From positions 53,567 through 117,566 of the forward strand of contig JAFTYD010000019.1 in the NCBI GenBank assembly GCA_017464845.1: a stretch of 64,000 nucleotides of DNA. The letters are read 5' to 3'. This document shows positions 1 to 64,000 of this stretch, piece by piece. The notes under the pieces are model-generated. The model had not been told where the DNA came from. It saw only the letters and a list, made by a program, of their open reading frames with translations, and did no database searches. The DNA is from Clostridia bacterium. Lineage in GTDB: Bacteria > Bacillota > Clostridia > Christensenellales > UBA1242. Both the position numbers and the translations under genes were made by a program. Numbering within the stretch: position 1 is the first letter of the stretch; every line of letters starts with the position of its first letter.

Positions 1-377
1 CCAGCAAAACAAACTATTCCCATAAAAACAGATAATAACGCATTTTTATAACCTATTTTAAAAGAAAATTTTGATGCTGAAAATGATATATTATTTTTCT
101 TATTATACAAAAAGAAAACTAAAATAAATGAAACCTGAGTTGAAAGCATATAAGGTATAGTAAACCAATATTTAGTTTCATAAAGTTTTTGCGCATAATT
201 GTCATCATTAGCGAATTCAACCCCTGCAACTTTACCAATATACATACCAATAAACATTACAAGTAGTGCCACAGCAAATGGCACAAATAATGCAAGGATA
301 AAAGCCCACCCTGCATCTTTTGAATTATAAAAATTTCTTCTGTCAAATACATTTTGATTTTCGTTTTGTTTTTCCAT
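1..377 (-). CDS. multi-pass membrane protein, N-terminal part only (gene runs off the left edge)
   Basis: A reverse-strand ATG at 377 opens a frame that stays open to position 1 (MEKQNENQNVFDRRNFYNSKDAGWAFILALFVPFAVALLVMFIG...). It has several hydrophobic helices. It is absent from the ORF track because it is truncated. I cannot assign a family. Confidence 0.5.
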   Translation of the reverse strand, partial: MEKQNENQNVFDRRNFYNSKDAGWAFILALFVPFAVALLVMFIGMYIGKVAGVEFANDDNYAQKLYETKYWFTIPYMLSTQVSFILVFFLYNKKNNISFSASKFSFKIGYKNALLSVFMGIVCFA

Positions 378-456
378 AATTTAAATTATACAACAAAAAA
401 AATAAAAATACAAATAAACTCTTTACTTAAAATAAAAAATATAATAAAATAACACT

Positions 457-903
457 ATGAAAAATTTTATGGAAATAGCAATTAAAGAAGCTTTAAAAGC
501 AAAAAAGCATGGCGAAGTTCCTATTGGAGCTGTTATAGTTAAAGATGATAAAATTATTGCAAAAGCTTACAACAAAAGAGAACGAAAAAAAAATGCTTTA
601 TATCATGCTGAAATATTAGCAATAAACAAAGCATGTAAAAAACTTAAATCATGGCGTCTTGACAATGCAACAATATATGTAACGCTAGAACCTTGTCCAA
701 TGTGTGCAGGTGCAATTTCAAATGCTAGAATAAAAAAATTAATATACGGAGCAAGCGAAAAATCATCTGATCAAAATTTTTTAGAATTAATACTTTCTTC
801 AACACGCTTAAACCATAAAACATTATATGAAAAAGATGAACAATATGAACAACAATGTTCTCAATTATTAAAAGATTTTTTCAAAAAAATAAGAAAAAAA
901 TAA
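457..903 (+). CDS. tadA: tRNA-specific adenosine deaminase (CMP/dCMP deaminase fold)
   Basis: Has the HAE zinc/catalytic motif (LYHAEILAI) and the PCPMC motif (TLEPCPMCAGAI). Size is ~150 aa. Confidence 0.9.
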   Translation: MKNFMEIAIKEALKAKKHGEVPIGAVIVKDDKIIAKAYNKRERKKNALYHAEILAINKACKKLKSWRLDNATIYVTLEPCPMCAGAISNARIKKLIYGASEKSSDQNFLELILSSTRLNHKTLYEKDEQYEQQCSQLLKDFFKKIRKK

Positions 904-927
904 AAGGAATTTTCATTCCTTTTTATT
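903..927. terminator. bidirectional intrinsic terminator between convergent tadA and the SHOCT gene
   Basis: Hairpin aaaggaat-tttc-attccttt, flanked by an A-run and a T-run. Confidence 0.6.
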
Positions 928-928
928 T

Positions 929-1420
929 TTATAATAAATCCAACATTCTTTCATTGAATTCTTCTTCTGTAATTATTCCTTGATCTTTAAGACTTCTTAA
1001 ATGAGCAATTTCTTTTTGTTTTTCTTCCAAAGATTCTTGTTCTTTAAGTTCCTCTCTTCTTTCTTCTCTTTGTTCTCTCAAAATATCACTTTTTGAATTC
1101 ATTACAACAATATCTGAAAGACAAGATGCAATAATCAATAATATGAAAGAAATAATACTTCCTAAAAACAATGTTAATAAATAGCCAATATAATATTGAG
1201 TTGTTCTTGATGAAAAATTCTTTCCTTTATTCGCAATTGAATAAAACAATAAAATTGAAGATAACAACATTCCAATCATGTATGGCACATATGTTAAAAT
1301 TAAAGATAATATTGAAGATTTACCATCATAATCTAAGATAGCTACTAAAAGATATGTTGCAAAAGTTAACAAATTTAATATTCCTGATATAAGAATTAGC
1401 CAAAACTTTGCTTTTCTCAT
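929..1420 (-). CDS. membrane protein with a C-terminal SHOCT domain
   Basis: Four predicted TM helices, then a charged coiled region, then a SHOCT-like tail (LRSLKDQGIITEEEFNERMLDLL). Confidence 0.6.
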   Translation of the reverse strand: MRKAKFWLILISGILNLLTFATYLLVAILDYDGKSSILSLILTYVPYMIGMLLSSILLFYSIANKGKNFSSRTTQYYIGYLLTLFLGSIISFILLIIASCLSDIVVMNSKSDILREQREERREELKEQESLEEKQKEIAHLRSLKDQGIITEEEFNERMLDLL

Positions 1421-1598
1421 AACTACCTCCTTTTTATACTAAATATATTAACATTTAGATAAATTCTAGTCAAATTATTTTGATATTTTTGTCTTATTTA
1501 ATATAATATAAAAATGTAAAAATATTAAAAATTATGTAATTCATTTTTCAAAATTACAAATATTTAACATATTATTATATACATTAAAGGATTAAAAT

Positions 1599-2402
1599 AT
1601 GAAGAAAAATAAAGAAAAAAGAACAATCGTTATTACTGGTGCATCAAGTGGAATCGGAAAAGGTTTAAAAGAAGCATTTGAAAAAAAAGGCGATAAAGTC
1701 ATTTCAATTTCAATAGACTCTGGAGATTATGTTTGTGATGTATCAGACACAAATAAACTTAAAGAAATATTTAATGAAATTGGAAAAGAAAACAAAATCG
1801 ATATGCTTATCACATGTGCAGGATATGGAATCTCTGGTGCCGTAGAATTATTATCAGAAGAAATGGCAAAAAAAGAATTTGATGTTAACTTTTGGGGAAC
1901 CGTTAACTCTTGTAAATTTGCCATTCCTCTTATGAATAAAAATTCAAAACTTATTATGATAAGTTCTGCTACTGCACTCTTCCCTGTTCCATTTAAGGCA
2001 TATTATTGTTCAAGCAAAGCTGCAGTAAGTTCATTCTCACAAGCTCTAAGAATGGAATTATCACAAACTGACATTCAAGTTACAGCAATTTGTCCTGGAG
2101 ATATAAAAACTAATTTCACAAAAAATAGAGTAAAAATTTATGACACAAATTCAAGATATAATGATTCAATTCAACTCTCTACTCAACCAACAGAAAAAAC
2201 AGAAAAAAGAAGAATGTCCCCTGAATACGCAATTCGAAAAATCGAATTAATTTGCGAAAAGAAAAAACTCAAACCTCAATACATAGTAGGCAAACAATAT
2301 AAAATATTTAACTTCTTAAAAAATGTTTCTTCTTTATCATTACAATTAAAAGTTTTAACTAAATTATTTTATAAAAAAAGCAAAAAAAATCCTAAAAAAT
2401 AG
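1599..2402 (+). CDS. short-chain dehydrogenase/reductase (classical SDR)
   Basis: TGASSGIG cofactor motif at the N-terminus and a YxxxK active site (YYCSSKAA). Confidence 0.85.
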   Translation: MKKNKEKRTIVITGASSGIGKGLKEAFEKKGDKVISISIDSGDYVCDVSDTNKLKEIFNEIGKENKIDMLITCAGYGISGAVELLSEEMAKKEFDVNFWGTVNSCKFAIPLMNKNSKLIMISSATALFPVPFKAYYCSSKAAVSSFSQALRMELSQTDIQVTAICPGDIKTNFTKNRVKIYDTNSRYNDSIQLSTQPTEKTEKRRMSPEYAIRKIELICEKKKLKPQYIVGKQYKIFNFLKNVSSLSLQLKVLTKLFYKKSKKNPKK

Positions 2403-2529
2403 GATTTTTTTGTTATTTTTTTATTTATTTATTATTTATTAATAATTCAACCAATTTTTTTAATTTAAAAAGACATATCTTTTGTAACAATTTTATAATA
2501 AAAACATACACTGATAATGGAGGCATATC

Positions 2530-2781
2530 ATGAGATTTACCACTCAATACAAACAAGGTGAGAGTTTTTGTATGAATTGTAATTGTTTCTCCCCACCGCC
2601 TTATTCATGTATGCCTTACAACTATGGTTGTCAAAACGATTTAATGTTTAACCCTTGTTGTAATGTCCCACCTCAAATGCCATGTTTCCCTTGTCAAAAC
2701 CTTTGTTGTACAAGAAATACATGTAACAGCAATTTACTCTTCTTTCTTGGCGGTTACCTCTTATCACAAAGGAAATACTAA
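2530..2781 (+). CDS. small cysteine/proline-rich protein (12 Cys in 83 aa) with a hydrophobic C-terminus
   Basis: A GGAGG lies 6 nt upstream of the ATG. The sequence carries CC and CxxC pairs (NPCCNVPPQMPCFPCQNLCCTRNTC). The region is locally GC-richer than its surroundings. Followed by a strong terminator. Confidence 0.55.
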   Translation: MRFTTQYKQGESFCMNCNCFSPPPYSCMPYNYGCQNDLMFNPCCNVPPQMPCFPCQNLCCTRNTCNSNLLFFLGGYLLSQRKY

Positions 2782-2808
2782 AACTTTTACCAAAGAAATA
2801 CAAAAGAT

Positions 2809-2846
2809 AAAATAAACACATCATATTTTTTGATGTGTTTATTTTT
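2809..2846. terminator. bidirectional terminator between the Cys-rich gene and pepF
   Basis: 12-bp stem ataaacacatca / tgatgtgtttat, with a T-run on the plus strand and an A-run upstream. Confidence 0.75.
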
Positions 2847-2867
2847 ATACAATATTATGAATATTTA

Positions 2868-4649
2868 TTAATTTAATAAATTTTCCCAGTTAACAAGTAT
2901 TTCATTAACATAATCAAATACATTCTTAAATATTTCATCATTTTCCAAATCACAACCTGCAAATTTCAAAATATTTATCGGAGTATCAACAGAACCACTT
3001 GATAAGAATTTTATATATTTATCTTTAACTCCATCAACATTCTCAAATAAACCTTTTGAAAAATTCACAGCACAAATAAATCCTGTTGAATATTTGTAAA
3101 CATAGAAACTATTATAAAAATGAGGAATTCTTGCCCACTCATATTTCATTTCTTCAAGCATATCAACATCTTCCCCATGATAAAAATCATTCAAACTCGA
3201 ATAAGTATCACATAAAAAATCTTTAGTAAGTGGAATATCATTTTCATAAGCAGAATGTATTTTCTCTTCAAATTCTGAAAACATAGTTTGACGGAATATT
3301 GTTGAACGAACTTGTTTTAAGAAATAATCATAATAATACATTCTCTCATTATTTGAAGTTGATTTACTTAACAAATATCTCAAAAGCAACATTTCATTAA
3401 CTGTACTTGCAACTTCGGCTAAAAATATTACATAACCAGCAGTTTGACGAGGTTGATTTGTATTTGAATAATAAGAATGAAGTGCATGACCAAGTTCATG
3501 AGCAAGTGTAAATACACTTTCCAAATTCCCAACAAAATTAGTGAGCACAACAGGATTTCCACCATAACTACCCCATGAAAAAGCACCTGTATCTTTATTT
3601 TCATTAGGATAAACATCTATCCATCTTTCATCTCTAGCTTTTCTCAATAAATTACAATATTCTTCTCCTAGTGGTTTACAAGCTTCAATAATCAAATCAA
3701 TCGCTTCTTCATAAGTATATTTTTTTGTTATATCACTTGTTATTGGAGCAAAAATATCATACACTGCAAGTTTATCAAGGTTTAACATTTTTCTTTTAAT
3801 TTCAAAATATCTATAATTTAAACTTATATTTTCTCTAACCTGTTGTATAAGTTTTTTATAAACAGTAATACTTGCTTCTTCACTATAAATTGAAGCATCA
3901 AGTTTTGATTTAAACTTTCTTAATTTAGCAAAATAACAATCAGCTTTTACATCTGAAATATAATTATTTGCAATAAAGTTTATAAACTTACCAAAAGTAC
4001 CATTCATACCTACAAAAGTATTTTTTCTAAGCACCCTATCTTCACTTTCAGCAAGTTGAAGATAAGTTGAATAATTTAAAGTATAAGTCTTTTCTTTACT
4101 ATCTTTTACATCATCAAATCTTAAATCTACGTCACAAAATTTATCAAAATTATCACTAAATCCACCCAAAAACTCTCCTAAACCAGAAATAAGTAATTCT
4201 TCTTTCTTGCTTAACATATGCTTTTTTGATTTAATAACATCTTCAAAAAATCTTCTATAATTCTTAAATTTTTCAATACAAGACAATCTTTTTAATTCTT
4301 TAATTGAAAGTTTTGAAATTTCAATATCAATAAAAGTTGAAATAATTTCAAAATTAGTTCCAACTTTTGAAATACTTTCACACATTTTATTTGCAACATC
4401 ATCTGCACCATCTTCTTTTAATTTCAAGTTAGCATAAACATATAAAAGTCCAAACTCAACACTTAATTTTCCTTCAAGTTCTAGACATTCATAAATTTGA
4501 TTTTCATCTTTCAATTTACCTTCATAGATTTTTATTTTATCTTTTTCATTGTCTAATTTTTTTAATCTTTCATAAAAATCTTTTTCATCTTTACAATAAT
4601 TTGATAAATCCCATTTATACTTTTCTTCAATTTGATTTCTTTTTAACAT
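2868..4649 (-). CDS. pepF: oligoendopeptidase F (M3B metallopeptidase)
   Basis: 593 aa with the HELGH zinc motif (LAHELGHALH). Length and N-terminus (KWDLSNYCKDEKDF) are typical of PepF. Confidence 0.9.
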   Translation of the reverse strand: MLKRNQIEEKYKWDLSNYCKDEKDFYERLKKLDNEKDKIKIYEGKLKDENQIYECLELEGKLSVEFGLLYVYANLKLKEDGADDVANKMCESISKVGTNFEIISTFIDIEISKLSIKELKRLSCIEKFKNYRRFFEDVIKSKKHMLSKKEELLISGLGEFLGGFSDNFDKFCDVDLRFDDVKDSKEKTYTLNYSTYLQLAESEDRVLRKNTFVGMNGTFGKFINFIANNYISDVKADCYFAKLRKFKSKLDASIYSEEASITVYKKLIQQVRENISLNYRYFEIKRKMLNLDKLAVYDIFAPITSDITKKYTYEEAIDLIIEACKPLGEEYCNLLRKARDERWIDVYPNENKDTGAFSWGSYGGNPVVLTNFVGNLESVFTLAHELGHALHSYYSNTNQPRQTAGYVIFLAEVASTVNEMLLLRYLLSKSTSNNERMYYYDYFLKQVRSTIFRQTMFSEFEEKIHSAYENDIPLTKDFLCDTYSSLNDFYHGEDVDMLEEMKYEWARIPHFYNSFYVYKYSTGFICAVNFSKGLFENVDGVKDKYIKFLSSGSVDTPINILKFAGCDLENDEIFKNVFDYVNEILVNWENLLN

Positions 4650-4651
4650 TT

Positions 4652-5350
4652 TTACCTCGTAAAATATTTATCAATATAAAATTTATTCCAAGCTGTTGAT
4701 GTTGTATCAGGACAAACCATAAATACTAATTTATCTTTTGAAACAGGATGAACAAAATTCACCTTTCCAGCCCATAAACTCATATTATTTGAAAAGTTTT
4801 TAACATTTTTATTATATTTTGCATCACCACAAATTGGTAAACCAATATTAGAAAGTTGAACCCTAATTTGATGACTTCTACCTGTTTTTATTTGAATTTC
4901 AAGCAAACTTTCCTTTCCATTTGTTTCAAGAAGTTTATATTCAAGTTCAGCTTTTTTTGCTCCACTCTCTAATGCTGGCACAATAGTTACTTTATTAGTC
5001 TTTGAATCTTTTTTCAAATAATTCACAAGTACACCTGTTTTTTGTTTTGGAACACCATCAACTATTGCATAGTAAGTTTTATGAAAAGTATTATCTTTTA
5101 ATTGTTCACAAAGTCTATTTGCAGATTTTGATGTTCTTGCAAATACAACAATACCTCCTGTCGGTCTATCAAGTCTTTGAACCATACCAATATATGCTTC
5201 ACCTTTCTTTTCATACTTAACTTTCACATATTCTTTTACCATACTAAGAAGATCTTTATCTTTTGATTCATCTGCTTGCGTTGGAATATTATGTGGTTTT
5301 ATCACAACTATTATTTGATTATCTTCATATAAAACATTTAAATTTTCCAT
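4652..5350 (-). CDS. RluA-family pseudouridine synthase
   Basis: Motifs VQRLDRPTGG and GRSHQIRVQL. There is no S4 domain, and the length is 232 aa. Confidence 0.85.
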   Translation of the reverse strand: MENLNVLYEDNQIIVVIKPHNIPTQADESKDKDLLSMVKEYVKVKYEKKGEAYIGMVQRLDRPTGGIVVFARTSKSANRLCEQLKDNTFHKTYYAIVDGVPKQKTGVLVNYLKKDSKTNKVTIVPALESGAKKAELEYKLLETNGKESLLEIQIKTGRSHQIRVQLSNIGLPICGDAKYNKNVKNFSNNMSLWAGKVNFVHPVSKDKLVFMVCPDTTSTAWNKFYIDKYFTR

Positions 5351-5493
5351 AATTTTTCTCCTTTGTAATTATATCATTGACTAATAAAATAGTCAAATAA
5401 GATATTAACTTAAATTAATAAATTTAAACCATATTTTTATTTTAATAAATTTAATAAAAAATTATTTTAAATAAAAAACATATAAAAATAATT

Positions 5494-5532
5494 AAAAAAA
5501 GCATAAAAAACTTAATTTTTATGCTTTTTTTT
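5494..5532 (-). terminator. intrinsic terminator after the methyltransferase gene
   Basis: Stem gcataaaaa / tttttatgc with U-runs on both sides. Confidence 0.7.
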
Positions 5533-5537
5533 GTAAT

Positions 5538-6386
5538 TTAATTCCAAAATTTAAAACCTGATGCTCCACAAGGAAGAACTAGTCCATCATTTGTTGGTAG
5601 CCCTATTTCATCAGCTTCAACATTATCTAAACCAAAATAAGATTTCAAAATATTAGAAATAACAGTAGGTTGAAGTCCTGTTGTATATGAATTAATAAGA
5701 ACAAACAAAGGTTTATCAGAAAGAACTTTTGAAGCAAGTTCAACAAAATCTGCAAGGTTGTCTTCAAGTTTCCACATTTCACCACTTGGACCTCTACCAT
5801 AACTTGGTGGATCCATAATGATAGCATCATAAAAACTTCCTCTTCTTATTTCTCTTTCAATAAATTTTTTACAATCATCAACAATATATCTAATTGTTGT
5901 AATATTATTTAATTTTGCGTTTTGTCTTGCTCTTTCAACCATACCTTTACTTGCATCAACATGAGTAACCTTTGCGCCTGCATTGGCACAAGCAACAGAA
6001 GCTCCACCTGTGTATGCAAATAAATTTAAAACTTTAATTTCTCTATTAGCATTCTTTATTAAATCTTCCATTATCTCCCAGTTAACTACTTGTTCTGGAA
6101 AAAGTCCGGTATGTTTAAATCCCATAGGTTTTATAATAAATTTTAAATTTTTCCAAGAAATTATCCATTCTTCAGGAATTGAATTAAGATACTTCCATCT
6201 TCCACCACCACTACTTTCTCTCAAGTAATGAGCATCTATATTTGGAAAACTTAATAAATTCTTTTTAGCATGCCAAATAACTTGTGGATCTGGTCTAAGT
6301 AAAGTAATTCTACCCCACTTTTCTAATTTTTCTCCATCTCCTGTAGAGATTACTTTATAATCTGTCCAAGAATTCGCTATTCTCAA
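5538..6386 (-). CDS. class I SAM-dependent (rRNA-type, RlmI/RlmK-like) methyltransferase
   Basis: SAM-binding motif LNLFAYTGGASV and the DPPSYGRG motif typical of the PF10672-type methyltransferases. Confidence 0.75.
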   Translation of the reverse strand: MRIANSWTDYKVISTGDGEKLEKWGRITLLRPDPQVIWHAKKNLLSFPNIDAHYLRESSGGGRWKYLNSIPEEWIISWKNLKFIIKPMGFKHTGLFPEQVVNWEIMEDLIKNANREIKVLNLFAYTGGASVACANAGAKVTHVDASKGMVERARQNAKLNNITTIRYIVDDCKKFIEREIRRGSFYDAIIMDPPSYGRGPSGEMWKLEDNLADFVELASKVLSDKPLFVLINSYTTGLQPTVISNILKSYFGLDNVEADEIGLPTNDGLVLPCGASGFKFWN

Positions 6387-6390
6387 TTTT

Positions 6391-9300
6391 TTACACCTTT
6401 TTTATATAAATTTCAATAGTTTTTCCATTATTTTCAAGTTGAGTAACAAAATCACCTTTTCCATCAAAATTAACTTCATCACACAAAGTATCTTTTTGAA
6501 TTACATTTTTATAATTTTCAATTACAACTTTTGTTTCATCATCACAGTTAAATGAAATAACAATATGATTAACAACTTCAAAACCACTTTCTTTTCTTAA
6601 GTTTTGAACTTTACTTACTACTTCTCTCACAAAACCTTTTTCTAAAAGTTCTTGAGTTAAGTTTGTATCAAGTACTAATGTTATTTCACCATCACTTTCA
6701 GAAGAATAACCTTCTCTGTTTTTAACAGAAATCAACAAATCTTCTTCGCTTAATTCAACTTGTGTTCCATCAACTTCAAATTTTAAGTTTTCGCCATTTC
6801 TAACATTCTTAACTGTTGAAACTGGTTCAACATTTGCTAAAAATTCTTTAATTTTTCCTAATAATTTACCATATTTTGGACCAATTGTCTTTAATTGTGG
6901 TTTAATTTCATAACTTACATAATCAGAAGCATCATGTAAAATTACTAAATCTTCAACATTTAATTCGTCTTTAATAAGGTTTTGCAATTCTTCTTCAAGT
7001 TCTAATTTATTTGCAGTACAAACAATAGCTTTTGAAAGAGGTTGTCTATTTTTTACACCACAATTACTTCTACTTGCTCTACCAAGTACAACAATTTTTA
7101 AAACTTTGTCCATTCCTTCATTTAATTTTCCATCAATCATAGATTCATCACATTCTGGATAAGAGCAAAGATGAACACTTTCTGGAGCATTTGCATCAAC
7201 ACTTCTTACTAAATTTTGATAAATTTTTTCACTAATAAAAGGAACAAATGGAGCAACAAGTTTTATTGTTCCAACCAAAACTTCATATAATGTTTTGTAA
7301 GCTGAAATCTTATCATCTGTTTGTTCACTTCCCCAGAATCTTTCTCTACTTCTTCTTACGTACCAGTTAGATAAAGTATCAACAAAATCTGTGATAATTC
7401 TTGCTGGAGTTAACATATCATATTTTTCTAAACATTCTGTAACTTTCTTAACAAGAGCATTATATTCTGACAATAACCACTTATCAAAGAAAGATAATTT
7501 ACAATCTTTAAGATCATATTTTGTTGGGTCAAATTGATCAATTTCTGCATAAAGCACATAGAAAGCATAAATATTCCATAATGTACCCATAAATTTTCTT
7601 TGAAGTTCTATAAGATTGTCTTCATTAAATGACATACTTTGTCCAGGATTACATGAATAATAGAAATACCATCTAAGAGCATCTGAACCTTCTTTATTTA
7701 AAATGTCCCAAGGATCAATACCATTTCCTTTAGATTTGCTCATTTTTTGACCAAATCTATCATTAATAAGACCTAAAGCTGTACAAGATTTATATGGTGA
7801 TTTACCAAAAAGAATTGTATTAATTGCAATTAAAACATAGAACCAGCCACGAGTTTGGTCAATACCTTCACAGATAAAATCAGATGGGAATGTTTTTTCA
7901 AACAATTCTTTATTTTCAAATGGATAGTGATATTGAGCAAAAGGCATTGAACCAGAGTCAAACCAGCAATCCATAACTTCAGGAGTTCTTTGCATCATCT
8001 TTCCACATTTTTCACAAGGGAAAGTAATTTTATCAAGAGTAGGTTTATGCAAGTCTAAATCCCCTTCAACACCTGACAATTTCTTTAATTCTTCAACACT
8101 ACCAACAACATGAATATGTCCACATTCACAAACCCAGAAAGGTAATGGTGTTCCCCAATATCTATTTCTAGAAATACCCCAGTCAATATTATTTGCAAGG
8201 AAATTACCCATTCTACCACCTTTGATAGTATCAGGAATCCAGTAAACTGAATTATTATTTTCAACCATCAAATCTTTAACTTCAGTTGTTTTAACAAACC
8301 AAGTACTTTTTCCATAATAAAGCAATGGTGTGTTACATCTCCAACAATGTGGATATGAGTGTTCAAATAATAAAACTTTGAACATTTTATTTTCATTTTC
8401 TAATTTTTCAATAACAAACTTGTCTGCTTCCTTAGCACCCATTCCAACAAAATCTGTTGCTTCTTGTGTAAATTTTCCAGCATCATCAATAAGTTGAATG
8501 AAAGTTAAATCATAATTTTTTCCAACTTTATAGTCATCTTCACCAAATGCTGGAGCAATATGAACAATACCTGTACCATCTTCAACAGTTACATAATCAT
8601 CAACAGTAACAAAATAACCATTCTTTACAGTATCTTTTACATAATCAAACAATGGTTCATATTTTTGATATTCAAATTCTTTACCAGTTTTTGAATAAAC
8701 TTCTGTATAAGTACCATCTTCAAATAATTTTGAAACTAAGTTTTTGAGCATGATGTAATTTACACCTTCATATTCAATTTTTACATAAACTTCATTTGGA
8801 TTCATACAAATTGCAATATTTGAAGGTAAAGTCCATGGAGTTGTTGTCCAAACTAAGAAATAAGTATTATCTTCTTCCAAGCTCTTCATTTTAACGAAAA
8901 TACTTTTTTCTTTCAAAACTTTATAATTTTGTTCAACTTCCATTTTAGAAAGAGATGTTCCACATCTTGGACAATAAGGAACAATCTTATGACCTTTATA
9001 GATCAAACCTTTTTTATCCATTTCCTTCAATGCCCAGAAAATACTTTCAATATATTTGTTATCATAAGTAATATATGGATCTTCCATATCAACCCAGTAA
9101 CCAAATCTTTCAGTAATTTCTTCCCACATTCCTTTATATTTCCAAACAGATTGTTTACAAAGTTCAATAAACTTTTCAACACCAAAATTTTCAATATCTT
9201 GTTTACCATTTAAGCCAAGTTGTTTTTCAACTTCAACTTCAACAGGAAGACCATGAGTATCCCAACCTGCTTTTCTTGGAACATAAAAACCTTTCATAGT

Positions 9301-9516
9301 TTTATATCTTGGAATAATATCTTTCATAGCTCTTGTTAAAGGATGTCCAATATGAGGAAGACCATTAGCAGTTGGAGGTCCTTCATAAAAAGAAAAGATT
9401 TGATTTCCTTCATTTTTGTTCAAACTTTTCTTAAAAATATTGTTTTCCTTCCAAAAATTTAATACTTCTTTTTCATTTTTGATAAAATCTAATTTTGAGT
9501 CAACTGATTTATACAT
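6391..9516 (-). CDS. ileS: isoleucine--tRNA ligase, long (type 2-like) form
   Basis: HIGH-type motif (PHIGHPLTR) and KMSKS. I moved the start to the ATG at 9516 (MYKSVDSK...) because a GGGAGG lies 7 nt upstream. The ORF-track start at 9531 contains that RBS. Confidence 0.95.
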   Translation of the reverse strand: MYKSVDSKLDFIKNEKEVLNFWKENNIFKKSLNKNEGNQIFSFYEGPPTANGLPHIGHPLTRAMKDIIPRYKTMKGFYVPRKAGWDTHGLPVEVEVEKQLGLNGKQDIENFGVEKFIELCKQSVWKYKGMWEEITERFGYWVDMEDPYITYDNKYIESIFWALKEMDKKGLIYKGHKIVPYCPRCGTSLSKMEVEQNYKVLKEKSIFVKMKSLEEDNTYFLVWTTTPWTLPSNIAICMNPNEVYVKIEYEGVNYIMLKNLVSKLFEDGTYTEVYSKTGKEFEYQKYEPLFDYVKDTVKNGYFVTVDDYVTVEDGTGIVHIAPAFGEDDYKVGKNYDLTFIQLIDDAGKFTQEATDFVGMGAKEADKFVIEKLENENKMFKVLLFEHSYPHCWRCNTPLLYYGKSTWFVKTTEVKDLMVENNNSVYWIPDTIKGGRMGNFLANNIDWGISRNRYWGTPLPFWVCECGHIHVVGSVEELKKLSGVEGDLDLHKPTLDKITFPCEKCGKMMQRTPEVMDCWFDSGSMPFAQYHYPFENKELFEKTFPSDFICEGIDQTRGWFYVLIAINTILFGKSPYKSCTALGLINDRFGQKMSKSKGNGIDPWDILNKEGSDALRWYFYYSCNPGQSMSFNEDNLIELQRKFMGTLWNIYAFYVLYAEIDQFDPTKYDLKDCKLSFFDKWLLSEYNALVKKVTECLEKYDMLTPARIITDFVDTLSNWYVRRSRERFWGSEQTDDKISAYKTLYEVLVGTIKLVAPFVPFISEKIYQNLVRSVDANAPESVHLCSYPECDESMIDGKLNEGMDKVLKIVVLGRASRSNCGVKNRQPLSKAIVCTANKLELEEELQNLIKDELNVEDLVILHDASDYVSYEIKPQLKTIGPKYGKLLGKIKEFLANVEPVSTVKNVRNGENLKFEVDGTQVELSEEDLLISVKNREGYSSESDGEITLVLDTNLTQELLEKGFVREVVSKVQNLRKESGFEVVNHIVISFNCDDETKVVIENYKNVIQKDTLCDEVNFDGKGDFVTQLENNGKTIEIYIKKV

Positions 9517-9548
9517 AATTTTTCCTCCCATAAAAAATTAGTAAAAAC

Positions 9549-9795
9549 AAAAAAAGCCGTGCAAGTTACAAGAAACCCAACACGGCCATAAAACACCACT
9601 TGTAAACTTATATTGTGCCATCACACAATCGCTTCTATAACGGTAAGCTTCCGACAAGCCTTACTAAATTTCAGGTTGCAACTATGAAAGTGATAATTCT
9701 AAAATCTACTCATTGTCTTACACCAACCGACAATTCTCTTTATGAGTCAACGAAAATTAGAACCGTGTCTTTCGTCATCGTTTTTGTTTTTACAT
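9549..9795 (-). promoter_or_regulatory. T-box leader (Ile specifier) controlling ileS
   Basis: On the reverse strand: an AGAGA and GGUGUAAG stem-I element; a candidate specifier AUC followed by A (plus-strand gat at 9692-9694); a T-box-like AGUGGUG; and a terminator GCCGUG...CACGGC plus U7 (9549-9586) just upstream of the ileS RBS. Confidence 0.75.
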
Positions 9796-9839
9796 ACAAG
9801 AAGAGTTTAATATAATAGTATAAAAAAGTCAAGTATTAT

Positions 9840-10571
9840 TTAAGAATTTTCTAATACTTTGTTCATAGTAATAACATCAGATCCAGTTAAAATTCCAAGT
9901 GGTAATTCTCTTGTTCCACCTTTTGCTGTAACAAGTACAACAAGTAGTTTATTGTTTTCTTGGAAAAGTTTTAATGCTTGTTCAACAGTAATAGAAGCAG
10001 GAACAACTTCATAGTAAAGATTATCACTCATATTTTCAAGTAAATTACCGATATTTTGACTATCAAGTAATTCATTTGCATCTTCTTTATTTAAAAGTTC
10101 ATTACCTAGATATTGTAAAATTTTTCTACCATTTGCAACCCCAACTAACTCCTTATCTCTATAAACAGGAATATTTGAATAACCTGAAGAAGATATAAGT
10201 TTTATCATTTCTCTAAGTGTTAATGTACTTTCAGCAGTCAAAACATCTCTCCTACAAACAGTTGCAAGTGCATTTGGTGGTGTTGTCAAAATCTTTTCTA
10301 TTTTTTCTATTTTTTCAACAACTTTAATATGAGGTTCTGCAATTATAAAATCCTCATTATTATGTATAATTGCATTTCTTAATCTTCCGTAATCAATTAA
10401 TTCATCTTCATATTTTCTAATAACATAATTCAAAGCAACAGCTTTTCTGATAAGCTCAGAAAACCCCATACTTCTATTCATATTATATTTTGCTCTAATT
10501 GAATAGTCAATATTGTTGTAAGCAGTTAAAAATCTTTTGGAATTTGAATTATTTTCATCATATTCTTCCAT
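9840..10571 (-). CDS. CBS-pair protein with an N-terminal HEPN-like helical domain
   Basis: The C-terminal ~145 aa is a tandem CBS pair (IPVYRDKELVGVANG ... LVVLVTAKGG...GILTGSDV). The N-terminal ~95 aa is helical and carries LRNAIIH (an R-x4-H motif) at aa 64-70. Confidence 0.6.
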   Translation of the reverse strand: MEEYDENNSNSKRFLTAYNNIDYSIRAKYNMNRSMGFSELIRKAVALNYVIRKYEDELIDYGRLRNAIIHNNEDFIIAEPHIKVVEKIEKIEKILTTPPNALATVCRRDVLTAESTLTLREMIKLISSSGYSNIPVYRDKELVGVANGRKILQYLGNELLNKEDANELLDSQNIGNLLENMSDNLYYEVVPASITVEQALKLFQENNKLLVVLVTAKGGTRELPLGILTGSDVITMNKVLENS

Positions 10572-10673
10572 TAAGACCTCCTTAAAGTAATTATTAATTT
10601 TAGTTTACTCTAAAATTATACAATAATATTCATAAAAAGAAAAATAAATTTTAATGAAATTACCAAAATAAGG

Positions 10674-10702
10674 TTGATTTTTTTTTAATAATACTTTATA
10701 AT
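10674..10702 (+). promoter_or_regulatory. sigma-A type promoter of the SRP RNA
   Basis: TTGATT (10674-10679), 17-nt spacer, TATAAT (10697-10702). The predicted start is ~7 nt downstream, at the 5' end of the RNA. Confidence 0.75.
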
Positions 10703-10708
10703 GTTAAC

Positions 10709-10976
10709 ACTGGGCTAGATGGGATGTTAGCGGTATCCTGTAACCTGCAATCCGCTACAGCAGGATTGACGATTTGCCTCGGTATAAAAAAGTTGAATAT
10801 GAGTATGTAATTTTGGCGTTGAAGTCAAGGTCTTATGCAATCAACACCCTTGAACCATGTCAGATCCTGACGGAAGCAGCATTAAGAGGTCTTGTTGGTG
10901 TGCCATAAGGTAGCTTTGGTGGAGTTAAAATTATGTAAGGCAGTTGGTTTTTTTATAACAAAGCAAGTTGCCCAGT
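10709..10976 (+). ncRNA. ffs: signal recognition particle RNA, long Bacillus-type form with Alu domain
   Basis: Conserved domain IV core GUCAGAUCCUGACGGAAGCAGC. The 5' ACUGGGC pairs with the 3' GCCCAGU. About 268 nt, with its own promoter and terminator. Confidence 0.88.
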
Positions 10977-10989
10977 TATTGATATTTCA

Positions 10990-11016
10990 AAGTGATTGTT
11001 TCAATCACTTTTTTTA
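10990..11016 (+). terminator. intrinsic terminator of the SRP RNA
   Basis: Stem aagtgattg / caatcactt followed by a T-run. Confidence 0.8.
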
Positions 11017-11058
11017 TTTAAAAAAATAGAAAAGAGTTAATCTTTTCTATTTTTTGTA

Positions 11059-11256
11059 TTATTCTTGTGATTCTGCAGCTTTTTCTTTTTCATTAACTTT
11101 CTTTACTGCTTTTTTGATATTGTCAACTTCTTTTATAACAGCTTGTTCTCCTTTGTTTACAATATCCTTTGTACATTGAGAGTATTTGTACATCAATGCA
11201 CCAGTAACAAGCCCAATACCAAATCCCATAAGCATTGCAAATTCCTTCATATCCAT
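11059..11256 (-). CDS. small membrane-anchored protein (YtxH-like)
   Basis: 65 aa with an N-terminal Gly-rich TM helix (MLMGFGIGLVTGAL) and a charged helical tail. Confidence 0.5.
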   Translation of the reverse strand: MDMKEFAMLMGFGIGLVTGALMYKYSQCTKDIVNKGEQAVIKEVDNIKKAVKKVNEKEKAAESQE

Positions 11257-11364
11257 AACCCCTCCTTGTTAAATATTGTCTGCAAATATGAAAAAATTAT
11301 ACAATTATTAAAAAATTTATAAAATAATAAAAAAAAATGATAGAATTTCTATCATTTTTTATTA

Positions 11365-11802
11365 TTATTCTTGTTCTTCTTGTTCAGAGTTCATTTCTTC
11401 AGCAAGCATAGCTGCTCTTTTTGCAGCTCTTTCTTTTCTCTTGAAATAATCTTCAACGCCAGCTTTAATTGCTTCTTCTGCAAGAACAGTTGAATGAACT
11501 TTATTTTCAGGAAGATCCCCTAAAACTTCAGCAATTTGTTTGCTGTTAATTTTTAAGATTTCTTCTAAAGATTTTCCTTTAACCAAATCACAAGCAACAT
11601 CTGTGCAAGCAATTGATGCGCAGCAACCAAATGTTTTAAACTTTGATTCTTCAACCACCAAAGTTTCTTCATTAATTTTGAAATACATTTTCATAATATC
11701 TCCACAAGAAGAACTACCAACTTGACCTATTGCATTAGCTCCACGAAGAGATCCAGCATTTTTTGGACTTTGAAATCTATCCATAACAGTTTTATTATAC
11801 AT
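11365..11802 (-). CDS. nifU: Fe-S cluster assembly scaffold (NifU/IscU N-terminal type)
   Basis: Three conserved Cys contexts (GSSSCGD, FGCCASIA, plus a C-terminal region). Lies immediately downstream of the cysteine desulfurase gene. Confidence 0.88.
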   Translation of the reverse strand: MYNKTVMDRFQSPKNAGSLRGANAIGQVGSSSCGDIMKMYFKINEETLVVEESKFKTFGCCASIACTDVACDLVKGKSLEEILKINSKQIAEVLGDLPENKVHSTVLAEEAIKAGVEDYFKRKERAAKRAAMLAEEMNSEQEEQE

Positions 11803-11804
11803 AA

Positions 11805-12977
11805 TTAAAACCTCCCTGCTTGAAGTGGTGAAATTGAACGAAGTTTAGTAACTATCTTAGCAAGTTCTGCAACAGCAATATCAATATCTGCTTTTGATGT
11901 ATTTTTACCAAAAGAGAATCTGATAGAACCTTGAGCAACTTCATCAGCAATTCCCATAGCTTTAAGAACATGAGATGGTAATAAAGATTTTGAAGTACAA
12001 GCTGAACCAGTTGAAACAGCAATACCTTTTAAATCCAAAAGCATTAAGATAGATTCACCTTCAATACCATAGAATGAAATATTAAGAATATTTTGAACTC
12101 TTTGATGAGCATGACCATTCAATTGATAATGTTCTACATTTTCAGCTAATTTTGAAAGGAAATATTTTCTTAAAATTCTATATTTTTGTTGATTTTCAGA
12201 AAGATTTTTATTAGCAGATTCAACAGCTTTTCCAAGACCAGCAATTGAAGGAACATTTAAAGTTCCACCTCTCTTATTTCTTTCTTGACTACCACCAGAA
12301 ATAATACTATCAATCTTAATACCATTTCTAACATATAAAGCACCAATACCCTTTGGTCCATAAATCTTATGTCCTGAAATTGACATAACATCGATTTCCA
12401 TATCTTGAACATCAAGTTTTAATGCTCCGATAGCTTGAACAGCATCAGTATGGAAAATAACATTAAAATCATGACAAAGTTTACCGATAGTCTTAATATT
12501 TTGAATAGTACCAACTTCATTATTAACAGCCATAACAGAAACCAAAGTTGTATCTCTTCTTATAGCATGAATAAGTTCAGCAATATTAACAAGACCATCT
12601 GGATTTACAGGTACATAAGAAACTTCGTAACCTTCTTTTTCAAGTTCGGCACAAGAATCTAAAATAGCGTGGTGTTCAATAGCACTAACAACTATATGTT
12701 TACCCTTAGATTCATAAGCGTGAGCGATACCTTTTATTGCCCAGTTATCGGCTTCAGTACCACCACTAGTAAAATAAATTTCGTTTGAGCTTTTTGCATT
12801 GATTGCAGAAGCAATTCTATCTCTTGCTCTATCTACAATAGCTTCAGCTTCTCTACCAAAACTATGTAAACTACTAGGATTTCCATATAAAATGTTATAG
12901 CAAGGTAACATTTCATTCAAAACCTCAGAAGAAACATAAGTTGTGGCAGCATTATCTAGATAAATTTTTCTTTCCAT
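11805..12977 (-). CDS. nifS: cysteine desulfurase (NifS/IscS class I)
   Basis: PLP lysine motif SISGHKIYGPKG and active-site loop STGSACTS. 390 aa. Confidence 0.92.
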   Translation of the reverse strand: MERKIYLDNAATTYVSSEVLNEMLPCYNILYGNPSSLHSFGREAEAIVDRARDRIASAINAKSSNEIYFTSGGTEADNWAIKGIAHAYESKGKHIVVSAIEHHAILDSCAELEKEGYEVSYVPVNPDGLVNIAELIHAIRRDTTLVSVMAVNNEVGTIQNIKTIGKLCHDFNVIFHTDAVQAIGALKLDVQDMEIDVMSISGHKIYGPKGIGALYVRNGIKIDSIISGGSQERNKRGGTLNVPSIAGLGKAVESANKNLSENQQKYRILRKYFLSKLAENVEHYQLNGHAHQRVQNILNISFYGIEGESILMLLDLKGIAVSTGSACTSKSLLPSHVLKAMGIADEVAQGSIRFSFGKNTSKADIDIAVAELAKIVTKLRSISPLQAGRF

Positions 12978-13001
12978 AAATTTTTCCTTTTAACTTCTTT
13001 T

Positions 13002-13030
13002 ATTTTAACACGATTTTAGCTTAATGTCAA
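13002..13030 (-). promoter_or_regulatory. promoter of the nifS-nifU operon
   Basis: On the reverse strand: TTGACA (13025-13030), 17-nt spacer, TAAAAT (13002-13007), preceded by a TGn extended -10. Confidence 0.6.
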
Positions 13031-13061
13031 CATCAATAATAACAATTTATTTATGAATTTA

Positions 13062-13370
13062 TTATAATAAAGGATTAATACAATCTTTTATTTCTTCTTT
13101 TGACCATAAACCTATGTGTTTTTCTTTAATTTCGCCGTCTTTAAATATTATCATAGTTGGAATACTCATAATTCCAAAAGACTTTGCAACATCTTCGTTT
13201 TTGTCAACGTCAACTTTATAAATTTTCACTTTTTCATCAAGTTCATTTTTTAAATCATCAATAACAACTGACATCATTCTACATGGTGCACACCAAGTTG
13301 CAAAGAAATCAACAAACACAATACCTTCTTTGGTTTTACTATCAAAATCTTCTTTTCCTATAATTTCCAT
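13062..13370 (-). CDS. trxA: thioredoxin
   Basis: WCAPC active site; 102 aa. Confidence 0.93.
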   Translation of the reverse strand: MEIIGKEDFDSKTKEGIVFVDFFATWCAPCRMMSVVIDDLKNELDEKVKIYKVDVDKNEDVAKSFGIMSIPTMIIFKDGEIKEKHIGLWSKEEIKDCINPLL

Positions 13371-13382
13371 AGTTTTCTCCTT

Positions 13383-14060
13383 TTAATTTTTATTTAATAA
13401 ATAATTAACAACATATGAAGATACAACACAACCACAAACTGCAGGATAATAACTTATACTTCCAATTTCTTTTGAATTAGTTTTGACAGGTAAACTACTT
13501 GAAATAACAACTTTCAAAGATTTAATTCTTTTTTCCTTTAGTTTCTTTCTCATTATTTTTGCAAGTCCATCACCCGCCGTCTTGTAAATATCAGTTACAT
13601 AAAAGTTTGGATAATCGTATCTATTCCCTGCTCCACATGCAGAAATAATTTCAATATCATTAAACTTACAATATTCAATTAATTCTATTTTATTAGTTAC
13701 CATATCAATAGCATCAACACAAATATCAACATCTTTAAGTATTTCTTTTACATTATCTTTTGATATTTTTTGACAATAAGTTGTTATACTACAATTTGAA
13801 TTTATATCAAGTATCATATCTTTACACACATCAACCTTATATAAACCAACAGTTTTTTCGTTTGCAATAATTTGTCTATTAATATTTGTTATATCTATGG
13901 TATCAAAATCTACAAGTACAAAATTTTCTATACCTGCTCTAGCAAGTGTAATAGCTGTATAGCCACCAACCCCTCCAATACCAATTATAGCAACTTTGCT
14001 TTTGGATAGATTTTTGACACCATCTTTTCCAATTAATAATTCTGTTCTTTGAAATTTCAT
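13383..14060 (-). CDS. tcdA: ThiF/MoeB-family adenylyltransferase, TcdA-like (tRNA t6A dehydratase)
   Basis: Nucleotide-binding loop IIGIGGVGG, VDFDTI...NINRQ motif. Short, single-domain protein. Confidence 0.75.
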   Translation of the reverse strand: MKFQRTELLIGKDGVKNLSKSKVAIIGIGGVGGYTAITLARAGIENFVLVDFDTIDITNINRQIIANEKTVGLYKVDVCKDMILDINSNCSITTYCQKISKDNVKEILKDVDICVDAIDMVTNKIELIEYCKFNDIEIISACGAGNRYDYPNFYVTDIYKTAGDGLAKIMRKKLKEKRIKSLKVVISSSLPVKTNSKEIGSISYYPAVCGCVVSSYVVNYLLNKN

Positions 14061-14070
14061 CTATCAACCC

Positions 14071-15366
14071 TTATAAAACATATTTTTTAAGGTCATATTT
14101 TTTCTTTGTTTCTTTAAATGTGTTTTGAACAAAAGTTCTATCAACAACAACTTCAAGCAATGGGTGTTCTCCAGTTGCATTAAAAGAAATATCTTCAAGA
14201 ACATTTTCTAAAATAGTATGCAATCTTCTTGCCCCTATATCTTCTCCGACTTCATTTTCTCTTTCTGCCATTTCTGCAATTTCATCTAATGCATCATCAG
14301 TAAATCTCAATTCGATATTGTCCACTCTAAGCAAACTAGCATATTGAAGAGTAACAGCATTTTTTGTTGAAGACAAAATTTGTTTAAAATCTTCCTTTGT
14401 TAAACTTTGAAGATCAACTCTAATTGGGAATCTACCTTGCAATTCAGGAATCATATCTTCAATCTTTGCAACATGGAAAGCACCTGCTGCTATAAATAAA
14501 ATGAAATCTGTTTTGATATTACCATATTTTGTTGCAACAGTACTTCCTTCAACGATAGGTAAAATATCTCTTTGAACACCTTCTCTTGAAACATCTTGGT
14601 TTGAAGATGTTTGACTTTTCCCAACAATTTTATCAATCTCATCAATAAAGATTATACCTTCTTCTTCAGCAAGTCTAATAGCTTCTTCATTAACATTATC
14701 GTTATCAATCATTTTTTCGCTTTCTTCTTGTAGTATAGTTTCTCTCGCATGATAAACAGACATTTTCTTTTTCTTTCTCTTTTGAGGCATCAAACTATCA
14801 AACATTGAACCAAGATTAAGTTCAGGTCCACCTATTGCAATCATAGGTTTTGGACTTTCCAAAACATTAACTTCAATAATTTCATTTTCATAAAGACCTT
14901 CTTTCAAGCCTTTTAATATATCATCTTTATTAATTTCAAATTCTGTAACTTTTTTAAGATCATATAAAGCATCAACAAGTTTTGCATCAACAGTTGGCAT
15001 AACTTTACTTTCAACTTCATGTTTCTTTTGATCTCTAACCATACGAATAGAAACTTCAACCAAATCTCTAATCATACTTTCAACATCACGACCAACATAA
15101 CCTACTTCTGTATATTTTGTTGCTTCAACCTTAACAAATGGAGCTCCAACAAGTTTTGCAAGTCTTCTAGCAATTTCTGTTTTACCAACCCCAGTAGGTC
15201 CACGCATAACGATATTTTTTGGTGTAATTTCGTCACGAAGTTCTTTTTTTAATCTACTTCTTCTATATCTATTTCTCAAAGCAATAGCAACAGCTCTCTT
15301 TGCTTTGTTTTGTCCAATTATATATTTATCAAGTTCAGTAACAATTTGTTTAGGTGTTAAATTCAT
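14071..15366 (-). CDS. hslU: ATP-dependent protease ATPase subunit HslU
   Basis: MRGPTGVGKTEIARRLA Walker A, IIFIDEIDK Walker B, and an I-domain insertion. I set the start at 15366 (MNLTPKQIV...), which has GGAGGAAAG upstream. The track start at 15384 would abut the hslV stop codon at 15385. Confidence 0.95.
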   Translation of the reverse strand: MNLTPKQIVTELDKYIIGQNKAKRAVAIALRNRYRRSRLKKELRDEITPKNIVMRGPTGVGKTEIARRLAKLVGAPFVKVEATKYTEVGYVGRDVESMIRDLVEVSIRMVRDQKKHEVESKVMPTVDAKLVDALYDLKKVTEFEINKDDILKGLKEGLYENEIIEVNVLESPKPMIAIGGPELNLGSMFDSLMPQKRKKKKMSVYHARETILQEESEKMIDNDNVNEEAIRLAEEEGIIFIDEIDKIVGKSQTSSNQDVSREGVQRDILPIVEGSTVATKYGNIKTDFILFIAAGAFHVAKIEDMIPELQGRFPIRVDLQSLTKEDFKQILSSTKNAVTLQYASLLRVDNIELRFTDDALDEIAEMAERENEVGEDIGARRLHTILENVLEDISFNATGEHPLLEVVVDRTFVQNTFKETKKKYDLKKYVL

Positions 15367-15384
15367 AAATAATCTTTCCTCCAA

Positions 15385-15924
15385 TTACAATTCTTCAACA
15401 ATAATATTTTCATTAGTGAAAACACAAATTTCACTAGCAATTTTTAATGATTTATAAGCAATTTCTTTCGCAGATAAATCTGTATTTTGCATAAGAGCCT
15501 TTGCAGATGCTAAAGCATAGTTTCCACCAGAACCTATTGCACAAACATCATCTTGAGGTTCAATAACATCACCAATACCAGAAATAATTAAAATTCTTTC
15601 TTTATCAGCAACAATCATCATTGCATCAAGTTTTCTCATTGCTTTATCAGCTCTCCATGTTTGAGCAAGTTCAACAGCACTTCTCATCAAGTTTCCTGCA
15701 AATTTATTTAACATTTCTTCAAATCTTTCACATAATGAAAATGCATCAGCAACAGAACCTGCAAAACCTGTAACAACATTACCATTGTAAATTCTTCTAA
15801 CTTTTACTGCATTATTTTTAAAAATTACACTATTTTGCATTGTAACTTGGCCATCACCAGCAACTGCTATTTGACCATTTCTCTTTACTGCACAAATAGT
15901 TGTTCCACGGAATAAACTTTCCAT
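15385..15924 (-). CDS. hslV: ATP-dependent protease subunit HslV
   Basis: Threonine active-site N-terminus (GTTICAV) and the GSGGNYA motif. Confidence 0.95.
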
Positions 15925-16021
15925 ATAATCCTCCTAACTTAAGTTTAATCTTTTACAAATAATATTATAACATAACTACTAATAAATTTTATACAATTTT
16001 AATAATTTTTTCGATTTTTTT

Positions 16022-16053
16022 AAAAAAAAATAGATTATAGAAATCTATAACCT
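16022..16053 (-). terminator. intrinsic terminator after topA
   Basis: 9-bp stem (aggttatag / ctataatct with one G-U pair) followed by a U9 run on the reverse strand. Confidence 0.65.
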
Positions 16054-16056
16054 ATT

Positions 16057-18117
16057 TTAATTTTCTTTTTTATATCCACATTCTTTTGAAGAACAAATCA
16101 CAGATTTTCCTTTCTTAATTAAATATGAATTACAGTTTGGACATTTTTCTCCAGTAGGAATATCCCAACTCATAAAATTGCAACCTTCTCTGTTTTCACA
16201 AGCATAGAAAGTTTTTCCTCTTTTTGTCTTTAATGCAAAAACATTCTTTTTACATTCTGGACAAATACCAACAGGTTTCTTTTCTTCAGTTTCATAAGGT
16301 TTAATATTTCTACATTTTGGGAAATTACTGCAACCCAAAAACTTTCCAAATCTACCTTCTCTTAAAAGCATTTTTGAACCACATTTTTCACAAACAATAT
16401 CTGTTTCAATTGGTGCAGTTTTCATAGTAACAGAGCTTGCATCTGATTTTTCTAGCAAGCCTTTAAATCCATTCCAAAAACTTTCAACAACTTCATGCCA
16501 ATCTTCTCCAAGTTCAGCAATATCATCAAGTCTTTTTTCCATATATGCTGTAAATTTTACATTGATAACAGAATTAAAGAATTTTTCAAGATATTCTGTT
16601 ATTTTTCTTCCAAGTTCTGTTGGTATCAAGAATTTCTTTTCTTTATCTGTATATTTTCTTGAAGCAAGAACTGTAATTGTTGCAGCATAAGTTGCAGGTC
16701 TTCCTATACCCTTTTCTTCCATCGCCTTAACTAAACTTGCTTCAGTGTATCGTGCAGGTGGTTTTGTAAATTTTTGTTCTGTTGTAATTTTTTCACATTT
16801 AACTTCTTCTTTTTCTTCTAAAACTGGAAGTTTTGAAACATCATTACTTTCTTCTTCAGTATATGCTTTATAAACTTTTGTCCAACCAGCAAAATTCATT
16901 GTTTTTCCATTAACCTTAAATGTATAAGCATCAACATCAAATTTTACTGCAACATTTGAATATTCAGCTTGAGCCATTTGACTTGCTAAAAATCTTTCAT
17001 AGATAAGTTTATATAATTTGTAATTATCAGGTGAAAGAGAAGATTCAACATTCTCTGGTTTAATTGCCATTGAAATTGGTCTAATCGCTTCGTGAGCATC
17101 TTGTGCATTATCTTTTGTATGATATACATTTGGTTTTGATGGAACATATTTTTCTCCATATGTATTTTTAATATAATCTAAACACATATTTTGAGCATCA
17201 GCAGAAACTCTAACAGAGTCTGTTCTGATATAAGTAATAAGAGCTATCTTACCTTCCCCAGCAACATCAACACCTTCATATAATTGTTGAGCAGATGCTG
17301 TTGTTCTTTTTAAACTCATACCAAGTTTGTTAAGTGCATCTTGTTGCATAGTACTAGTTGTAAATGGCGCAGGTGCATGAGATTTTGTTGCAGATTTTTT
17401 AACTTCACTAACAATAAAAGGTTTACCTTCTATATCACTTAAAATTTGATCTGTTTCTTCTTTACTTGATACAGTAATTTTTTTATTATTTTTTGCATGT
17501 AAACTTGCCTTGAAAGCAATCTTATCTTTTATTAAATTTGCACTAATATTCCAATACTCTTCTGGTTTAAAATTTTCAATTTCTTTTTCTCTATCAACAA
17601 CAAGTTTTAAAGCAACAGATTGAACTCTACCAGCAGATAATCTTGGAGCAATTTTTTTACACAAAATTGGAGAAAGTTTGTACCCCACAATTCTATCAAG
17701 AACTCTTCTAGTTTGTTGTGCGTCAACAAGTTTTAAATCAATACTTCTTGGCTTTGAAATTGCATTTGTTACGGCTTTTTTTGAAATTTCATTAAACACA
17801 ATTCTACATTCTGTTTCAGGGTCAAGACCAAGCACATAAGCAATATGCCAAGATATAGCTTCTCCCTCTCTATCAGGGTCGGTTGCGATTAATATTTGCT
17901 CAGCATCTGACGCCTTCTTTTTTAATGTTGAAATAAGTTCTTTTTTGTCATCCATTATTTCATATTTAGGTTCGAAACTTTTATTCATATCAATACCAAA
18001 AGATTTTACTGGTAAATCTCTAATATGACCTTTTGTAGCAAAAACTTCATAACCTTCACCAAGATATTTTTTTAAAGTATCTCTTTTTGCAGGTGCTTCA
18101 ATAATCACTAATTTCAT
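16057..18117 (-). CDS. topA: DNA topoisomerase I
   Basis: TOPRIM N-terminus (KLVIIEAPAK, ATDPDREGE), catalytic YIRTDS, and three C-terminal Cys4 zinc ribbons. Confidence 0.97.
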   Translation of the reverse strand: MKLVIIEAPAKRDTLKKYLGEGYEVFATKGHIRDLPVKSFGIDMNKSFEPKYEIMDDKKELISTLKKKASDAEQILIATDPDREGEAISWHIAYVLGLDPETECRIVFNEISKKAVTNAISKPRSIDLKLVDAQQTRRVLDRIVGYKLSPILCKKIAPRLSAGRVQSVALKLVVDREKEIENFKPEEYWNISANLIKDKIAFKASLHAKNNKKITVSSKEETDQILSDIEGKPFIVSEVKKSATKSHAPAPFTTSTMQQDALNKLGMSLKRTTASAQQLYEGVDVAGEGKIALITYIRTDSVRVSADAQNMCLDYIKNTYGEKYVPSKPNVYHTKDNAQDAHEAIRPISMAIKPENVESSLSPDNYKLYKLIYERFLASQMAQAEYSNVAVKFDVDAYTFKVNGKTMNFAGWTKVYKAYTEEESNDVSKLPVLEEKEEVKCEKITTEQKFTKPPARYTEASLVKAMEEKGIGRPATYAATITVLASRKYTDKEKKFLIPTELGRKITEYLEKFFNSVINVKFTAYMEKRLDDIAELGEDWHEVVESFWNGFKGLLEKSDASSVTMKTAPIETDIVCEKCGSKMLLREGRFGKFLGCSNFPKCRNIKPYETEEKKPVGICPECKKNVFALKTKRGKTFYACENREGCNFMSWDIPTGEKCPNCNSYLIKKGKSVICSSKECGYKKEN

Positions 18118-18129
18118 AAATAATTCCTT

Positions 18130-19200
18130 TTACTTTATAGAATATACTCCACCTGGCAACCTCGTAATTAGATTACGAATTTCCATTGTAAGTAACATTC
18201 CGTTTAATTTTCCTAATGGTATTTTAGAATTTTCAGCCAAAAATTCCAAATCTTTCTCACCATTTTTTAATAAATTTATCAAAATTTCTTCTTCAAAACT
18301 TAATTGAACGACTTTTTTTGGTATATTTTTACAATTTAAATGATAATAATCTAAAATATTTTGTGGAGAAACAACACATTCTCCTTGTGCAGTTTTAATA
18401 ATTTCGTTTGGTAAATCACTAAATGAACTTGTAACATTTCCTGGAACAGCAAATATATCTTTTCCATAATCTAATGCAAAATCTTTTGTGTGAATCGTTC
18501 CACTTTTCAATCCTGCTTCAGTAATTAACACACCTTCACTAAGTCCAGCAATAATTCTATTTCTTTGTGGAAACGAATATTTTGTTGATTTATATGATGG
18601 AGAATATTCACTAACTATCAAACCTTTTTCTGCAATTTCCCTTGCAAGAGATTCATGTTCTGATGGGTAAATATAATTAAATCCACCTCCTAATACTGCA
18701 ATAGTTTTACCATTAACTTTTAAACAACTTCTATGTGAAATACTATCAATTCCATAAGCTAATCCACTAATGATAACAAAACCATTTTCTGCAAGAAAAG
18801 TTGAAAATTTTTCAGTAATAATTTTACCATAATTTGTTGGAGTTCGTGTTCCAACAATAGCAATACCTTGTTCTTTTAATAAAGATATATTTCCTTTACA
18901 ATAAAGTACCAAAGGACAATCATCAATACCAAGTAACTTTTCAGGAAATTCTTCATCAAAAATTGTAACAACTTTTACATCTTGTGATGATAAATTTTTA
19001 ATATAATTTTCAATATATTTTTCGTTACAATTTTCAATAAATTTTGAATACAATTCATCTTTTAAAACGTTTTTAATTTCACTATTATTTTTTAGATAAT
19101 CTAAACTATATTCTCCTTCCTCTAATAAATCATAAATCTTTTTAAATTTACTTATAGAAAGATTAAAAGAACTTAAATAAATTAATATTTTTCTTTTCAT
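18130..19200 (-). CDS. dprA: DNA-processing protein DprA
   Basis: Motifs GLAYGIDS and FPQRNRIIAGLS. The ATG at 19200 has GGAG 7 nt upstream and overlaps the comM stop (TGATG). Confidence 0.92.
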   Translation of the reverse strand: MKRKILIYLSSFNLSISKFKKIYDLLEEGEYSLDYLKNNSEIKNVLKDELYSKFIENCNEKYIENYIKNLSSQDVKVVTIFDEEFPEKLLGIDDCPLVLYCKGNISLLKEQGIAIVGTRTPTNYGKIITEKFSTFLAENGFVIISGLAYGIDSISHRSCLKVNGKTIAVLGGGFNYIYPSEHESLAREIAEKGLIVSEYSPSYKSTKYSFPQRNRIIAGLSEGVLITEAGLKSGTIHTKDFALDYGKDIFAVPGNVTSSFSDLPNEIIKTAQGECVVSPQNILDYYHLNCKNIPKKVVQLSFEEEILINLLKNGEKDLEFLAENSKIPLGKLNGMLLTMEIRNLITRLPGGVYSIK

Positions 19201-27934: not shown

Positions 27935-29248
27935 TTAAAATAACCCTCTTAAACCTTTCTTTCCTTTCAATTGTTTCATCATTTCTTTAGATTGTTCAAA
28001 AGATTTTAATAATTGGTTAACTTGCTGAATTGAAGTTCCACTTCCTTCAGCAATTCTTTTTCTACGACTTGATTTAATTATTTCAGGATTTTGTCTTTCA
28101 GCTTTTGTCATAGATTGGATAATCGCTTTATTGATTATCATTTGATTCTCATCAATATCCAAATTTTTAATTTTCCCAGATATTCCTGGAATCATTGAAA
28201 GAACATCTTTTATTGAGCCCATTTTCTTAAAATTATCGATTTGAGCTAAATAATCTTCAAAAGTAAATGAATTTTCCTTAAATTTTGTTTCAAGTTTTTT
28301 CATTTCTTCTTCTGTTACAGCATTTTGAGCCTTTTCAATCAATGTTAAAACATCACCCATTCCTAAGATTCTACTAGCTATTCTATCTGGATAAAATGGT
28401 TCAAGATCTCCAATTTTTTCACCAACGCCGGTAAACTTAATTGGTTTTCCTGTGATTGCTTTAATTGAAAGAGCAGCACCACCTCTTGTATCACCATCTA
28501 ATTTTGTTAAAATTACACCTGTGATATCAAGGTCATTATTGAAGCTTTCACTAACTGTTACAGCATCTTGACCTGTCATTGAGTCAACAACTAAAAGAAT
28601 TTCAGTAGGTTTAACTTCCTTTTTGATATCCTTTAATTCTTGCATCAATTCATTATTGATATGAAGTCTTCCTGCAGTATCAACAATGATTGTATCAAAA
28701 CCTTGTTTTTTTGCATAATCTATAGCTTGTTTTGCAGTTTTTACAGGATTTTGAGTTCCTTTTTCAAAAACTTCAACATTTGCTTGCTTTCCAACAACTT
28801 GCAATTGATTGATAGCAGCAGGTCTATAAATATCACATGCAACAAGCAATGGTTTTTTACCTGATTTTTTCAAGTGTGCCCCAAGTTTTGCACACATAGT
28901 TGTTTTACCAGCACCTTGTAAACCACACATCATAATAACAGTTGGTGGTGCAGGAGAAACTTCCAATTTCTGATTTTGTGAAGACATAAGTTCCACAAGT
29001 TCATCTTTAACAATCTTAATAACTTGTTGTCCAGGAGTTAAACTTTTTAAAACTTGTTCGCCAACAGCTTTTTCAGAAACCTTTTTCACAAAGTCTTTTG
29101 CAACCATATAATTTACATCAGCTTCCAAAAGAGCAATTCTAACTTCTCTCATAGCTTCTTTAATTTCAAGCTCTGTAAGTCTTCCTCTTTTTGTTAACTT
29201 TGAAAATATATGACTGAACTTTTCAGACAATGAAGAAAATAAAGCCAT
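27935..29248 (-). CDS. ffh: signal recognition particle protein Ffh
   Basis: NG domain (GLQGAGKTT, DTAGR, TKLDGD) plus a methionine-rich M domain. Confidence 0.97.
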   Translation of the reverse strand: MALFSSLSEKFSHIFSKLTKRGRLTELEIKEAMREVRIALLEADVNYMVAKDFVKKVSEKAVGEQVLKSLTPGQQVIKIVKDELVELMSSQNQKLEVSPAPPTVIMMCGLQGAGKTTMCAKLGAHLKKSGKKPLLVACDIYRPAAINQLQVVGKQANVEVFEKGTQNPVKTAKQAIDYAKKQGFDTIIVDTAGRLHINNELMQELKDIKKEVKPTEILLVVDSMTGQDAVTVSESFNNDLDITGVILTKLDGDTRGGAALSIKAITGKPIKFTGVGEKIGDLEPFYPDRIASRILGMGDVLTLIEKAQNAVTEEEMKKLETKFKENSFTFEDYLAQIDNFKKMGSIKDVLSMIPGISGKIKNLDIDENQMIINKAIIQSMTKAERQNPEIIKSSRRKRIAEGSGTSIQQVNQLLKSFEQSKEMMKQLKGKKGLRGLF

Positions 29249-29249
29249 A

Positions 29250-29585
29250 TTAAATTTCCTCCAAAATATTATTTAAAATTTCTTCTACCTTTTTAAAATT
29301 ATTATCTTTAACATTCTTAATACAAACATTTATATTATTTTTTATTTCTAATAATTTTAAAACTTTTTCATAATTTTCAAGTACATCACATTTCTTTTTT
29401 ATTAAATCATAAACTGCTTGTTTTGAAATGTTTTTTTCTTCTGCAATTTCTGACAAAGTCATATTGTAATCAAAATAATCATCTAATATTTCTTTTTGTT
29501 TACTTTTGATTAAACCTCCATAAATATCATAAAGTTCAATCATTCTAATTTTTTCATCTAGCTCGTCCATAATCAACCTCGTCAA
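29250..29585 (-). CDS. ylxM: YlxM (UPF0122) putative helix-turn-helix protein
   Basis: 111 aa with an HTH (MTLSEIAEEKNISKQAVYD). Lies directly upstream of ffh, as in other Firmicutes. Confidence 0.85.
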   Translation of the reverse strand: MTRLIMDELDEKIRMIELYDIYGGLIKSKQKEILDDYFDYNMTLSEIAEEKNISKQAVYDLIKKKCDVLENYEKVLKLLEIKNNINVCIKNVKDNNFKKVEEILNNILEEI

Positions 29586-29651
29586 GTAAAATTACTTTAC
29601 TAATATATCACATATAAAAAATAAAATCAAGTGTTTTTCACAACTTTTTTA

Positions 29652-30764
29652 TTATGGTAATATATCACAAATTATACTATTACTTACCCCATAATAATCT
29701 GGATTTAAATAAATCCAATTACCTTCTTTTATAAGTATATTTTTATCAAGATATTTCTTAAAATTATCATTTAAAAAAATATCATAACCAAGTTTAATTA
29801 TTTCATTAAAATCAAATCCAAACTTACATCTTAATCCAAGCATTATAAGTTCTTCAATCCTTTCTCTATTATCAATTTTTTCATATAAAAGATTTTCTTT
29901 GTTTTCATATTCATTAAAATTTATTGAATTTGAAAAACGATAACCTTCAAAATATGAATAAGCAGCAACTCCAAATCCTAGATATTCATTACATTTCCAG
30001 TAGTTAATATTATGCTTACTTTCATAACCTATTTTTGAAAAATTTGATATTTCATATCTAAAAAATCCATTTTTTTTAAGAAAATTTACTGTTTTTTCGT
30101 AAATTTCAATAGTTTTTTCAGGAATTGGTAAATTTATCTCTTTATTTTCTACCATAGAAAAAAGTTTTGTGCCCTCTTCAACTTCAAGCATATATGCAGA
30201 AATATGAGTAATATCAAGAGCAATTAATTCTTGTAATTGTTTTTCAAAATCTTGTATGTTTTGATTTTCTAAACCTAATAATAAGTCAACAGAAATATTT
30301 TTAAATCCAACCTTTTTTGCATTGTTTATCGCACAAACAACTTGGTCTTTATTATGTAATCTTCCTAGTTTTTTTAATGTATCATTATCAAGAGATTGAA
30401 CTCCAAAACTTATTCTATTTATTCCTATATTTTTATATACTTTTAACTTCTCTTCATCAACTGAATTTGGATTACATTCTATTGTGATTTCAATATCTTT
30501 TTTTAAATTATAATTTGCATAAACTTCTTCTAAAATTTCTTTTATATATTTTGCATCAACACAAGAAGGTGTTCCTCCTCCAATATATATTGAAGATATC
30601 TCTCTATCTGTTTTTCTTTCTTGAATTTCTTTTTTAAGATTTTGAAAATATTTATTTTTTATTTCATTATTCACACAATAAGAAACAAAAGCGCAATAAA
30701 TGCACTTTTGTTCACAAAAAGGTATATGTATATAAATTGACAATTCTTTCATATTATTCTTCAT
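29652..30764 (-). CDS. hemW: radical SAM heme chaperone HemW (HemN-like, oxygen-independent coproporphyrinogen oxidase family)
   Basis: CxxxCxxC motif ([12 protein letters not shown]) and the lepA-hemW arrangement with an 11-nt overlap. Confidence 0.88.
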
Positions 30765-32556
30765 CTAATTTTAAAATACTCATAAATGCTTCAGAAGGAA
30801 TTTCAACAGAACCAATCTTTCTCATTTTTTTCTTTCCTTCTTTTTGCTTTTCTAACAATTTTCTTTTTCTTGAAATATCCCCGCCATAACATTTTGCAAG
30901 AACATCTTTTCTCATAGCACTGATAGTTTCTCTTGCTATTACCTTGTTTCCGATACATGCTTGAATAGGAACTTCAAACATTTGTCTTGGAATAATTTTC
31001 TTAAGCTTTTCAGCAACCATTCTTCCCCTATTGTATGCCTTTTCTCTATGAACAATTAGTGATAAAGCATCACATTTTTCTCCATTTAAAAGCATATCAA
31101 CTTTAACTAAATCGCTTTCTAAAAATCCTGAAATTTCATAATCAAAACTTGCATAACCTTTTGTTCTTGATTTTAAACTATCAAAGAAATCATAAATAAT
31201 TTCACCTAATGGTAAAATATATTTAAGTTCAACCCTCTTTTTATCCAAATATTGTAAATCTTTGTAAACACCTCTCTTTTCTTGGCAAAGTTCCATAACT
31301 GCACCAACATATTCAGGTGGTGTGAAAACACTTACTTTAACAATAGGTTCTTCAATTTTTGTAATTTCAACAGTTGGAGGTAAGTTTGCTGGATTAGACA
31401 CTTCAATCATTTCCCCATTTGTTTTGTAAACGTTATAAGATACACTTGGAGATGTTGTAATAATATCTAAATCAAATTCTCTTTCAATTCTTTCTGTTAT
31501 AATTTCAAGGTGTAATAATCCCAAAAAACCACATCTAAAACCAAAACCTAATGCTTGAGAAACTTCTGGTGAATATTGCAAACTTGCATCATTTAACTTC
31601 AATTTTTCTAATGCATCTTTAAGTTCATTATATTTTGCACCATCAACAGGAAAAATCCCACAAAAAACAACAGATTGAACTTGTTTATAACCATCTAAAG
31701 GTTTTTCTGCTGGTTTTTCTGCATTGGTTATAGTATCACCAACCTTAATTTCTGAAATATTTTTAATTGATGCAGCAATATATCCAACATCACCAGCTTT
31801 TAATACATCTACAGCTTTTGTTGAAGGTAAGAAAATTCCAACCTCTGTAACTTCATAAACGCTACCTGTTTGCATCATTAAAATCTTATCTCCAACTTTA
31901 ACACTTCCATCAAACACTCTAATAAGACAAATAGCTCCCTTAAAGTTATCATAATGGCTATCAAATATAAGACATTTAAGTTTTTCTTCACTATTCCCTT
32001 TTGGAGCAGGAATTTTATTTACAATAGCTTCTAATACACTTTCTATATTTATTCCATTTTTAGCAGAAATACATGGCGCATCTTCTGCTTCAATACCAAT
32101 AACCTCTTCAATTTCTTGTTTTATTTCATCTGGTCTAGCTGATGGTAAGTCAATTTTATTAATAATAGGAATGATTTCCAAATTATTATCTATAGCAAGA
32201 TATGCATTTGCCAATGTTTGAGCTTCAACTCCTTGAGAAGCATCGACCAAAAGCAAAGCACCTTCACATGCTGCCAGAGATCTTGAAACTTCATATGTAA
32301 AGTCAACATGTCCAGGTGTGTCAATTAAATTTAATATATAATCTTCATTATTATACTTATATAAAAGTTGAGTTGGAGTAAGTTTTATTGTAATTCCTTT
32401 TTCCCTTTCAAGTTCCATACTATCTAAAAGTTGAGCTTGCATATTTCTTTTTGAAACAAAACCTGCAAGTTCAATCAATCTATCAGCAAGAGTACTCTTT
32501 CCATGATCTATATGAGCAATAATACAAAAATTTCTAATTTTATCAAGTCTATCCAC
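30754..32556 (-). CDS. lepA: translation elongation factor 4
   Basis: [25 protein letters not shown], 600 aa, LepA C-terminal domain. Confidence 0.97.
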
Positions 32557-32713
32557 TTAAATACTCCTTAAATAAAGTCTTTTTTATTATAAAGAAAAAA
32601 AAATAAATAATCAAGTAAAGTTTGAAATATAATATAAAGAGTTGAAAAATTTAGTTTTATATGTTATAATGTTACAAATTATAACAAATACTAATAAAAA
32701 TGGAGATAATTCG

Positions 32714-33442
32714 ATGGATTTATTTAAGACATGGCTTGTTGAAACACCAATTGCTCATAGAGGTTTTCATGATAAAAACGCACCAGAAAATTCACTTGCA
32801 GCTTTTAAAAATGCAATTGAAAAAGGTTATGCTATCGAACTCGATGTTCGTTTAATTTCTGACGGAACTGTTGTCGTTTTTCATGATGAATCACTTTCTA
32901 GAATGACTGGTAATGATGGATATATTAAATTTTTAACAAAAAATGATTTAGAATTAATCCATTTGAACAATTCTGAAGAAAAAATCCCAACATTAACAGA
33001 AGTATTAGAGTTTGTAAACGGTCAAGTTCCTCTTTTGATTGAAATTAAAAATAATGATAAAGTTGGAGAACTAGAAAAAAGGTTTATTGAAATAATGGAA
33101 GGATATAAAGGTGAATATGCTGTTCAATCATTTAACCCACTTGCATTAAACTATATCAAAAATCATGCCCCTCATATGATTAGAGGTCAACTTGCTGGTT
33201 ACTTAAAAAATAGCAAACTCACTTTCTTTAAAAAGTTTTTAGCAAAAAGAATGATGTTAAACAAAAAATATAGCGAACCACACTTTATTTCTTATGAAGC
33301 AAAACATTTACCAAATAGATATGTAAAAAAATACAAAAACTTACCATTACTTGCTTGGACAATAAATAGTCAAGATGAATATATGCATATCGTTAAACAT
33401 TGCGATAATATTATTTTCCAAAACTTTATTCCAACAATTTAA
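32714..33442 (+). CDS. glycerophosphodiester phosphodiesterase family protein
   Basis: IAHRG...ENS motif, ELDVRL and VVFHDESL. I chose the ATG at 32714 (MDLFKTW) because it follows GGAGA. The upstream part of the track ORF begins with a non-ATG codon. Confidence 0.85.
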   Translation: MDLFKTWLVETPIAHRGFHDKNAPENSLAAFKNAIEKGYAIELDVRLISDGTVVVFHDESLSRMTGNDGYIKFLTKNDLELIHLNNSEEKIPTLTEVLEFVNGQVPLLIEIKNNDKVGELEKRFIEIMEGYKGEYAVQSFNPLALNYIKNHAPHMIRGQLAGYLKNSKLTFFKKFLAKRMMLNKKYSEPHFISYEAKHLPNRYVKKYKNLPLLAWTINSQDEYMHIVKHCDNIIFQNFIPTI

Positions 33443-33472
33443 ACAAAAAAGTAGAGATTTTCTCTACTTTTT

Positions 33473-35236
33473 TTATTCAACTGTAACTGATTTTGCCAAA
33501 TTTCTTGGTTTATCAGGATTATACCCTTTTTCCAAACTTACATAAAATGCTAGTTGTTGAAATGGAATTATTGATGAAATTAAATTAAATTCATCATTAT
33601 AATTTTTTAGTTTAAAATAGTAATCCACATCACAAAAATCTTCTTTTTCAAAAATAGTAAATAGAGCAACCTTGCCACCTCTTGCAAGAATTTCTTCTAT
33701 ATTACTATTTATTTTTTCTTTTATTAAGCCGTTTGTGCAAATAACTATAACCAAAGTACTTCCATCAATTAATGCAAGTGAACCATGTTTTAATTCCCCT
33801 GCAGAAATAGCCATACAATTTATATAAGTTATCTCTTTTAGTTTTAAACTAGCTTCACTACAAGAATAATAATCCCCCTGTCTTCCTACAAAAAATATTT
33901 TATTAAATTTAAGTATTTCAGTATAAAAATTACCTAATAAATTTTCTATATAAAAATTATCAATAACATCTTTATTATTAATATAAAATTCGTCATAATC
34001 ATTTGCTAAAATATGAGAAAAAAACAACATCGCAAATACTTGACAAGTAAATGCTTTTGTTGAAGCTACAGCCACTTCTTTTCCTGCACAAATTGGAATA
34101 ACAAAATCAACAATATTGTTAAGTGTACAATGTTCAACATTAGTAAAAGCAAGAGTTTTGCAACCAAAATTTTTAACAAGTTCGGCACAAGAAATTGTAT
34201 CAGCAGTTTCTCCACTTTGACTAATAAAAACATACAAATTATTTTTGGATAAAATAGGGTTTGAATATTTAAATTCACTAGCTATAAAAACGTGACAAGG
34301 TATACGACAATTTTTTTCAATAAAATAACTTCCCATAAGCCCTGCATGATATGCAGTTCCACAAGCAATAATCTCAATAGAATTAATATTTAAAAATAAA
34401 TTTTTATCAATTTTATTTTTTAAATTATTCAATGAAATTAATTCATTTTTTAATACATTCGGTATCTCATTTATTTCTTTTGACATATAATATTTTTCAT
34501 TTAATAAACAAGTATTTTTATATTCTTTTTCTAATTTTATAGGTTTTTTATTAATTTTTCGCATATTTTTATCAAAAATTTCGATATTTTTACTAGAAAC
34601 ACTTCCAAATTCACCATCTTCTAATATTATGTAACTTTCAAGTTTTCCAAAGAATGTTGATATATCAGAAGTAAGCTGAACTTCATCTTTCCCTATCCCA
34701 ATATAAAGTGGACTTTTGTTTTTTGCAAAGTAAATTTTATCTTCATCTTTATTTAAAATTGCAAGAGCAAAACTTCCTTTAAGTTTGTTTAAAACTATGT
34801 TGATTGTTTCAATAAAATTTGTTCTAAAATATTTTTCAAGTAAGTTAGAAATCACCTCAGTATCTGTATCAGAATTAAAGAAAAAATTTTCACATATAAG
34901 TTGATTTTTTAACTGTTTATAATTCTCTATAATCCCATTATGTACAACTGCAATTTTTTTATTATTAGACAAATGAGGATGAGCATTTTTTTGACTTGGT
35001 TTTCCATGTGTTGCCCATCTTGTATGACCAATTCCTATTGCAAAATCTTCATCAATATTTTTTACTTTTTCTTTTAATTTTGAAATACTTCCAAGACTTT
35101 TTATAACCTTAAAATCTTTATTTTTATATAAACATAACCCTGAAGAATCATATCCTCTATATTCTAATTTTTCAAGATTTTCAACCAATATTTTTGTTGC
35201 ATTATTTTTTCCAATATAACCAGATATTCCACACAT
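33473..35236 (-). CDS. glmS: glutamine--fructose-6-phosphate aminotransferase (isomerising)
   Basis: MCGI N-terminal nucleophile, two SIS domains, C-terminal KSVTVE. Confidence 0.96.
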   Translation of the reverse strand: MCGISGYIGKNNATKILVENLEKLEYRGYDSSGLCLYKNKDFKVIKSLGSISKLKEKVKNIDEDFAIGIGHTRWATHGKPSQKNAHPHLSNNKKIAVVHNGIIENYKQLKNQLICENFFFNSDTDTEVISNLLEKYFRTNFIETINIVLNKLKGSFALAILNKDEDKIYFAKNKSPLYIGIGKDEVQLTSDISTFFGKLESYIILEDGEFGSVSSKNIEIFDKNMRKINKKPIKLEKEYKNTCLLNEKYYMSKEINEIPNVLKNELISLNNLKNKIDKNLFLNINSIEIIACGTAYHAGLMGSYFIEKNCRIPCHVFIASEFKYSNPILSKNNLYVFISQSGETADTISCAELVKNFGCKTLAFTNVEHCTLNNIVDFVIPICAGKEVAVASTKAFTCQVFAMLFFSHILANDYDEFYINNKDVIDNFYIENLLGNFYTEILKFNKIFFVGRQGDYYSCSEASLKLKEITYINCMAISAGELKHGSLALIDGSTLVIVICTNGLIKEKINSNIEEILARGGKVALFTIFEKEDFCDVDYYFKLKNYNDEFNLISSIIPFQQLAFYVSLEKGYNPDKPRNLAKSVTVE

Positions 35237-35300
35237 ATTCTTCCTCCGTACAAAGTTTTATATGCAAAAATATCTATTTATGTTAAATAAAAAAATATCA

Positions 35301-35834
35301 CTATTCGTGATATTTTAAATATGTTAATGTTATATTTCCATAATTTTTTTGATCAAAAACAAAAAATGGAGAATAATCAAAAGTATCAAGTTTTGCATGC
35401 TCACACACAATTATACCATCTTCACTTAATATTTCTTTTTCAAATATTTTGTTTAAAACTTTCTCATATAACCCACTTTTATATGGTGGATCCAAAATTA
35501 TTAAATCAAACTTTTGATTACAAAAATTTAAAAAACTTTCACAAGGAGAATGAAGTACTTTTGCTTTGATATTTAAGTTGTTTAAATTTTCTCTAGTCAT
35601 CTTTACACTTCTTATATCTTTATCTACAAAAACAACTTCACTTGCACCCCAACTTAATGCCTCTATCCCTATAGCACCTGTTCCACAAAAAAGGTCTAAA
35701 ACCTTTTTATCTTGAATAAAAAGTTGAAGTTTCGTAAACAAAGCCTGTCTAACTTTATCTGTAGTTGGTCTTATATGATCATACTTATTTTCTATTAATT
35801 TTCTTCCTTTATAAATTCCTGAATCTACTCTCAT
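35301..35834 (-). CDS. rsmD: 16S rRNA (guanine966-N2)-methyltransferase
   Basis: MRVDSGIYKGRKL, RPTTDKVRQALF, DLFCGTGAIGIEALS and DPPY. The start is taken at the internal ATG at 35834. Confidence 0.88.
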   Translation of the reverse strand: MRVDSGIYKGRKLIENKYDHIRPTTDKVRQALFTKLQLFIQDKKVLDLFCGTGAIGIEALSWGASEVVFVDKDIRSVKMTRENLNNLNIKAKVLHSPCESFLNFCNQKFDLIILDPPYKSGLYEKVLNKIFEKEILSEDGIIVCEHAKLDTFDYSPFFVFDQKNYGNITLTYLKYHE

Positions 35835-35865
35835 AAATTTATGATAACATAACTTAAAAAAAATA

Positions 35866-36885
35866 TCAAACAATTTCAATCTCACATCTTGTTTTGGAAA
35901 AATTTGTCAATATTTCATAAGGAATGGTTCTTGACTTTTTTGCGATTTTTTCAACATTCCATACCATTTCAACATAATCACCTATATTCAGTTCAATATT
36001 ATTTATTTCAATAAAACATACATCCATACAAATATTTCCAATTATTTTACATCTTTTTCCATTAATAAAAACAAACTCATCTTTCATTAATCTCAAAAGT
36101 CCATCACCATATCCAATTGATAAAATCGCAATTTTTGTATCTTTATTTGATTTAAATTCATAATTATAACCCAAATATCCATCTTTCTTAATTTCTTTTA
36201 TATCAAGGACTTTTGAAAAAATTTTCATAATAGGTACAACGTTTATATTTTCATACCCATATAATCCTATACCAACTCGTATCATATCATAATTAAAATC
36301 ATAATTAATTATATTACTTCCACCAAAATGAATAATATTTTTAGACAAATTACCTAATATTTTTATTTTTTTTAAAAAATTATTATAATTATTTTTAGTA
36401 ATTTTTTTATTTGAAAGATAAGGAAAATGCGTAAAAACACCATTAAAACTAATTTTATTATGCTCACATAATTCCCTAATTGATTTTAATTCACATTCTT
36501 CTTTAACTCCGTATCTATTCATTCCACAATCTATTTTTAAATGCATTAACTTTTCACATTCTATCTTATTTACAAATTCTATCTCTCTAACATTTTCAAC
36601 CATAAATTCCAAGTTATTATCTTTACATTTAGAAAAATCAAACACTTTACCAACAATAAGAATCTTTGATTTTTTTGAAATTTCTCTAATTTTTAATGCT
36701 TCAAAAATATTTGACACTCCAAAATAATCCACATCTTTTTTAAGTAAATCAACAATCTCACAAAGACCATGACCATAGGCATCAGCTTTTACCATAGCAC
36801 ATATTTTTTTGTTAAATGATTTGTAATATTTTAAATTTTTAAACAAAATCTCTTTATAAATTTTTTTGATATTGTACCCTTTCAT
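35866..36885 (-). CDS. alr: alanine racemase
   Basis: PLP-lysine motif AMVKADAYGHG; 339 aa. Confidence 0.9.
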   Translation of the reverse strand: MKGYNIKKIYKEILFKNLKYYKSFNKKICAMVKADAYGHGLCEIVDLLKKDVDYFGVSNIFEALKIREISKKSKILIVGKVFDFSKCKDNNLEFMVENVREIEFVNKIECEKLMHLKIDCGMNRYGVKEECELKSIRELCEHNKISFNGVFTHFPYLSNKKITKNNYNNFLKKIKILGNLSKNIIHFGGSNIINYDFNYDMIRVGIGLYGYENINVVPIMKIFSKVLDIKEIKKDGYLGYNYEFKSNKDTKIAILSIGYGDGLLRLMKDEFVFINGKRCKIIGNICMDVCFIEINNIELNIGDYVEMVWNVEKIAKKSRTIPYEILTNFSKTRCEIEIV

Positions 36886-37007
36886 ATTCTATAAATATAT
36901 AAAAAAAATTAAAAATGTTAAAAAATAAACTTATTTTTGCCGTCATTATTGCACAAAAAAGATTATCGTGATGTAAAATCAATATAAAGGAGGCGTGGAT
37001 TATACAA

Positions 37008-37196
37008 ATGAAAAAAAACTATCCTAGATATACATTGAGAGTGTCTAGAGAAGTTTTAGAAAAGATTGGTTATATTTCAAAATATAATGGTCGTACCAAA
37101 AACAAAGAGATTGAATACGTTTTAAAAAAATGGATTCAAGAATACGAAAAAGCCAATGGTGAAATTGAAATAAATTATTATGACGATGAAGACTAA
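37008..37196 (+). CDS. small ribbon-helix-helix (Arc/CopG-like) DNA-binding protein
   Basis: 62 aa. N-terminal beta-strand RYTLRVSREVLEKI, then two helices and an acidic tail. AAGGAGG RBS. Confidence 0.55.
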   Translation: MKKNYPRYTLRVSREVLEKIGYISKYNGRTKNKEIEYVLKKWIQEYEKANGEIEINYYDDED

Positions 37197-37213
37197 AATT
37201 TTTAAAAAATTAA

Positions 37214-37242
37214 TTGACATATTTTTAAAATCGTTGTATAAT
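37214..37242 (+). promoter_or_regulatory. consensus sigma-A promoter upstream of tRNA-Lys
   Basis: TTGACA (37214-37219), 17-nt spacer, TGTATAAT (extended -10; TATAAT at 37237-37242). Confidence 0.75.
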
Positions 37243-37349
37243 GCTTGATGTATCATTATATTAATACAAATGATACCTTTTCTATAACTTATTCTTATAG
37301 GACAGTAAAAATTATTAACTTAACTTGCAGAAGTTTTCTTCTGCACTAT

Positions 37350-37425
37350 GGGTTGCTAGCTCAGTTGGTAGAGCATTCGACTCTTAATCGAAGGGTCCGG
37401 GGTTCGAGCCCCCGGCAACCCACCA
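37350..37425 (+). tRNA. tRNA-Lys (anticodon CUU)
   Basis: Full cloverleaf by hand: acceptor GGGTTGC/GCAACCC, D-arm GCTC/GAGC, anticodon stem TTCGA/TCGAA with loop CTCTTAA, T-arm CGGGG-TTCGAGC-CCCCG, and an encoded CCA. Confidence 0.93.
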
Positions 37426-37495
37426 TTTAAAACAACTTGGATACTTTTCGTATTCGAGTTTTTTTAATTTTGTATTTATTTTTAAAGGAATTTTT

Positions 37496-37951
37496 ATGAA
37501 TCTCATTAAAATCACAAAAGAAAACTTAACTTTACTTAATGATGTTATGGAAATGATATACGATGAATGGGGTTTAACTTTTTCATCTTCGAAAGAAGAA
37601 AAACTTAACAAAACCAAACAGTCCATTTTAGAAAATAATAATTTTCCACAAATATACCTATTAAATCATAATAACAAAAATATTGGTTCATTTTCAATTT
37701 TAGAACATGAACTTAAAGGTAGTACCCTTTCCCCTTGGCTTGCTTGTGTCACAATTAATAAAAAATATCGTGGACAAGGTTACGGAAAATTTTTATTACA
37801 ATATATTAATGAAATAATTGAAAAAGATTTTAAAACCATATATTTAACCACTGAATTAATTAATTTTTATGAAAAAATTGGATTTAAGCTAATTAAAATT
37901 ATTGATAATAACGGCAAAAACAATAGATTATATTGTAAAATATGTAAATAA
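37496..37951 (+). CDS. GNAT-family N-acetyltransferase
   Basis: Acetyl-CoA-binding motif KKYRGQGYGKFLL; 151 aa. Confidence 0.8.
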   Translation: MNLIKITKENLTLLNDVMEMIYDEWGLTFSSSKEEKLNKTKQSILENNNFPQIYLLNHNNKNIGSFSILEHELKGSTLSPWLACVTINKKYRGQGYGKFLLQYINEIIEKDFKTIYLTTELINFYEKIGFKLIKIIDNNGKNNRLYCKICK

Positions 37952-38096
37952 TTTATATAACCACATTAATATCTTCTACTTAGTGTTTTATAATATTTAG
38001 ACTTAGATACCTAAGTCTTTTTTTATTAACCCTAAAAGTATTGATTATTATTTTTATTTGTGCTATTATATAAATATGTATTAGGAGGTATTTATT

Positions 38097-38735
38097 ATGG
38101 TTATAGAAAATTTAAATATTCAATTACCAAAATTAAAATATAGTTATTTTAATCACCCTGAAGCTATGGACGAACTTCAAAGATTAAAAGAAGAAAGAGA
38201 AAAACATCTTTTAAACAAAGATCAACTTAGAGAAAAAATTGCAAAAGGTGAAGCCGTTTTATTAAACGATAGAGATGCAAAACATAGAGTATTTATGTAT
38301 ATAGACAAAACTAATCCATTATGCTTTATGCAAATCTATAATGAAAATGGTGAACTCCAATTCACTTTCCCTTGGAATGGTGATAAACAAAAATGGAGAG
38401 ATAAACTTGACTTAACTGTACTTGATTTTAATGAAAGTTATGACACAACTATTAAAAGTATGGAAGTAGTTGCAACAAATGAAGGTAAACTTGCTATTAA
38501 AACAACTTCAAATATGTTAATGTCTGTTTGTGTTGTTGACGATTATGACAGCATTACTTTGCTTGATAGAAATGGAAAAGTAAAAAGTGGTCCATGTTTG
38601 TTTGACAAGAAAAACCTCCCATTTAAAGACATCTATGATAAAGAAGGTAATGTTGATGTTATGAATGCTGTAAAAAATCATGGAGATAAATTCTTTGATC
38701 GCTATACAGACCCTTCAATCAGTTTTGTAATTTAA
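38097..38735 (+). CDS. hypothetical protein (no recognisable domain)
   Basis: 212-aa ORF with a strong RBS (AGGAGG), its own promoter (TTGATT, 17-nt spacer, TATTAT) and a terminator after it. Confidence 0.6.
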   Translation: MVIENLNIQLPKLKYSYFNHPEAMDELQRLKEEREKHLLNKDQLREKIAKGEAVLLNDRDAKHRVFMYIDKTNPLCFMQIYNENGELQFTFPWNGDKQKWRDKLDLTVLDFNESYDTTIKSMEVVATNEGKLAIKTTSNMLMSVCVVDDYDSITLLDRNGKVKSGPCLFDKKNLPFKDIYDKEGNVDVMNAVKNHGDKFFDRYTDPSISFVI

Positions 38736-38846
38736 AGCAATAAAAAGTAAGGTAAAATTTTTACCTTATTTTTTTCATTTTTAATATAATTGACTTTTTT
38801 ATGTAATTTTTTTTATAATCATTTTGTAATATAAAAAAAGGAATAT

Positions 38847-40157
38847 ATGTTTAAGAAAGATTTTTGGAAATATTTTATAAAAACTTATGCTGAAGCAAAG
38901 TGGTTGGTTTTAAGATATCTTATTGTTGCTATATATTTAACAGTAAGTTCCATAATTGCAAACAAAATGAATTTGGAAAATCTAACTTATTTTAATGCAA
39001 TAATTGCAATATCTTATTTTGCAGATTTAATAGGTTTTGGTGTATCAAATGGTGTTGGCATTTATATCAACCAAAATATCAATAACAAAGAAAAAGTTGA
39101 TTATTATATAAAATTAGGACTATATATAAATTTTATTGTTTCGATTATTTTTGTAATAATTCTAGCATCATGTTATTATCCAATTTTACATTTACTATTA
39201 GGTTTAGGTAAAAATATAAAATACTCTTTTTATTTTATAATGCTTATATATATTTTTATGCTTTGCACACTAAACTATTTTATACACACATTCAAAGAAC
39301 TTAAAATGTTTTTATCTTCACTTATTATATCTATTATTCAATGTATTTTAATTATTGTTGGATTTATTTTGGTCTGGTTATGTTTTGATTTATCTCTTAC
39401 ACTTATCCCCTACATTTATATCATAACAACATTAATTGCAATAATTTTTTGTCTTATTTATTTCAATAAAAATTCTTATTATAAAATCAATATATTTAAG
39501 TTTATAAAAGTAAAATTAACAAAAGAAGAATTTAAAATAATTTGGCAACTTGCAGGCACACAAATTATATGGCAAATAGGTTCAACATTACTTTCTTATT
39601 ACATATTAAAATCTAATAAAATTATCTTTAATCAATACTCTTATTTTGAAAATATTTTGGATATTTTTAATGGATTTTATTATTCATTTGTAACTATAAC
39701 TAGCATTGATATTTGTCGAAATTTAGGTCAATCAAAATTTGACGAAACATACAAAATCGGCAAATACTCAATATACGCAAACTTTGTCATTTGGTTTATA
39801 TATTTCATTTTAAGCATTGCATTTTTTATACCAATAAAATCTGGTATGAGTATAGACATTCAATCTCAAGTTTTCTTATCATTAGTTCTTTATATTACCC
39901 TACATTTATTTAGATTTATTTCGTGGAATATTTTTTCATATATTGTTTGTTGGGGAGGAAAAGTTAAACTTATATTTTGGCAAGAAGTAGTAATTACATT
40001 TTACTTTTTAATATTGTACTTAATAGCTTCTTATTTGCCTTCAAACATATTCTTTATTTATTTTTTAATCTTTATTCCACCCTTTGTTCAAACAATACTT
40101 GGATTTATTGTTTTTAAGAAAAAAGATTGGATGAATGCCTTAACAAATAAAGATTAA
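38847..40157 (+). CDS. polytopic membrane protein (~12 TM; possibly MATE/MOP-superfamily transporter or flippase)
   Basis: 436 aa, hydrophobic throughout. The length and TM count fit the MOP superfamily, but I saw no diagnostic motif. Confidence 0.5.
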   Translation: MFKKDFWKYFIKTYAEAKWLVLRYLIVAIYLTVSSIIANKMNLENLTYFNAIIAISYFADLIGFGVSNGVGIYINQNINNKEKVDYYIKLGLYINFIVSIIFVIILASCYYPILHLLLGLGKNIKYSFYFIMLIYIFMLCTLNYFIHTFKELKMFLSSLIISIIQCILIIVGFILVWLCFDLSLTLIPYIYIITTLIAIIFCLIYFNKNSYYKINIFKFIKVKLTKEEFKIIWQLAGTQIIWQIGSTLLSYYILKSNKIIFNQYSYFENILDIFNGFYYSFVTITSIDICRNLGQSKFDETYKIGKYSIYANFVIWFIYFILSIAFFIPIKSGMSIDIQSQVFLSLVLYITLHLFRFISWNIFSYIVCWGGKVKLIFWQEVVITFYFLILYLIASYLPSNIFFIYFLIFIPPFVQTILGFIVFKKKDWMNALTNKD

Positions 40158-40217
40158 TTAAAAAAATAATAAAAAAAGATGATTTTTTTCATCTTTTTTT
40201 GTTATTTTTAAGTTTTT

Positions 40218-40946
40218 TTAATTCAAATTTGGATTTCTATCCTTTCTATTGAAGTTTCCTATCTTTGAATCTTCTCCTTGCAAATCATGGTCTATAAATA
40301 ATACATTTGGAATACAGTTAAACATTTCATCAATATAATTATGAAAAGATTCCATTGTTGGTGCAGAATAATTTAATGGAATTACTCCGTTATAAATATA
40401 AAATAAAGTCTTTCTATACATTTGTGCTGGTGATACAACACTTAAAATTTTTGAGAAATTTTCATCTTTAAAAAGTCTACTTGCTATATAACATTCATCT
40501 CCAGAATTATAGCAACCTAGTTCACCTTTATATTTAATATTTGTTTCATTTCCCATTATATCACATTCTTCAATTCCTTTTGAAATTAGATAATTTTTCC
40601 CAGCTTCACACAAAGGAATTTTGTCTGCAATTTTATTATACATATGTAAACTTCCCGGTACATAAATTATACATTCATTACCTTCACTTTTTGCTTTTTT
40701 ATAAAGTTCAATAGAAAGATCAAGCCTCTTTGAAAACTCTTCGTTTGGATATACACCATCAACCAAAGGATGTTGAGCAGCACACTCAATTAAAATCTTT
40801 TTATTATCCTTAACTCTATTCATAAATTCTTTTGCAGAATTATATTTCTCTATCCACATTTCATAATATGAAATATAATTATTTTTTAAATCAAAAGTTG
40901 TATTTTTCTCGTTAAAAAGATCATTTATCAAATCGTTATTTATCAT
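40218..40946 (-). CDS. DUF218/YdcF-like protein
   Basis: Core pattern IYVPGS...CEAGKNYLISKGIEECDI...SGDECYIASRLF...LSVVSPAQMYR resembles the YdcF/SanA fold (SEA...yL...Gi...nT.eN...VTs..H..R). Overlaps the upstream NUDIX gene by 4 nt. Confidence 0.45.
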   Translation of the reverse strand: MINNDLINDLFNEKNTTFDLKNNYISYYEMWIEKYNSAKEFMNRVKDNKKILIECAAQHPLVDGVYPNEEFSKRLDLSIELYKKAKSEGNECIIYVPGSLHMYNKIADKIPLCEAGKNYLISKGIEECDIMGNETNIKYKGELGCYNSGDECYIASRLFKDENFSKILSVVSPAQMYRKTLFYIYNGVIPLNYSAPTMESFHNYIDEMFNCIPNVLFIDHDLQGEDSKIGNFNRKDRNPNLN

Positions 40947-41479
40947 TTATTGCTCGCAAAAATTTTTCTATTTCCTGGTATATCTTTTACATCAAATATA
41001 AGTTCAATAAATGATTCTTTATAAGGAATAAATTCTCCACTTTGAATCATTGAAATTATTTCTTCTTTACTTGCCCATTTAACTTGTTTTACTTCTTCAT
41101 ATTGCAATTTTAAAGAATCAATATCAACATCTTTTACCATCACAAAAACATCATTCATAACATTTCTAACATTGAAAGTTACATCTGCAATCTTGTCCTT
41201 TAAATCAACTTCAAGTCCAAGTTCTTCTCTAACTTCCCTTTCACAAGCCATTGAAGAATCTTCTCCAAGTATAGCACTTCCTCCAGTTGTTAAGTCCCAC
41301 ATTCCAGACCAACCTTTTTTGAACAATTGTCTTTGTTGAATTAACATTTGATTATTTGTATTAAATAAACATAAATGAACAACAATTCTGTAGTCGCCGT
41401 CTTCCATTACAGGATTTTCTCGTTCAATAACCTTATCCTTTAATTTTCTATTTTTGTCATAGACATTCCACAATTCCAT
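40943..41479 (-). CDS. NUDIX hydrolase
   Basis: NUDIX box GGSAILGEDSSMACEREVREELG. The start at 41479 (MELWNVYDK) follows GGAGGAA. Confidence 0.85.
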   Translation of the reverse strand: MELWNVYDKNRKLKDKVIERENPVMEDGDYRIVVHLCLFNTNNQMLIQQRQLFKKGWSGMWDLTTGGSAILGEDSSMACEREVREELGLEVDLKDKIADVTFNVRNVMNDVFVMVKDVDIDSLKLQYEEVKQVKWASKEEIISMIQSGEFIPYKESFIELIFDVKDIPGNRKIFASNK

Positions 41480-41582
41480 AATTTCCTCCATGTAAAATAT
41501 CATACAATTAAATTTTAAGATTGTCAATAAAAAAATAATATGGTTGTCATATTATTTTTCTATATTTTTATTACAATAAAAT

Positions 41583-43049
41583 TTATAACATTACTATTTT
41601 TCCTGATGTCCAACTCTTAAAAAAACTTTCTAAGTTTACTCTAGACCTTTTCATAAAACATTCTACCAACTCTTCTGCTGATACGTTTTTATATCTAAAC
41701 TCATTATAATAATATCTTAAACATTTCTCAAATTTAACTTTCCCTAAGTAATCTCTGAGTGCATCAAACATCAACATACCTTTTGTATATGTTAAATAAA
41801 TATACTCAGGTTCAGTATTAAATTCATTTATCTTTCTATTCATACTTGTATCAAAATCTGGATAAACTTTGTTGTAAACTTCAACAAAGTATTTATAAGA
41901 AGAAGTTGCATTTTCCATTATAGTATTATACTTTATACCATATTCTGAATTCTTTTCATAAAACAAAGCTGTTGAATATTCTGTTAATCCTTCATCTACC
42001 CAAGCATTTTCATACTGATTATTTCCAACCAATCCATACCACCACTGATGAGCAAGTTCATGAACAATAACATAGTTATACTCCTCTTCCTTATCCAAGT
42101 CATCAGAAATTAAAACAATATTTGGATATTCCATTCCACCATAACAAAAATTTGATTTAACAACAGAAACCTGCGAATAAGGATATTCTCCAAATTCATT
42201 AATAAAAGTTTTCATAGCCTTCACTGCTGTTTGTAAAAATAGCTTAGGATTTTCATCATCATAGTAATAATAGTTAACTTTTATATCTTGAACCTTTTCA
42301 CTAATAATTTGAAATTTCTCTGATAAAACAAAACAAAAATCTCTTACTTTGTTAGCTTTTATATAAACTACTCTTATTTCCCCATTATCTCTATATTCTT
42401 CTACATTTCCAGTATTTGCTAAGATAAATTTGTTATTATATCTAATTGAGACTTCATAGTTTGAAATATCGCTATAAAATGGGTCTCCATTACTATTGTA
42501 CAAATCTGTGACAAATCCTTTACCATTTTCATAAACACACGCAATAGGATAAAAATTTGCGAAATTTACAGTATTTTCTCCATATCCAAACCTATGATTT
42601 ATATTTGGTAGTTTTAAATTATATACAATCTTTATCTTTACACTTTCATTTGGATAAAGAGTTTCTGGAAGATTTACTATTAAAATATTCGAATCTTCAC
42701 CACTTATTTCAAATTTTATTTCCTTATTTTCACAACTAACATTTTGAATATTAATTTCACCATAACTTTTCCCGTTTGGATATGCTTTATCAAAATTTGC
42801 TGTTGATACTAAAGAATTTAACGAATCTTCTCTAAAAGCATTTGGATAAAGATGAAAATATATTTCTTCAAAGGCATTATTGCTATTATTTACATATGTT
42901 ACAGTTTGTTTACAATCGGCTGTATGTTCTTCTTCATTATATTCAATGGAAATATCATAATGAGAATAAGTTGTTTTTTCTTTTGAACAACCTGTAAATA
43001 AAAATGGTAAAAATAAACAAATTAAACTTAAAAAGATAAATTTTTTCAT
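41583..43049 (-). CDS. M1-family zinc metallopeptidase, lipoprotein
   Basis: Lipobox LFTGC after the signal peptide. HELAHQWW followed by E 19 residues after the second His (HEXXH-X18-E). Confidence 0.85.
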   Translation of the reverse strand: MKKFIFLSLICLFLPFLFTGCSKEKTTYSHYDISIEYNEEEHTADCKQTVTYVNNSNNAFEEIYFHLYPNAFREDSLNSLVSTANFDKAYPNGKSYGEINIQNVSCENKEIKFEISGEDSNILIVNLPETLYPNESVKIKIVYNLKLPNINHRFGYGENTVNFANFYPIACVYENGKGFVTDLYNSNGDPFYSDISNYEVSIRYNNKFILANTGNVEEYRDNGEIRVVYIKANKVRDFCFVLSEKFQIISEKVQDIKVNYYYYDDENPKLFLQTAVKAMKTFINEFGEYPYSQVSVVKSNFCYGGMEYPNIVLISDDLDKEEEYNYVIVHELAHQWWYGLVGNNQYENAWVDEGLTEYSTALFYEKNSEYGIKYNTIMENATSSYKYFVEVYNKVYPDFDTSMNRKINEFNTEPEYIYLTYTKGMLMFDALRDYLGKVKFEKCLRYYYNEFRYKNVSAEELVECFMKRSRVNLESFFKSWTSGKIVML

Positions 43050-43140
43050 GTTATATACTTATTCACTAAGTTTTAAAACATTCCTTTAAAAACTTGTAAA
43101 TTTTATCAAACTATGTTAGAATTTCCCTAGCGAGGTTAAA

Positions 43141-44583
43141 ATGAGTTTATGTAAATATTCAACTGAATATGTAGCAAACAATTCTGTCAAACTTGATAAT
43201 ATTTTTATCAATGATTATATGATATATGCACCAGATTCATATTTGAAAGTGTATATTTATGGATTATTCAAATGTGGAGATTCTGCATCATATGACAACA
43301 CCTTTGAATATTTTTGTAAAAACTTGAATATGTCTGAAGAAGAAGTTCAAAACGCCTTTTTATATTGGCAAGAAAAAGGTCTTATTCAAATTCTTCAAAC
43401 TGAACCTATTGAAGTTAGATTTATGCCAACAAAAAATGCTATAAATGGTATAAAAAAATATAACACAAAAAAATACGAAAGCTTTAATATTCAAATTCAA
43501 GAGATTATTGAAGGTAGAATGATTACCCCTGTTGAGTATTCTGAATATTATTATCTAATTGAAGATAAACACATTGAAAAAGAAGCTTTAATCTTAATTA
43601 TAAAATATTGCACAACCATAAAAGGTAATAATGTTGGATATAGTTATATCTGTACCGTTGCAAGAAATTGGGCAAATGAAGGAATAACCACCCTTGAACA
43701 AGTAGAAGATAGATTAAAAACATTTGAAGAAAATAATACATACTTAAAAGAAATTTTAAAAGCAATAGGAAAGAAAAGAAATCCTTTCATTGAAGAAAAA
43801 GAAATGTATAACACTTGGAAAAATGAAATGGGTTTTGATGATGATGTTATTTTACAAGTTGCAAAACTTTCTAAAAAGAGTTCATCTTCTTCATTTGAAA
43901 AAATTGATGACAAATTAAATAAATATTTTGAAATGAAACTTTTCTCAATAAGAGAAATTATGGAATACGAAGAAAACAAACAAGAACTTTATTCAATAGC
44001 AAAAAATATAAATAAAAAAATTGGTGTTTTCTATGAAAATCTTGAAAATATAGTTGAAACATATATTGAAAAATGGATAAGCTTAGGTTATTCAAAAGAA
44101 GTGTTATTTGAACTTGCCGACTATTGTTTCAAGTGTTCAATTAGATCTCTTGAAGGTATGAATAAGGTTATTGCAAAATTCTATAAACTTGGAGTCATTA
44201 GTCAAAATAGTCTACACGAATATTTCAGTTCTGTTATTCAAGAAGATAAACAAATAAAACTTGTGTTAGAAAAAATGAACTTAACAAGAAATGTAAATTC
44301 TTTTGACAGGGAAAAATACAAAGTATGGAAAGAAAATTGGAATATGTCAGATGAGTTAATTTCTTATGGAGCAGAACTTTCTAAAGATAAAATATCTCCT
44401 ATGCAATATTTATCACGAATTTTATCTTCATGGAATGAAAACAAAATTACAACAATTGAACAAGCAAAAAATTCAAACTTACAATTCTCTGAAAATTTAC
44501 CAAAAGAGAATTTCAAAGGAAGAAGTTATTCAAAAGAAGAAATGAATTCATTATTCCAATCAATAGATGAAGTTGAAATATAG
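43141..44583 (+). CDS. replication initiation / membrane attachment protein (B. subtilis DnaB-type, DnaD-like domains)
   Basis: 480 aa with repeated DnaD-like C-terminal motifs (YICTVARNWANEGITTLEQVE ... YLSRILSSWNENKITTIEQAK). Lies immediately upstream of dnaI. Confidence 0.8.
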   Translation: MSLCKYSTEYVANNSVKLDNIFINDYMIYAPDSYLKVYIYGLFKCGDSASYDNTFEYFCKNLNMSEEEVQNAFLYWQEKGLIQILQTEPIEVRFMPTKNAINGIKKYNTKKYESFNIQIQEIIEGRMITPVEYSEYYYLIEDKHIEKEALILIIKYCTTIKGNNVGYSYICTVARNWANEGITTLEQVEDRLKTFEENNTYLKEILKAIGKKRNPFIEEKEMYNTWKNEMGFDDDVILQVAKLSKKSSSSSFEKIDDKLNKYFEMKLFSIREIMEYEENKQELYSIAKNINKKIGVFYENLENIVETYIEKWISLGYSKEVLFELADYCFKCSIRSLEGMNKVIAKFYKLGVISQNSLHEYFSSVIQEDKQIKLVLEKMNLTRNVNSFDREKYKVWKENWNMSDELISYGAELSKDKISPMQYLSRILSSWNENKITTIEQAKNSNLQFSENLPKENFKGRSYSKEEMNSLFQSIDEVEI

Positions 44584-44591
44584 GAGTAAAT

Positions 44592-45506
44592 ATGAGACAA
44601 GAAATAATAAATAAAGCAATTTCAAATTTAATAAATAAGCAAAAAGAAATTAATGCATCAATTCAACAAAATTTAGAAAAAGCTTTTAATGATAAAAATT
44701 TCTGTGAAACAAATAAGAAATATAAACAAGAAATGATAAATAATGCTAGAAAAGAAGCTAACAACGAAAATGTTGATTATAGCACCCAAACCAAACTTGA
44801 ACAAGAAATAAAAGATATATTAAAAAAATTAAATATTGAATCTATTACTTATAAAGACAATTGCGAAATTTGTCATGATACTTTTGATTGTAACGGAAAA
44901 ATGTGTTCATGTTTAAAAAGTGAAATATCAAATATATTAATTCAAGAAAGTGGTTTTAAAAAATTAAAATCTTTTGACGAAGCAAAGTTTGATTTATATC
45001 AAAATAAAGAACAAATACAAAAAATCTTTAGCAAAATGAAAGAATGGTGTCATAATAGTATAATAAACAAAAACCTTATCTTTATCTCTGGTAATACTGG
45101 TGTTGGTAAAACTTTTCTTATGCAATGCATGGCAAAAGAATTAATTGATTTAGGAAAAATTGTTTACTTAACATCTGCTTTTTCAATAAATCAAAATCTT
45201 TTTAACTATAGAAATTTCTCTAATGATAGTGAAATAAGTTTAAATAAATATATAGACCCAGAAGTTTTATTTATTGACGATTTAGGTAGTGAAACATTAA
45301 GAAAAAATCTAACAATTGAAAATTTATATATAATTATCAATGAAAGAAAAATAAGAAATTTACCTGTTATTATCACATCAAATTTAGAACTTTCTGATTT
45401 AAGAGAAATATATGGTGAAAGAATTTATTCAAGAATAATTGATAGAGATACATCAATAACATTAAAAATTGACGGCGAAGATTTAAGAATGAAAAATAAA
45501 AAATAA
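44592..45506 (+). CDS. dnaI: primosomal protein DnaI (helicase loader, AAA+)
   Basis: Walker A SGNTGVGKTF, Walker B LFIDDLG, and an N-terminal Cys cluster (CEICHDTFDCNGKMCSC). Confidence 0.88.
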   Translation: MRQEIINKAISNLINKQKEINASIQQNLEKAFNDKNFCETNKKYKQEMINNARKEANNENVDYSTQTKLEQEIKDILKKLNIESITYKDNCEICHDTFDCNGKMCSCLKSEISNILIQESGFKKLKSFDEAKFDLYQNKEQIQKIFSKMKEWCHNSIINKNLIFISGNTGVGKTFLMQCMAKELIDLGKIVYLTSAFSINQNLFNYRNFSNDSEISLNKYIDPEVLFIDDLGSETLRKNLTIENLYIIINERKIRNLPVIITSNLELSDLREIYGERIYSRIIDRDTSITLKIDGEDLRMKNKK

Positions 45507-45529
45507 TGTTTTTTTCAAACATTATTTTT

Positions 45530-46144
45530 TTATCTATCTCCTAAAAATTTTATCCAAGTTTTTACAACTTTATCTTGTTCTTGTTTATCACAATCTTCAC
45601 CATGACCACAATGCATTGTTTTGTATTCTAAGTTTTTTAAAATTTCAAGAGTCCTAAGTGTTGAAAATTTATTTCCACCATAAAGATCCATTCTACCAAC
45701 TGACCTACCTATCAAACTATCCCCTACAAACAAATCATTTTCAATTAAGTATAAAGTATCTGTCTTACTATGTCCACCACAACAAATATAATGAACAGCA
45801 AAATTTTCTAGCTCTATATCATTTTCACCTTCAATAAAAATAAAACTTAAAACATCTTCAATCTTAAAACCTTCTCCATAATTTTTATCAGAATCTAAAA
45901 AATATTCTGGTGAATTTTTATTTGCATAAATCTTACAATCAAATTCTTTTGCATAATCCAAACAATAAAAAACATGATCATAATGAGCATGAGTTAAGAA
46001 AATTCCAAGAACTTTTTTATTATTGATTTCATTTTTTACATCTTCCAGCTTTGCCCCTGCATCTATAATTATTGCTTTATCTCCTTTTGAAATAACAAAA
46101 GTATTGCTATCAAGAATTTTTGATATAATTCGTTTTATTTCCAT
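45530..46144 (-). CDS. MBL-fold metallo-hydrolase
   Basis: THAHYDH motif; 204 aa. Confidence 0.85.
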   Translation of the reverse strand: MEIKRIISKILDSNTFVISKGDKAIIIDAGAKLEDVKNEINNKKVLGIFLTHAHYDHVFYCLDYAKEFDCKIYANKNSPEYFLDSDKNYGEGFKIEDVLSFIFIEGENDIELENFAVHYICCGGHSKTDTLYLIENDLFVGDSLIGRSVGRMDLYGGNKFSTLRTLEILKNLEYKTMHCGHGEDCDKQEQDKVVKTWIKFLGDR

Positions 46145-46210
46145 TTTTCACCTCAATAGAAAAAGTATAAACCTAAAATACTAAAAATCAAAATAAATAA
46201 TAAAAATATG

Positions 46211-46239
46211 TTGACAAATTTATAAAAATCTTGTATTAT
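46211..46239 (+). promoter_or_regulatory. promoter of tRNA-Trp
   Basis: TTGACA (46211-46216), 17-nt spacer, TGTATTAT (extended -10). Confidence 0.7.
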
Positions 46240-46269
46240 ATGCTAGTAGATTTTAATTAATCTAAGTTT

Positions 46270-46343
46270 AGGGGTGTAGTTCATCGGTAGAATAAGAGTC
46301 TCCAAAACTCCTGAGGTAGGTTCGACTCCTTCCACCCCTGCCA
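46270..46343 (+). tRNA. tRNA-Trp (anticodon CCA)
   Basis: Acceptor AGGGGTG/CACCCCT, anticodon loop CTCCAAA, T-loop TTCGACT, encoded CCA. There is one A-C mismatch at the top of the anticodon stem and one T-T mismatch in the T-stem. Confidence 0.82.
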
Positions 46344-46351
46344 TGATAAAA

Positions 46352-46382
46352 AACACTTAACATAAGTTAAGTGTTTTTTTTA
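46352..46382. terminator. bidirectional terminator after tRNA-Trp and the HIT-like gene
   Basis: 10-bp stem aacacttaac / gttaagtgtt followed by T8, with an A-run upstream. Confidence 0.8.
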
Positions 46383-46964
46383 ATTTGTTTTAAAATTATT
46401 TATCGTCTCCTCTACATTTTCAATAAAAGAATATTCTTTCCAATTAAAATAAGATTGCATATTCAAATCTTCTGCTATCTTTATTCTCATAAGCTGACTT
46501 ATTTTTTCAAATTCAAAAGAAATATAATCATTCCCATTTTCATCTCTAAAATAAATATAATTATCCTTTATTTTTGTTAAAGTTGAAAAATCAAACTTAT
46601 TAAATTTTAATTCCTCTATTAACTTTTCATTATCCTTAAATTTAAAATTTAATAAATGAGTGTGTGAATGAGATACACTATTTACCCCAATTTTTTCTAT
46701 ATCTGGACAACCATGTTCAAAAATAATTGGATAAGAATTAAATTTAGTTTTAAAAATATTTATTAAATAATCTAAAAACTCTTTATAATCTTCAAATTCT
46801 TTTAAACTTAATTCACTCATAGCGTTTATATGTCTTTTAGTTATTATTAAAATGTAATTTGGAACTAATGCCCCTAAAGTTGGCACAGCGAAAAAATATT
46901 TACTTTCAAATAATTTTGTATTAAATATATTGTTTTCTAACTCACAAAATTTACAATTTTTCAT
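46380..46964 (-). CDS. HIT (histidine triad) family protein with a C-terminal extension
   Basis: N-terminal CKFCE, histidine triad SHSHTHLL (HxHxHxx), and a ~60-aa extra C-terminal region. Confidence 0.7.
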   Translation of the reverse strand: MKNCKFCELENNIFNTKLFESKYFFAVPTLGALVPNYILIITKRHINAMSELSLKEFEDYKEFLDYLINIFKTKFNSYPIIFEHGCPDIEKIGVNSVSHSHTHLLNFKFKDNEKLIEELKFNKFDFSTLTKIKDNYIYFRDENGNDYISFEFEKISQLMRIKIAEDLNMQSYFNWKEYSFIENVEETINNFKTN

Positions 46965-47153
46965 AAAACTATTTTATTACTAAAAGTCATTTTTTGCAAG
47001 TAGTATAAACTACTTTATTAAAAATATATAATCTTTATATTACTTAATTCATTATATAAAAAATCAATTTTATATAATCTATTTATTTTTATTTTAATAT
47101 ATGCTAAAATCATAACAATCAAAATTTTATTTATTAATTACAAAGGAGTTTTT

Positions 47154-47777
47154 ATGTTAAACGATGCTTTTAAATTTTATTATGAAATAACAAAACTAAA
47201 AGATATGTTAAGACAAGGTGCAATTGTTTGGAATGTAAAAAAGGAAAGACTAGAAAGTATTGCAGAACATACATTTGGTTGTTGTATCCTTGCAATGTCA
47301 TTACAATCTGAATTAAACTTAGATATAAATATTGACAAAGTTTTAAAAATGATGGTTATACATGAAATAGAAGAAATTTGTATCGGAGATATAACCCCTC
47401 TTGATAAAATAGAAAAAGAGACATTAAATAACAAAGCAAAAGAATACGTTGATAATATTGTAAGTAATTTAAAAATAAAAGATGAATTAATAACTTTAAC
47501 AGACGAATTCAATGAAGCAAAAACTTTTGATGCATTATTTGCAAAAGCTATAGATAAACTTGAATGTGTTCTTGAATTCAAAAAATATCATGATAATGGT
47601 TGCGTATCATTAAATAGCGCTCCTCATCTACTTTCCAATCCAAAACTTAAACCATACTTAGAAGATAACAAGTATGATTTATCTGATATATTTTTTATAT
47701 TCAACTTAGAACATTATGAAAAATTTGGAATAAATTTAGATTACTGGTACAAACATCTCAAAAATTTAAAAATATAA
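47154..47777 (+). CDS. HD_3 / YfbR-like phosphohydrolase with HE in place of the HD dyad
   Basis: ESIAEHTF (first His), VIHEIEEICIGDITP (compare YfbR YHDASEVLTGDLP) and KAIDKLE. The codons cat gaa at 47361-47366 encode H70-E71. Confidence 0.7.
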   Translation: MLNDAFKFYYEITKLKDMLRQGAIVWNVKKERLESIAEHTFGCCILAMSLQSELNLDINIDKVLKMMVIHEIEEICIGDITPLDKIEKETLNNKAKEYVDNIVSNLKIKDELITLTDEFNEAKTFDALFAKAIDKLECVLEFKKYHDNGCVSLNSAPHLLSNPKLKPYLEDNKYDLSDIFFIFNLEHYEKFGINLDYWYKHLKNLKI

Positions 47778-47815
47778 TAAAAAAAGTAGAATCATTTTGA
47801 TTCTACTTTTTATTT

Positions 47816-48352
47816 TTATTCAATAAAAGTTAATATATCTTCTATACTCTTTTTAGGTTTTGGTGAAAAGTTTTCATCAGGAATACCTAATGCAATAGCA
47901 GAATATAATTCCAAATCAACACCAAGATAATTTGAAATATTATCTTTTACATACCAAGTATCAGCAATCCATTTTGAACCAACTCCAAGTTCTGTTGATT
48001 TAAGTAAAATATTTCCAATACAAGCCCCAAGTGATAATGTATCTCTTCTTTCAAAAGTATTATCAGAATCTCTAAATACTAAAATAAGAACAGATGCTTG
48101 TTTGATAGAAAGAGCTGATTTATTAACAGTAGTAGTATTATTTTTATTTTCATTAAACCAATCCATCATAAGATCAGAGATGAATTCTTTTTTATCTCCC
48201 TTAATCGCAATAAACTTCCAAGGTTGTCTATTTTTTAAAGAAGGAGAAAGTCTAGCTGATTCTATTATTGTAATAATATCCTCATTTGAAACTTGTTCAT
48301 TTTTAAACTTTTTAATACTTCTTCTGGTTTTTACAAGTTCATCAAAATCCAT
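47816..48352 (-). CDS. nitroreductase-family protein
   Basis: TRRSIKKF and RLSPSLKNRQPWKF motifs. The start at 48352 (MDFDELVK) follows GGAGG. Confidence 0.85.
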   Translation of the reverse strand: MDFDELVKTRRSIKKFKNEQVSNEDIITIIESARLSPSLKNRQPWKFIAIKGDKKEFISDLMMDWFNENKNNTTTVNKSALSIKQASVLILVFRDSDNTFERRDTLSLGACIGNILLKSTELGVGSKWIADTWYVKDNISNYLGVDLELYSAIALGIPDENFSPKPKKSIEDILTFIE

Positions 48353-48473
48353 AAAACCTCCAATTTTTAAACACAAAAAGTATATCATATTTAACAACAA
48401 AAATCAAATTTTTTTATAATATTCTTAAATATATCTTTTGACAGAAAAATGACAAAAATTTTATCATTTAAAA

Positions 48474-50195
48474 TTAAAAAATTTCTTTTAAATTTTTAAT
48501 AGCAATATTAATAAAATTTTCTTTTTTTTCTTTGTCTAGATTAAGAAATTTATAAACTAATTTTTTTATTTCAACATTACTATTTTTTAAATAACTTTTT
48601 AAATTGTCTTTTGATAATTCATCTTCAATATTTTTAAAATAGCTATAAAAATTTTTTACACTAAAATTTTGAATTTTATTATTTTTCTCTAAAAAACTAT
48701 AAACAACTCCTTTAAAGAAATTATAATATTCATCATTTGCAAAACTATAAAAACCATTATTTTTAAGCAATTTATTATAAATATTTGATAAAATCAAGTA
48801 AATTTTATCCTTTTTACGCTCTTTTTTTGAAATATATAATTTTTTAAACTCACCTTCCAAAGCATCAAAATTTTTTAGTTCTTCATTAATAACTTCCCAA
48901 GATGATATAATTTCTACTATCTCTTTTTCAACATTTTGATAATTATTTGTATATTTAAATTTTAAATAACCAATTAAATTTTGAGTAAAATTAAATATAA
49001 AATATACAAAACATACACCCTCATTTTCTGCTTTTATTCTATGATATTTTATTCCATTATACTCATTTATTTTAGTAATATTTTCTATAATTTTTGTATT
49101 ATCTTTTACAAGTGAATTTTTAAAGTTTTTAATTGCTTTTTTCATGTCGTTTTCTGATGAAATTTCTGCAATTTTATTTACAAGTATTTCATCATCATTA
49201 ATGTAACTTATTAACGAATAAATTTTATCATTTTTTTCTATTACATTGACAGACCAAATATTATTAATTTTAAACTTAAAATTGAAATTAAAATTGTTTA
49301 TTACATAATATTTATCATCAGATTTATATTCTTTTAAAAGAAGATTCTTTTTCAATTCTTTTACAACAAATTCTTCATTAAAAGTTTTTAAACCATTCTC
49401 AAAATTACCAAAAACCTCATCAATTCTTTTTTCAATAAACCTTTTTTCATCTAATTTTTCTTTTATGAATTTTTCAAATTTTTCATCAACACCATAATTA
49501 AATTTTATTATTTTATAAGCATTTTTAAGCAAAAGCAAAGCATTATTTCTTGCACAAATTTCTCTTGGATCACACATAATCAAAACTGCTTGTTCGTAAG
49601 AAAAATCATATTCACGATTTAAACAAATCCTTGGAATCTTTAAACTATCTAACAAATACTTATCGCTATTTAAATATTCAAGATCAAAACTATTTAGATT
49701 CCCCTTTTTATATTTTTTATACATTTTTTCCAAATTATAATAAAAAAATTCATACATTGCACTATAAAAAATTTCAGGCGCAATACTATCTTTTTCATCT
49801 TTTACAAATAATTTTATATTTAAAACAATAGCATTTTGAGTTATACCATTCGCATCATCAATTTCACTTGGAAAATTTGTTACTAAAAACAAATCTTCAT
49901 TGTTATAATTTTCATCAAATATCAAACTTACTAATATCCCACCTAGCTCATCTAATTTTTTTGCAAGTGATATTTTTTCCCAATTTTTATAATAAAAAAT
50001 TTTATAATGATCTTCAATTAAATTTCCACCATTAAGAATTTTATCAATAAATTCATCATCTTCTTTTTTAATATTTGTTATGATGTAATTTATATAATCA
50101 TCAATAACATCTGGATCATCATACTTTATATCGTTTAATTTTTTATTTTTAAATCTAATATCTTCATGATCACTAAAATTAATTATTTTTCCCAT
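48474..50195 (-). CDS. large hypothetical protein (573 aa, Lys/Asn/Glu-rich, no recognisable domain)
   Basis: A 1.7-kb uninterrupted ORF in an AT-rich genome. TATAAT lies 6 nt upstream of the ATG and there is no Shine-Dalgarno sequence. Confidence 0.6.
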   Translation of the reverse strand: MGKIINFSDHEDIRFKNKKLNDIKYDDPDVIDDYINYIITNIKKEDDEFIDKILNGGNLIEDHYKIFYYKNWEKISLAKKLDELGGILVSLIFDENYNNEDLFLVTNFPSEIDDANGITQNAIVLNIKLFVKDEKDSIAPEIFYSAMYEFFYYNLEKMYKKYKKGNLNSFDLEYLNSDKYLLDSLKIPRICLNREYDFSYEQAVLIMCDPREICARNNALLLLKNAYKIIKFNYGVDEKFEKFIKEKLDEKRFIEKRIDEVFGNFENGLKTFNEEFVVKELKKNLLLKEYKSDDKYYVINNFNFNFKFKINNIWSVNVIEKNDKIYSLISYINDDEILVNKIAEISSENDMKKAIKNFKNSLVKDNTKIIENITKINEYNGIKYHRIKAENEGVCFVYFIFNFTQNLIGYLKFKYTNNYQNVEKEIVEIISSWEVINEELKNFDALEGEFKKLYISKKERKKDKIYLILSNIYNKLLKNNGFYSFANDEYYNFFKGVVYSFLEKNNKIQNFSVKNFYSYFKNIEDELSKDNLKSYLKNSNVEIKKLVYKFLNLDKEKKENFINIAIKNLKEIF

Positions 50196-50258
50196 TTTTA
50201 AATTATAACAAAATCATTATTTTTTTAGCAACACTTTAACATAAAAAAAAAGATAGAA

Positions 50259-50486
50259 TTATTTTCTATCTTTATCCATTAAGGAAATTCTTCCAAAATT
50301 TATGATTGGAGATATTATCATCCAGAGAGCAGCAAGCAAAATTAAAATATAAACAACAATTGCTCCAGCACTTCTATATCCACCAAATATTACTGAAACA
50401 AGATTGAAATCAAAGATTCCAACAAGTCCCCAATTTAATGCACCGATTACTGTTAAAACATAAGCAATCCAATTTCCTATTATCAT
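50259..50486 (-). CDS. DUF378-family small membrane protein
   Basis: 75 aa, two TM helices, characteristic GALNWGLVG motif. Confidence 0.8.
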   Translation of the reverse strand: MIIGNWIAYVLTVIGALNWGLVGIFDFNLVSVIFGGYRSAGAIVVYILILLAALWMIISPIINFGRISLMDKDRK

Positions 50487-50568
50487 ATTTCCCTCCTACA
50501 ATTAGAATTTGAAATATGACAGTTTTTATTCAAAAATAATAATTTTTTTATTAAAAATTACTTTTTTA

Positions 50569-51408
50569 TTAGAATTTATACCCATAATTTGAATAATTTC
50601 TATCTCTCCAATCTTTGTCAACTTTAACAAAAAGTTTTAACAAGACTTGTTTATCAAGTAATTCTTCAGCATATTCTCTTGATTTTTGACCAATGATTTT
50701 TAAGTTTTTTCCACCCTTTCCAATTATAATACCCTTATGAGAATCTCTCTCACAAATTATATTTGCTTCAATAATAACTATATCATTTTTTTCATCAAAT
50801 CTTTCTGTTTCAATAGCAATACCATGAGGAACTTCTTTATCAAACATATTAAGTGCTTGTCCACGAATATCTTCTTCAATCAAAAATTTTATACTTTTAT
50901 CAGTAAACAAATCTTCATCATAAATCCTTGTTGAACATTCTGGTAACGAATCAACAATACTTTCAATTACTTTATCAATATTTTCCCCTGTTATACTTGA
51001 AATTTTTAGAAAATTTTCCATATCAATTTTTTGTTTTTTATCACACTTAGTTTGTAAATAAATAACATTTAATTCTTTTTCTTTCAACATATTTATATAA
51101 TCAATTTCTTCTTGATCCAATTCTTTTGAACCATCAATAAGATATAGTAAAACATCAACACTTGAAATCGCATTCCTAACATTTTTCATCATATATCTGT
51201 CTAAATTATTTTTACTATGATGAATTCCTGGTGTATCAACTAAAATAATTTGATAATTTTCTCCATTTAATATGCCTAAAATATTATTTCTTGTTGTTTG
51301 AGGTTTACTTGATACAATTGCAACTCGCTCTCCCACCAATCTATTAACCAAACTACTCTTTCCAGCATTTGCTCTACCAATCACACCAACATATCCACAC
51401 TTAATCAT
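50569..51408 (-). CDS. era: GTPase Era
   Basis: GRANAGKSS (G1), DTPG, TKCD (G4), and a C-terminal KH domain (IIGKGGKNLK). ATG at 51408 (MIKCGYVGVIG). The track start at 51417 is a TTG. Confidence 0.95.
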   Translation of the reverse strand: MIKCGYVGVIGRANAGKSSLVNRLVGERVAIVSSKPQTTRNNILGILNGENYQIILVDTPGIHHSKNNLDRYMMKNVRNAISSVDVLLYLIDGSKELDQEEIDYINMLKEKELNVIYLQTKCDKKQKIDMENFLKISSITGENIDKVIESIVDSLPECSTRIYDEDLFTDKSIKFLIEEDIRGQALNMFDKEVPHGIAIETERFDEKNDIVIIEANIICERDSHKGIIIGKGGKNLKIIGQKSREYAEELLDKQVLLKLFVKVDKDWRDRNYSNYGYKF

Positions 51409-51880
51409 CTCTACCAACCTTAACTTTTTCTAAAATTTCTTTTGCAATACCTTGCATAATTATTTCATCTTCTTTCTCTATATGGTCATAACCTAAAAGA
51501 TGTAACAATCCATGTAAAGCTAAAAAACAAACTTCTCTCTTAAATGAATGATTATATTCTTCAGCTTGAGCTAATGCTTTTTCTTTACAAATAATAATAT
51601 CACCAAGATAAATATTTCCATCATCAATATCAGCAAATTCTTCAAAATCAGTTATTTTATCATCTGGTGTTTTTTCAAGCATAGGAAAAGATAAAACATC
51701 TGTTATTTTATCAATTCCTCTATAATTTGAATTTAATTGTCTTATTTCTTCCTCATCAGTAAAAAACACTCCAACACTTACATTCTCTTTACTTTCATTT
51801 AAGAAATTTAATGTAAAATCAAATATTTCAGTTATTTTTACTTCTAAATCTTCTTCAAGTCCTTCAAAATCAATTATCAT
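51401..51880 (-). CDS. ybeY: rRNA maturation RNase YbeY
   Basis: HGLLHLLGYDH zinc motif. Confidence 0.95.
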   Translation of the reverse strand: MIIDFEGLEEDLEVKITEIFDFTLNFLNESKENVSVGVFFTDEEEIRQLNSNYRGIDKITDVLSFPMLEKTPDDKITDFEEFADIDDGNIYLGDIIICKEKALAQAEEYNHSFKREVCFLALHGLLHLLGYDHIEKEDEIIMQGIAKEILEKVKVGRDD

Positions 51881-53004
51881 AAGTAACCTCCAATCTGTCT
51901 TTCAGCAGTTATAACATAATTAACAATTGTTATTCCAACTGAAGATTTTGTTGAATAAAATTCTTTAATTACTATATCATATTTCAGTAATTTTTTCAAA
52001 GCATTTAACCTAGCCTTATCAATAACTTCTTCCTTGACACTTTCAAATGGTTTTTCAATTAAGACACTTTCTAATTCATAGATTATATGTTTATTTAGTT
52101 TAAATGGTAATATAATGTTTTTATTTAAATCTTGAGAATAACTTTCTTCCTCAAATAATTTAAATTTATTTTCTTTTTTATTTTTATAAATTTCTAATCC
52201 ACAAAGAGTTACTTCACTATTTTCAATTTTTTTTCCTGTTCTTGTTGTTTCATAATATTTATCAAAATATTCAACTACCCCCATATTCCAAGTCTCAGCA
52301 TAAACTTTTGCACATGCTTCAACTTCCTTATTTCTACCTTGAGAATCTAATATATAAGGAAAAACAAGAATATCTCCCTTTTTAACAATATCTCCAACCT
52401 TTATATTAAGTGTTCCAGAAACTAATTCAACTTTTGTTATTTTTCCATCAAAAAGCGCAAATAAAGGCGAAAAATCACCATATATTTCGCTAGGTAATAA
52501 TTTTTCTTTAATATTTACAACTAAAGTTTGTCCTTTTATAATAACACTTACATAACTTATATTTTCAAATTCGTTTACTAACGAAATTTCAACATCTTTT
52601 ACATTTATTTTATTTTTATTTGAAACAAAATTATCTTTAATAAAATCAATAATTTCTTTTGTTGATAAATCTTTATTTCCCACAATCTGATAGTTTTTTA
52701 TATAAATATTTTGAAAAAAAATCAACATAAGTGATAATAAAAAACCAACAATAAGACCAATTGACGAAAAAAAATTTAAAAATAGTTTATAAAAACCAAG
52801 CTTTTTTATTTCGATAATTTCAAAATTATTTTCAATTAATATTTTCTTAGTCTTTTTTAAATCACTATATTCTACACCAAAAATAAACTCATCTTTTGAG
52901 ATTCTATCATAATCATAAATTTTTATATCTTTTATTATTCTATTAATATACTTCTCTTGATTTAATCCTTTTACCTTTATCTTACAAATATTTCTTATCA
53001 TCAA
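51877..53004 (-). CDS. yqfD: sporulation protein YqfD family
   Basis: 375 aa with one central TM segment. Position directly after yqfC with an ATGA overlap. The N-terminal pattern (KIKVKGLNQEKYINRII) is typical of YqfD. Confidence 0.75.
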   Translation of the reverse strand: MMIRNICKIKVKGLNQEKYINRIIKDIKIYDYDRISKDEFIFGVEYSDLKKTKKILIENNFEIIEIKKLGFYKLFLNFFSSIGLIVGFLLSLMLIFFQNIYIKNYQIVGNKDLSTKEIIDFIKDNFVSNKNKINVKDVEISLVNEFENISYVSVIIKGQTLVVNIKEKLLPSEIYGDFSPLFALFDGKITKVELVSGTLNIKVGDIVKKGDILVFPYILDSQGRNKEVEACAKVYAETWNMGVVEYFDKYYETTRTGKKIENSEVTLCGLEIYKNKKENKFKLFEEESYSQDLNKNIILPFKLNKHIIYELESVLIEKPFESVKEEVIDKARLNALKKLLKYDIVIKEFYSTKSSVGITIVNYVITAERQIGGYL

Positions 53005-53264
53005 AAAGTCTCCACTAACTTTATTTTTCCAACAATTTTTATCGTATTATCTGTAAGTTCAGAAATTATCAAATTTTCTCCTTCAACAACTATTCTTCCA
53101 CCTTTAACTTTGAAAACAATAATTTCCTTTGACAAAGAAGTAATACCAATATGTCCCTCAATATACAAAATAGAGCCAGAAATATTTATAATATTATAAC
53201 TATCCAATGTTATTTTTTTTAAATATTTTAAATCACTTTTTATTTCATTAAAAAAATTGAACAC
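53001..53264 (-). CDS. yqfC: YabP/YqfC-family sporulation protein
   Basis: 87 aa with the pattern ILYIEGHIGITSL...IVVEGENLIISELTDNTIKIVGKI. Paired with yqfD. Confidence 0.75.
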   Translation of the reverse strand: MFNFFNEIKSDLKYLKKITLDSYNIINISGSILYIEGHIGITSLSKEIIVFKVKGGRIVVEGENLIISELTDNTIKIVGKIKLVETF

Positions 53265-53324
53265 ATTTGCTCCTTTATATAATTAATTATTATATAAAAT
53301 ATGCGTGTTCAATTTTGTTTAGAA

Positions 53325-53798
53325 TTAATACTCATCATTAAAAAAATCTTTCTTTTTCAGAATATCAGATACAAGTAAGATTTTTATATCCTTTGGAAGA
53401 TTCTTTATTGAATCTGCTAAAATTTCATTTGTTAAATAATTTTTATAAGAATGTTTTTCTTGAAATTCTTCAAAATCATCTTTATTATCAGATTCTCCTA
53501 TTTGATTATAAAAAGCTTCAAAATCAAAAGGTTTTTCTTCTTTATCTTCAACCTCATAACTTTCACTAATTACTGGTTCCAAATCTGCTTCTGTTAAAGA
53601 TTCATTATCAATTGGAGTAAATTCAAAATCAGATTCTTCTTTAACTTCAAAATCAGATTCTTCTTTTTTCTCTTCAGGTGCTACTGAAGGAGTAAATTTT
53701 GGAATTTTACCCATTTTTCTATTTGATAAGAAAAAGATAATAATTAGCAACAATAAAATTCCAGCACCAATTAAAGAAATAATTAAAGTTGTAGACAT
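53325..53798 (-). CDS. membrane-anchored acidic protein with a short tandem repeat
   Basis: N-terminal TM helix, then an E/D-rich region with a duplicated KEESDFE unit. Confidence 0.55.
   Translation of the reverse strand: MSTTLIISLIGAGILLLLIIIFFLSNRKMGKIPKFTPSVAPEEKKEESDFEVKEESDFEFTPIDNESLTEADLEPVISESYEVEDKEEKPFDFEAFYNQIGESDNKDDFEEFQEKHSYKNYLTNEILADSIKNLPKDIKILLVSDILKKKDFFNDEY
53621..53668. repeat. tandem duplication (two ~21-bp units) inside the acidic protein gene
   Basis: The plus strand reads ttcaaaatcagattcttcttt twice in tandem, encoding KEESDFE twice. Confidence 0.7.
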
Positions 53799-53811
53799 AC
53801 ACCCTCCTTAA

Positions 53812-54801
53812 TTATTCATCCTTAGGTTCATTGTCATCAGTTTCACCTGCAATAGTTTTTCTCATTGCAGTATCAGCTTGAATATTTTGTAATTTATAAT
53901 AATCCATAATATTGAATTTACCATCTTTAATAGCTTGTGCAATAGCTTTTGGAATTTCAGCTTCAGCAGCAAGAACAACAGATTTCATTTCTTGAGTTTT
54001 AGCCTTCATTTCTTGTTCCAAAGCGAAAGCCATAGCTCTTCTCTCTTCAGCATGTGCTTGAGCCATAATTCTCTTTTTGTCAGCTTCATCTTTAATTAAT
54101 TTTGCACCAATATTATTTCCAATATTAATTTCAATTATATCAACAGAAATAACTTCAAAAGCACTTTCAACATCAATTCTTTTTTTCATAATAAACTCAG
54201 AAATAATTTCTGGTTTTTCCATAATTCTTGCAGATCTTTCAGATGACCCAACACAAGAAACTACACATTCACTAACTCTAGCAATAATAGTATCTTCTCC
54301 AGCACCACCTAAAATTTTTTGAATGTTTGTTTTTAAAGTAATACTAGCTTTAACATTAAGTTCAATTCCATCTCTAGCAATAGCAGAAACCCAATCTGTT
54401 TCAACAATTTTTGGAGTAATTAAACTTTTTACAACTTCAACAACATTTCTTCCTGACAAATCAATAGCTTTCAAAAGTTCTAAAGACAAATTATATTTAG
54501 CTGACTTTGATGTAATTAATGCCTCAACAATTCTTCTAATGTTTCCACCTGCTAAATAATGTGTTTCTAAATCATTTATAGAAATATTTATATTAGCTTT
54601 TTTTGCCATACTATAAACAGCAACAATTTCTTGAACTGGTGTTTTTCTCATTTTCAAATTTGCCAATTTTGCCATTGAAATATGAGCACCTGATGTTAAT
54701 GCAATCCACCAAGATTTCATTGGTACAAAAACAAATAACAATGTAACTGCAATAACAACTAAACACAAAAATACTATAAGGACAATTATTCCTGCACTCA
54801 T
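53812..54801 (-). CDS. floA: flotillin-like protein FloA (UPF0365/YqfA, SPFH domain)
   Basis: 329 aa with an N-terminal TM helix and strong similarity in pattern to YqfA (WIALTSGAHISMAKLANLKMRK...DLETHYLAGGN). Confidence 0.88.
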   Translation of the reverse strand: MSAGIIVLIVFLCLVVIAVTLLFVFVPMKSWWIALTSGAHISMAKLANLKMRKTPVQEIVAVYSMAKKANINISINDLETHYLAGGNIRRIVEALITSKSAKYNLSLELLKAIDLSGRNVVEVVKSLITPKIVETDWVSAIARDGIELNVKASITLKTNIQKILGGAGEDTIIARVSECVVSCVGSSERSARIMEKPEIISEFIMKKRIDVESAFEVISVDIIEINIGNNIGAKLIKDEADKKRIMAQAHAEERRAMAFALEQEMKAKTQEMKSVVLAAEAEIPKAIAQAIKDGKFNIMDYYKLQNIQADTAMRKTIAGETDDNEPKDE

Positions 54802-54993
54802 TTTAACCTCTCTTTGTTATTATAAAAACGAAAAATTTTAATTTTGTTTTACAAAAAAAACAATAAATTATCTTTCTAATTTATTATAATCACAATTATA
54901 ACATATAAAGTTCTATTTGTAAATATATTTTTTTAAATTACTTTTTTATAATAAAATATATTAAAAAATAATGCAAAATTTGATTTTTTTGCA

Positions 54994-55821
54994 TTATTTA
55001 ATAAAACTTCTTTGATAAAAGAAAAGATATTGTTGTGCATAACCTGAATAATCTCCAAACATTTCGACAAGATTTTTTCTCATAATTTCTCTATTTTCTT
55101 CCTTACCTATAAAATTATTATACATTTGACAAATCCAAGTATCAACAGGAAAAACTGTTTGTCTTCCATAACCAAAGAGCAAAATACAATCAGCAACTTT
55201 TGGTCCAACACCCATTAGCTTTATAAGTTCTTTTCTAAGTTCTTCTGTGGGAAGAAAATTAAAACTATTAAGTTTTTCATCATCAATTTGCCTTATGACT
55301 TGATATAAATATTTTGCTCTATAACCTGCACCTATTTTCTTAAAAAATTCTTCATCTTTTGAAAGCATTTTTTCTCTAGTTGGAAAAGCAAAATATCCAT
55401 CTTTTCTCTCTCCAATTTCTTCTTTCATTCTGTTAATTATAAGTTGAATTCTTTTTATATTATTGTTTGCAGAAATTATAAAAGAAATCAACATTTCAAA
55501 TAAATTTTGTTTTAGAATTCTAATTCCATAACCAAACTCAATTGGTTCTTTCATAAATTTAAATTCAAGTAACTTATTTTTAATAATTGAATAATCATTT
55601 TTTAAATCAAAAAAATCTTCAAAATATTTAGGAAAATTTGTTTTTATTTTTACACAATTTTCATTTTCTTCAACAAGAGCACACTTATCCTCTGAATAAA
55701 CTTTATAACCATTTTCAATTTTTTCATAAGTAAAAATTTGGCCACATTCTAAAATGTGTTTACAATTAAAATCTTGTTTATCATAAATTATAATTTCGTT
55801 CTCTAAAATCTCATATTTCAT
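54994..55821 (-). CDS. ogg: 8-oxoguanine DNA glycosylase / AP lyase (HhH-GPD, Ogg type)
   Basis: The HhH-GPD motif LMGVGPKVADCILLFGYGRQTVFPVDTW aligns with the OGG1 catalytic Lys and Asp contexts. Confidence 0.82.
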   Translation of the reverse strand: MKYEILENEIIIYDKQDFNCKHILECGQIFTYEKIENGYKVYSEDKCALVEENENCVKIKTNFPKYFEDFFDLKNDYSIIKNKLLEFKFMKEPIEFGYGIRILKQNLFEMLISFIISANNNIKRIQLIINRMKEEIGERKDGYFAFPTREKMLSKDEEFFKKIGAGYRAKYLYQVIRQIDDEKLNSFNFLPTEELRKELIKLMGVGPKVADCILLFGYGRQTVFPVDTWICQMYNNFIGKEENREIMRKNLVEMFGDYSGYAQQYLFFYQRSFIK

Positions 55822-55874
55822 AAATACCTCAAATTATAAAAAATAGTTTGCTTAAATAAAGCAAACTATTAAAA

Positions 55875-56147
55875 TTATTCAGCAATAACACTTACTATTT
55901 TTTTACCATTGCTCATACCAAAAGATACTTTTCCTGCTTTAAGAGCAAAAAGAGTAAAATCTTTTCCAAGTCCAACATTTGTACCTGGATAAATTCTTGT
56001 TCCTCTTTGTCTGATAATGATTGAACCAGCATTAACTACTTCACCATCATATGCCTTAACACCAAGTCTTTTACTTTGAGAGTCTCTTCCGTTTTTAGTA
56101 CTACCGCCACCCTTTTTATGAGCAAAGAGTTGTAAATCAAATCTCAT
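55875..56147 (-). CDS. rpmA: 50S ribosomal protein L27 with a cleavable N-terminal extension
   Basis: [23 protein letters not shown]. The start at 56147 follows GGAGG. The longer track ORF is read-through into prp. Confidence 0.95.
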
Positions 56148-56463
56148 TTCGGACCTCCATTCTAACATATTTTTTTTCGTCAACAATAATTTCTCTAATT
56201 GATTTTTCAAAAGTTTTAAAAAGCACTTGAGCTTTTTCGTTTTCATAATCACATTCTCTAAGTTTAATCTTTAAATATCCATCTGATATTTCAACAAAAG
56301 CATTCAAATTCAAGATTTCATTTATTCCAACAACAATCATTTGAGAAGTTGAAGAAATTGCACTACAAAGAATATCACTACCTCTTTCAGCTTTTCCAGT
56401 ATGCCCTTTAATTTCAAAACCAATAATTTGACGATTTTTTTTATACAAAATAATATTTGTCAT
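56137..56463 (-). CDS. prp: ribosomal-processing cysteine protease Prp
   Basis: 108 aa between rplU and rpmA, with the GH...DILCSAIS catalytic dyad context. Confidence 0.88.
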
Positions 56464-56468
56464 ATTAA

Positions 56469-56777
56469 TTAATATTTAATTGAAACAATCTTTAATTCTG
56501 TATATGGTTGTCTGTGTCCTTGTTTCTTTCTGATATTCTTTTTAGGTTTGTATTTGAAAATAACAACTTTATCAGCTTTTCCTGAACCTAAAACTTCAGC
56601 TTCACAAACAGCACCCTTAACTACAGGATCTCCAGCAACAGTTTTGTTTTCATCAGATACTAATAATACTTCAAGTTGAACTTTATCGCCAACATTGTTT
56701 GATAATTTTTCAACTCTTAAAATATCGTTTTCTGATACTCTATATTGCTTTCCACCAGTTTGAACGATTGCAAACAT
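56469..56777 (-). CDS. rplU: 50S ribosomal protein L21
   Basis: [15 protein letters not shown]-terminus. Confidence 0.97.
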
Positions 56778-56921
56778 CTAAATTACCTCCTCTTTCCAAA
56801 CTCGCTGTAAAAAAGGTGCGAAAATTGAATAGACTTTTAAAAGAATATACCTTTTCGACTTATCAAACCTTTTACATGCGGATACTTTGACATAATACCA
56901 TAAAGTTAAAATTTTGTCAAT
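56778..56921 (-). promoter_or_regulatory. promoter plus ~110-nt leader of rplU-prp-rpmA (possible L21-type ribosomal leader)
   Basis: On the reverse strand: TTGACA (56916-56921), 17-nt spacer, TATTAT (56893-56898), then a long untranslated leader before GAGGAGG. I could not verify the structure against the Rfam L21 leader by eye. Confidence 0.4.
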
Positions 56922-56961
56922 GAATTTCATTAAAAAAAGACTTGAATTTTCAAATCTTTTT

Positions 56962-57867
56962 TCAACACTCTATAACCTTTAGTTTTTTTAAATATTCTGA
57001 AAAATATTTTGGCAAATCTATTTCAAATTTAAGCAATTTTTTTGTTCTAGGATGATAAAATTCTATCTTATAAGAATGTAACAATTGTCCATTTAAATTT
57101 TTATCTTTTTTGCCATATACTTCATCTCCAACAACAGAATGTCCAAGGTACGAAGAATGAACTCTTATTTGATGAGTTCTTCCCGTTTTTAAAGAAAATT
57201 CAACAAGACAATTCCTTTCATATCTTTGTAGAACTTTATAAAAAGTTATTGCTTCTTTTCCACTTTCACAAACTGCCATTTTTTTTCTATCTTTAGGATT
57301 TCTATTCAAAAAAGTTTGAATTTTACCCTCATTTTCTGATAAATTACCCTCCAAAAGTGCCAAATAACATCTTTTACAAGTTTTTTCTTTAATTTGCTCA
57401 GCCAAACTAACATGAGAAAAATCGTTTTTAGCAACAAGCATTAACCCAGATGTATCCTTATCAAGACGGTGTACAATTCCAGGTCTAAGCTTTCCATTTA
57501 TTCCACTCAAATCCTTAATTTTATAAAGTAAACCATTAACCAAAGTTCCACTTTTTTTTGAAGTACATGGATGAACAACTAATCCCTGTGGTTTATTAAT
57601 CACAAGTAAATCACTATCTTCATAGACAATTTCAAAATCAATATCTTCTGGTTCATTACTTATTAATTCAGGTTCTTTTACATCATAAGAAACAATATAA
57701 TTTTCTTTTAATTTTTCACCTGCTTTACAATTTTTTCCATTAACAAAAACAAGTTTTTCTTCAATCATATTTTTAATATGAGATCTAGTAAAATCTGATA
57801 ATTTTTCTTGTAAAAAAACATCTAATCTTTTTCCTGCATCATCTTTTGTTATTTTTAAATCTATCAT
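56962..57867 (-). CDS. rluD: 23S rRNA pseudouridine synthase RluD family
   Basis: N-terminal S4 domain, HRLDKDTSG and GRTHQIRVH. Confidence 0.92.
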   Translation of the reverse strand: MIDLKITKDDAGKRLDVFLQEKLSDFTRSHIKNMIEEKLVFVNGKNCKAGEKLKENYIVSYDVKEPELISNEPEDIDFEIVYEDSDLLVINKPQGLVVHPCTSKKSGTLVNGLLYKIKDLSGINGKLRPGIVHRLDKDTSGLMLVAKNDFSHVSLAEQIKEKTCKRCYLALLEGNLSENEGKIQTFLNRNPKDRKKMAVCESGKEAITFYKVLQRYERNCLVEFSLKTGRTHQIRVHSSYLGHSVVGDEVYGKKDKNLNGQLLHSYKIEFYHPRTKKLLKFEIDLPKYFSEYLKKLKVIEC

Positions 57868-58388
57868 TTCTTTTCTCCACTTTTTTCTTTAAAAGTTAAA
57901 ATAATGATATATAATATAAAAAGTCCAACACCAATAGTTAAACATATATCAGCAATATTAAAAACTGGAAAATCCATAAATTCTAAATTTATAAAATCTC
58001 TAACATAACCAAGGAAAATTCTATCAACTAAATTACCAATAGTTCCTGCCAAAATAAAACCATAAGTAATATTAAAAAGATAAGATTTTGATTTTTCTTT
58101 AATATAATAAAAAATCATTAAAACAAGAAAAATAATTGTAAAAACAATTAAAAATATTTGTTTTCCTGAAAAAATACTCCAAGCAGCCCCAAAATTATGA
58201 ACAGTAAAAAAAGATATAAAACCTTTTATAATTATTTTTTTAGTGCCAAGTTCAATATTATCTTCAACTATATGTTTTGAAATTAAATCAAATATTAAAA
58301 AACCAACAAAGATTGATACCATTAATACAAAAGGTAATATATTTTTAATTGATTTCTTCAATATTAACCCCCTCTGGTAAAATTGCAT
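57864..58388 (-). CDS. lspA: lipoprotein signal peptidase II
   Basis: NxGAAWS-like motif (HNFGAAWSIF), GNLVDR and FNIADI. The start is uncertain: the track start overlaps sepF by 44 nt. Confidence 0.88.
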   Translation of the reverse strand: MQFYQRGLILKKSIKNILPFVLMVSIFVGFLIFDLISKHIVEDNIELGTKKIIIKGFISFFTVHNFGAAWSIFSGKQIFLIVFTIIFLVLMIFYYIKEKSKSYLFNITYGFILAGTIGNLVDRIFLGYVRDFINLEFMDFPVFNIADICLTIGVGLFILYIIILTFKEKSGEKK

Positions 58389-58719
58389 AAAGTTTATTAT
58401 CTTTCATAGGTTTTATTGTAGCTTTAAGCACACTTGTTGCTCCTTCAAAAAAGTCAATAATTTTACCTTTTTCAGCAGGTTTACTAAACATTAAATTAAT
58501 AAAAAAAGGTTTTCCTTGTTGCAATATTTTTAAAAGTTCTTTTGCTTCTCTTAATGTTTCAGGATAATAAACTGGCACACCATCAATCTTATCTGGCATA
58601 TCATTTATTTTTTTAATATTATATTCACCTAATTTATTATTGACAGTTTTTTTGTTAGTAAACTGCATATCTTCAGTTTCAAACCCTAAAATCTTATAAA
58701 AAAAATCCATAACCTTCAT
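58345..58719 (-). CDS. sepF: cell division protein SepF (DUF552)
   Basis: 124 aa. The pattern YYPETLREAKELLKILQQGKPFFINL is typical of the SepF core. Confidence 0.8.
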   Translation of the reverse strand: MKVMDFFYKILGFETEDMQFTNKKTVNNKLGEYNIKKINDMPDKIDGVPVYYPETLREAKELLKILQQGKPFFINLMFSKPAEKGKIIDFFEGATSVLKATIKPMKDNKLYAILPEGVNIEEIN

Positions 58720-58812
58720 AAGTAATTTTCCTTTTAATTTCTATTAAATAAACATAAATATAATATCATAAAACAAAAAGTTTGTAAATAGAATTTAAGA
58801 TATGAATAGAAT

Positions 58813-58843
58813 AAAAAAAGATTGACCAAAAAGTCAATCTTTT
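58813..58843 (-). terminator. intrinsic terminator of the str operon (after tuf)
   Basis: Stem aaagattgac / gtcaatcttt followed by a U-run on the reverse strand. Confidence 0.8.
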
Positions 58844-58862
58844 ATTTATTATGTTTATACTA

Positions 58863-60068
58863 TTATTCAATAATTGTAGAAACAACACCAGAACCAACAG
58901 TTCTTCCACCTTCACGGATAGCGAAACGGAGTCCTTGTTCAATAGCGATAGGTGTAATAAGACTAATAGTCATTTTTACGTTATCACCAGGCATTACCAT
59001 TTCTACGCCAGGTTCAAGATCAATTGTTCCTGTAACGTCAGTTGTTCTGAAATAGAATTGTGGTCTGTAACCATTGAAGAATGGAGTATGACGACCACCT
59101 TCTTCTTTCTTCAATACGTAAACTTCAGCTGTGAATTTTGTATGAGGATCGATTGAACCTGGTTTACAGATTACTTGACCTCTTTCAATTTCATTTCTTT
59201 GAATACCACGAAGAAGAAGACCTACGTTATCTCCAGCTCTACCTTCGTCAAGAAGTTTTCTAAACATTTCAACACCAGTAATAACTGTTGATTTTCTAGA
59301 ACCCATACCAACGATTTCAACTGTGTCGTTAACGTGAACGATACCTCTTTCTACTCTACCAGTTGCAACTGTACCACGACCAGTGATTGTGAATACGTCT
59401 TCAACAGGCATAAGGAAAGGTTTGTCTGTTACTCTTTGAGGTTCAGGAATGTAAGCATCAACAGCGTCCATTAATTCATGGATACAGTTACAAGCTTCAC
59501 TTGAAGCGTTTCCTTCTTGTGCAGCTTCTAATGCTTTTAATGCAGAACCTTTAATAATTGGAGTTGTATCTCCTGGGAAACCATATTCTGTAAGAAGGTC
59601 TCTAATTTCCATTTCAACAAGTTCAAGAAGTTCAGGATCGTCAACTTGATCTGTTTTGTTCATGAAAACTACGATATAAGGAACACCAACTTGTCTAGCA
59701 AGTAAGATATGTTCTCTTGTTTGAGGCATAGGACCATCAGTTGATGCAACAACCAAGATAGCTCCGTCCATTTGAGCAGCACCAGTGATCATGTTTTTAA
59801 CATAGTCAGCGTGTCCTGGGCAGTCAACGTGTGCATAGTGTCTATTGTTTGTTTGATATTCAACGTGAGAAGTGTTAATTGTAATTCCTCTAGCTTTTTC
59901 TTCTGGAGCCTTATCAATTTCATCATATCTCATTTGTTGAGCTTTTCCTTCTGCAGCAAGAGTCATTGTGATTGCAGCAGTAAGAGTTGTTTTACCGTGG
60001 TCAACATGTCCGATTGTACCAATGTTAACGTGAGGTAAAGATCTGTCAAATTTCTCTTTTTCAGCCAT
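58863..60068 (-). CDS. tuf: translation elongation factor Tu
   Basis: [22 protein letters not shown]; 401 aa. Confidence 0.99.
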
Positions 60069-60220
60069 TTTAATCTCCTTTTTGTATTTTAATACTTTGT
60101 AATTTTATCATAGAATTAAAATTTTTCAAAGTAATTTTAATATAATTTTTTTATTATTTTTATTTTTTAAAATTTAACCTAATATAATAAAAGATAGTAC
60201 AAATATTTTAATATATTAAA

Positions 60221-62296
60221 TTAGTCTTTTTTTCTTTCGCCCATAATTTTTTCAGCGATACTCTTTGGAACTTCAGCATATTTTAAGAATTCCATAGAGA
60301 AGTTACCACGACCTTGTGTTTGTGAACGAAGATCAGTTGCATAACCGAACATTTCTCCAAGAGGAACTTCAGCATTAACAATTTGAACACCAGGTCTTGT
60401 TTCGTTACCTGTTAAGATACCTCTTTTTGAAGTAATACTTCCCATAACTGTTCCAAGATATTCATCTGGAAGTTCAACTTGAACTTTCATAATAGGTTCA
60501 AGTAAAACAGCGTCAGCTTTTGCACAACCATCTTTGAATGCCATAGATCCGGCAATCTTGAATGCCATTTCAGAAGAGTCAACATCGTGGAAAGAACCGT
60601 CAACAACTGTAACTCTAAAGTCAACAGTTTCGTAACCAGCTAAGATACCATTTTGTCTAGCTTCTTCAATACCATTATTGATAGGTTGAATAAATTCTTT
60701 TGGAATTGATCCACCAACTGTTTTATCAACAAATTCATATCCAGTTCCAGCTGGTAATGGTTCGATATCGATAATACAATGTCCGTATTGTCCTTTACCA
60801 CCTGATTGTCTAATGAATTTACCTTCTGCTCTAGCAGATCTTCTGATAGTTTCTTTGTAAGCAACTTGTGGTTTACCTACGTTAGCTTCAATCTTGAATT
60901 CACGAAGAAGTCTATCAACGATAATATCAAGGTGAAGTTCGCCCATACCAGCGATAATTGTTTGACCAGTTTCTTGATCAGTGTATGTTTTGAAAGTTGG
61001 GTCTTCTTCTGCAAGTTTAACAAGAGCGAGAACCATCTTTTCTTGCATAAGTTTTGTTTTAGTTTCAATAGCAACCTTAATAACTGGATCTGGGAATTCC
61101 ATACTTTCAAGAACGATTAAATTCTTTTCATCGCAAAGAGTTTCACCAGTAATTGTATCTTTAAGACCAACGATAGCAGCAATATCACCTGCACCAACAG
61201 ATTTAATTTCTTCTCTTTGGTTAGAGTGCATTCTGATTAAACGACCAACTCTTTCTTTTACACCTTTATTTGAGTTATAAACATAAGAACCAGCATCAAG
61301 TCTTCCAGAATATACTCTGAAGAATGCAAGACGACCAACGAATGGGTCTGTCATAATCTTAAATGCAAGTCCTGCAAATGGTTCATCTTCATCAGCTTTT
61401 CTAGTTTCAAGTTCGCCAGAATTTGGATTTGTACCTTCAATAGCATCAATATCAATTGGTGATGGAAGGTAATCAACCATTGCGTCAAGGAGTTTTTGAA
61501 CACCTTTGTTTTTATATGAAGAACCACATAAAATTGGTGTAACTTGTTTAGATATTGTAGCTTTTCTAATTGCTTTTTTGATTGTAGCAATATCGAATGT
61601 TTCGCCTTCAAAATATCTTTCCATTAATTCGTCGTCTGTTTCAACAACTTTTTCAATCAATTCATTATGCATTTCTTCAGCTTTTGCTTTGAATTCTTCT
61701 GGAATATCAATGATTTCAACGTTTTGGTTCAAATCATCATGATATAAAGTTGCTTTCATTTCAACTAAGTCAATAATTCCTCTGAAATCTTCAGCAGCAC
61801 CTATTGGCATTTGAATTGGCAATGGATTTGTTTGTAATCTTGTTTTAATAGCTTCAACACATTTGAAGAAGTCTGCAGCATCACGATCCATTTTGTTAAT
61901 GTAGATAGCAGCAGGAACTTTATATTTAGAAGCTTGTCTCCAAACTTTTTCAGTTTGAGGTTGAACACCACCACGAGCACAAAGAACTAAAACAGCTCCA
62001 TCTAAAACTTTTAAAGATCTTTCAACTTCAACAGTAAAGTCAACGTGTCCAGGTGTATCAATAATATTGATTTTATGATCTTTCCAGTAACAAGTTGTAC
62101 AAGCAGAAGTAATAGTTATACCTCTTTCTTGTTCTTGAACCATCCAGTCCATAGTAGCTTGTCCATCATGAACTTCACCGATTTTATGAGTTTCACCAGT
62201 GTAAAACAAAATTCTTTCAGTAGTAGTAGTTTTACCAGCATCAATGTGAGCCATGATACCGACATTTCTAACTGTACTTAAATCAGTTTTAGCCAT
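60221..62296 (-). CDS. fusA: translation elongation factor G
   Basis: [24 protein letters not shown]; 691 aa. Confidence 0.99.
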
Positions 62297-62403
62297 ATTT
62301 TTCTCCTATTTAATATATGGGTTATTTTTACCCTAAATTTAAAGATTTATTAAAAATCTTTTTTATTTTAAAGAAATTAAATAAAATTTCTAAAAAATTA
62401 ATC

Positions 62404-62877
62404 TTACCACTTGTAATGTGCGAAAGCTTTGTTAGCTTCTGCCATTCTGTGCATTTCATCTCTTTTTCTTATAGAAGCACCTGTGTTATTGTATGCATCC
62501 ATAATTTCTCCAGCAAGACGAGCATCCATATTTCTTTCGCCAGTTCTCTTTCTAGCATTGAAAACGATCCAACGAATAGCAAGTGTTTGTCTTCTTTCTG
62601 GTCTGATTTCCATAGGAACTTGGTAAGTAGCACCACCAACACGACGACCTTTGGTTTCAAGTACAGGTTTTACATTTTCAATAGCTGCATTGAAAACATC
62701 AATAGCGTCTGTTCCCATTTTTTCTTTAATAATGTCAAAAGCACCATAAACAATTCTTTGAGCAAGGCCTTTTTTACCACTAACCATTACTTGGTTAGTA
62801 AGTTTAGTAACAACTTTACTTCCATAAATTGGATCTGGAAGAACTTGTCTTTTGACAGCACTATTTCTTCTTGGCAT
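62404..62877 (-). CDS. rpsG: 30S ribosomal protein S7
   Basis: [20 protein letters not shown]. The start at 62877 follows GGAGGA. Confidence 0.98.
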
Positions 62878-62933
62878 AATATCCTCCAATAAATTTTTTA
62901 ATTTTTACACGACTTTTAAAAAATAGTTATCTC

Positions 62934-63311
62934 TTATTTTTTATTAGCATTTTTTGCACCATATTTAGAACGAGATTGTTTTCTGTTTGCAACACCAGCT
63001 GTATCTAATGTACCACGAATGATGTGATAACGAACACCAGGTAAGTCTTTTACTCTACCGCCACGAACAAGTACAACACTGTGTTCTTGTAAGTTGTGTC
63101 CAATACCAGGGATGTAGCAAGTTCCTTCTTGACCATTTGAAAGTTTAACTCTGGCAATTTTACGAAGAGCTGAGTTAGGTTTCTTAGGTGTAGCAGTTCT
63201 TACAGAAAGACATACTCCTCTTTTTTGAGGACATTCTTCAAGAAGTGGAGCCTTTTTCTTCTTTTCAAAAGTTTTACGGCCATTTCTTACTAATTGGTTT
63301 ATAGTAGGCAT
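62934..63311 (-). CDS. rpsL: 30S ribosomal protein S12
   Basis: [13 protein letters not shown] and [10 protein letters not shown]. Confidence 0.99.
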
Positions 63312-63354
63312 TTCATACTCCTTTTAATTCAGTAGATAACTGAAAGTTTTGTCT

Positions 63355-63382
63355 AAAAAAAATAGACGGGTGTTTCCCGTCT
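63355..63382 (-). terminator. intrinsic terminator inside the rpsL leader, ~40 nt upstream of the rpsL start
   Basis: On the reverse strand: AGACGGG-AAACA-CCCGUCU, then A and U8. Confidence 0.75.
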
Positions 63383-63578
63383 AAACATAAACTTATTGAA
63401 AAAGGCATAGTACTACCTTTTTAGTAAAACATGAACAACACAATTACAAATTCAAGATTTGTAACTCTAACAACAAAATTTGTTAGATCAGTGAAAAAAG
63501 CCACTTGTTGTTTGTTTATGCTTTGCCAGCTTGAGATCAAGCTATCCAATAAGCATTGTTTCCGACAACGAAACATAC
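63383..63578 (-). ncRNA. structured 5' leader / candidate cis-regulatory RNA of the str operon
   Basis: Four local hairpins enclosed by an interrupted ~20-bp long-range helix (63547-63575 with 63371-63398) that competes with the terminator. Details are in the findings. Confidence 0.5.
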
Positions 63579-63584
63579 TTTGAT

Positions 63585-63613
63585 AGTATAAAGTAAAAAC
63601 AAAGCCTTGTCAA
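63585..63613 (-). promoter_or_regulatory. promoter of the str operon leader
   Basis: On the reverse strand: TTGACA (63608-63613), 17-nt spacer, TATACT (63585-63590). Confidence 0.7.
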
Positions 63614-63698
63614 GAGTTTTTGTAAAGTTTTATAAAATATTTTATTGATATTTATTTATTAAAATATATAACAATAAAAGAAGGGTCCACCCCTTTTT

Positions 63699-64000
63699 TT
63701 AATTTATCATATCTTCAAATTCTTGTTCTGAAATAATTTTGATATTTAAACTTCTTGCTTTATCAAGTTTACTTCCTGCATTTTCCCCTGCCAAAACATA
63801 ATCAATATTTTTTGAAACTGAACTTGAGGTTTCTCCTCCAAGACTTTCTATTATTTCACTTGCTTGATTTCTTGTGTATTTTGTAAGGGTCCCGGTAAGA
63901 ACAAATTTTTTACCAGAAAACTTATCTCCCTTTTTATTTGTATTAGGATAAATAATTTCAACACCTAATTCAAATAAGTTTTCAATCTCTTTGTTATTAT
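63699..64000 (-). CDS. ligA: NAD-dependent DNA ligase, C-terminal BRCT end only (gene continues beyond the right edge)
   Basis: The hand translation ends ...GKKFVLTGTLTKYTRNQASEIIESLGGETSSSVSKNIDYVLAGENAGSKLDKARSLNIKIISEQEFEDMIN*, the canonical LigA BRCT domain. Confidence 0.85.
   Translation of the reverse strand, partial: NNKEIENLFELGVEIIYPNTNKKGDKFSGKKFVLTGTLTKYTRNQASEIIESLGGETSSSVSKNIDYVLAGENAGSKLDKARSLNIKIISEQEFEDMIN

Follow-up and report, generated by a model that had tools for sequence, protein, structure and literature searches.

A probable minimal HEPN domain fused to a CBS pair in a conserved gene beside ileS: a candidate ligand-gated RNase of Clostridia and Enterococcus

A gene in the 64,000-nucleotide stretch of Clostridia bacterium DNA analysed here (the window) encodes a protein in which an N-terminal domain, probably a minimal HEPN domain as judged from sequence profiles and a structural model, is joined to a C-terminal CBS pair, whose assignment is certain. 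The best explanation of the gene product, fairly likely when taken as a whole, is that of a two-domain cytoplasmic protein, and a function as an adenosyl-ligand-gated housekeeping RNase is regarded as reasonably probable. Since the N-domain is probably a minimal HEPN domain and the CBS pair is certain, a ligand-gated RNase appears to be the most reasonable mechanism. The HEPN-CBS pairing is not in itself new, as it was predicted in 2013 (Anantharaman et al.) and validated in 2026 in the protein DS-11; the initial annotation, which knew of no characterised example, is out of date on this point. The present family is set apart from DS-11 by its reverse domain order, by having no demonstrable HEPN kinship with it, and by its location in a conserved housekeeping block.

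The open reading frame (ORF; 9840..10571, minus strand) is complete, with an ATG start and 243 amino acids (aa) plus stop, and is preceded by a ribosome-binding site, AAGGAGG (10577..10583, minus strand), read from the sequence 5 nt upstream of the ATG. It had been described as encoding a helical N-domain of ~95 aa and a C-terminal CBS pair, and it is present as described. In scans of the whole protein with Pfam, NCBIfam and PADLOC, the CBS domain alone was recognised; aa 1-100 were without any Pfam match in the full-protein scan, and PADLOC returned no match to the protein. Homologues of the 243-aa protein number 929 at E<=1e-3, and the profile of the N-domain finds matches in no fewer than 892 clusters (50% identity). 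Short matches in the representative search, which were candidates for stand-alone N-domains, are mostly fragments or frameshifted calls. Family members are labelled "predicted/putative transcriptional regulator" in JGI and UniRef.

Residue conservation was assessed in 97 diverse representatives with 24-45% identity to the query. The CBS pair, or Bateman module, covers aa ~100-243 (9843..10274, minus strand) and follows an inter-domain linker, P98-P99 (10275..10280, minus strand), whose two prolines are found in 94/97 and 70/97 sequences, respectively. The Pfam family PF00571 matches the protein in two stretches (E 1.7e-12, 47.9 bits vs a cut-off of 24) and is matched by 95 of the 97 family members, and a profile match to MJ1225 was obtained at E 3e-29. 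The AlphaFold2 model has a Bateman-type alpha/beta module after aa 96, for which Foldseek returned the CBS pairs of CorC/CNNM, AcuB, CbpB/DarB, AMPK-gamma and IMPDH with probability 1.0 and E-values of 6.5e-7 to 1e-5. The tandem CBS module proposed in the initial annotation is thus confirmed by both sequence and fold. Whole-length Foldseek and PDB sequence searches were dominated by CBS pairs and are uninformative on the N-domain. The canonical ribose-phosphate-binding motif of CBS domains is G-h-h-T/S-x-x-D. It occurs in the second CBS domain as G226-I-L-T229-G-S-D232 (9876..9896, minus strand; alignment of 97), with G226 in 70/97, T229 in 85/97 and D232 in 88/97, and the equivalent motif of the first CBS domain is without the Asp. 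The motif of the second CBS domain probably marks a single predicted adenosyl-ligand site.

With regard to the N-domain, the translation verifies that RNAIIH, at 10362..10379 on the minus strand, corresponds to R65-x4-H70. The predicted catalytic Rx4H motif, L64-R65-N66-A-I-I-H70 (10362..10382, minus strand), has L64, R65, N66 and H70 in 97/97 representatives, and these four positions, together with A78 and P80, are the sole invariant columns of the whole protein. The initial annotation had suggested checking R65 and H70 in homologues, and both proved invariant. The form Rx4-6H with a polar residue, commonly N, H or D, after the R is thereby represented, as R65-N66-x3-H70, in every representative, and the Rx4H motif is also retained in members from Enterococcus, Aquisalibacillus, Chlorohelix and Rhodococcus. 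Taken by itself the motif is no proof, because R-x4-H is estimated by us to occur by chance in about one in four single 243-aa sequences; judged from the alignment, its invariance across the representatives exceeds chance. A second conserved block, I77-A78-E79-P80-H81 (10329..10343, minus strand; from the alignment), is located in the loop between helices 3 and 4 and probably contributes to the active-site surface (A78 and P80 in 97/97, I77 in 91/97, E79 in 79/97 and H81 in 65/97). In helix 2, position 39 holds an acidic residue (E or D) in 53/97 sequences and Q in a further 12/97, and within the close clade it is an invariant E; in the HEPN definition, an acidic residue in helix 2 lies near the motif "when present" (PMC3710099).

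The minimal HEPN-like four-helix domain was assigned to aa ~8-97 (10281..10550, minus strand) from the AlphaFold2 model, sub-threshold Pfam matches and a match to HepT. The model of the N-domain (pLDDT 89.3, pTM 0.82) comprises helices at residues 10-29 (helix 1), 37-44 (helix 2), 55-68 (helix 3) and 82-96 (helix 4), and a short insert at 49-53. The prediction that the first ~95 aa are all-helical was borne out, as the model is helical over aa 10-96 with the exception of a short beta-bridge at 69-77. R65 and N66 close helix 3 and H70 opens the following loop, and this position of the motif within the predicted four-helix topology matches the HEPN definition (PMC3710099).

When 44 N-domains were compared with Pfam, PF18735 gave a sub-threshold match in 28 of them (best E 1.3e-4), with scores of 11-17 bits in the per-protein tables vs a cut-off of 28.4. 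Other sub-threshold matches were to HepT-like (13), DUF3644 (6), Cthe2314 (5) and Apea (4), and no family beyond the HEPN-named ones, DUF6548 and DUF3644 was matched by more than two of the 44. No HEPN Pfam match reached its gathering score. The alignments to HEPN families span aa ~10-95. In a control in which the flanks of the N-domain were shuffled and the motif was kept in place, the matches fell to 1/44 for PF18735, 1 for DUF3644 and 0 for HepT-like, Cthe2314 and Apea, which shows, at the level of sequence profiles, that the weak HEPN similarity extends over the whole N-domain and is not due to the motif alone. In addition, the top three of 177,635 PDB sequences matched by the N-domain profile are all HepT SO_3166 (6m6w, 5yep and 6m6u; E 0.37-0.69). 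This match covers profile positions 7-83 and places LRNaivH on LRNIAVH, with the motifs in register.

On the other hand, a Foldseek search with the N-domain model found no HEPN or other structure, the best E-values being 3.5 (PDB) and 2.6 (BFVD). The initial annotation had made its HEPN assignment contingent on fold similarity to HEPN, and in this respect it went unsupported. Small all-helical bundles are an expected weak case for Foldseek, and in a control hmmscan also missed the experimentally supported HEPN domain of DS-11. With regard to membership of the HEPN superfamily, all profile matches lie under their cut-offs and structural similarity to a solved HEPN was not detected. The claim of an HEPN N-domain survives in part: the invariant RNxxxH, the HEPN topology and the weak profile matches that hold up against the motif-preserving shuffle control speak for it, whereas Foldseek gave no match and no curated threshold was reached. 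Because the RNxxxH is invariant, the predicted topology is that of HEPN, and the weak similarity spans the whole domain and disappears on shuffling, the N-domain is probably a minimal HEPN domain.

The gene lies between the T-box leader of ileS and the SRP RNA, as initially annotated. The T-box (9566..9787, minus strand; RF00230, 57.6 bits, E 1.6e-11) begins 52 nt past the stop codon of the HEPN-CBS ORF and, though full-length (model 1-219 of 219), scores below the Rfam gathering score of 93. It is followed by ileS, which encodes a type-2, MupA/MupB-like IleRS (6391..9531, minus strand; NCBIfam TIGR00392, 953 bits), an RlmI/RlmK-like SAM-dependent RNA methyltransferase gene (5538..6386, minus strand; PF10672 E 2.6e-15, and NCBIfam) and a RluA-family pseudouridine synthase gene (4652..5350, minus strand; PF00849 E 5.6e-33). 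The divergent upstream neighbour is an SRP RNA of the large bacterial type (10710..10975, plus strand; RF01854, 158.7 bits), which adjoins the HEPN-CBS gene in just 26/80 relatives and in varying orientation. The gene had also been called monocistronic, a description that was not upheld: no terminator was found between it and the T-box/ileS unit, and in 11 relatives it abuts or overlaps ileS (gap of -4 to 44 nt), with no T-box in the six of these that were scanned. The order of gene, T-box and ileS is also present in 5/5 large-gap relatives. The possibility that a T-box lies 5′ of the HEPN-CBS gene in the no-gap relatives was considered and rejected, as those loci are without any T-box.

In the wider family, every informative genome locus (77/77) has ileS downstream in the same orientation, and when all informative loci are counted it is the first gene to follow in 110/138. 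In 11 loci where ileS is missing from that place, the RNA methyltransferase gene comes directly after the HEPN-CBS gene, and in six a RluA-type pseudouridine synthase gene does so, so that the next gene is one of these three in 127/138 loci, down to ~38% identity. The gene is inferred to be a vertically inherited core gene in Clostridia and Enterococcus, and the gene order retained among related lineages can stem from common descent in an ancient ileS-lspA-rluD block and not from a functional link. In Aquisalibacillus, the link to the ileS/rluD block is absent. The distant members in Chlorohelix and Rhodococcus are plasmid-borne and located amid genes for DNA methyltransferase, HNH, Uma2 endonuclease and DEAD helicase proteins, and therefore the family is not purely housekeeping. 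Both in Aquisalibacillus and on the Chlorohelix plasmid, the next gene is 6PGDH-like (gnd-like), an arrangement seen in 0/160 other loci. No defence genes were found in the 26-kb neighbourhood within the window. No genuine phage copy was found, the sole two matches in the phage collection being bacterial contigs filed under phage names. One of these, a "Listeria phage" contig, suggested an orthologue in L. monocytogenes, which was rejected since lmo1845 is a purine permease.

Enterococcus faecalis EF1724 is a member of the family (28.5% identity over 93% of the query, E 2e-16), with 234 aa and both LRNAIVH and IAEP present. It is annotated as a "CBS domain-containing protein" and has lspA and rluD nearby, the locus order being fhs-EF1724-lspA-rluD-pyrR; its immediate neighbours, fhs and lspA, differ from those of the query, SRP RNA and ileS. 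The E. faecalis RluD, encoded two genes past EF1724, matches the pseudouridine synthase in 82 other loci. EF1724 has been reported as an enterococcal core gene that is "Fitness Important" in Tn-seq in plain broth, a phenotype that may arise through polarity on lspA, an essential gene that overlaps EF1724.

Several known systems combine similar parts. DS-11 (WP_000257686.1), from E. coli and Klebsiella, acts against phage as a single protein that combines CBS and HEPN (DefensePredictor, Science 2026, PMC13092281), and its phage defence requires R330 and H335 of the HEPN domain and Y157 of the CBS domain (PMC13092281). Both proteins carry a CBS pair and an Rx4H HEPN domain, probable in the present case, in one polypeptide; their motifs are near-identical in form (RIIRNDVMH in DS-11 vs GRLRNAIIH here) and their CBS pairs align with an hhalign probability of 98.7%. 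The proposed logic, in which an adenine derivative in the CBS pair would control a dimeric HEPN RNase, is also alike. However, DS-11 has 365 aa in the order N-extension, CBS (134-241) and HEPN (about 245-365), whereas the 243-aa protein described here has HEPN (8-97) followed by CBS (100-243). A hhalign comparison of the 97 N-domains with 118 HEPN domains of the DS-11 family aligned only 20 motif columns (probability 0.9%, P 0.058), and BLASTP and hhalign against DS-11, with single sequences or family profiles, aligned the motif alone and without significance. DS-11 is an accessory gene of Proteobacteria with a validated defence role, whereas the present family, for which no defence role has been suggested, is part of the core genome in Clostridia and Enterococcus and keeps its synteny there. 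The protein accordingly shares neither the architecture, the HEPN homology nor the accessory/defence-island context of the DS-11 type.

It was predicted in 2013 by Anantharaman et al. (PMC3710099) that HEPN-CBS fusions are ligand-responsive RNases. The HEPN-CBS(-HD) examples given there, alr3009 and Pelobacter propionicus gi 118580987, are placed in the Abi2/Swt1 assemblage and none is described in that account as characterised (PMC3710099). Like the present family, they are computational predictions of HEPN plus CBS with an "active" Rx4-6H motif; compared by their description, they differ in belonging to Cyanobacteria and Deltaproteobacteria and in sometimes carrying an HD domain. In the same survey, RiboL-PSP-HEPN, the best Pfam neighbour found here, is listed as distantly related to AbiF and AbiD (PMC3710099). 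Among solved proteins, HepT (SO_3166, PF01934 family) ranks first for the N-domain profile (E about 0.4). It is a minimal four-helix HEPN of ~130 aa whose catalytic LRNIAVH aligns with the LRNAIVH of the HEPN-CBS family, and according to PMC7701990 (citing Jia et al. 2018) it works as an RNase dimer. Its control is exerted by an MNT antitoxin from the adjacent gene, whereas in the present protein the fused CBS pair occupies the regulatory place; no MNT-like ORF was found among the neighbours of the HEPN-CBS gene, which thus does not belong to the HEPN-MNT systems. The analogy to CARF-HEPN proteins (Csm6/Csx1) drawn in the initial annotation is sound as regards the shared logic, that is, a nucleotide-ligand sensor fused to a dimeric HEPN RNase (the latter predicted here), but does not extend to sequence or fold. 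The Csm6/Csx1 sensor is a Rossmann-like CARF domain that responds to cyclic oligoadenylate in CRISPR contexts, whereas the sensor here is a Bateman module; no matches to CARF, Csm6 or Csx1 were found in Pfam, NCBIfam and PADLOC, and no cas genes in the neighbourhood.

In the proposed mechanism, the protein would dimerise, as HEPN and CBS modules normally do, and two Rx4H motifs would join into one composite, metal-independent endoribonuclease site. An adenosine-containing ligand of the AMP, ADP, ATP, SAM, Ap4A or c-di-AMP class would occupy the CBS cleft and re-orient the HEPN domains, by which RNA cleavage would be switched on or off. The gene is embedded in an ileS/(lspA)/rRNA-methyltransferase/pseudouridine-synthase block and may be co-transcribed with ileS in some genomes, and for this reason a housekeeping or stress-responsive RNase is suggested, which would tie the turnover or processing of RNA involved in translation to nucleotide or energy status. 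In this best explanation the protein would not be a phage-defence toxin.

A defence role has nevertheless to be weighed, since the domain pair is that of a validated defence protein, the great majority of bacterial HEPN domains serve as toxins or in defence (PMC3710099), and the plasmid-borne members of Chlorohelix and Rhodococcus adjoin the DNA methyltransferase, HNH, Uma2 and DEAD helicase genes. The protein would then be a defence effector like DS-11, acting against phage or through abortive infection. The mechanism would stay as proposed above but serve in conflict, with the CBS pair detecting an adenine derivative linked to infection and releasing a toxic HEPN RNase. Such an effector is unlikely in view of the synteny with ileS, RNA methyltransferase and pseudouridine synthase genes that is stable in 127/138 loci, the core status and fitness importance of the enterococcal gene in plain broth, and the failure to find a PADLOC match, a genuine phage copy or defence genes in the 26-kb neighbourhood; the reversed domain order and a profile comparison with the HEPN domain of DS-11 that gave no significant similarity also argue against it.

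The other alternatives concern the N-domain itself. It could derive from HEPN, or be HEPN-like, and bind RNA or a protein partner without cleaving, which would make the whole protein a CBS-controlled regulator. The closest CBS structures are indeed protein-binding CBS-only regulators (CbpB/DarB and AcuB), the acidic residue of helix 2 is conserved in part only, and inactive HEPN domains exist, e.g., MtlR and Swt1 (PMC3710099 Table 1). However, inactive HEPN families have typically lost the R or the H, whereas R65, N66 and H70 are retained here in 97/97, and no helix-turn-helix or other DNA-binding family was matched in the Pfam and NCBIfam scans; the "transcriptional regulator" labels in JGI and UniRef, which would favour this reading, are in our view inherited from CBS-containing COGs and not derived from evidence. 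A non-cleaving module is thus considered quite improbable. It is very doubtful that the N-domain is unrelated to HEPN, i.e., a new helical domain whose LRNAIVH/IAEP surface has another role and whose Rx4H is convergent or coincidental. Such a domain would account for a confident model that retrieves no HEPN structure in Foldseek, for HEPN model matches that all stay below curated thresholds, with E about 0.4 for HepT in the PDB, and for the lack of significance in hhalign to the DS-11 HEPN domain. It accords poorly with the shuffle control, which traces weak HEPN similarity across the whole domain, with matches to several distinct HEPN-named Pfam families, with a top-ranked PDB sequence that is an HEPN RNase in register across four helices, and with a motif position in the predicted topology that fits the HEPN definition; moreover, hmmscan is likewise blind to the DS-11 HEPN domain, and Foldseek is expected to be weak on small all-helical bundles.

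A further and only tentative reading, possible but rather doubtful, is that the whole HEPN-CBS family, EF1724 included, represents a non-conflict, core-genome HEPN RNase, whose CBS pair senses an adenylate/energy or related nucleotide signal and which cleaves RNA of the translation apparatus. Candidate substrates would be rRNA precursors, tRNA, and the ileS leader or transcript, and the gene would have been co-inherited with ileS, the rRNA methyltransferase and the RluD-type synthase since before the split of Clostridia and Bacilli. To our knowledge, no bacterial HEPN ribonuclease with a role outside conflict is established.

In the literature surveyed, bacterial HEPN RNases have been studied nearly exclusively as toxins and immune effectors; those gated by a ligand comprise the CARF-HEPN effectors and, from 2026, DS-11. 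A widespread reverse-order fusion, with HEPN predicted, that is a fixed core gene beside ileS and RNA-modification genes and matters for fitness in the pathogen E. faecalis would imply that the use of CBS-HEPN proteins extends beyond defence. The 243-aa protein offers a tractable model of how a Bateman module may control a putative HEPN active site, and a candidate function is provided for EF1724 and for many proteins annotated as "CBS domain-containing protein" or "predicted transcriptional regulator". The N-domain is unmodelled in Pfam and NCBIfam, and the family alignment could yield a new HEPN family model. If true, a non-conflict RNase of this kind would be a bacterial analogue of the eukaryotic housekeeping HEPN enzymes (Las1), with a built-in metabolic switch.

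The HEPN-CBS gene (9840-10571, minus strand) opens with ATG, carries a ribosome-binding site (AAGGAGG) 5 nt before it on the same strand, and encodes 243 aa; nucleotides 10362-10379 translate to RNAIIH, which places R65-x4-H70 where the initial annotation had put it. The sole Pfam recognition in the protein is PF00571 (CBS; E 1.7e-12, two stretches). A direct Pfam scan recognized nothing in residues 1-100, additional NCBIfam matches were weak and CBS-type only, and PADLOC returned no match for the protein. PF00571, together with a Foldseek probability of 1.0 to the CBS pairs of CorC/CNNM, AcuB, CbpB/DarB, AMPK-gamma, and IMPDH, bears out the proposal of a Bateman module, of standard kind, in the C-terminal ~145 residues, which is joined to the N-domain by a conserved linker (P98-P99); the family profile also matches MJ1225 (E 3e-29).

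A lone R-x4-H in a protein of this length is unremarkable, and it is conservation that decides. Close homologues (~60% identity, full-length, none with a name) keep the whole block G62-R-L-R-N-x-I-x-H70 invariant. With a profile of the N-domain alone, an exhaustive search yielded 892 clusters (50% identity) at E<=1e-3; in most among the matches listed (150 of the 892), the domain is N-terminal in a protein of 230-250 aa. An alignment of the query with 96 of these representatives (24-45% identity to the query; n=97) leaves only L64, R65, N66, H70, A78, and P80 invariant over the entire protein, with A67, I68, and I77 almost so. The supposed catalytic pair, R65 and H70, is thus unchanged in 97/97 representatives. 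On this conservation, RNxxxH and the downstream IAEP block together make up the family's functional heart. In the same alignment, CBS2 retains the ribose-phosphate motif G226-h-h-T229-x-x-D232, with T229 in 85/97 representatives and D232 in 88/97, while its canonical form is not kept in CBS1, which suggests that the CBS pair holds a single functional adenosyl-ligand site.

According to Anantharaman et al. 2013 (PMC3710099), the HEPN fold is a four-helix up-down bundle with, when present, an acidic residue in helix 2, and inserts between helices 2 and 3 occur. The AlphaFold2 model of the N-domain, which spans 10281-10550 on the minus strand, is confident (pLDDT 89.3, pTM 0.82) and contains helices at 10-29, 37-44, 55-68, and 82-96 and a short insert at 49-53; helix 3 ends with R65 and N66, the loop begins at H70, and 53/97 representatives carry E or D at position 39 of helix 2. 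A Foldseek search with this model did not reveal the expected HEPN fold similarity, with nothing found in PDB (best E 3.5) or BFVD (2.6). When 44 N-domains were scanned singly against Pfam, weak matches were obtained to PF18735 (RiboL-PSP-HEPN; 28/44, best E 1.3e-4), HepT-like (13/44), Cthe_2314-like (5/44), Apea-like (4/44), and DUF3644 (6/44), the HEPN-family alignments spanning residues ~10-95. To see whether the motif by itself produced these matches, both flanks of LRNxxxH were shuffled with the motif kept in place; the counts fell to 1/44 for PF18735, 1 for DUF3644, and 0 for the other three, and the similarity therefore runs across the whole N-domain. DUF6548 (PF20185) matched 12/44 N-domains (best E 1.1e-4) and 0/44 once the flanks were shuffled, and may itself be an unrecognised relative of the HEPN-like N-domain; all remaining families matched in <=2/44. 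In the comparison with HEPN profiles, the matches thus land on HEPN-named families, and all lie below curated cut-offs. As a control, hmmscan likewise misses the HEPN domain of the anti-phage protein DS-11, although experiments show that this protein needs its catalytic HEPN R and H (PMC13092281). In a search of the N-domain profile against all PDB sequences, ranks 1-3 of 177,635 were the HEPN RNase toxin HepT (SO_3166; 6m6w, 5yep, 6m6u), matched over profile positions 7-83 with LRNaivH on HepT LRNIAVH, at E of only 0.37-0.69. Homology of the N-domain to HEPN is accordingly considered quite probable, albeit not proven.

The initial annotation knew of no characterised example of this architecture; two precedents exist. 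HEPN-CBS fusions were predicted as ligand-responsive RNases in 2013 (Anantharaman et al., PMC3710099), and DefensePredictor (Science 2026, PMC13092281) validated DS-11 as a one-protein CBS+HEPN anti-phage system whose defence is abolished by R330A and H335A (HEPN) and Y157A (CBS). The DS-11 sequence was taken from the supplement of the latter study and a family alignment was built. The CBS pairs of the two families align with 98.7% probability (hhalign), whereas the HEPN domains align over 20 motif columns only (P 0.058). DS-11 has the order N-extension, CBS, HEPN, the reverse of the window protein, and lies in an accessory context, in contrast to the housekeeping context here. The window protein thus embodies the DS-11 design either independently or through very distant kinship.

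In the window (GC 26.9%), the neighbourhood consists of core housekeeping genes (ileS, iscU/iscS, thioredoxin, hslUV, topA, rplS), and the flanks originally described are all present: SRP RNA (10710-10975, plus strand), a full-length T-box (9566-9787, minus strand; 57.6 bits, E 1.6e-11; Rfam gathering threshold 93 bits), and ileS (6391-9531, minus strand). Among 80 close-relative loci, all from uncultured gut Clostridia MAGs (53-62% identity), the gene immediately downstream is ileS, in the same orientation, in 77/77 informative cases, the other three contigs ending <=230 nt from the gene. Two arrangements occur. In one, to which the window belongs, ~250-950 nt separate the two genes and hold a T-box that begins ~60 nt after the stop (5/5 loci tested); in the other (11 loci), the genes abut or overlap (gap -4 to 44 nt), and no T-box was found anywhere in 6/6 scanned loci (L002, L007, L016, L021, L072, L076), so T-box control of ileS was lost there. 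The latter are plain operons in which both genes are presumably co-transcribed. As no intrinsic terminator was found between the HEPN-CBS stop codon and the T-box in the window, the gene's description as monocistronic is not supported.

In this clade, the T-box leaders of ileS cover the whole model (positions 1-219) and yet score only 57-69 bits, far short of the gathering threshold, in Rfam scans (L001 6768-6983, L006 6770-6982, L015 6766-6981, L027 6766-6977, L037 6797-7015), so default annotation would miss all of them. The window IleRS is a long, type-2 enzyme. In NCBIfam it scores best against MupB (1013 bits) and MupA (986 bits), two mupirocin-resistance models with cut-offs of 1900 bits, which points to a naturally mupirocin-insensitive enzyme class. 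In the window and most relatives, the SRP RNA and HEPN-CBS genes diverge; the SRP RNA is co-oriented and immediately upstream in five (L060, L068, L072, L076, L079); by single-sequence nhmmer search, it adjoins the gene in only 26/80 loci. Between SRP RNA and iscU lies a 65-aa ORF (11059-11256, minus strand) that matches nothing in Pfam; its N-terminal segment is hydrophobic and its tail rich in lysine and glutamate.

With 80 metagenome loci added (down to 36% identity; 138 informative), the first same-strand downstream gene is ileS in 110/138, an RlmI/RlmK-like RNA methyltransferase in 11/138 (window 5538-6386), and a RluA-family pseudouridine synthase in 6/138 (window 4652-5350), i.e., one of the three in 127/138. 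The gene belongs to the ileS-lspA-rluD block, an ancient grouping known from B. subtilis and E. coli. This linkage leaves no doubt that the gene is inherited vertically as part of the core genome, and is no proof of a functional connection with IleRS.

A tblastn search of a phage collection matched two 'UNVERIFIED_ORG' wastewater contigs, OR849199.1 and OR846607.1 (named 'Listeria phage LM 4-14-1' and 'Enterococcus phage Efs 1-1-1'). Both are plainly fragments of bacterial chromosomes, one with the order fhs, HEPN-CBS (234 aa), lspA, rluD, pyrR, pyrP, pyrB, pyrC and the other with HEPN-CBS, lspA, rluD; a phage origin was rejected, and the first-named differs in gene order from L. monocytogenes. 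The fhs-first contig matches E. faecalis EF1725 (fhs), EF1724, and EF1723 (lspA) in Tn-seq tables (PMC7701990), and EF1724 is a family member. It is listed there as a 'CBS domain-containing protein' of 704 nt, an enterococcal core gene with no function assigned, classed 'Fitness Important', and with orthologues in neither S. aureus nor S. pneumoniae. EF1724 runs into lspA, an essential gene whose start is overlapped by the EF1724 stop codon, and this phenotype may therefore be due in part to polarity. RluD of E. faecalis has a match in the pseudouridine-synthase gene at 82 other loci.

Aquisalibacillus elongatus is an exception, with the HEPN-CBS gene elsewhere and followed by a 6-phosphogluconate-dehydrogenase-like gene (7719-8567 of its locus). 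Such a gene also immediately follows the very distant member on a Chlorohelix plasmid (5745-6695; 31% identical to the former), and the pairing occurs in 0/160 Clostridia or metagenome loci. Plasmid-borne members with LRNxxxH intact, on the Chlorohelix plasmid (4974-5681) and a Rhodococcus conjugative plasmid (5007-5753), neighbour DNA methyltransferase, HNH endonuclease, Uma2 endonuclease, and DEAD helicase genes, which hints at a role of some branches in genetic conflict.

For the dimer, catalysis, gating, and substrate, we infer a scheme that seems reasonably likely as a whole: a dimer would form a composite R65/N66/H70 site acting as a metal-independent HEPN endoribonuclease, an adenosyl ligand at CBS2 would switch it, and the enzyme would act on translation-related RNA, in housekeeping or under stress. 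A defence effector like DS-11 could draw on the shared pairing of domains and the plasmid members and is unlikely given the core-genome setting. Slightly less likely is a non-catalytic, CBS-controlled regulator, which would fit the partial conservation of the helix-2 acidic residue and leave the invariant R, N, and H to be explained; a shade below it comes a helical N-domain of non-HEPN kind, with which the Foldseek outcome agrees and the shuffle control does not. The HEPN-CBS concept is already published, and the N-terminal half of the family is without any domain model; what is unexplored is a core-genome family that is easy to test and fitness-important in E. faecalis.

What the first reader, a model, noticed from the sequence alone, without database searches (positions are those of the whole stretch)
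63355..63613. ~220-nt structured leader with competing terminator and anti-terminator upstream of rpsL-rpsG-fusA-tuf
**Layout.** A near-consensus promoter (TTGACA, 17-nt spacer, TATACT) fires ~265 nt upstream of rpsL. A canonical terminator (AGACGGG-AAACA-CCCGUCU plus U8, 63355-63382) lies only ~40 nt before the rpsL start. I see no convincing promoter in between, so str-operon expression must depend on read-through.

**Anti-terminator.** The 5' end of the transcript (5'-UGUUUC-GUU-GUC-GG-AAACA-AUGC-UUAUUG, 63547-63575) can pair with 5'-CAAUAA-GUUUA-UGUUU-A-GAC-GG-GAAACA (63371-63398). This gives 6+5+3+6 bp and sequesters the 5' arm and loop of the terminator. That is a classic anti-terminator arrangement.

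**Enclosed hairpins.**
- 63528-63543: perfect AGCUUGA/UCAAGCU
- 63467-63486
- 63444-63464: 8-bp UUACAAAU/AUUUGUAA
- 63399-63422

A possible AACAACA/UGUUGUU helix could also bracket the two middle hairpins.

**Interpretation.** I do not recognise this as any known riboswitch, T-box or ribosomal-protein leader. It could be an autoregulatory site for S12 or S7, or a new cis-regulator.
Basis: seen in the sequence. Interest (0 to 1): 0.6.

Follow-up and report, generated by a model that had tools for sequence, protein, structure and literature searches.

The report
Conserved rpsL leader RNA transcription attenuator
[quoted passage not shown] It is a previously uncatalogued version of a known type of genetic switch, and the signal it responds to is unknown.

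Summary
A TTGACA-17-TATACT promoter (63613-63585) starts a leader of about 265 nt. The leader ends in an intrinsic terminator (63383-63363 plus U8), about 45 nt before the rpsL ATG (63311).

The leader is a real RNA family.
- I found about 45 homologues in uncultured low-GC gut Clostridia, always directly upstream of rpsL, whatever the upstream gene.
- A 141-position covariance model scores 81-123 bits in 40 clear homologues. It finds nothing upstream of rpsL in 78 other species.
- The core is P1 (invariant loop GUUGUCG), P2, and a 12-bp P3 closing a four-way junction with P4, P5 and P6.
- 98.7% of cells are paired and 13 of 29 pairs show double changes.

The anti-terminator is supported.
- In 27 of 28 terminator-bearing members, the transcript truncated before the terminator's 3' arm folds into a long-range helix of about 20 bp. 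This helix joins the 5' segment to the pre-terminator and the terminator's 5' arm.
- The terminator sequences differ between subgroups, yet each stays complementary to the 5' segment.
- The two states lie within 5-8 kcal/mol of each other.

Rfam 15 has no match. Eleven members lack the terminator. The effector is unknown; S7 or S12 feedback is the most likely. I class this as a new structural variant of the known "multiform rpsL-leader" attenuators.

The parts
63585..63613 (-). Sigma-70-type promoter: TTGACA (63613-63608), 17-nt spacer, TATACT (63590-63585). Inferred transcription start about 63578.
   Evidence: The scan scores it 11/12. All 39 homologues with upstream DNA have TTGACA-17-TATAAT-like hexamers ending 7-12 nt before P1.
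63557..63575 (-). P1 hairpin: UGUUUC / GAAACA with the loop GUUGUCG (63569-63563; UGUCG is invariant). Its 5' arm and loop are the strand that can instead pair with the terminator's 5' half.
   Evidence: RNAalifold. Six pairs, five of them with changes on both sides across 36 distinct sequences.
63518..63556 (-). P2: AUGCUU (63556-63551) pairs with AAGCAU (63523-63518). It encloses a variable extension hairpin, AGCUUGA-UCUC-AAGCU (63543-63528).
   Evidence: A closing helix plus a variable insert is found in 42/42 leaders. In some members the inserts exceed 100 nt.
63427..63517 (-). Four-way junction domain. P3: AAACA+AACAACA (63517-63506) pairs with UGUUGUU-CA-UGUUU (63440-63427). It encloses P4 (63505-63490), junction GA (63489-63488), P5 (63487-63466) and P6 (63465-63443).
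   Evidence: RNAalifold and covariance-model alignment: 98.7% of cells paired; P4 closing pair GC:21/AU:15; all 6 P5 pairs covary. P5 and P6 form adjacent hairpins in 42/42 leaders. The covariance-model hit covers 63425-63581 at 114 bits.
63399..63422 (-). Extra hairpin AAAAAGG-UAGUACUAU-CCUUUUU, seen only in this window's version of the leader.
   Evidence: MFE folds. It is absent from the tails of all other homologues.
63371..63398 (-). 3' strand of the anti-terminator: CAAUAAG (63398-63392), UGUUU (63387-63383), GAC and GAAACA (inside the terminator's 5' arm and loop). It pairs with 63547-63575.
   Evidence: MFE of the truncated transcript gives 22 long-range pairs. Shuffle, natural-terminator and graft controls support it.
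63355..63383 (-). Intrinsic terminator: UAGACGGG-AAACA-CCCGUCUA (63383-63363) plus U8 (63362-63355).
   Evidence: Terminator scan. Hairpin energy -11.9 kcal/mol. 28 of 42 non-redundant leaders have a terminator at the equivalent place.
63348..63353 (-). GACAAA: a single-stranded motif between the terminator and the Shine-Dalgarno sequence. GACA(A/G)A is conserved in every member inspected. It is complementary to the P1 loop UUGUC.
   Evidence: Seen in all tails. Predicted mostly unpaired in terminator-less members. No covariation is available, because both partners are nearly invariant.
63318..63344 (-). Pre-SD hairpin UUCAGU-UAUCU-ACUGAA (63344-63328), followed by UUAAAAGGAG (Shine-Dalgarno about 63324-63318).
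   Evidence: Relatives L001, L002, L141 and L167 have different hairpin sequences at the same place, directly before UUAAAAGG(A/G)G.
62934..63311 (-). rpsL (S12), the first gene of the controlled operon. It is followed by rpsG (62404-62877), fusA (60221-62296) and tuf (58863-60068).
   Evidence: ORF list. The exact proteins are named S12, S7 and EF-Tu in a Clostridia bacterium MAG.

Best explanation
This is a cis-acting transcription attenuator in the 5' leader of the str operon (rpsL-rpsG-fusA-tuf).

**Shown by sequence and comparison.**
- A consensus promoter starts transcription immediately before a conserved folded domain of about 155 nt.
- That domain consists of the P1 hairpin with its invariant GUUGUCG loop, P2, and a 12-bp P3 closing a P4-P5-P6 four-way junction.
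- Downstream lies an intrinsic terminator. Its 5' arm and loop, together with the preceding few nucleotides, are complementary to the 5' half of P1 and the adjacent strand.
- Two mutually exclusive folds therefore exist. In one, P1 and the terminator form, and transcription stops before rpsL. In the other, a long-range helix of about 20 bp encloses the junction domain and takes up the terminator's 5' arm, and transcription reads through.

**Inferred.**
- An effector that binds the folded domain and holds P1 (and P2) shut lets the terminator form and lowers operon expression.
- Without the effector, the 5' strand invades the nascent terminator and RNA polymerase continues.
- The most likely effector is a ribosomal protein made by the operon, giving negative feedback. 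My estimates are S7 about 35%, S12 about 20%, another protein or RNA factor about 25%, and a small molecule or ion about 20%.
- Members without a terminator presumably use the same sensor at another level, such as translation or mRNA stability. This may involve pairing between the P1 loop and the GACAAA motif.
For: **Family and structure.**
- Homologues in L001/L002, in loci reached through S12 relatives and in 29 metagenome contigs.
- RNAalifold consensus.
- Covariance model R1 gives 81-123 bits in 40 leaders.
- 98.7% of cells are paired, 13 of 29 pairs have double changes, and slid controls give 34-50%.

**Linkage.**
- Every covariance-model-positive hit is directly upstream of rpsL. The upstream gene varies: ligA, a sigma factor, a Glug-domain protein.
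- The window holds a single copy.

**Promoter.** It is conserved at a fixed distance in 39/39 leaders.

**Terminators.** 28 of 42 non-redundant leaders have one, with stems of different sequence.

**Anti-terminator.**
- It is the MFE of the truncated transcript in 27/28 leaders.
- Cognate duplexes average -20.3 kcal/mol, with a mean z of -3.3 against shuffles.
- The window's terminator context is the best partner among about 25 natural terminators.
- Grafted terminators do not reproduce the helix.
- Five different terminator types each stay complementary to the near-constant 5' segment, in different registers: GCACGACAAC, GACGCGAAA, GACACGGAAAC, ACGCGACGCAUAC, and AGACGGGAAACA in the window.
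- The variant 5' CAUAUGCUU goes with AAGCAUAU, while CA(A/G)UGCUU goes with AAGCAUUU.

**Energy balance.** The anti-terminator is favoured by about 7 kcal/mol before the 3' arm is made. The terminator state is favoured by about 6 kcal/mol afterwards.

**Precedent.** Attenuators upstream of rpsL occur in several phyla, with S7 as the proposed partner (PMC2965389). S7 represses the E. coli str operon (PMC10931766).
Against: - There are no transcript data for these uncultured organisms. The start site, termination and read-through are all inferred.
- The effector is unidentified. I found no sequence resemblance to E. coli 16S rRNA or to the E. coli S7 site in str mRNA.
- Eleven of 42 leaders have no U-tract terminator and three have only weak ones. 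Termination control is therefore not a universal property of the family.
- Cross-pairing of 5' and 3' segments between members is nearly as good as cognate pairing (-18.6 against -20.3 kcal/mol). The segments are homologous, so strict column-by-column covariation for the long-range helix is limited.
- The direction of the switch (effector causes termination) is an assumption.
- In one subgroup, though not in the window, a weak promoter-like ATGACA-17-AAAACT lies after the terminator.
Confidence: 0.6

Rival explanations
1. It is a metabolite-, ion- or alarmone-sensing riboswitch of a new class. The double-junction domain would be an aptamer for a small ligand that reports growth or translational status, such as a nucleotide, (p)ppGpp or a cation. 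The terminator/anti-terminator pair would be its expression platform.
For: - The architecture is riboswitch-like: a large multi-junction domain with invariant junction and loop nucleotides, followed by a balanced terminator/anti-terminator pair.
- Peripheral helices tolerate inserts of 100-200 nt while the core stays fixed.
- There is no detectable mimicry of rRNA.
Against: - Every copy found sits upstream of rpsL, and there is one copy per locus. Small-molecule riboswitches usually also control transporters or biosynthetic genes.
- The family is phylogenetically narrow.
- No ligand can be inferred from the gene context.
Confidence: 0.17
2. It is an independent small RNA gene of about 220 nt, with its own strong promoter and terminator, that merely sits upstream of rpsL. 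It would act in trans or as a housekeeping RNA, and rpsL would be expressed by leaky read-through.
For: - A consensus promoter plus a strong terminator would produce an abundant discrete RNA.
- The RNA is highly structured and conserved.
- Terminated riboswitch leaders acting in trans are known elsewhere (my own knowledge).
Against: - Eleven members have no terminator, so the domain is simply the 5' UTR of rpsL there.
- Linkage to rpsL is absolute although the upstream gene changes.
- The terminator's 5' arm is constrained to pair with the 5' segment, which a simple sRNA terminator does not need.
- No second promoter for rpsL is detected in the window.
Confidence: 0.1
3. It is a static structured 5' UTR that stabilises or processes the mRNA, or enhances translation, with no switching. 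The terminator would be a constitutive partial attenuator, and the apparent anti-terminator would be incidental.
For: - Terminator-less members keep the whole domain, the GACAAA motif and a pre-SD hairpin.
- That pattern fits a role independent of termination.
Against: - The anti-terminator complementarity is retained across at least five unrelated terminator sequences.
- It is well above the shuffle, natural-terminator and graft controls.
- The two states are energetically balanced.
Confidence: 0.1
4. It is leader-peptide (ribosome-mediated) attenuation, using the 51-codon ORF that starts at the AUG in GUAUGUUUC (63576-63421).
For: An ORF of 51 codons starts 2 nt from the inferred transcript start.
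Against: - It has no Shine-Dalgarno sequence.
- Terminator-less members have no AUG or GUG at that place.
- The distances between conserved blocks differ by lengths that are not multiples of three, so the conserved blocks fall in different frames.
- Substitutions preserve base pairs rather than codons.
Confidence: 0.02

Closest known systems
[quoted passage not shown] From memory, Rfam holds Pseudomonas and Rickettsia rpsL leader families derived from that work.
   Same: - It occupies the same position, directly upstream of rpsL-rpsG-fusA-tuf.
- It has the same logic: an intrinsic terminator in the leader with an alternative anti-terminator.
- The effector is unknown in both, with S7 suspected.
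   Different: - It has no sequence or structure match to any Rfam model.
- It carries a much larger conserved sensor domain of about 155 nt, with a four-way junction and many covarying pairs.
- It comes from a different lineage, uncultured low-GC gut Clostridia.
- Some members lack the terminator altogether.
E. coli S7 autoregulation of the str operon through the rpsL-rpsG intercistronic RNA (Saito & Nomura 1994, as reviewed in PMC10931766)
   Same: It concerns the same operon. Feedback on S12/S7/EF-G synthesis by an operon-encoded r-protein is the presumed purpose.
   Different: - The E. coli site lies between rpsL and rpsG and acts on coupled translation. This element lies upstream of rpsL and, in the window, acts through transcription termination.
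- There is no sequence similarity to the E. coli site.
Firmicute r-protein leaders and riboswitches that use terminator/anti-terminator expression platforms, for example the L10, L20 and S15 leaders and S-box-type riboswitches (general knowledge)
   Same: It has a structured sensor followed by mutually exclusive terminator and anti-terminator helices. The energy balance is of a few kcal/mol.
   Different: - Here the anti-terminator is the long-range helix that encloses the whole junction domain.
- The element displaced is a 5'-terminal hairpin (P1).
- The sensor fold matches no catalogued family.
Clostridioides difficile sRNA SQ1002 (Rfam RF03533)
   Same: It gave a weak full-length cmscan alignment to the window (24.5 bits, E = 0.011). 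Both are AT-rich RNAs of about 210-240 nt with a sigma-A promoter, several hairpins and a terminator.
   Different: - The score is far below the gathering threshold of 128.
- None of 10 other family members hits it.
- SQ1002 lies next to feoA2, not rpsL.
- I treat the match as chance.

Membership tests
rpsL-leader transcription attenuators (Naville & Gautheret 2010) | Located in the 5' leader directly upstream of rpsL in the str operon | tested here: met
   rpsL starts at 63311, and rpsG, fusA and tuf follow. All homologues are upstream of rpsL.
rpsL-leader transcription attenuators (Naville & Gautheret 2010) | Intrinsic terminator between the promoter and the start codon | tested here: met
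   The window has a terminator at 63363-63383 plus U8. 28 of 42 non-redundant family members have one, 11 have none and 3 have weak ones.
rpsL-leader transcription attenuators (Naville & Gautheret 2010) | Alternative anti-terminator structure that overlaps the terminator | tested here: met
   It is the MFE of the truncated transcript in 27/28 leaders. Controls are, and the energy balance is.
rpsL-leader transcription attenuators (Naville & Gautheret 2010) | Match to a catalogued rpsL leader covariance model in Rfam | tested here: not met
   No rpsL leader family appears even at E <= 10 in the window, or at E <= 1 in 10 homologues.
Autoregulatory ribosomal-protein leader (r-leader) | Conserved structured RNA found exclusively upstream of an r-protein operon | tested here: met
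   Rfam-independent model R1 was used. Linkage to rpsL is exclusive.
Autoregulatory ribosomal-protein leader (r-leader) | Mimicry of the rRNA binding site of the regulating r-protein | tested here: inconclusive
   nhmmer and blastn-short against E. coli 16S rRNA and the E. coli str S7 site give only chance-level words. The clade's own rRNA was not available, and structural mimicry cannot be judged with these tools.
Autoregulatory ribosomal-protein leader (r-leader) | Direct binding of the operon-encoded r-protein, with repression as the result | not testable with these tools
   This needs purified S7 or S12 and binding or termination assays.
Metabolite riboswitch | Conserved aptamer joined to an expression platform | tested here: met
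   A double-junction domain is followed by a terminator/anti-terminator pair.
Metabolite riboswitch | Association with genes for metabolism or transport of a ligand, usually at several loci | tested here: not met
   It is found only upstream of rpsL, with a single copy in the 64-kb window. Whole genomes were not searched.
Metabolite riboswitch | Specific binding of a small ligand | not testable with these tools
   This needs in-line probing, ITC or similar.
SQ1002 sRNA (RF03533) | Score at or above the family's gathering threshold, and a conserved context | tested here: not met
   24.5 bits against a threshold of 128. There is no hit in 10 other members. SQ1002 neighbours feoA2.
T-box leader or tRNA-like element | Match to the T-box model, or a cloverleaf recognised by tRNA finders | tested here: not met
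   There is no T-box hit at E <= 10. ARAGORN finds nothing in 63300-63700.

The most novel reading that the evidence does not exclude
The 155-nt double-junction domain is the aptamer of an undescribed riboswitch class. It would sense a small molecule or ion that reports growth or translational status and would directly gate transcription of S12, S7, EF-G and EF-Tu. This would be a metabolite-controlled switch on core translation-machinery genes, rather than r-protein feedback.
Probability: 0.15. Interest if true: 0.85.

Novelty: new variant of a known kind. Interest (0 to 1): 0.55.

Why it matters
Attenuators upstream of rpsL were predicted across phyla more than a decade ago. In the literature I searched, no effector has been demonstrated for any of them, and none has a well-defined sensor structure.

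This family offers what the earlier examples lacked:
- a large sensor domain well supported by covariation;
- a clearly delineated switch, with the strands of both states mapped to the nucleotide;
- natural variants with and without the terminator.

It therefore gives a concrete construct for testing whether S7, S12 or something else controls the str operon in Gram-positive bacteria. It also adds an uncatalogued RNA family for annotating gut Clostridia MAGs.

The general principle is not new. The organisms are uncultured, so the work would have to be done in vitro or in a surrogate host.

Tried and rejected
- **Rfam membership.** Permissive cmscan of the region, a gathering-threshold scan of the whole window, and a permissive scan of 10 homologous loci gave nothing consistent.
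- **SQ1002.** The lead was followed through the literature and rejected.
- **Wider distribution.** Model R1 found no homologue upstream of rpsL in 78 other species, including Christensenellales, Lachnospiraceae and Oscillospiraceae.
- **rRNA or S7-site mimicry.** nhmmer with the family profile and blastn-short against E. coli 16S and the E. coli rpsL-rpsG intercistronic region gave only 6-9-nt chance words. These include GUCGGAA at about 16S 1334-1340, which is not significant.
- **tRNA-like cloverleaf.** The P3-P6 junction is not recognised by ARAGORN.
- **Leader peptide.** Rejected on frame inconsistency and the missing start codon in some members.
- **SD sequestration in terminator-less members.** No consistent pairing of the Shine-Dalgarno sequence was found.
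- **Cross-pairing test.** The cognate versus non-cognate test of 5'/3' co-evolution was uninformative, because the segments are homologous across members.
- **Column-wise covariation for the anti-terminator.** I did not attempt this with the pair-counting tool. Subgroups pair in different registers, and MAFFT misaligns the terminators.
- **Closer relatives of the window's own leader variant.** Look-ups of three S12 proteins 96-98% identical returned only the common subtype.
Full report
**1. What is in the window**

The feature is on the minus strand. ligA ends at about 63700 and is followed by its own terminator-like hairpin (63695-63681). The elements then come in this order:
- a promoter, TTGACA (63613-63608), 17 nt, TATACT (63590-63585), scoring 11/12;
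- an untranslated stretch of about 265 nt;
- an intrinsic terminator, UAGACGGG-AAACA-CCCGUCUA (63383-63363) plus U8 (63362-63355);
- the motif GACAAA (63353-63348);
- a small hairpin (63344-63328);
- the Shine-Dalgarno sequence;
- the rpsL ATG at 63311, followed by rpsG, fusA and tuf.

No other promoter-like site is found on this strand between the promoter and rpsL. The leader folds far better than dinucleotide shuffles (-74.3 kcal/mol, z = -4.65, 0 of 200 shuffles as good). The window is 27% G+C. Its S12, S7 and EF-Tu are identical to proteins of a "Clostridia bacterium" MAG.

**2. The leader is a conserved RNA family tied to rpsL**

I collected homologues from three sources:
- The S12 scan of one genome per species found two species, L001 and L002, with an alignable leader.
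- Walking out through S12 proteins 87-98% identical gave further loci, L081-L104 and L196-L203.
- A scan of metagenome contigs for the most conserved block, GCATAAACAAACNNCANGTG, gave 91 stretches. Of these, 29 are genuine, all with rpsL directly downstream; the rest are chance matches.

After removing duplicates, 42 distinct leaders were analysed. The upstream gene differs between lineages (ligA, a sigma-70 factor, a Glug-domain protein, hypothetical genes). The leader therefore travels with rpsL.

All 39 leaders with enough upstream DNA have TTGACA-17-TATAAT-like hexamers ending 7-12 nt before the first helix. This is the comparative support for a start site near 63578.

A covariance model built from 22 representatives (R1) behaves as follows:
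- It scores 81-123 bits on 40 leaders.
- It finds one copy in the window, at 63425-63581 with 114 bits.
- It finds nothing upstream of rpsL in 78 other species returned by the S12 scan.

The family is therefore confined to a clade of uncultured, low-GC gut Clostridia.

**3. Structure of the conserved domain**

RNAalifold on a plain MAFFT alignment and the model-based alignment agree on these helices:
- **P1.** A 6-bp hairpin with the loop GUUGUCG (UGUCG invariant). Five of its six pairs change on both sides.
- **P2.** AUGCUU/AAGCAU, or the variants GUCU/AGGC and GCU/AGC. It encloses a variable insert of 4 to more than 100 nt.
- **P3.** A 12-bp helix with a 2-nt bulge: AAACA+AAC(A/G)(A/G)CA with UG(U/C)UGUU-C(A/G)-UGUUU. 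It is largely invariant, with one covarying pair.
- **P4.** (A/G)GUG/C(A/G)C(U/C). Its closing pair is GC in 21 sequences and AU in 15.
- **P5.** All six pairs covary.
- **P6.** Present as a hairpin in every sequence.

P5 and P6 are adjacent hairpins in 42 of 42 sequences, although their sequences differ. P3-P4-P5-P6 thus form a four-way junction. Its only unpaired nucleotides are GA (between P4 and P5) and (U/C)G (between P6 and P3).

Overall, 98.7% of pair cells are canonical, against 34-50% when the partners are slid. Thirteen of 29 pairs have double changes, and no shuffle out of 500 reaches the observed covariation score.

A short P0 helix may close a second junction (P0-P1-P2-P3). It would join the first transcribed nucleotides to those just after P3 (GUA/UAC, UUG/CAA, ACG/CGU, GC/GC in different members). 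I regard it as tentative.

Coding is excluded. The distances between conserved blocks differ by non-multiples of three, and some members lack a start codon.

**4. Terminator and anti-terminator**

Twenty-eight of the 42 leaders have a clear intrinsic terminator (hairpins of -8 to -16 kcal/mol followed by a U-tract). The stems are unrelated in sequence between subgroups:
- GCACGAC/GUCGUGC
- GACGCG/CGCGUC
- GACACGG/CCGUGUC
- GGCACGAAA/UUUCGUGCC
- ACGCGACGCAUAC...
- AGACGGG/CCCGUCU in the window

*Truncated transcripts.* I folded each transcript up to the terminator loop, which is the state when RNA polymerase must decide. In 27 of 28 leaders the minimum-energy structure contains a long-range helix of 13-25 pairs. 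This helix joins the first 33 nt or so (the 5' arm and loop of P1 plus the 5' strand of P2) to the pre-terminator segment and the terminator's 5' arm and loop. The junction domain stays enclosed and intact.

*Controls.*
- Cognate duplex energies average -20.3 kcal/mol, against -8 to -15 for shuffled partners (mean z = -3.3). For the window the figures are -17.2 against -8.7 +/- 2.3.
- Among about 25 other natural terminator contexts in the same window, the best partner for the leader's 5' segment reaches -14.6, against -21.9 for the real one.
- Grafting 23 of those contexts onto the leader gives a median of 2 long-range pairs and a maximum of 15.

*Evolutionary argument.* The 5' segment is nearly constant, while the terminators differ. 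Each terminator type is nevertheless complementary to the 5' segment, in its own register.
- In one subgroup, CGACAAC in the 5' arm matches the P1 loop GUUGUCG exactly. It is conserved even where only part of it is needed for the terminator stem.
- In another subgroup, CGAAA or GGAAAC matches the P1 arm GUUUCG.
- In L085, GCAUAC matches the very 5' end, GUAUGC.
- Upstream, 5' CAUAUGCUU goes with AAGCAUAU, and CA(A/G)UGCUU goes with AAGCAUUU.
- The window replaces this element with CUUAUUG/CAAUAAG.

*Limits of this evidence.* Cross-pairing between members is almost as good as cognate pairing, because the segments are homologous. I did not obtain a formal column-wise covariation test for this helix.

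*Energetics.* They are those of a switch.
- Before the 3' arm exists, the anti-terminator state is favoured over the P1/P2 state by 7.2 kcal/mol on average (7.9 in the window).
- Once the terminator is complete, the state with terminator and P1 is favoured by 5.8 kcal/mol (5.0 in the window).

**5. Members without a terminator, and other conserved pieces**

Eleven leaders (for example L089, L091, L093, L101 and L169) keep the whole domain but have only a short G+C hairpin with no U-tract. This is followed by (U/C)AGACAAAU and, about 10 nt later, the Shine-Dalgarno sequence. Three further leaders are intermediate.

GACA(A/G)A is present between the terminator or hairpin and the SD in every member I inspected, even when large inserts separate it from the terminator. 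It is complementary to the invariant P1 loop (UUGUC). Both are predicted unpaired in the terminator-less members. A loop-to-tail contact near the ribosome-binding site is therefore possible. Both partners are nearly invariant, however, and two loop variants (UAUGUCG, GAUGUCG) are not compensated, so this remains a hypothesis. The SD is not consistently sequestered in these members.

The sensor domain is thus the universal part of the family. The termination platform is used by most members, including the window, but not all.

**6. Mechanism proposed**

*Shown:* the promoter, the conserved folded domain, the terminator, and a mutually exclusive long-range helix that is conserved and energetically balanced.

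*Inferred:*
- P1 and P2 form first during transcription.
- If they are held shut, the terminator forms and transcription stops before rpsL.
- If the 5' strand is free to invade, the long-range helix forms and the operon is transcribed.

The simplest agent that would hold P1, P2 and the junction shut is a protein made by the operon when it is in excess over rRNA. This is the usual logic of r-protein leaders. S7 is the known repressor of the E. coli str operon and was suggested for other rpsL leaders. Exclusive linkage to rpsL and one copy per locus fit this idea.

No resemblance to E. coli 16S rRNA or to the E. coli S7 mRNA site was found, so nothing here identifies the effector. My estimates are S7 about 35%, S12 about 20%, another macromolecule about 25%, and a small molecule or ion about 20%. 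The polarity (effector causes termination) is also an assumption.

**7. Comparison with what is known**

Rfam 15 contains nothing that matches:
- The permissive scan of the region gave only a sub-threshold alignment to the C. difficile sRNA SQ1002 (24.5 bits against a threshold of 128).
- SQ1002 lies next to feoA2, and none of 10 other family members hits it. It is a chance match between AT-rich hairpin-plus-terminator RNAs.
- No T-box, r-leader or riboswitch family appears.

[quoted passage not shown] They stressed that those leaders share no sequence or structure and have no demonstrated partner. The 2020 survey of new r-protein leaders lists none for S12 or S7.

Compared with those, this family has a much larger and better-defined sensor, occurs in a different lineage, and has both terminator-bearing and terminator-less forms.

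**8. Verdict**

This is a real, conserved cis-regulatory leader of the str operon with a competing terminator and anti-terminator. The family is uncatalogued, but the type of control is already described for rpsL, so I rate it a new variant of a known kind with moderate interest (0.55). The main open question, and the reason it could matter more, is the identity of the effector.

Noticed in passing
L106, L115, L117, L119, L123, L125, L134, L142, L143, L183 and L084: between the leader terminator and the rpsL SD. Not present in the window.: One subgroup carries a second conserved module after the terminator: UGACAAAUCC-N-AUUCAUGAUUUAAAACUGAAAAU. It contains a small hairpin (AAAUC.../...GAUUU). 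As DNA it also reads as a weak promoter-like ATGACA-17-AAAACT, which could make rpsL partly independent of read-through in those species.
   Followed up: partly
L109, L118, L157, L167 and L168: the P2 region of the leader: These members share a conserved insert of about 60-130 nt inside P2 (UUGAUUGUGCG...CAGCAUGCG...GGAAAGCAU) that folds into two or three further hairpins. L157 and L168 also carry an insert of about 190 nt inside P4, and L183 and L202 have large inserts in P6. These peripheral expansions of the same core were not analysed.
   Followed up: no
window 63328-63344 (-); the equivalent place in L001, L002, L141, L167 and L118: A hairpin of varying sequence directly abuts a conserved UUAAAAGG(A/G)G Shine-Dalgarno region. 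It may be a stabiliser or a translation element of the read-through mRNA.
   Followed up: partly
window 10710-10975 (+): Bacterial large SRP RNA (Rfam RF01854, 158.7 bits).
   Followed up: no
window 37350-37422 (+) and 46270-46340 (+): Two tRNA genes detected by the Rfam gathering-threshold scan.
   Followed up: no
window 63563-63557 (-), compared with E. coli 16S rRNA at about 1334-1340 (L204): The word GUCGGAA (the end of the invariant P1 loop plus the start of the P1 3' arm) also occurs in the 3' major domain of 16S rRNA, near the region S7 binds. A 7-nt match is expected by chance (E about 21), so this is only a lead.
   Followed up: partly
L085 and L086 (rpsL-rpsG spacer about 206-247 nt); L081, L196 and L199 (about 160-170 nt): Several relatives have unusually long rpsL-rpsG intergenic spacers, against 56 nt in the window. 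In E. coli this spacer holds the S7 operator. I did not examine it for structure.
   Followed up: no
S12 proteins across loci L016-L055, compared with the window: S12 of this clade is about 13 residues shorter than S12 of many Lachnospiraceae, Ruminococcaceae and Acutalibacteraceae. In those, tblastn matches of about 399 nt cover the same 120 query residues. This points to an insertion or deletion difference in S12 between lineages with and without the leader.
   Followed up: no
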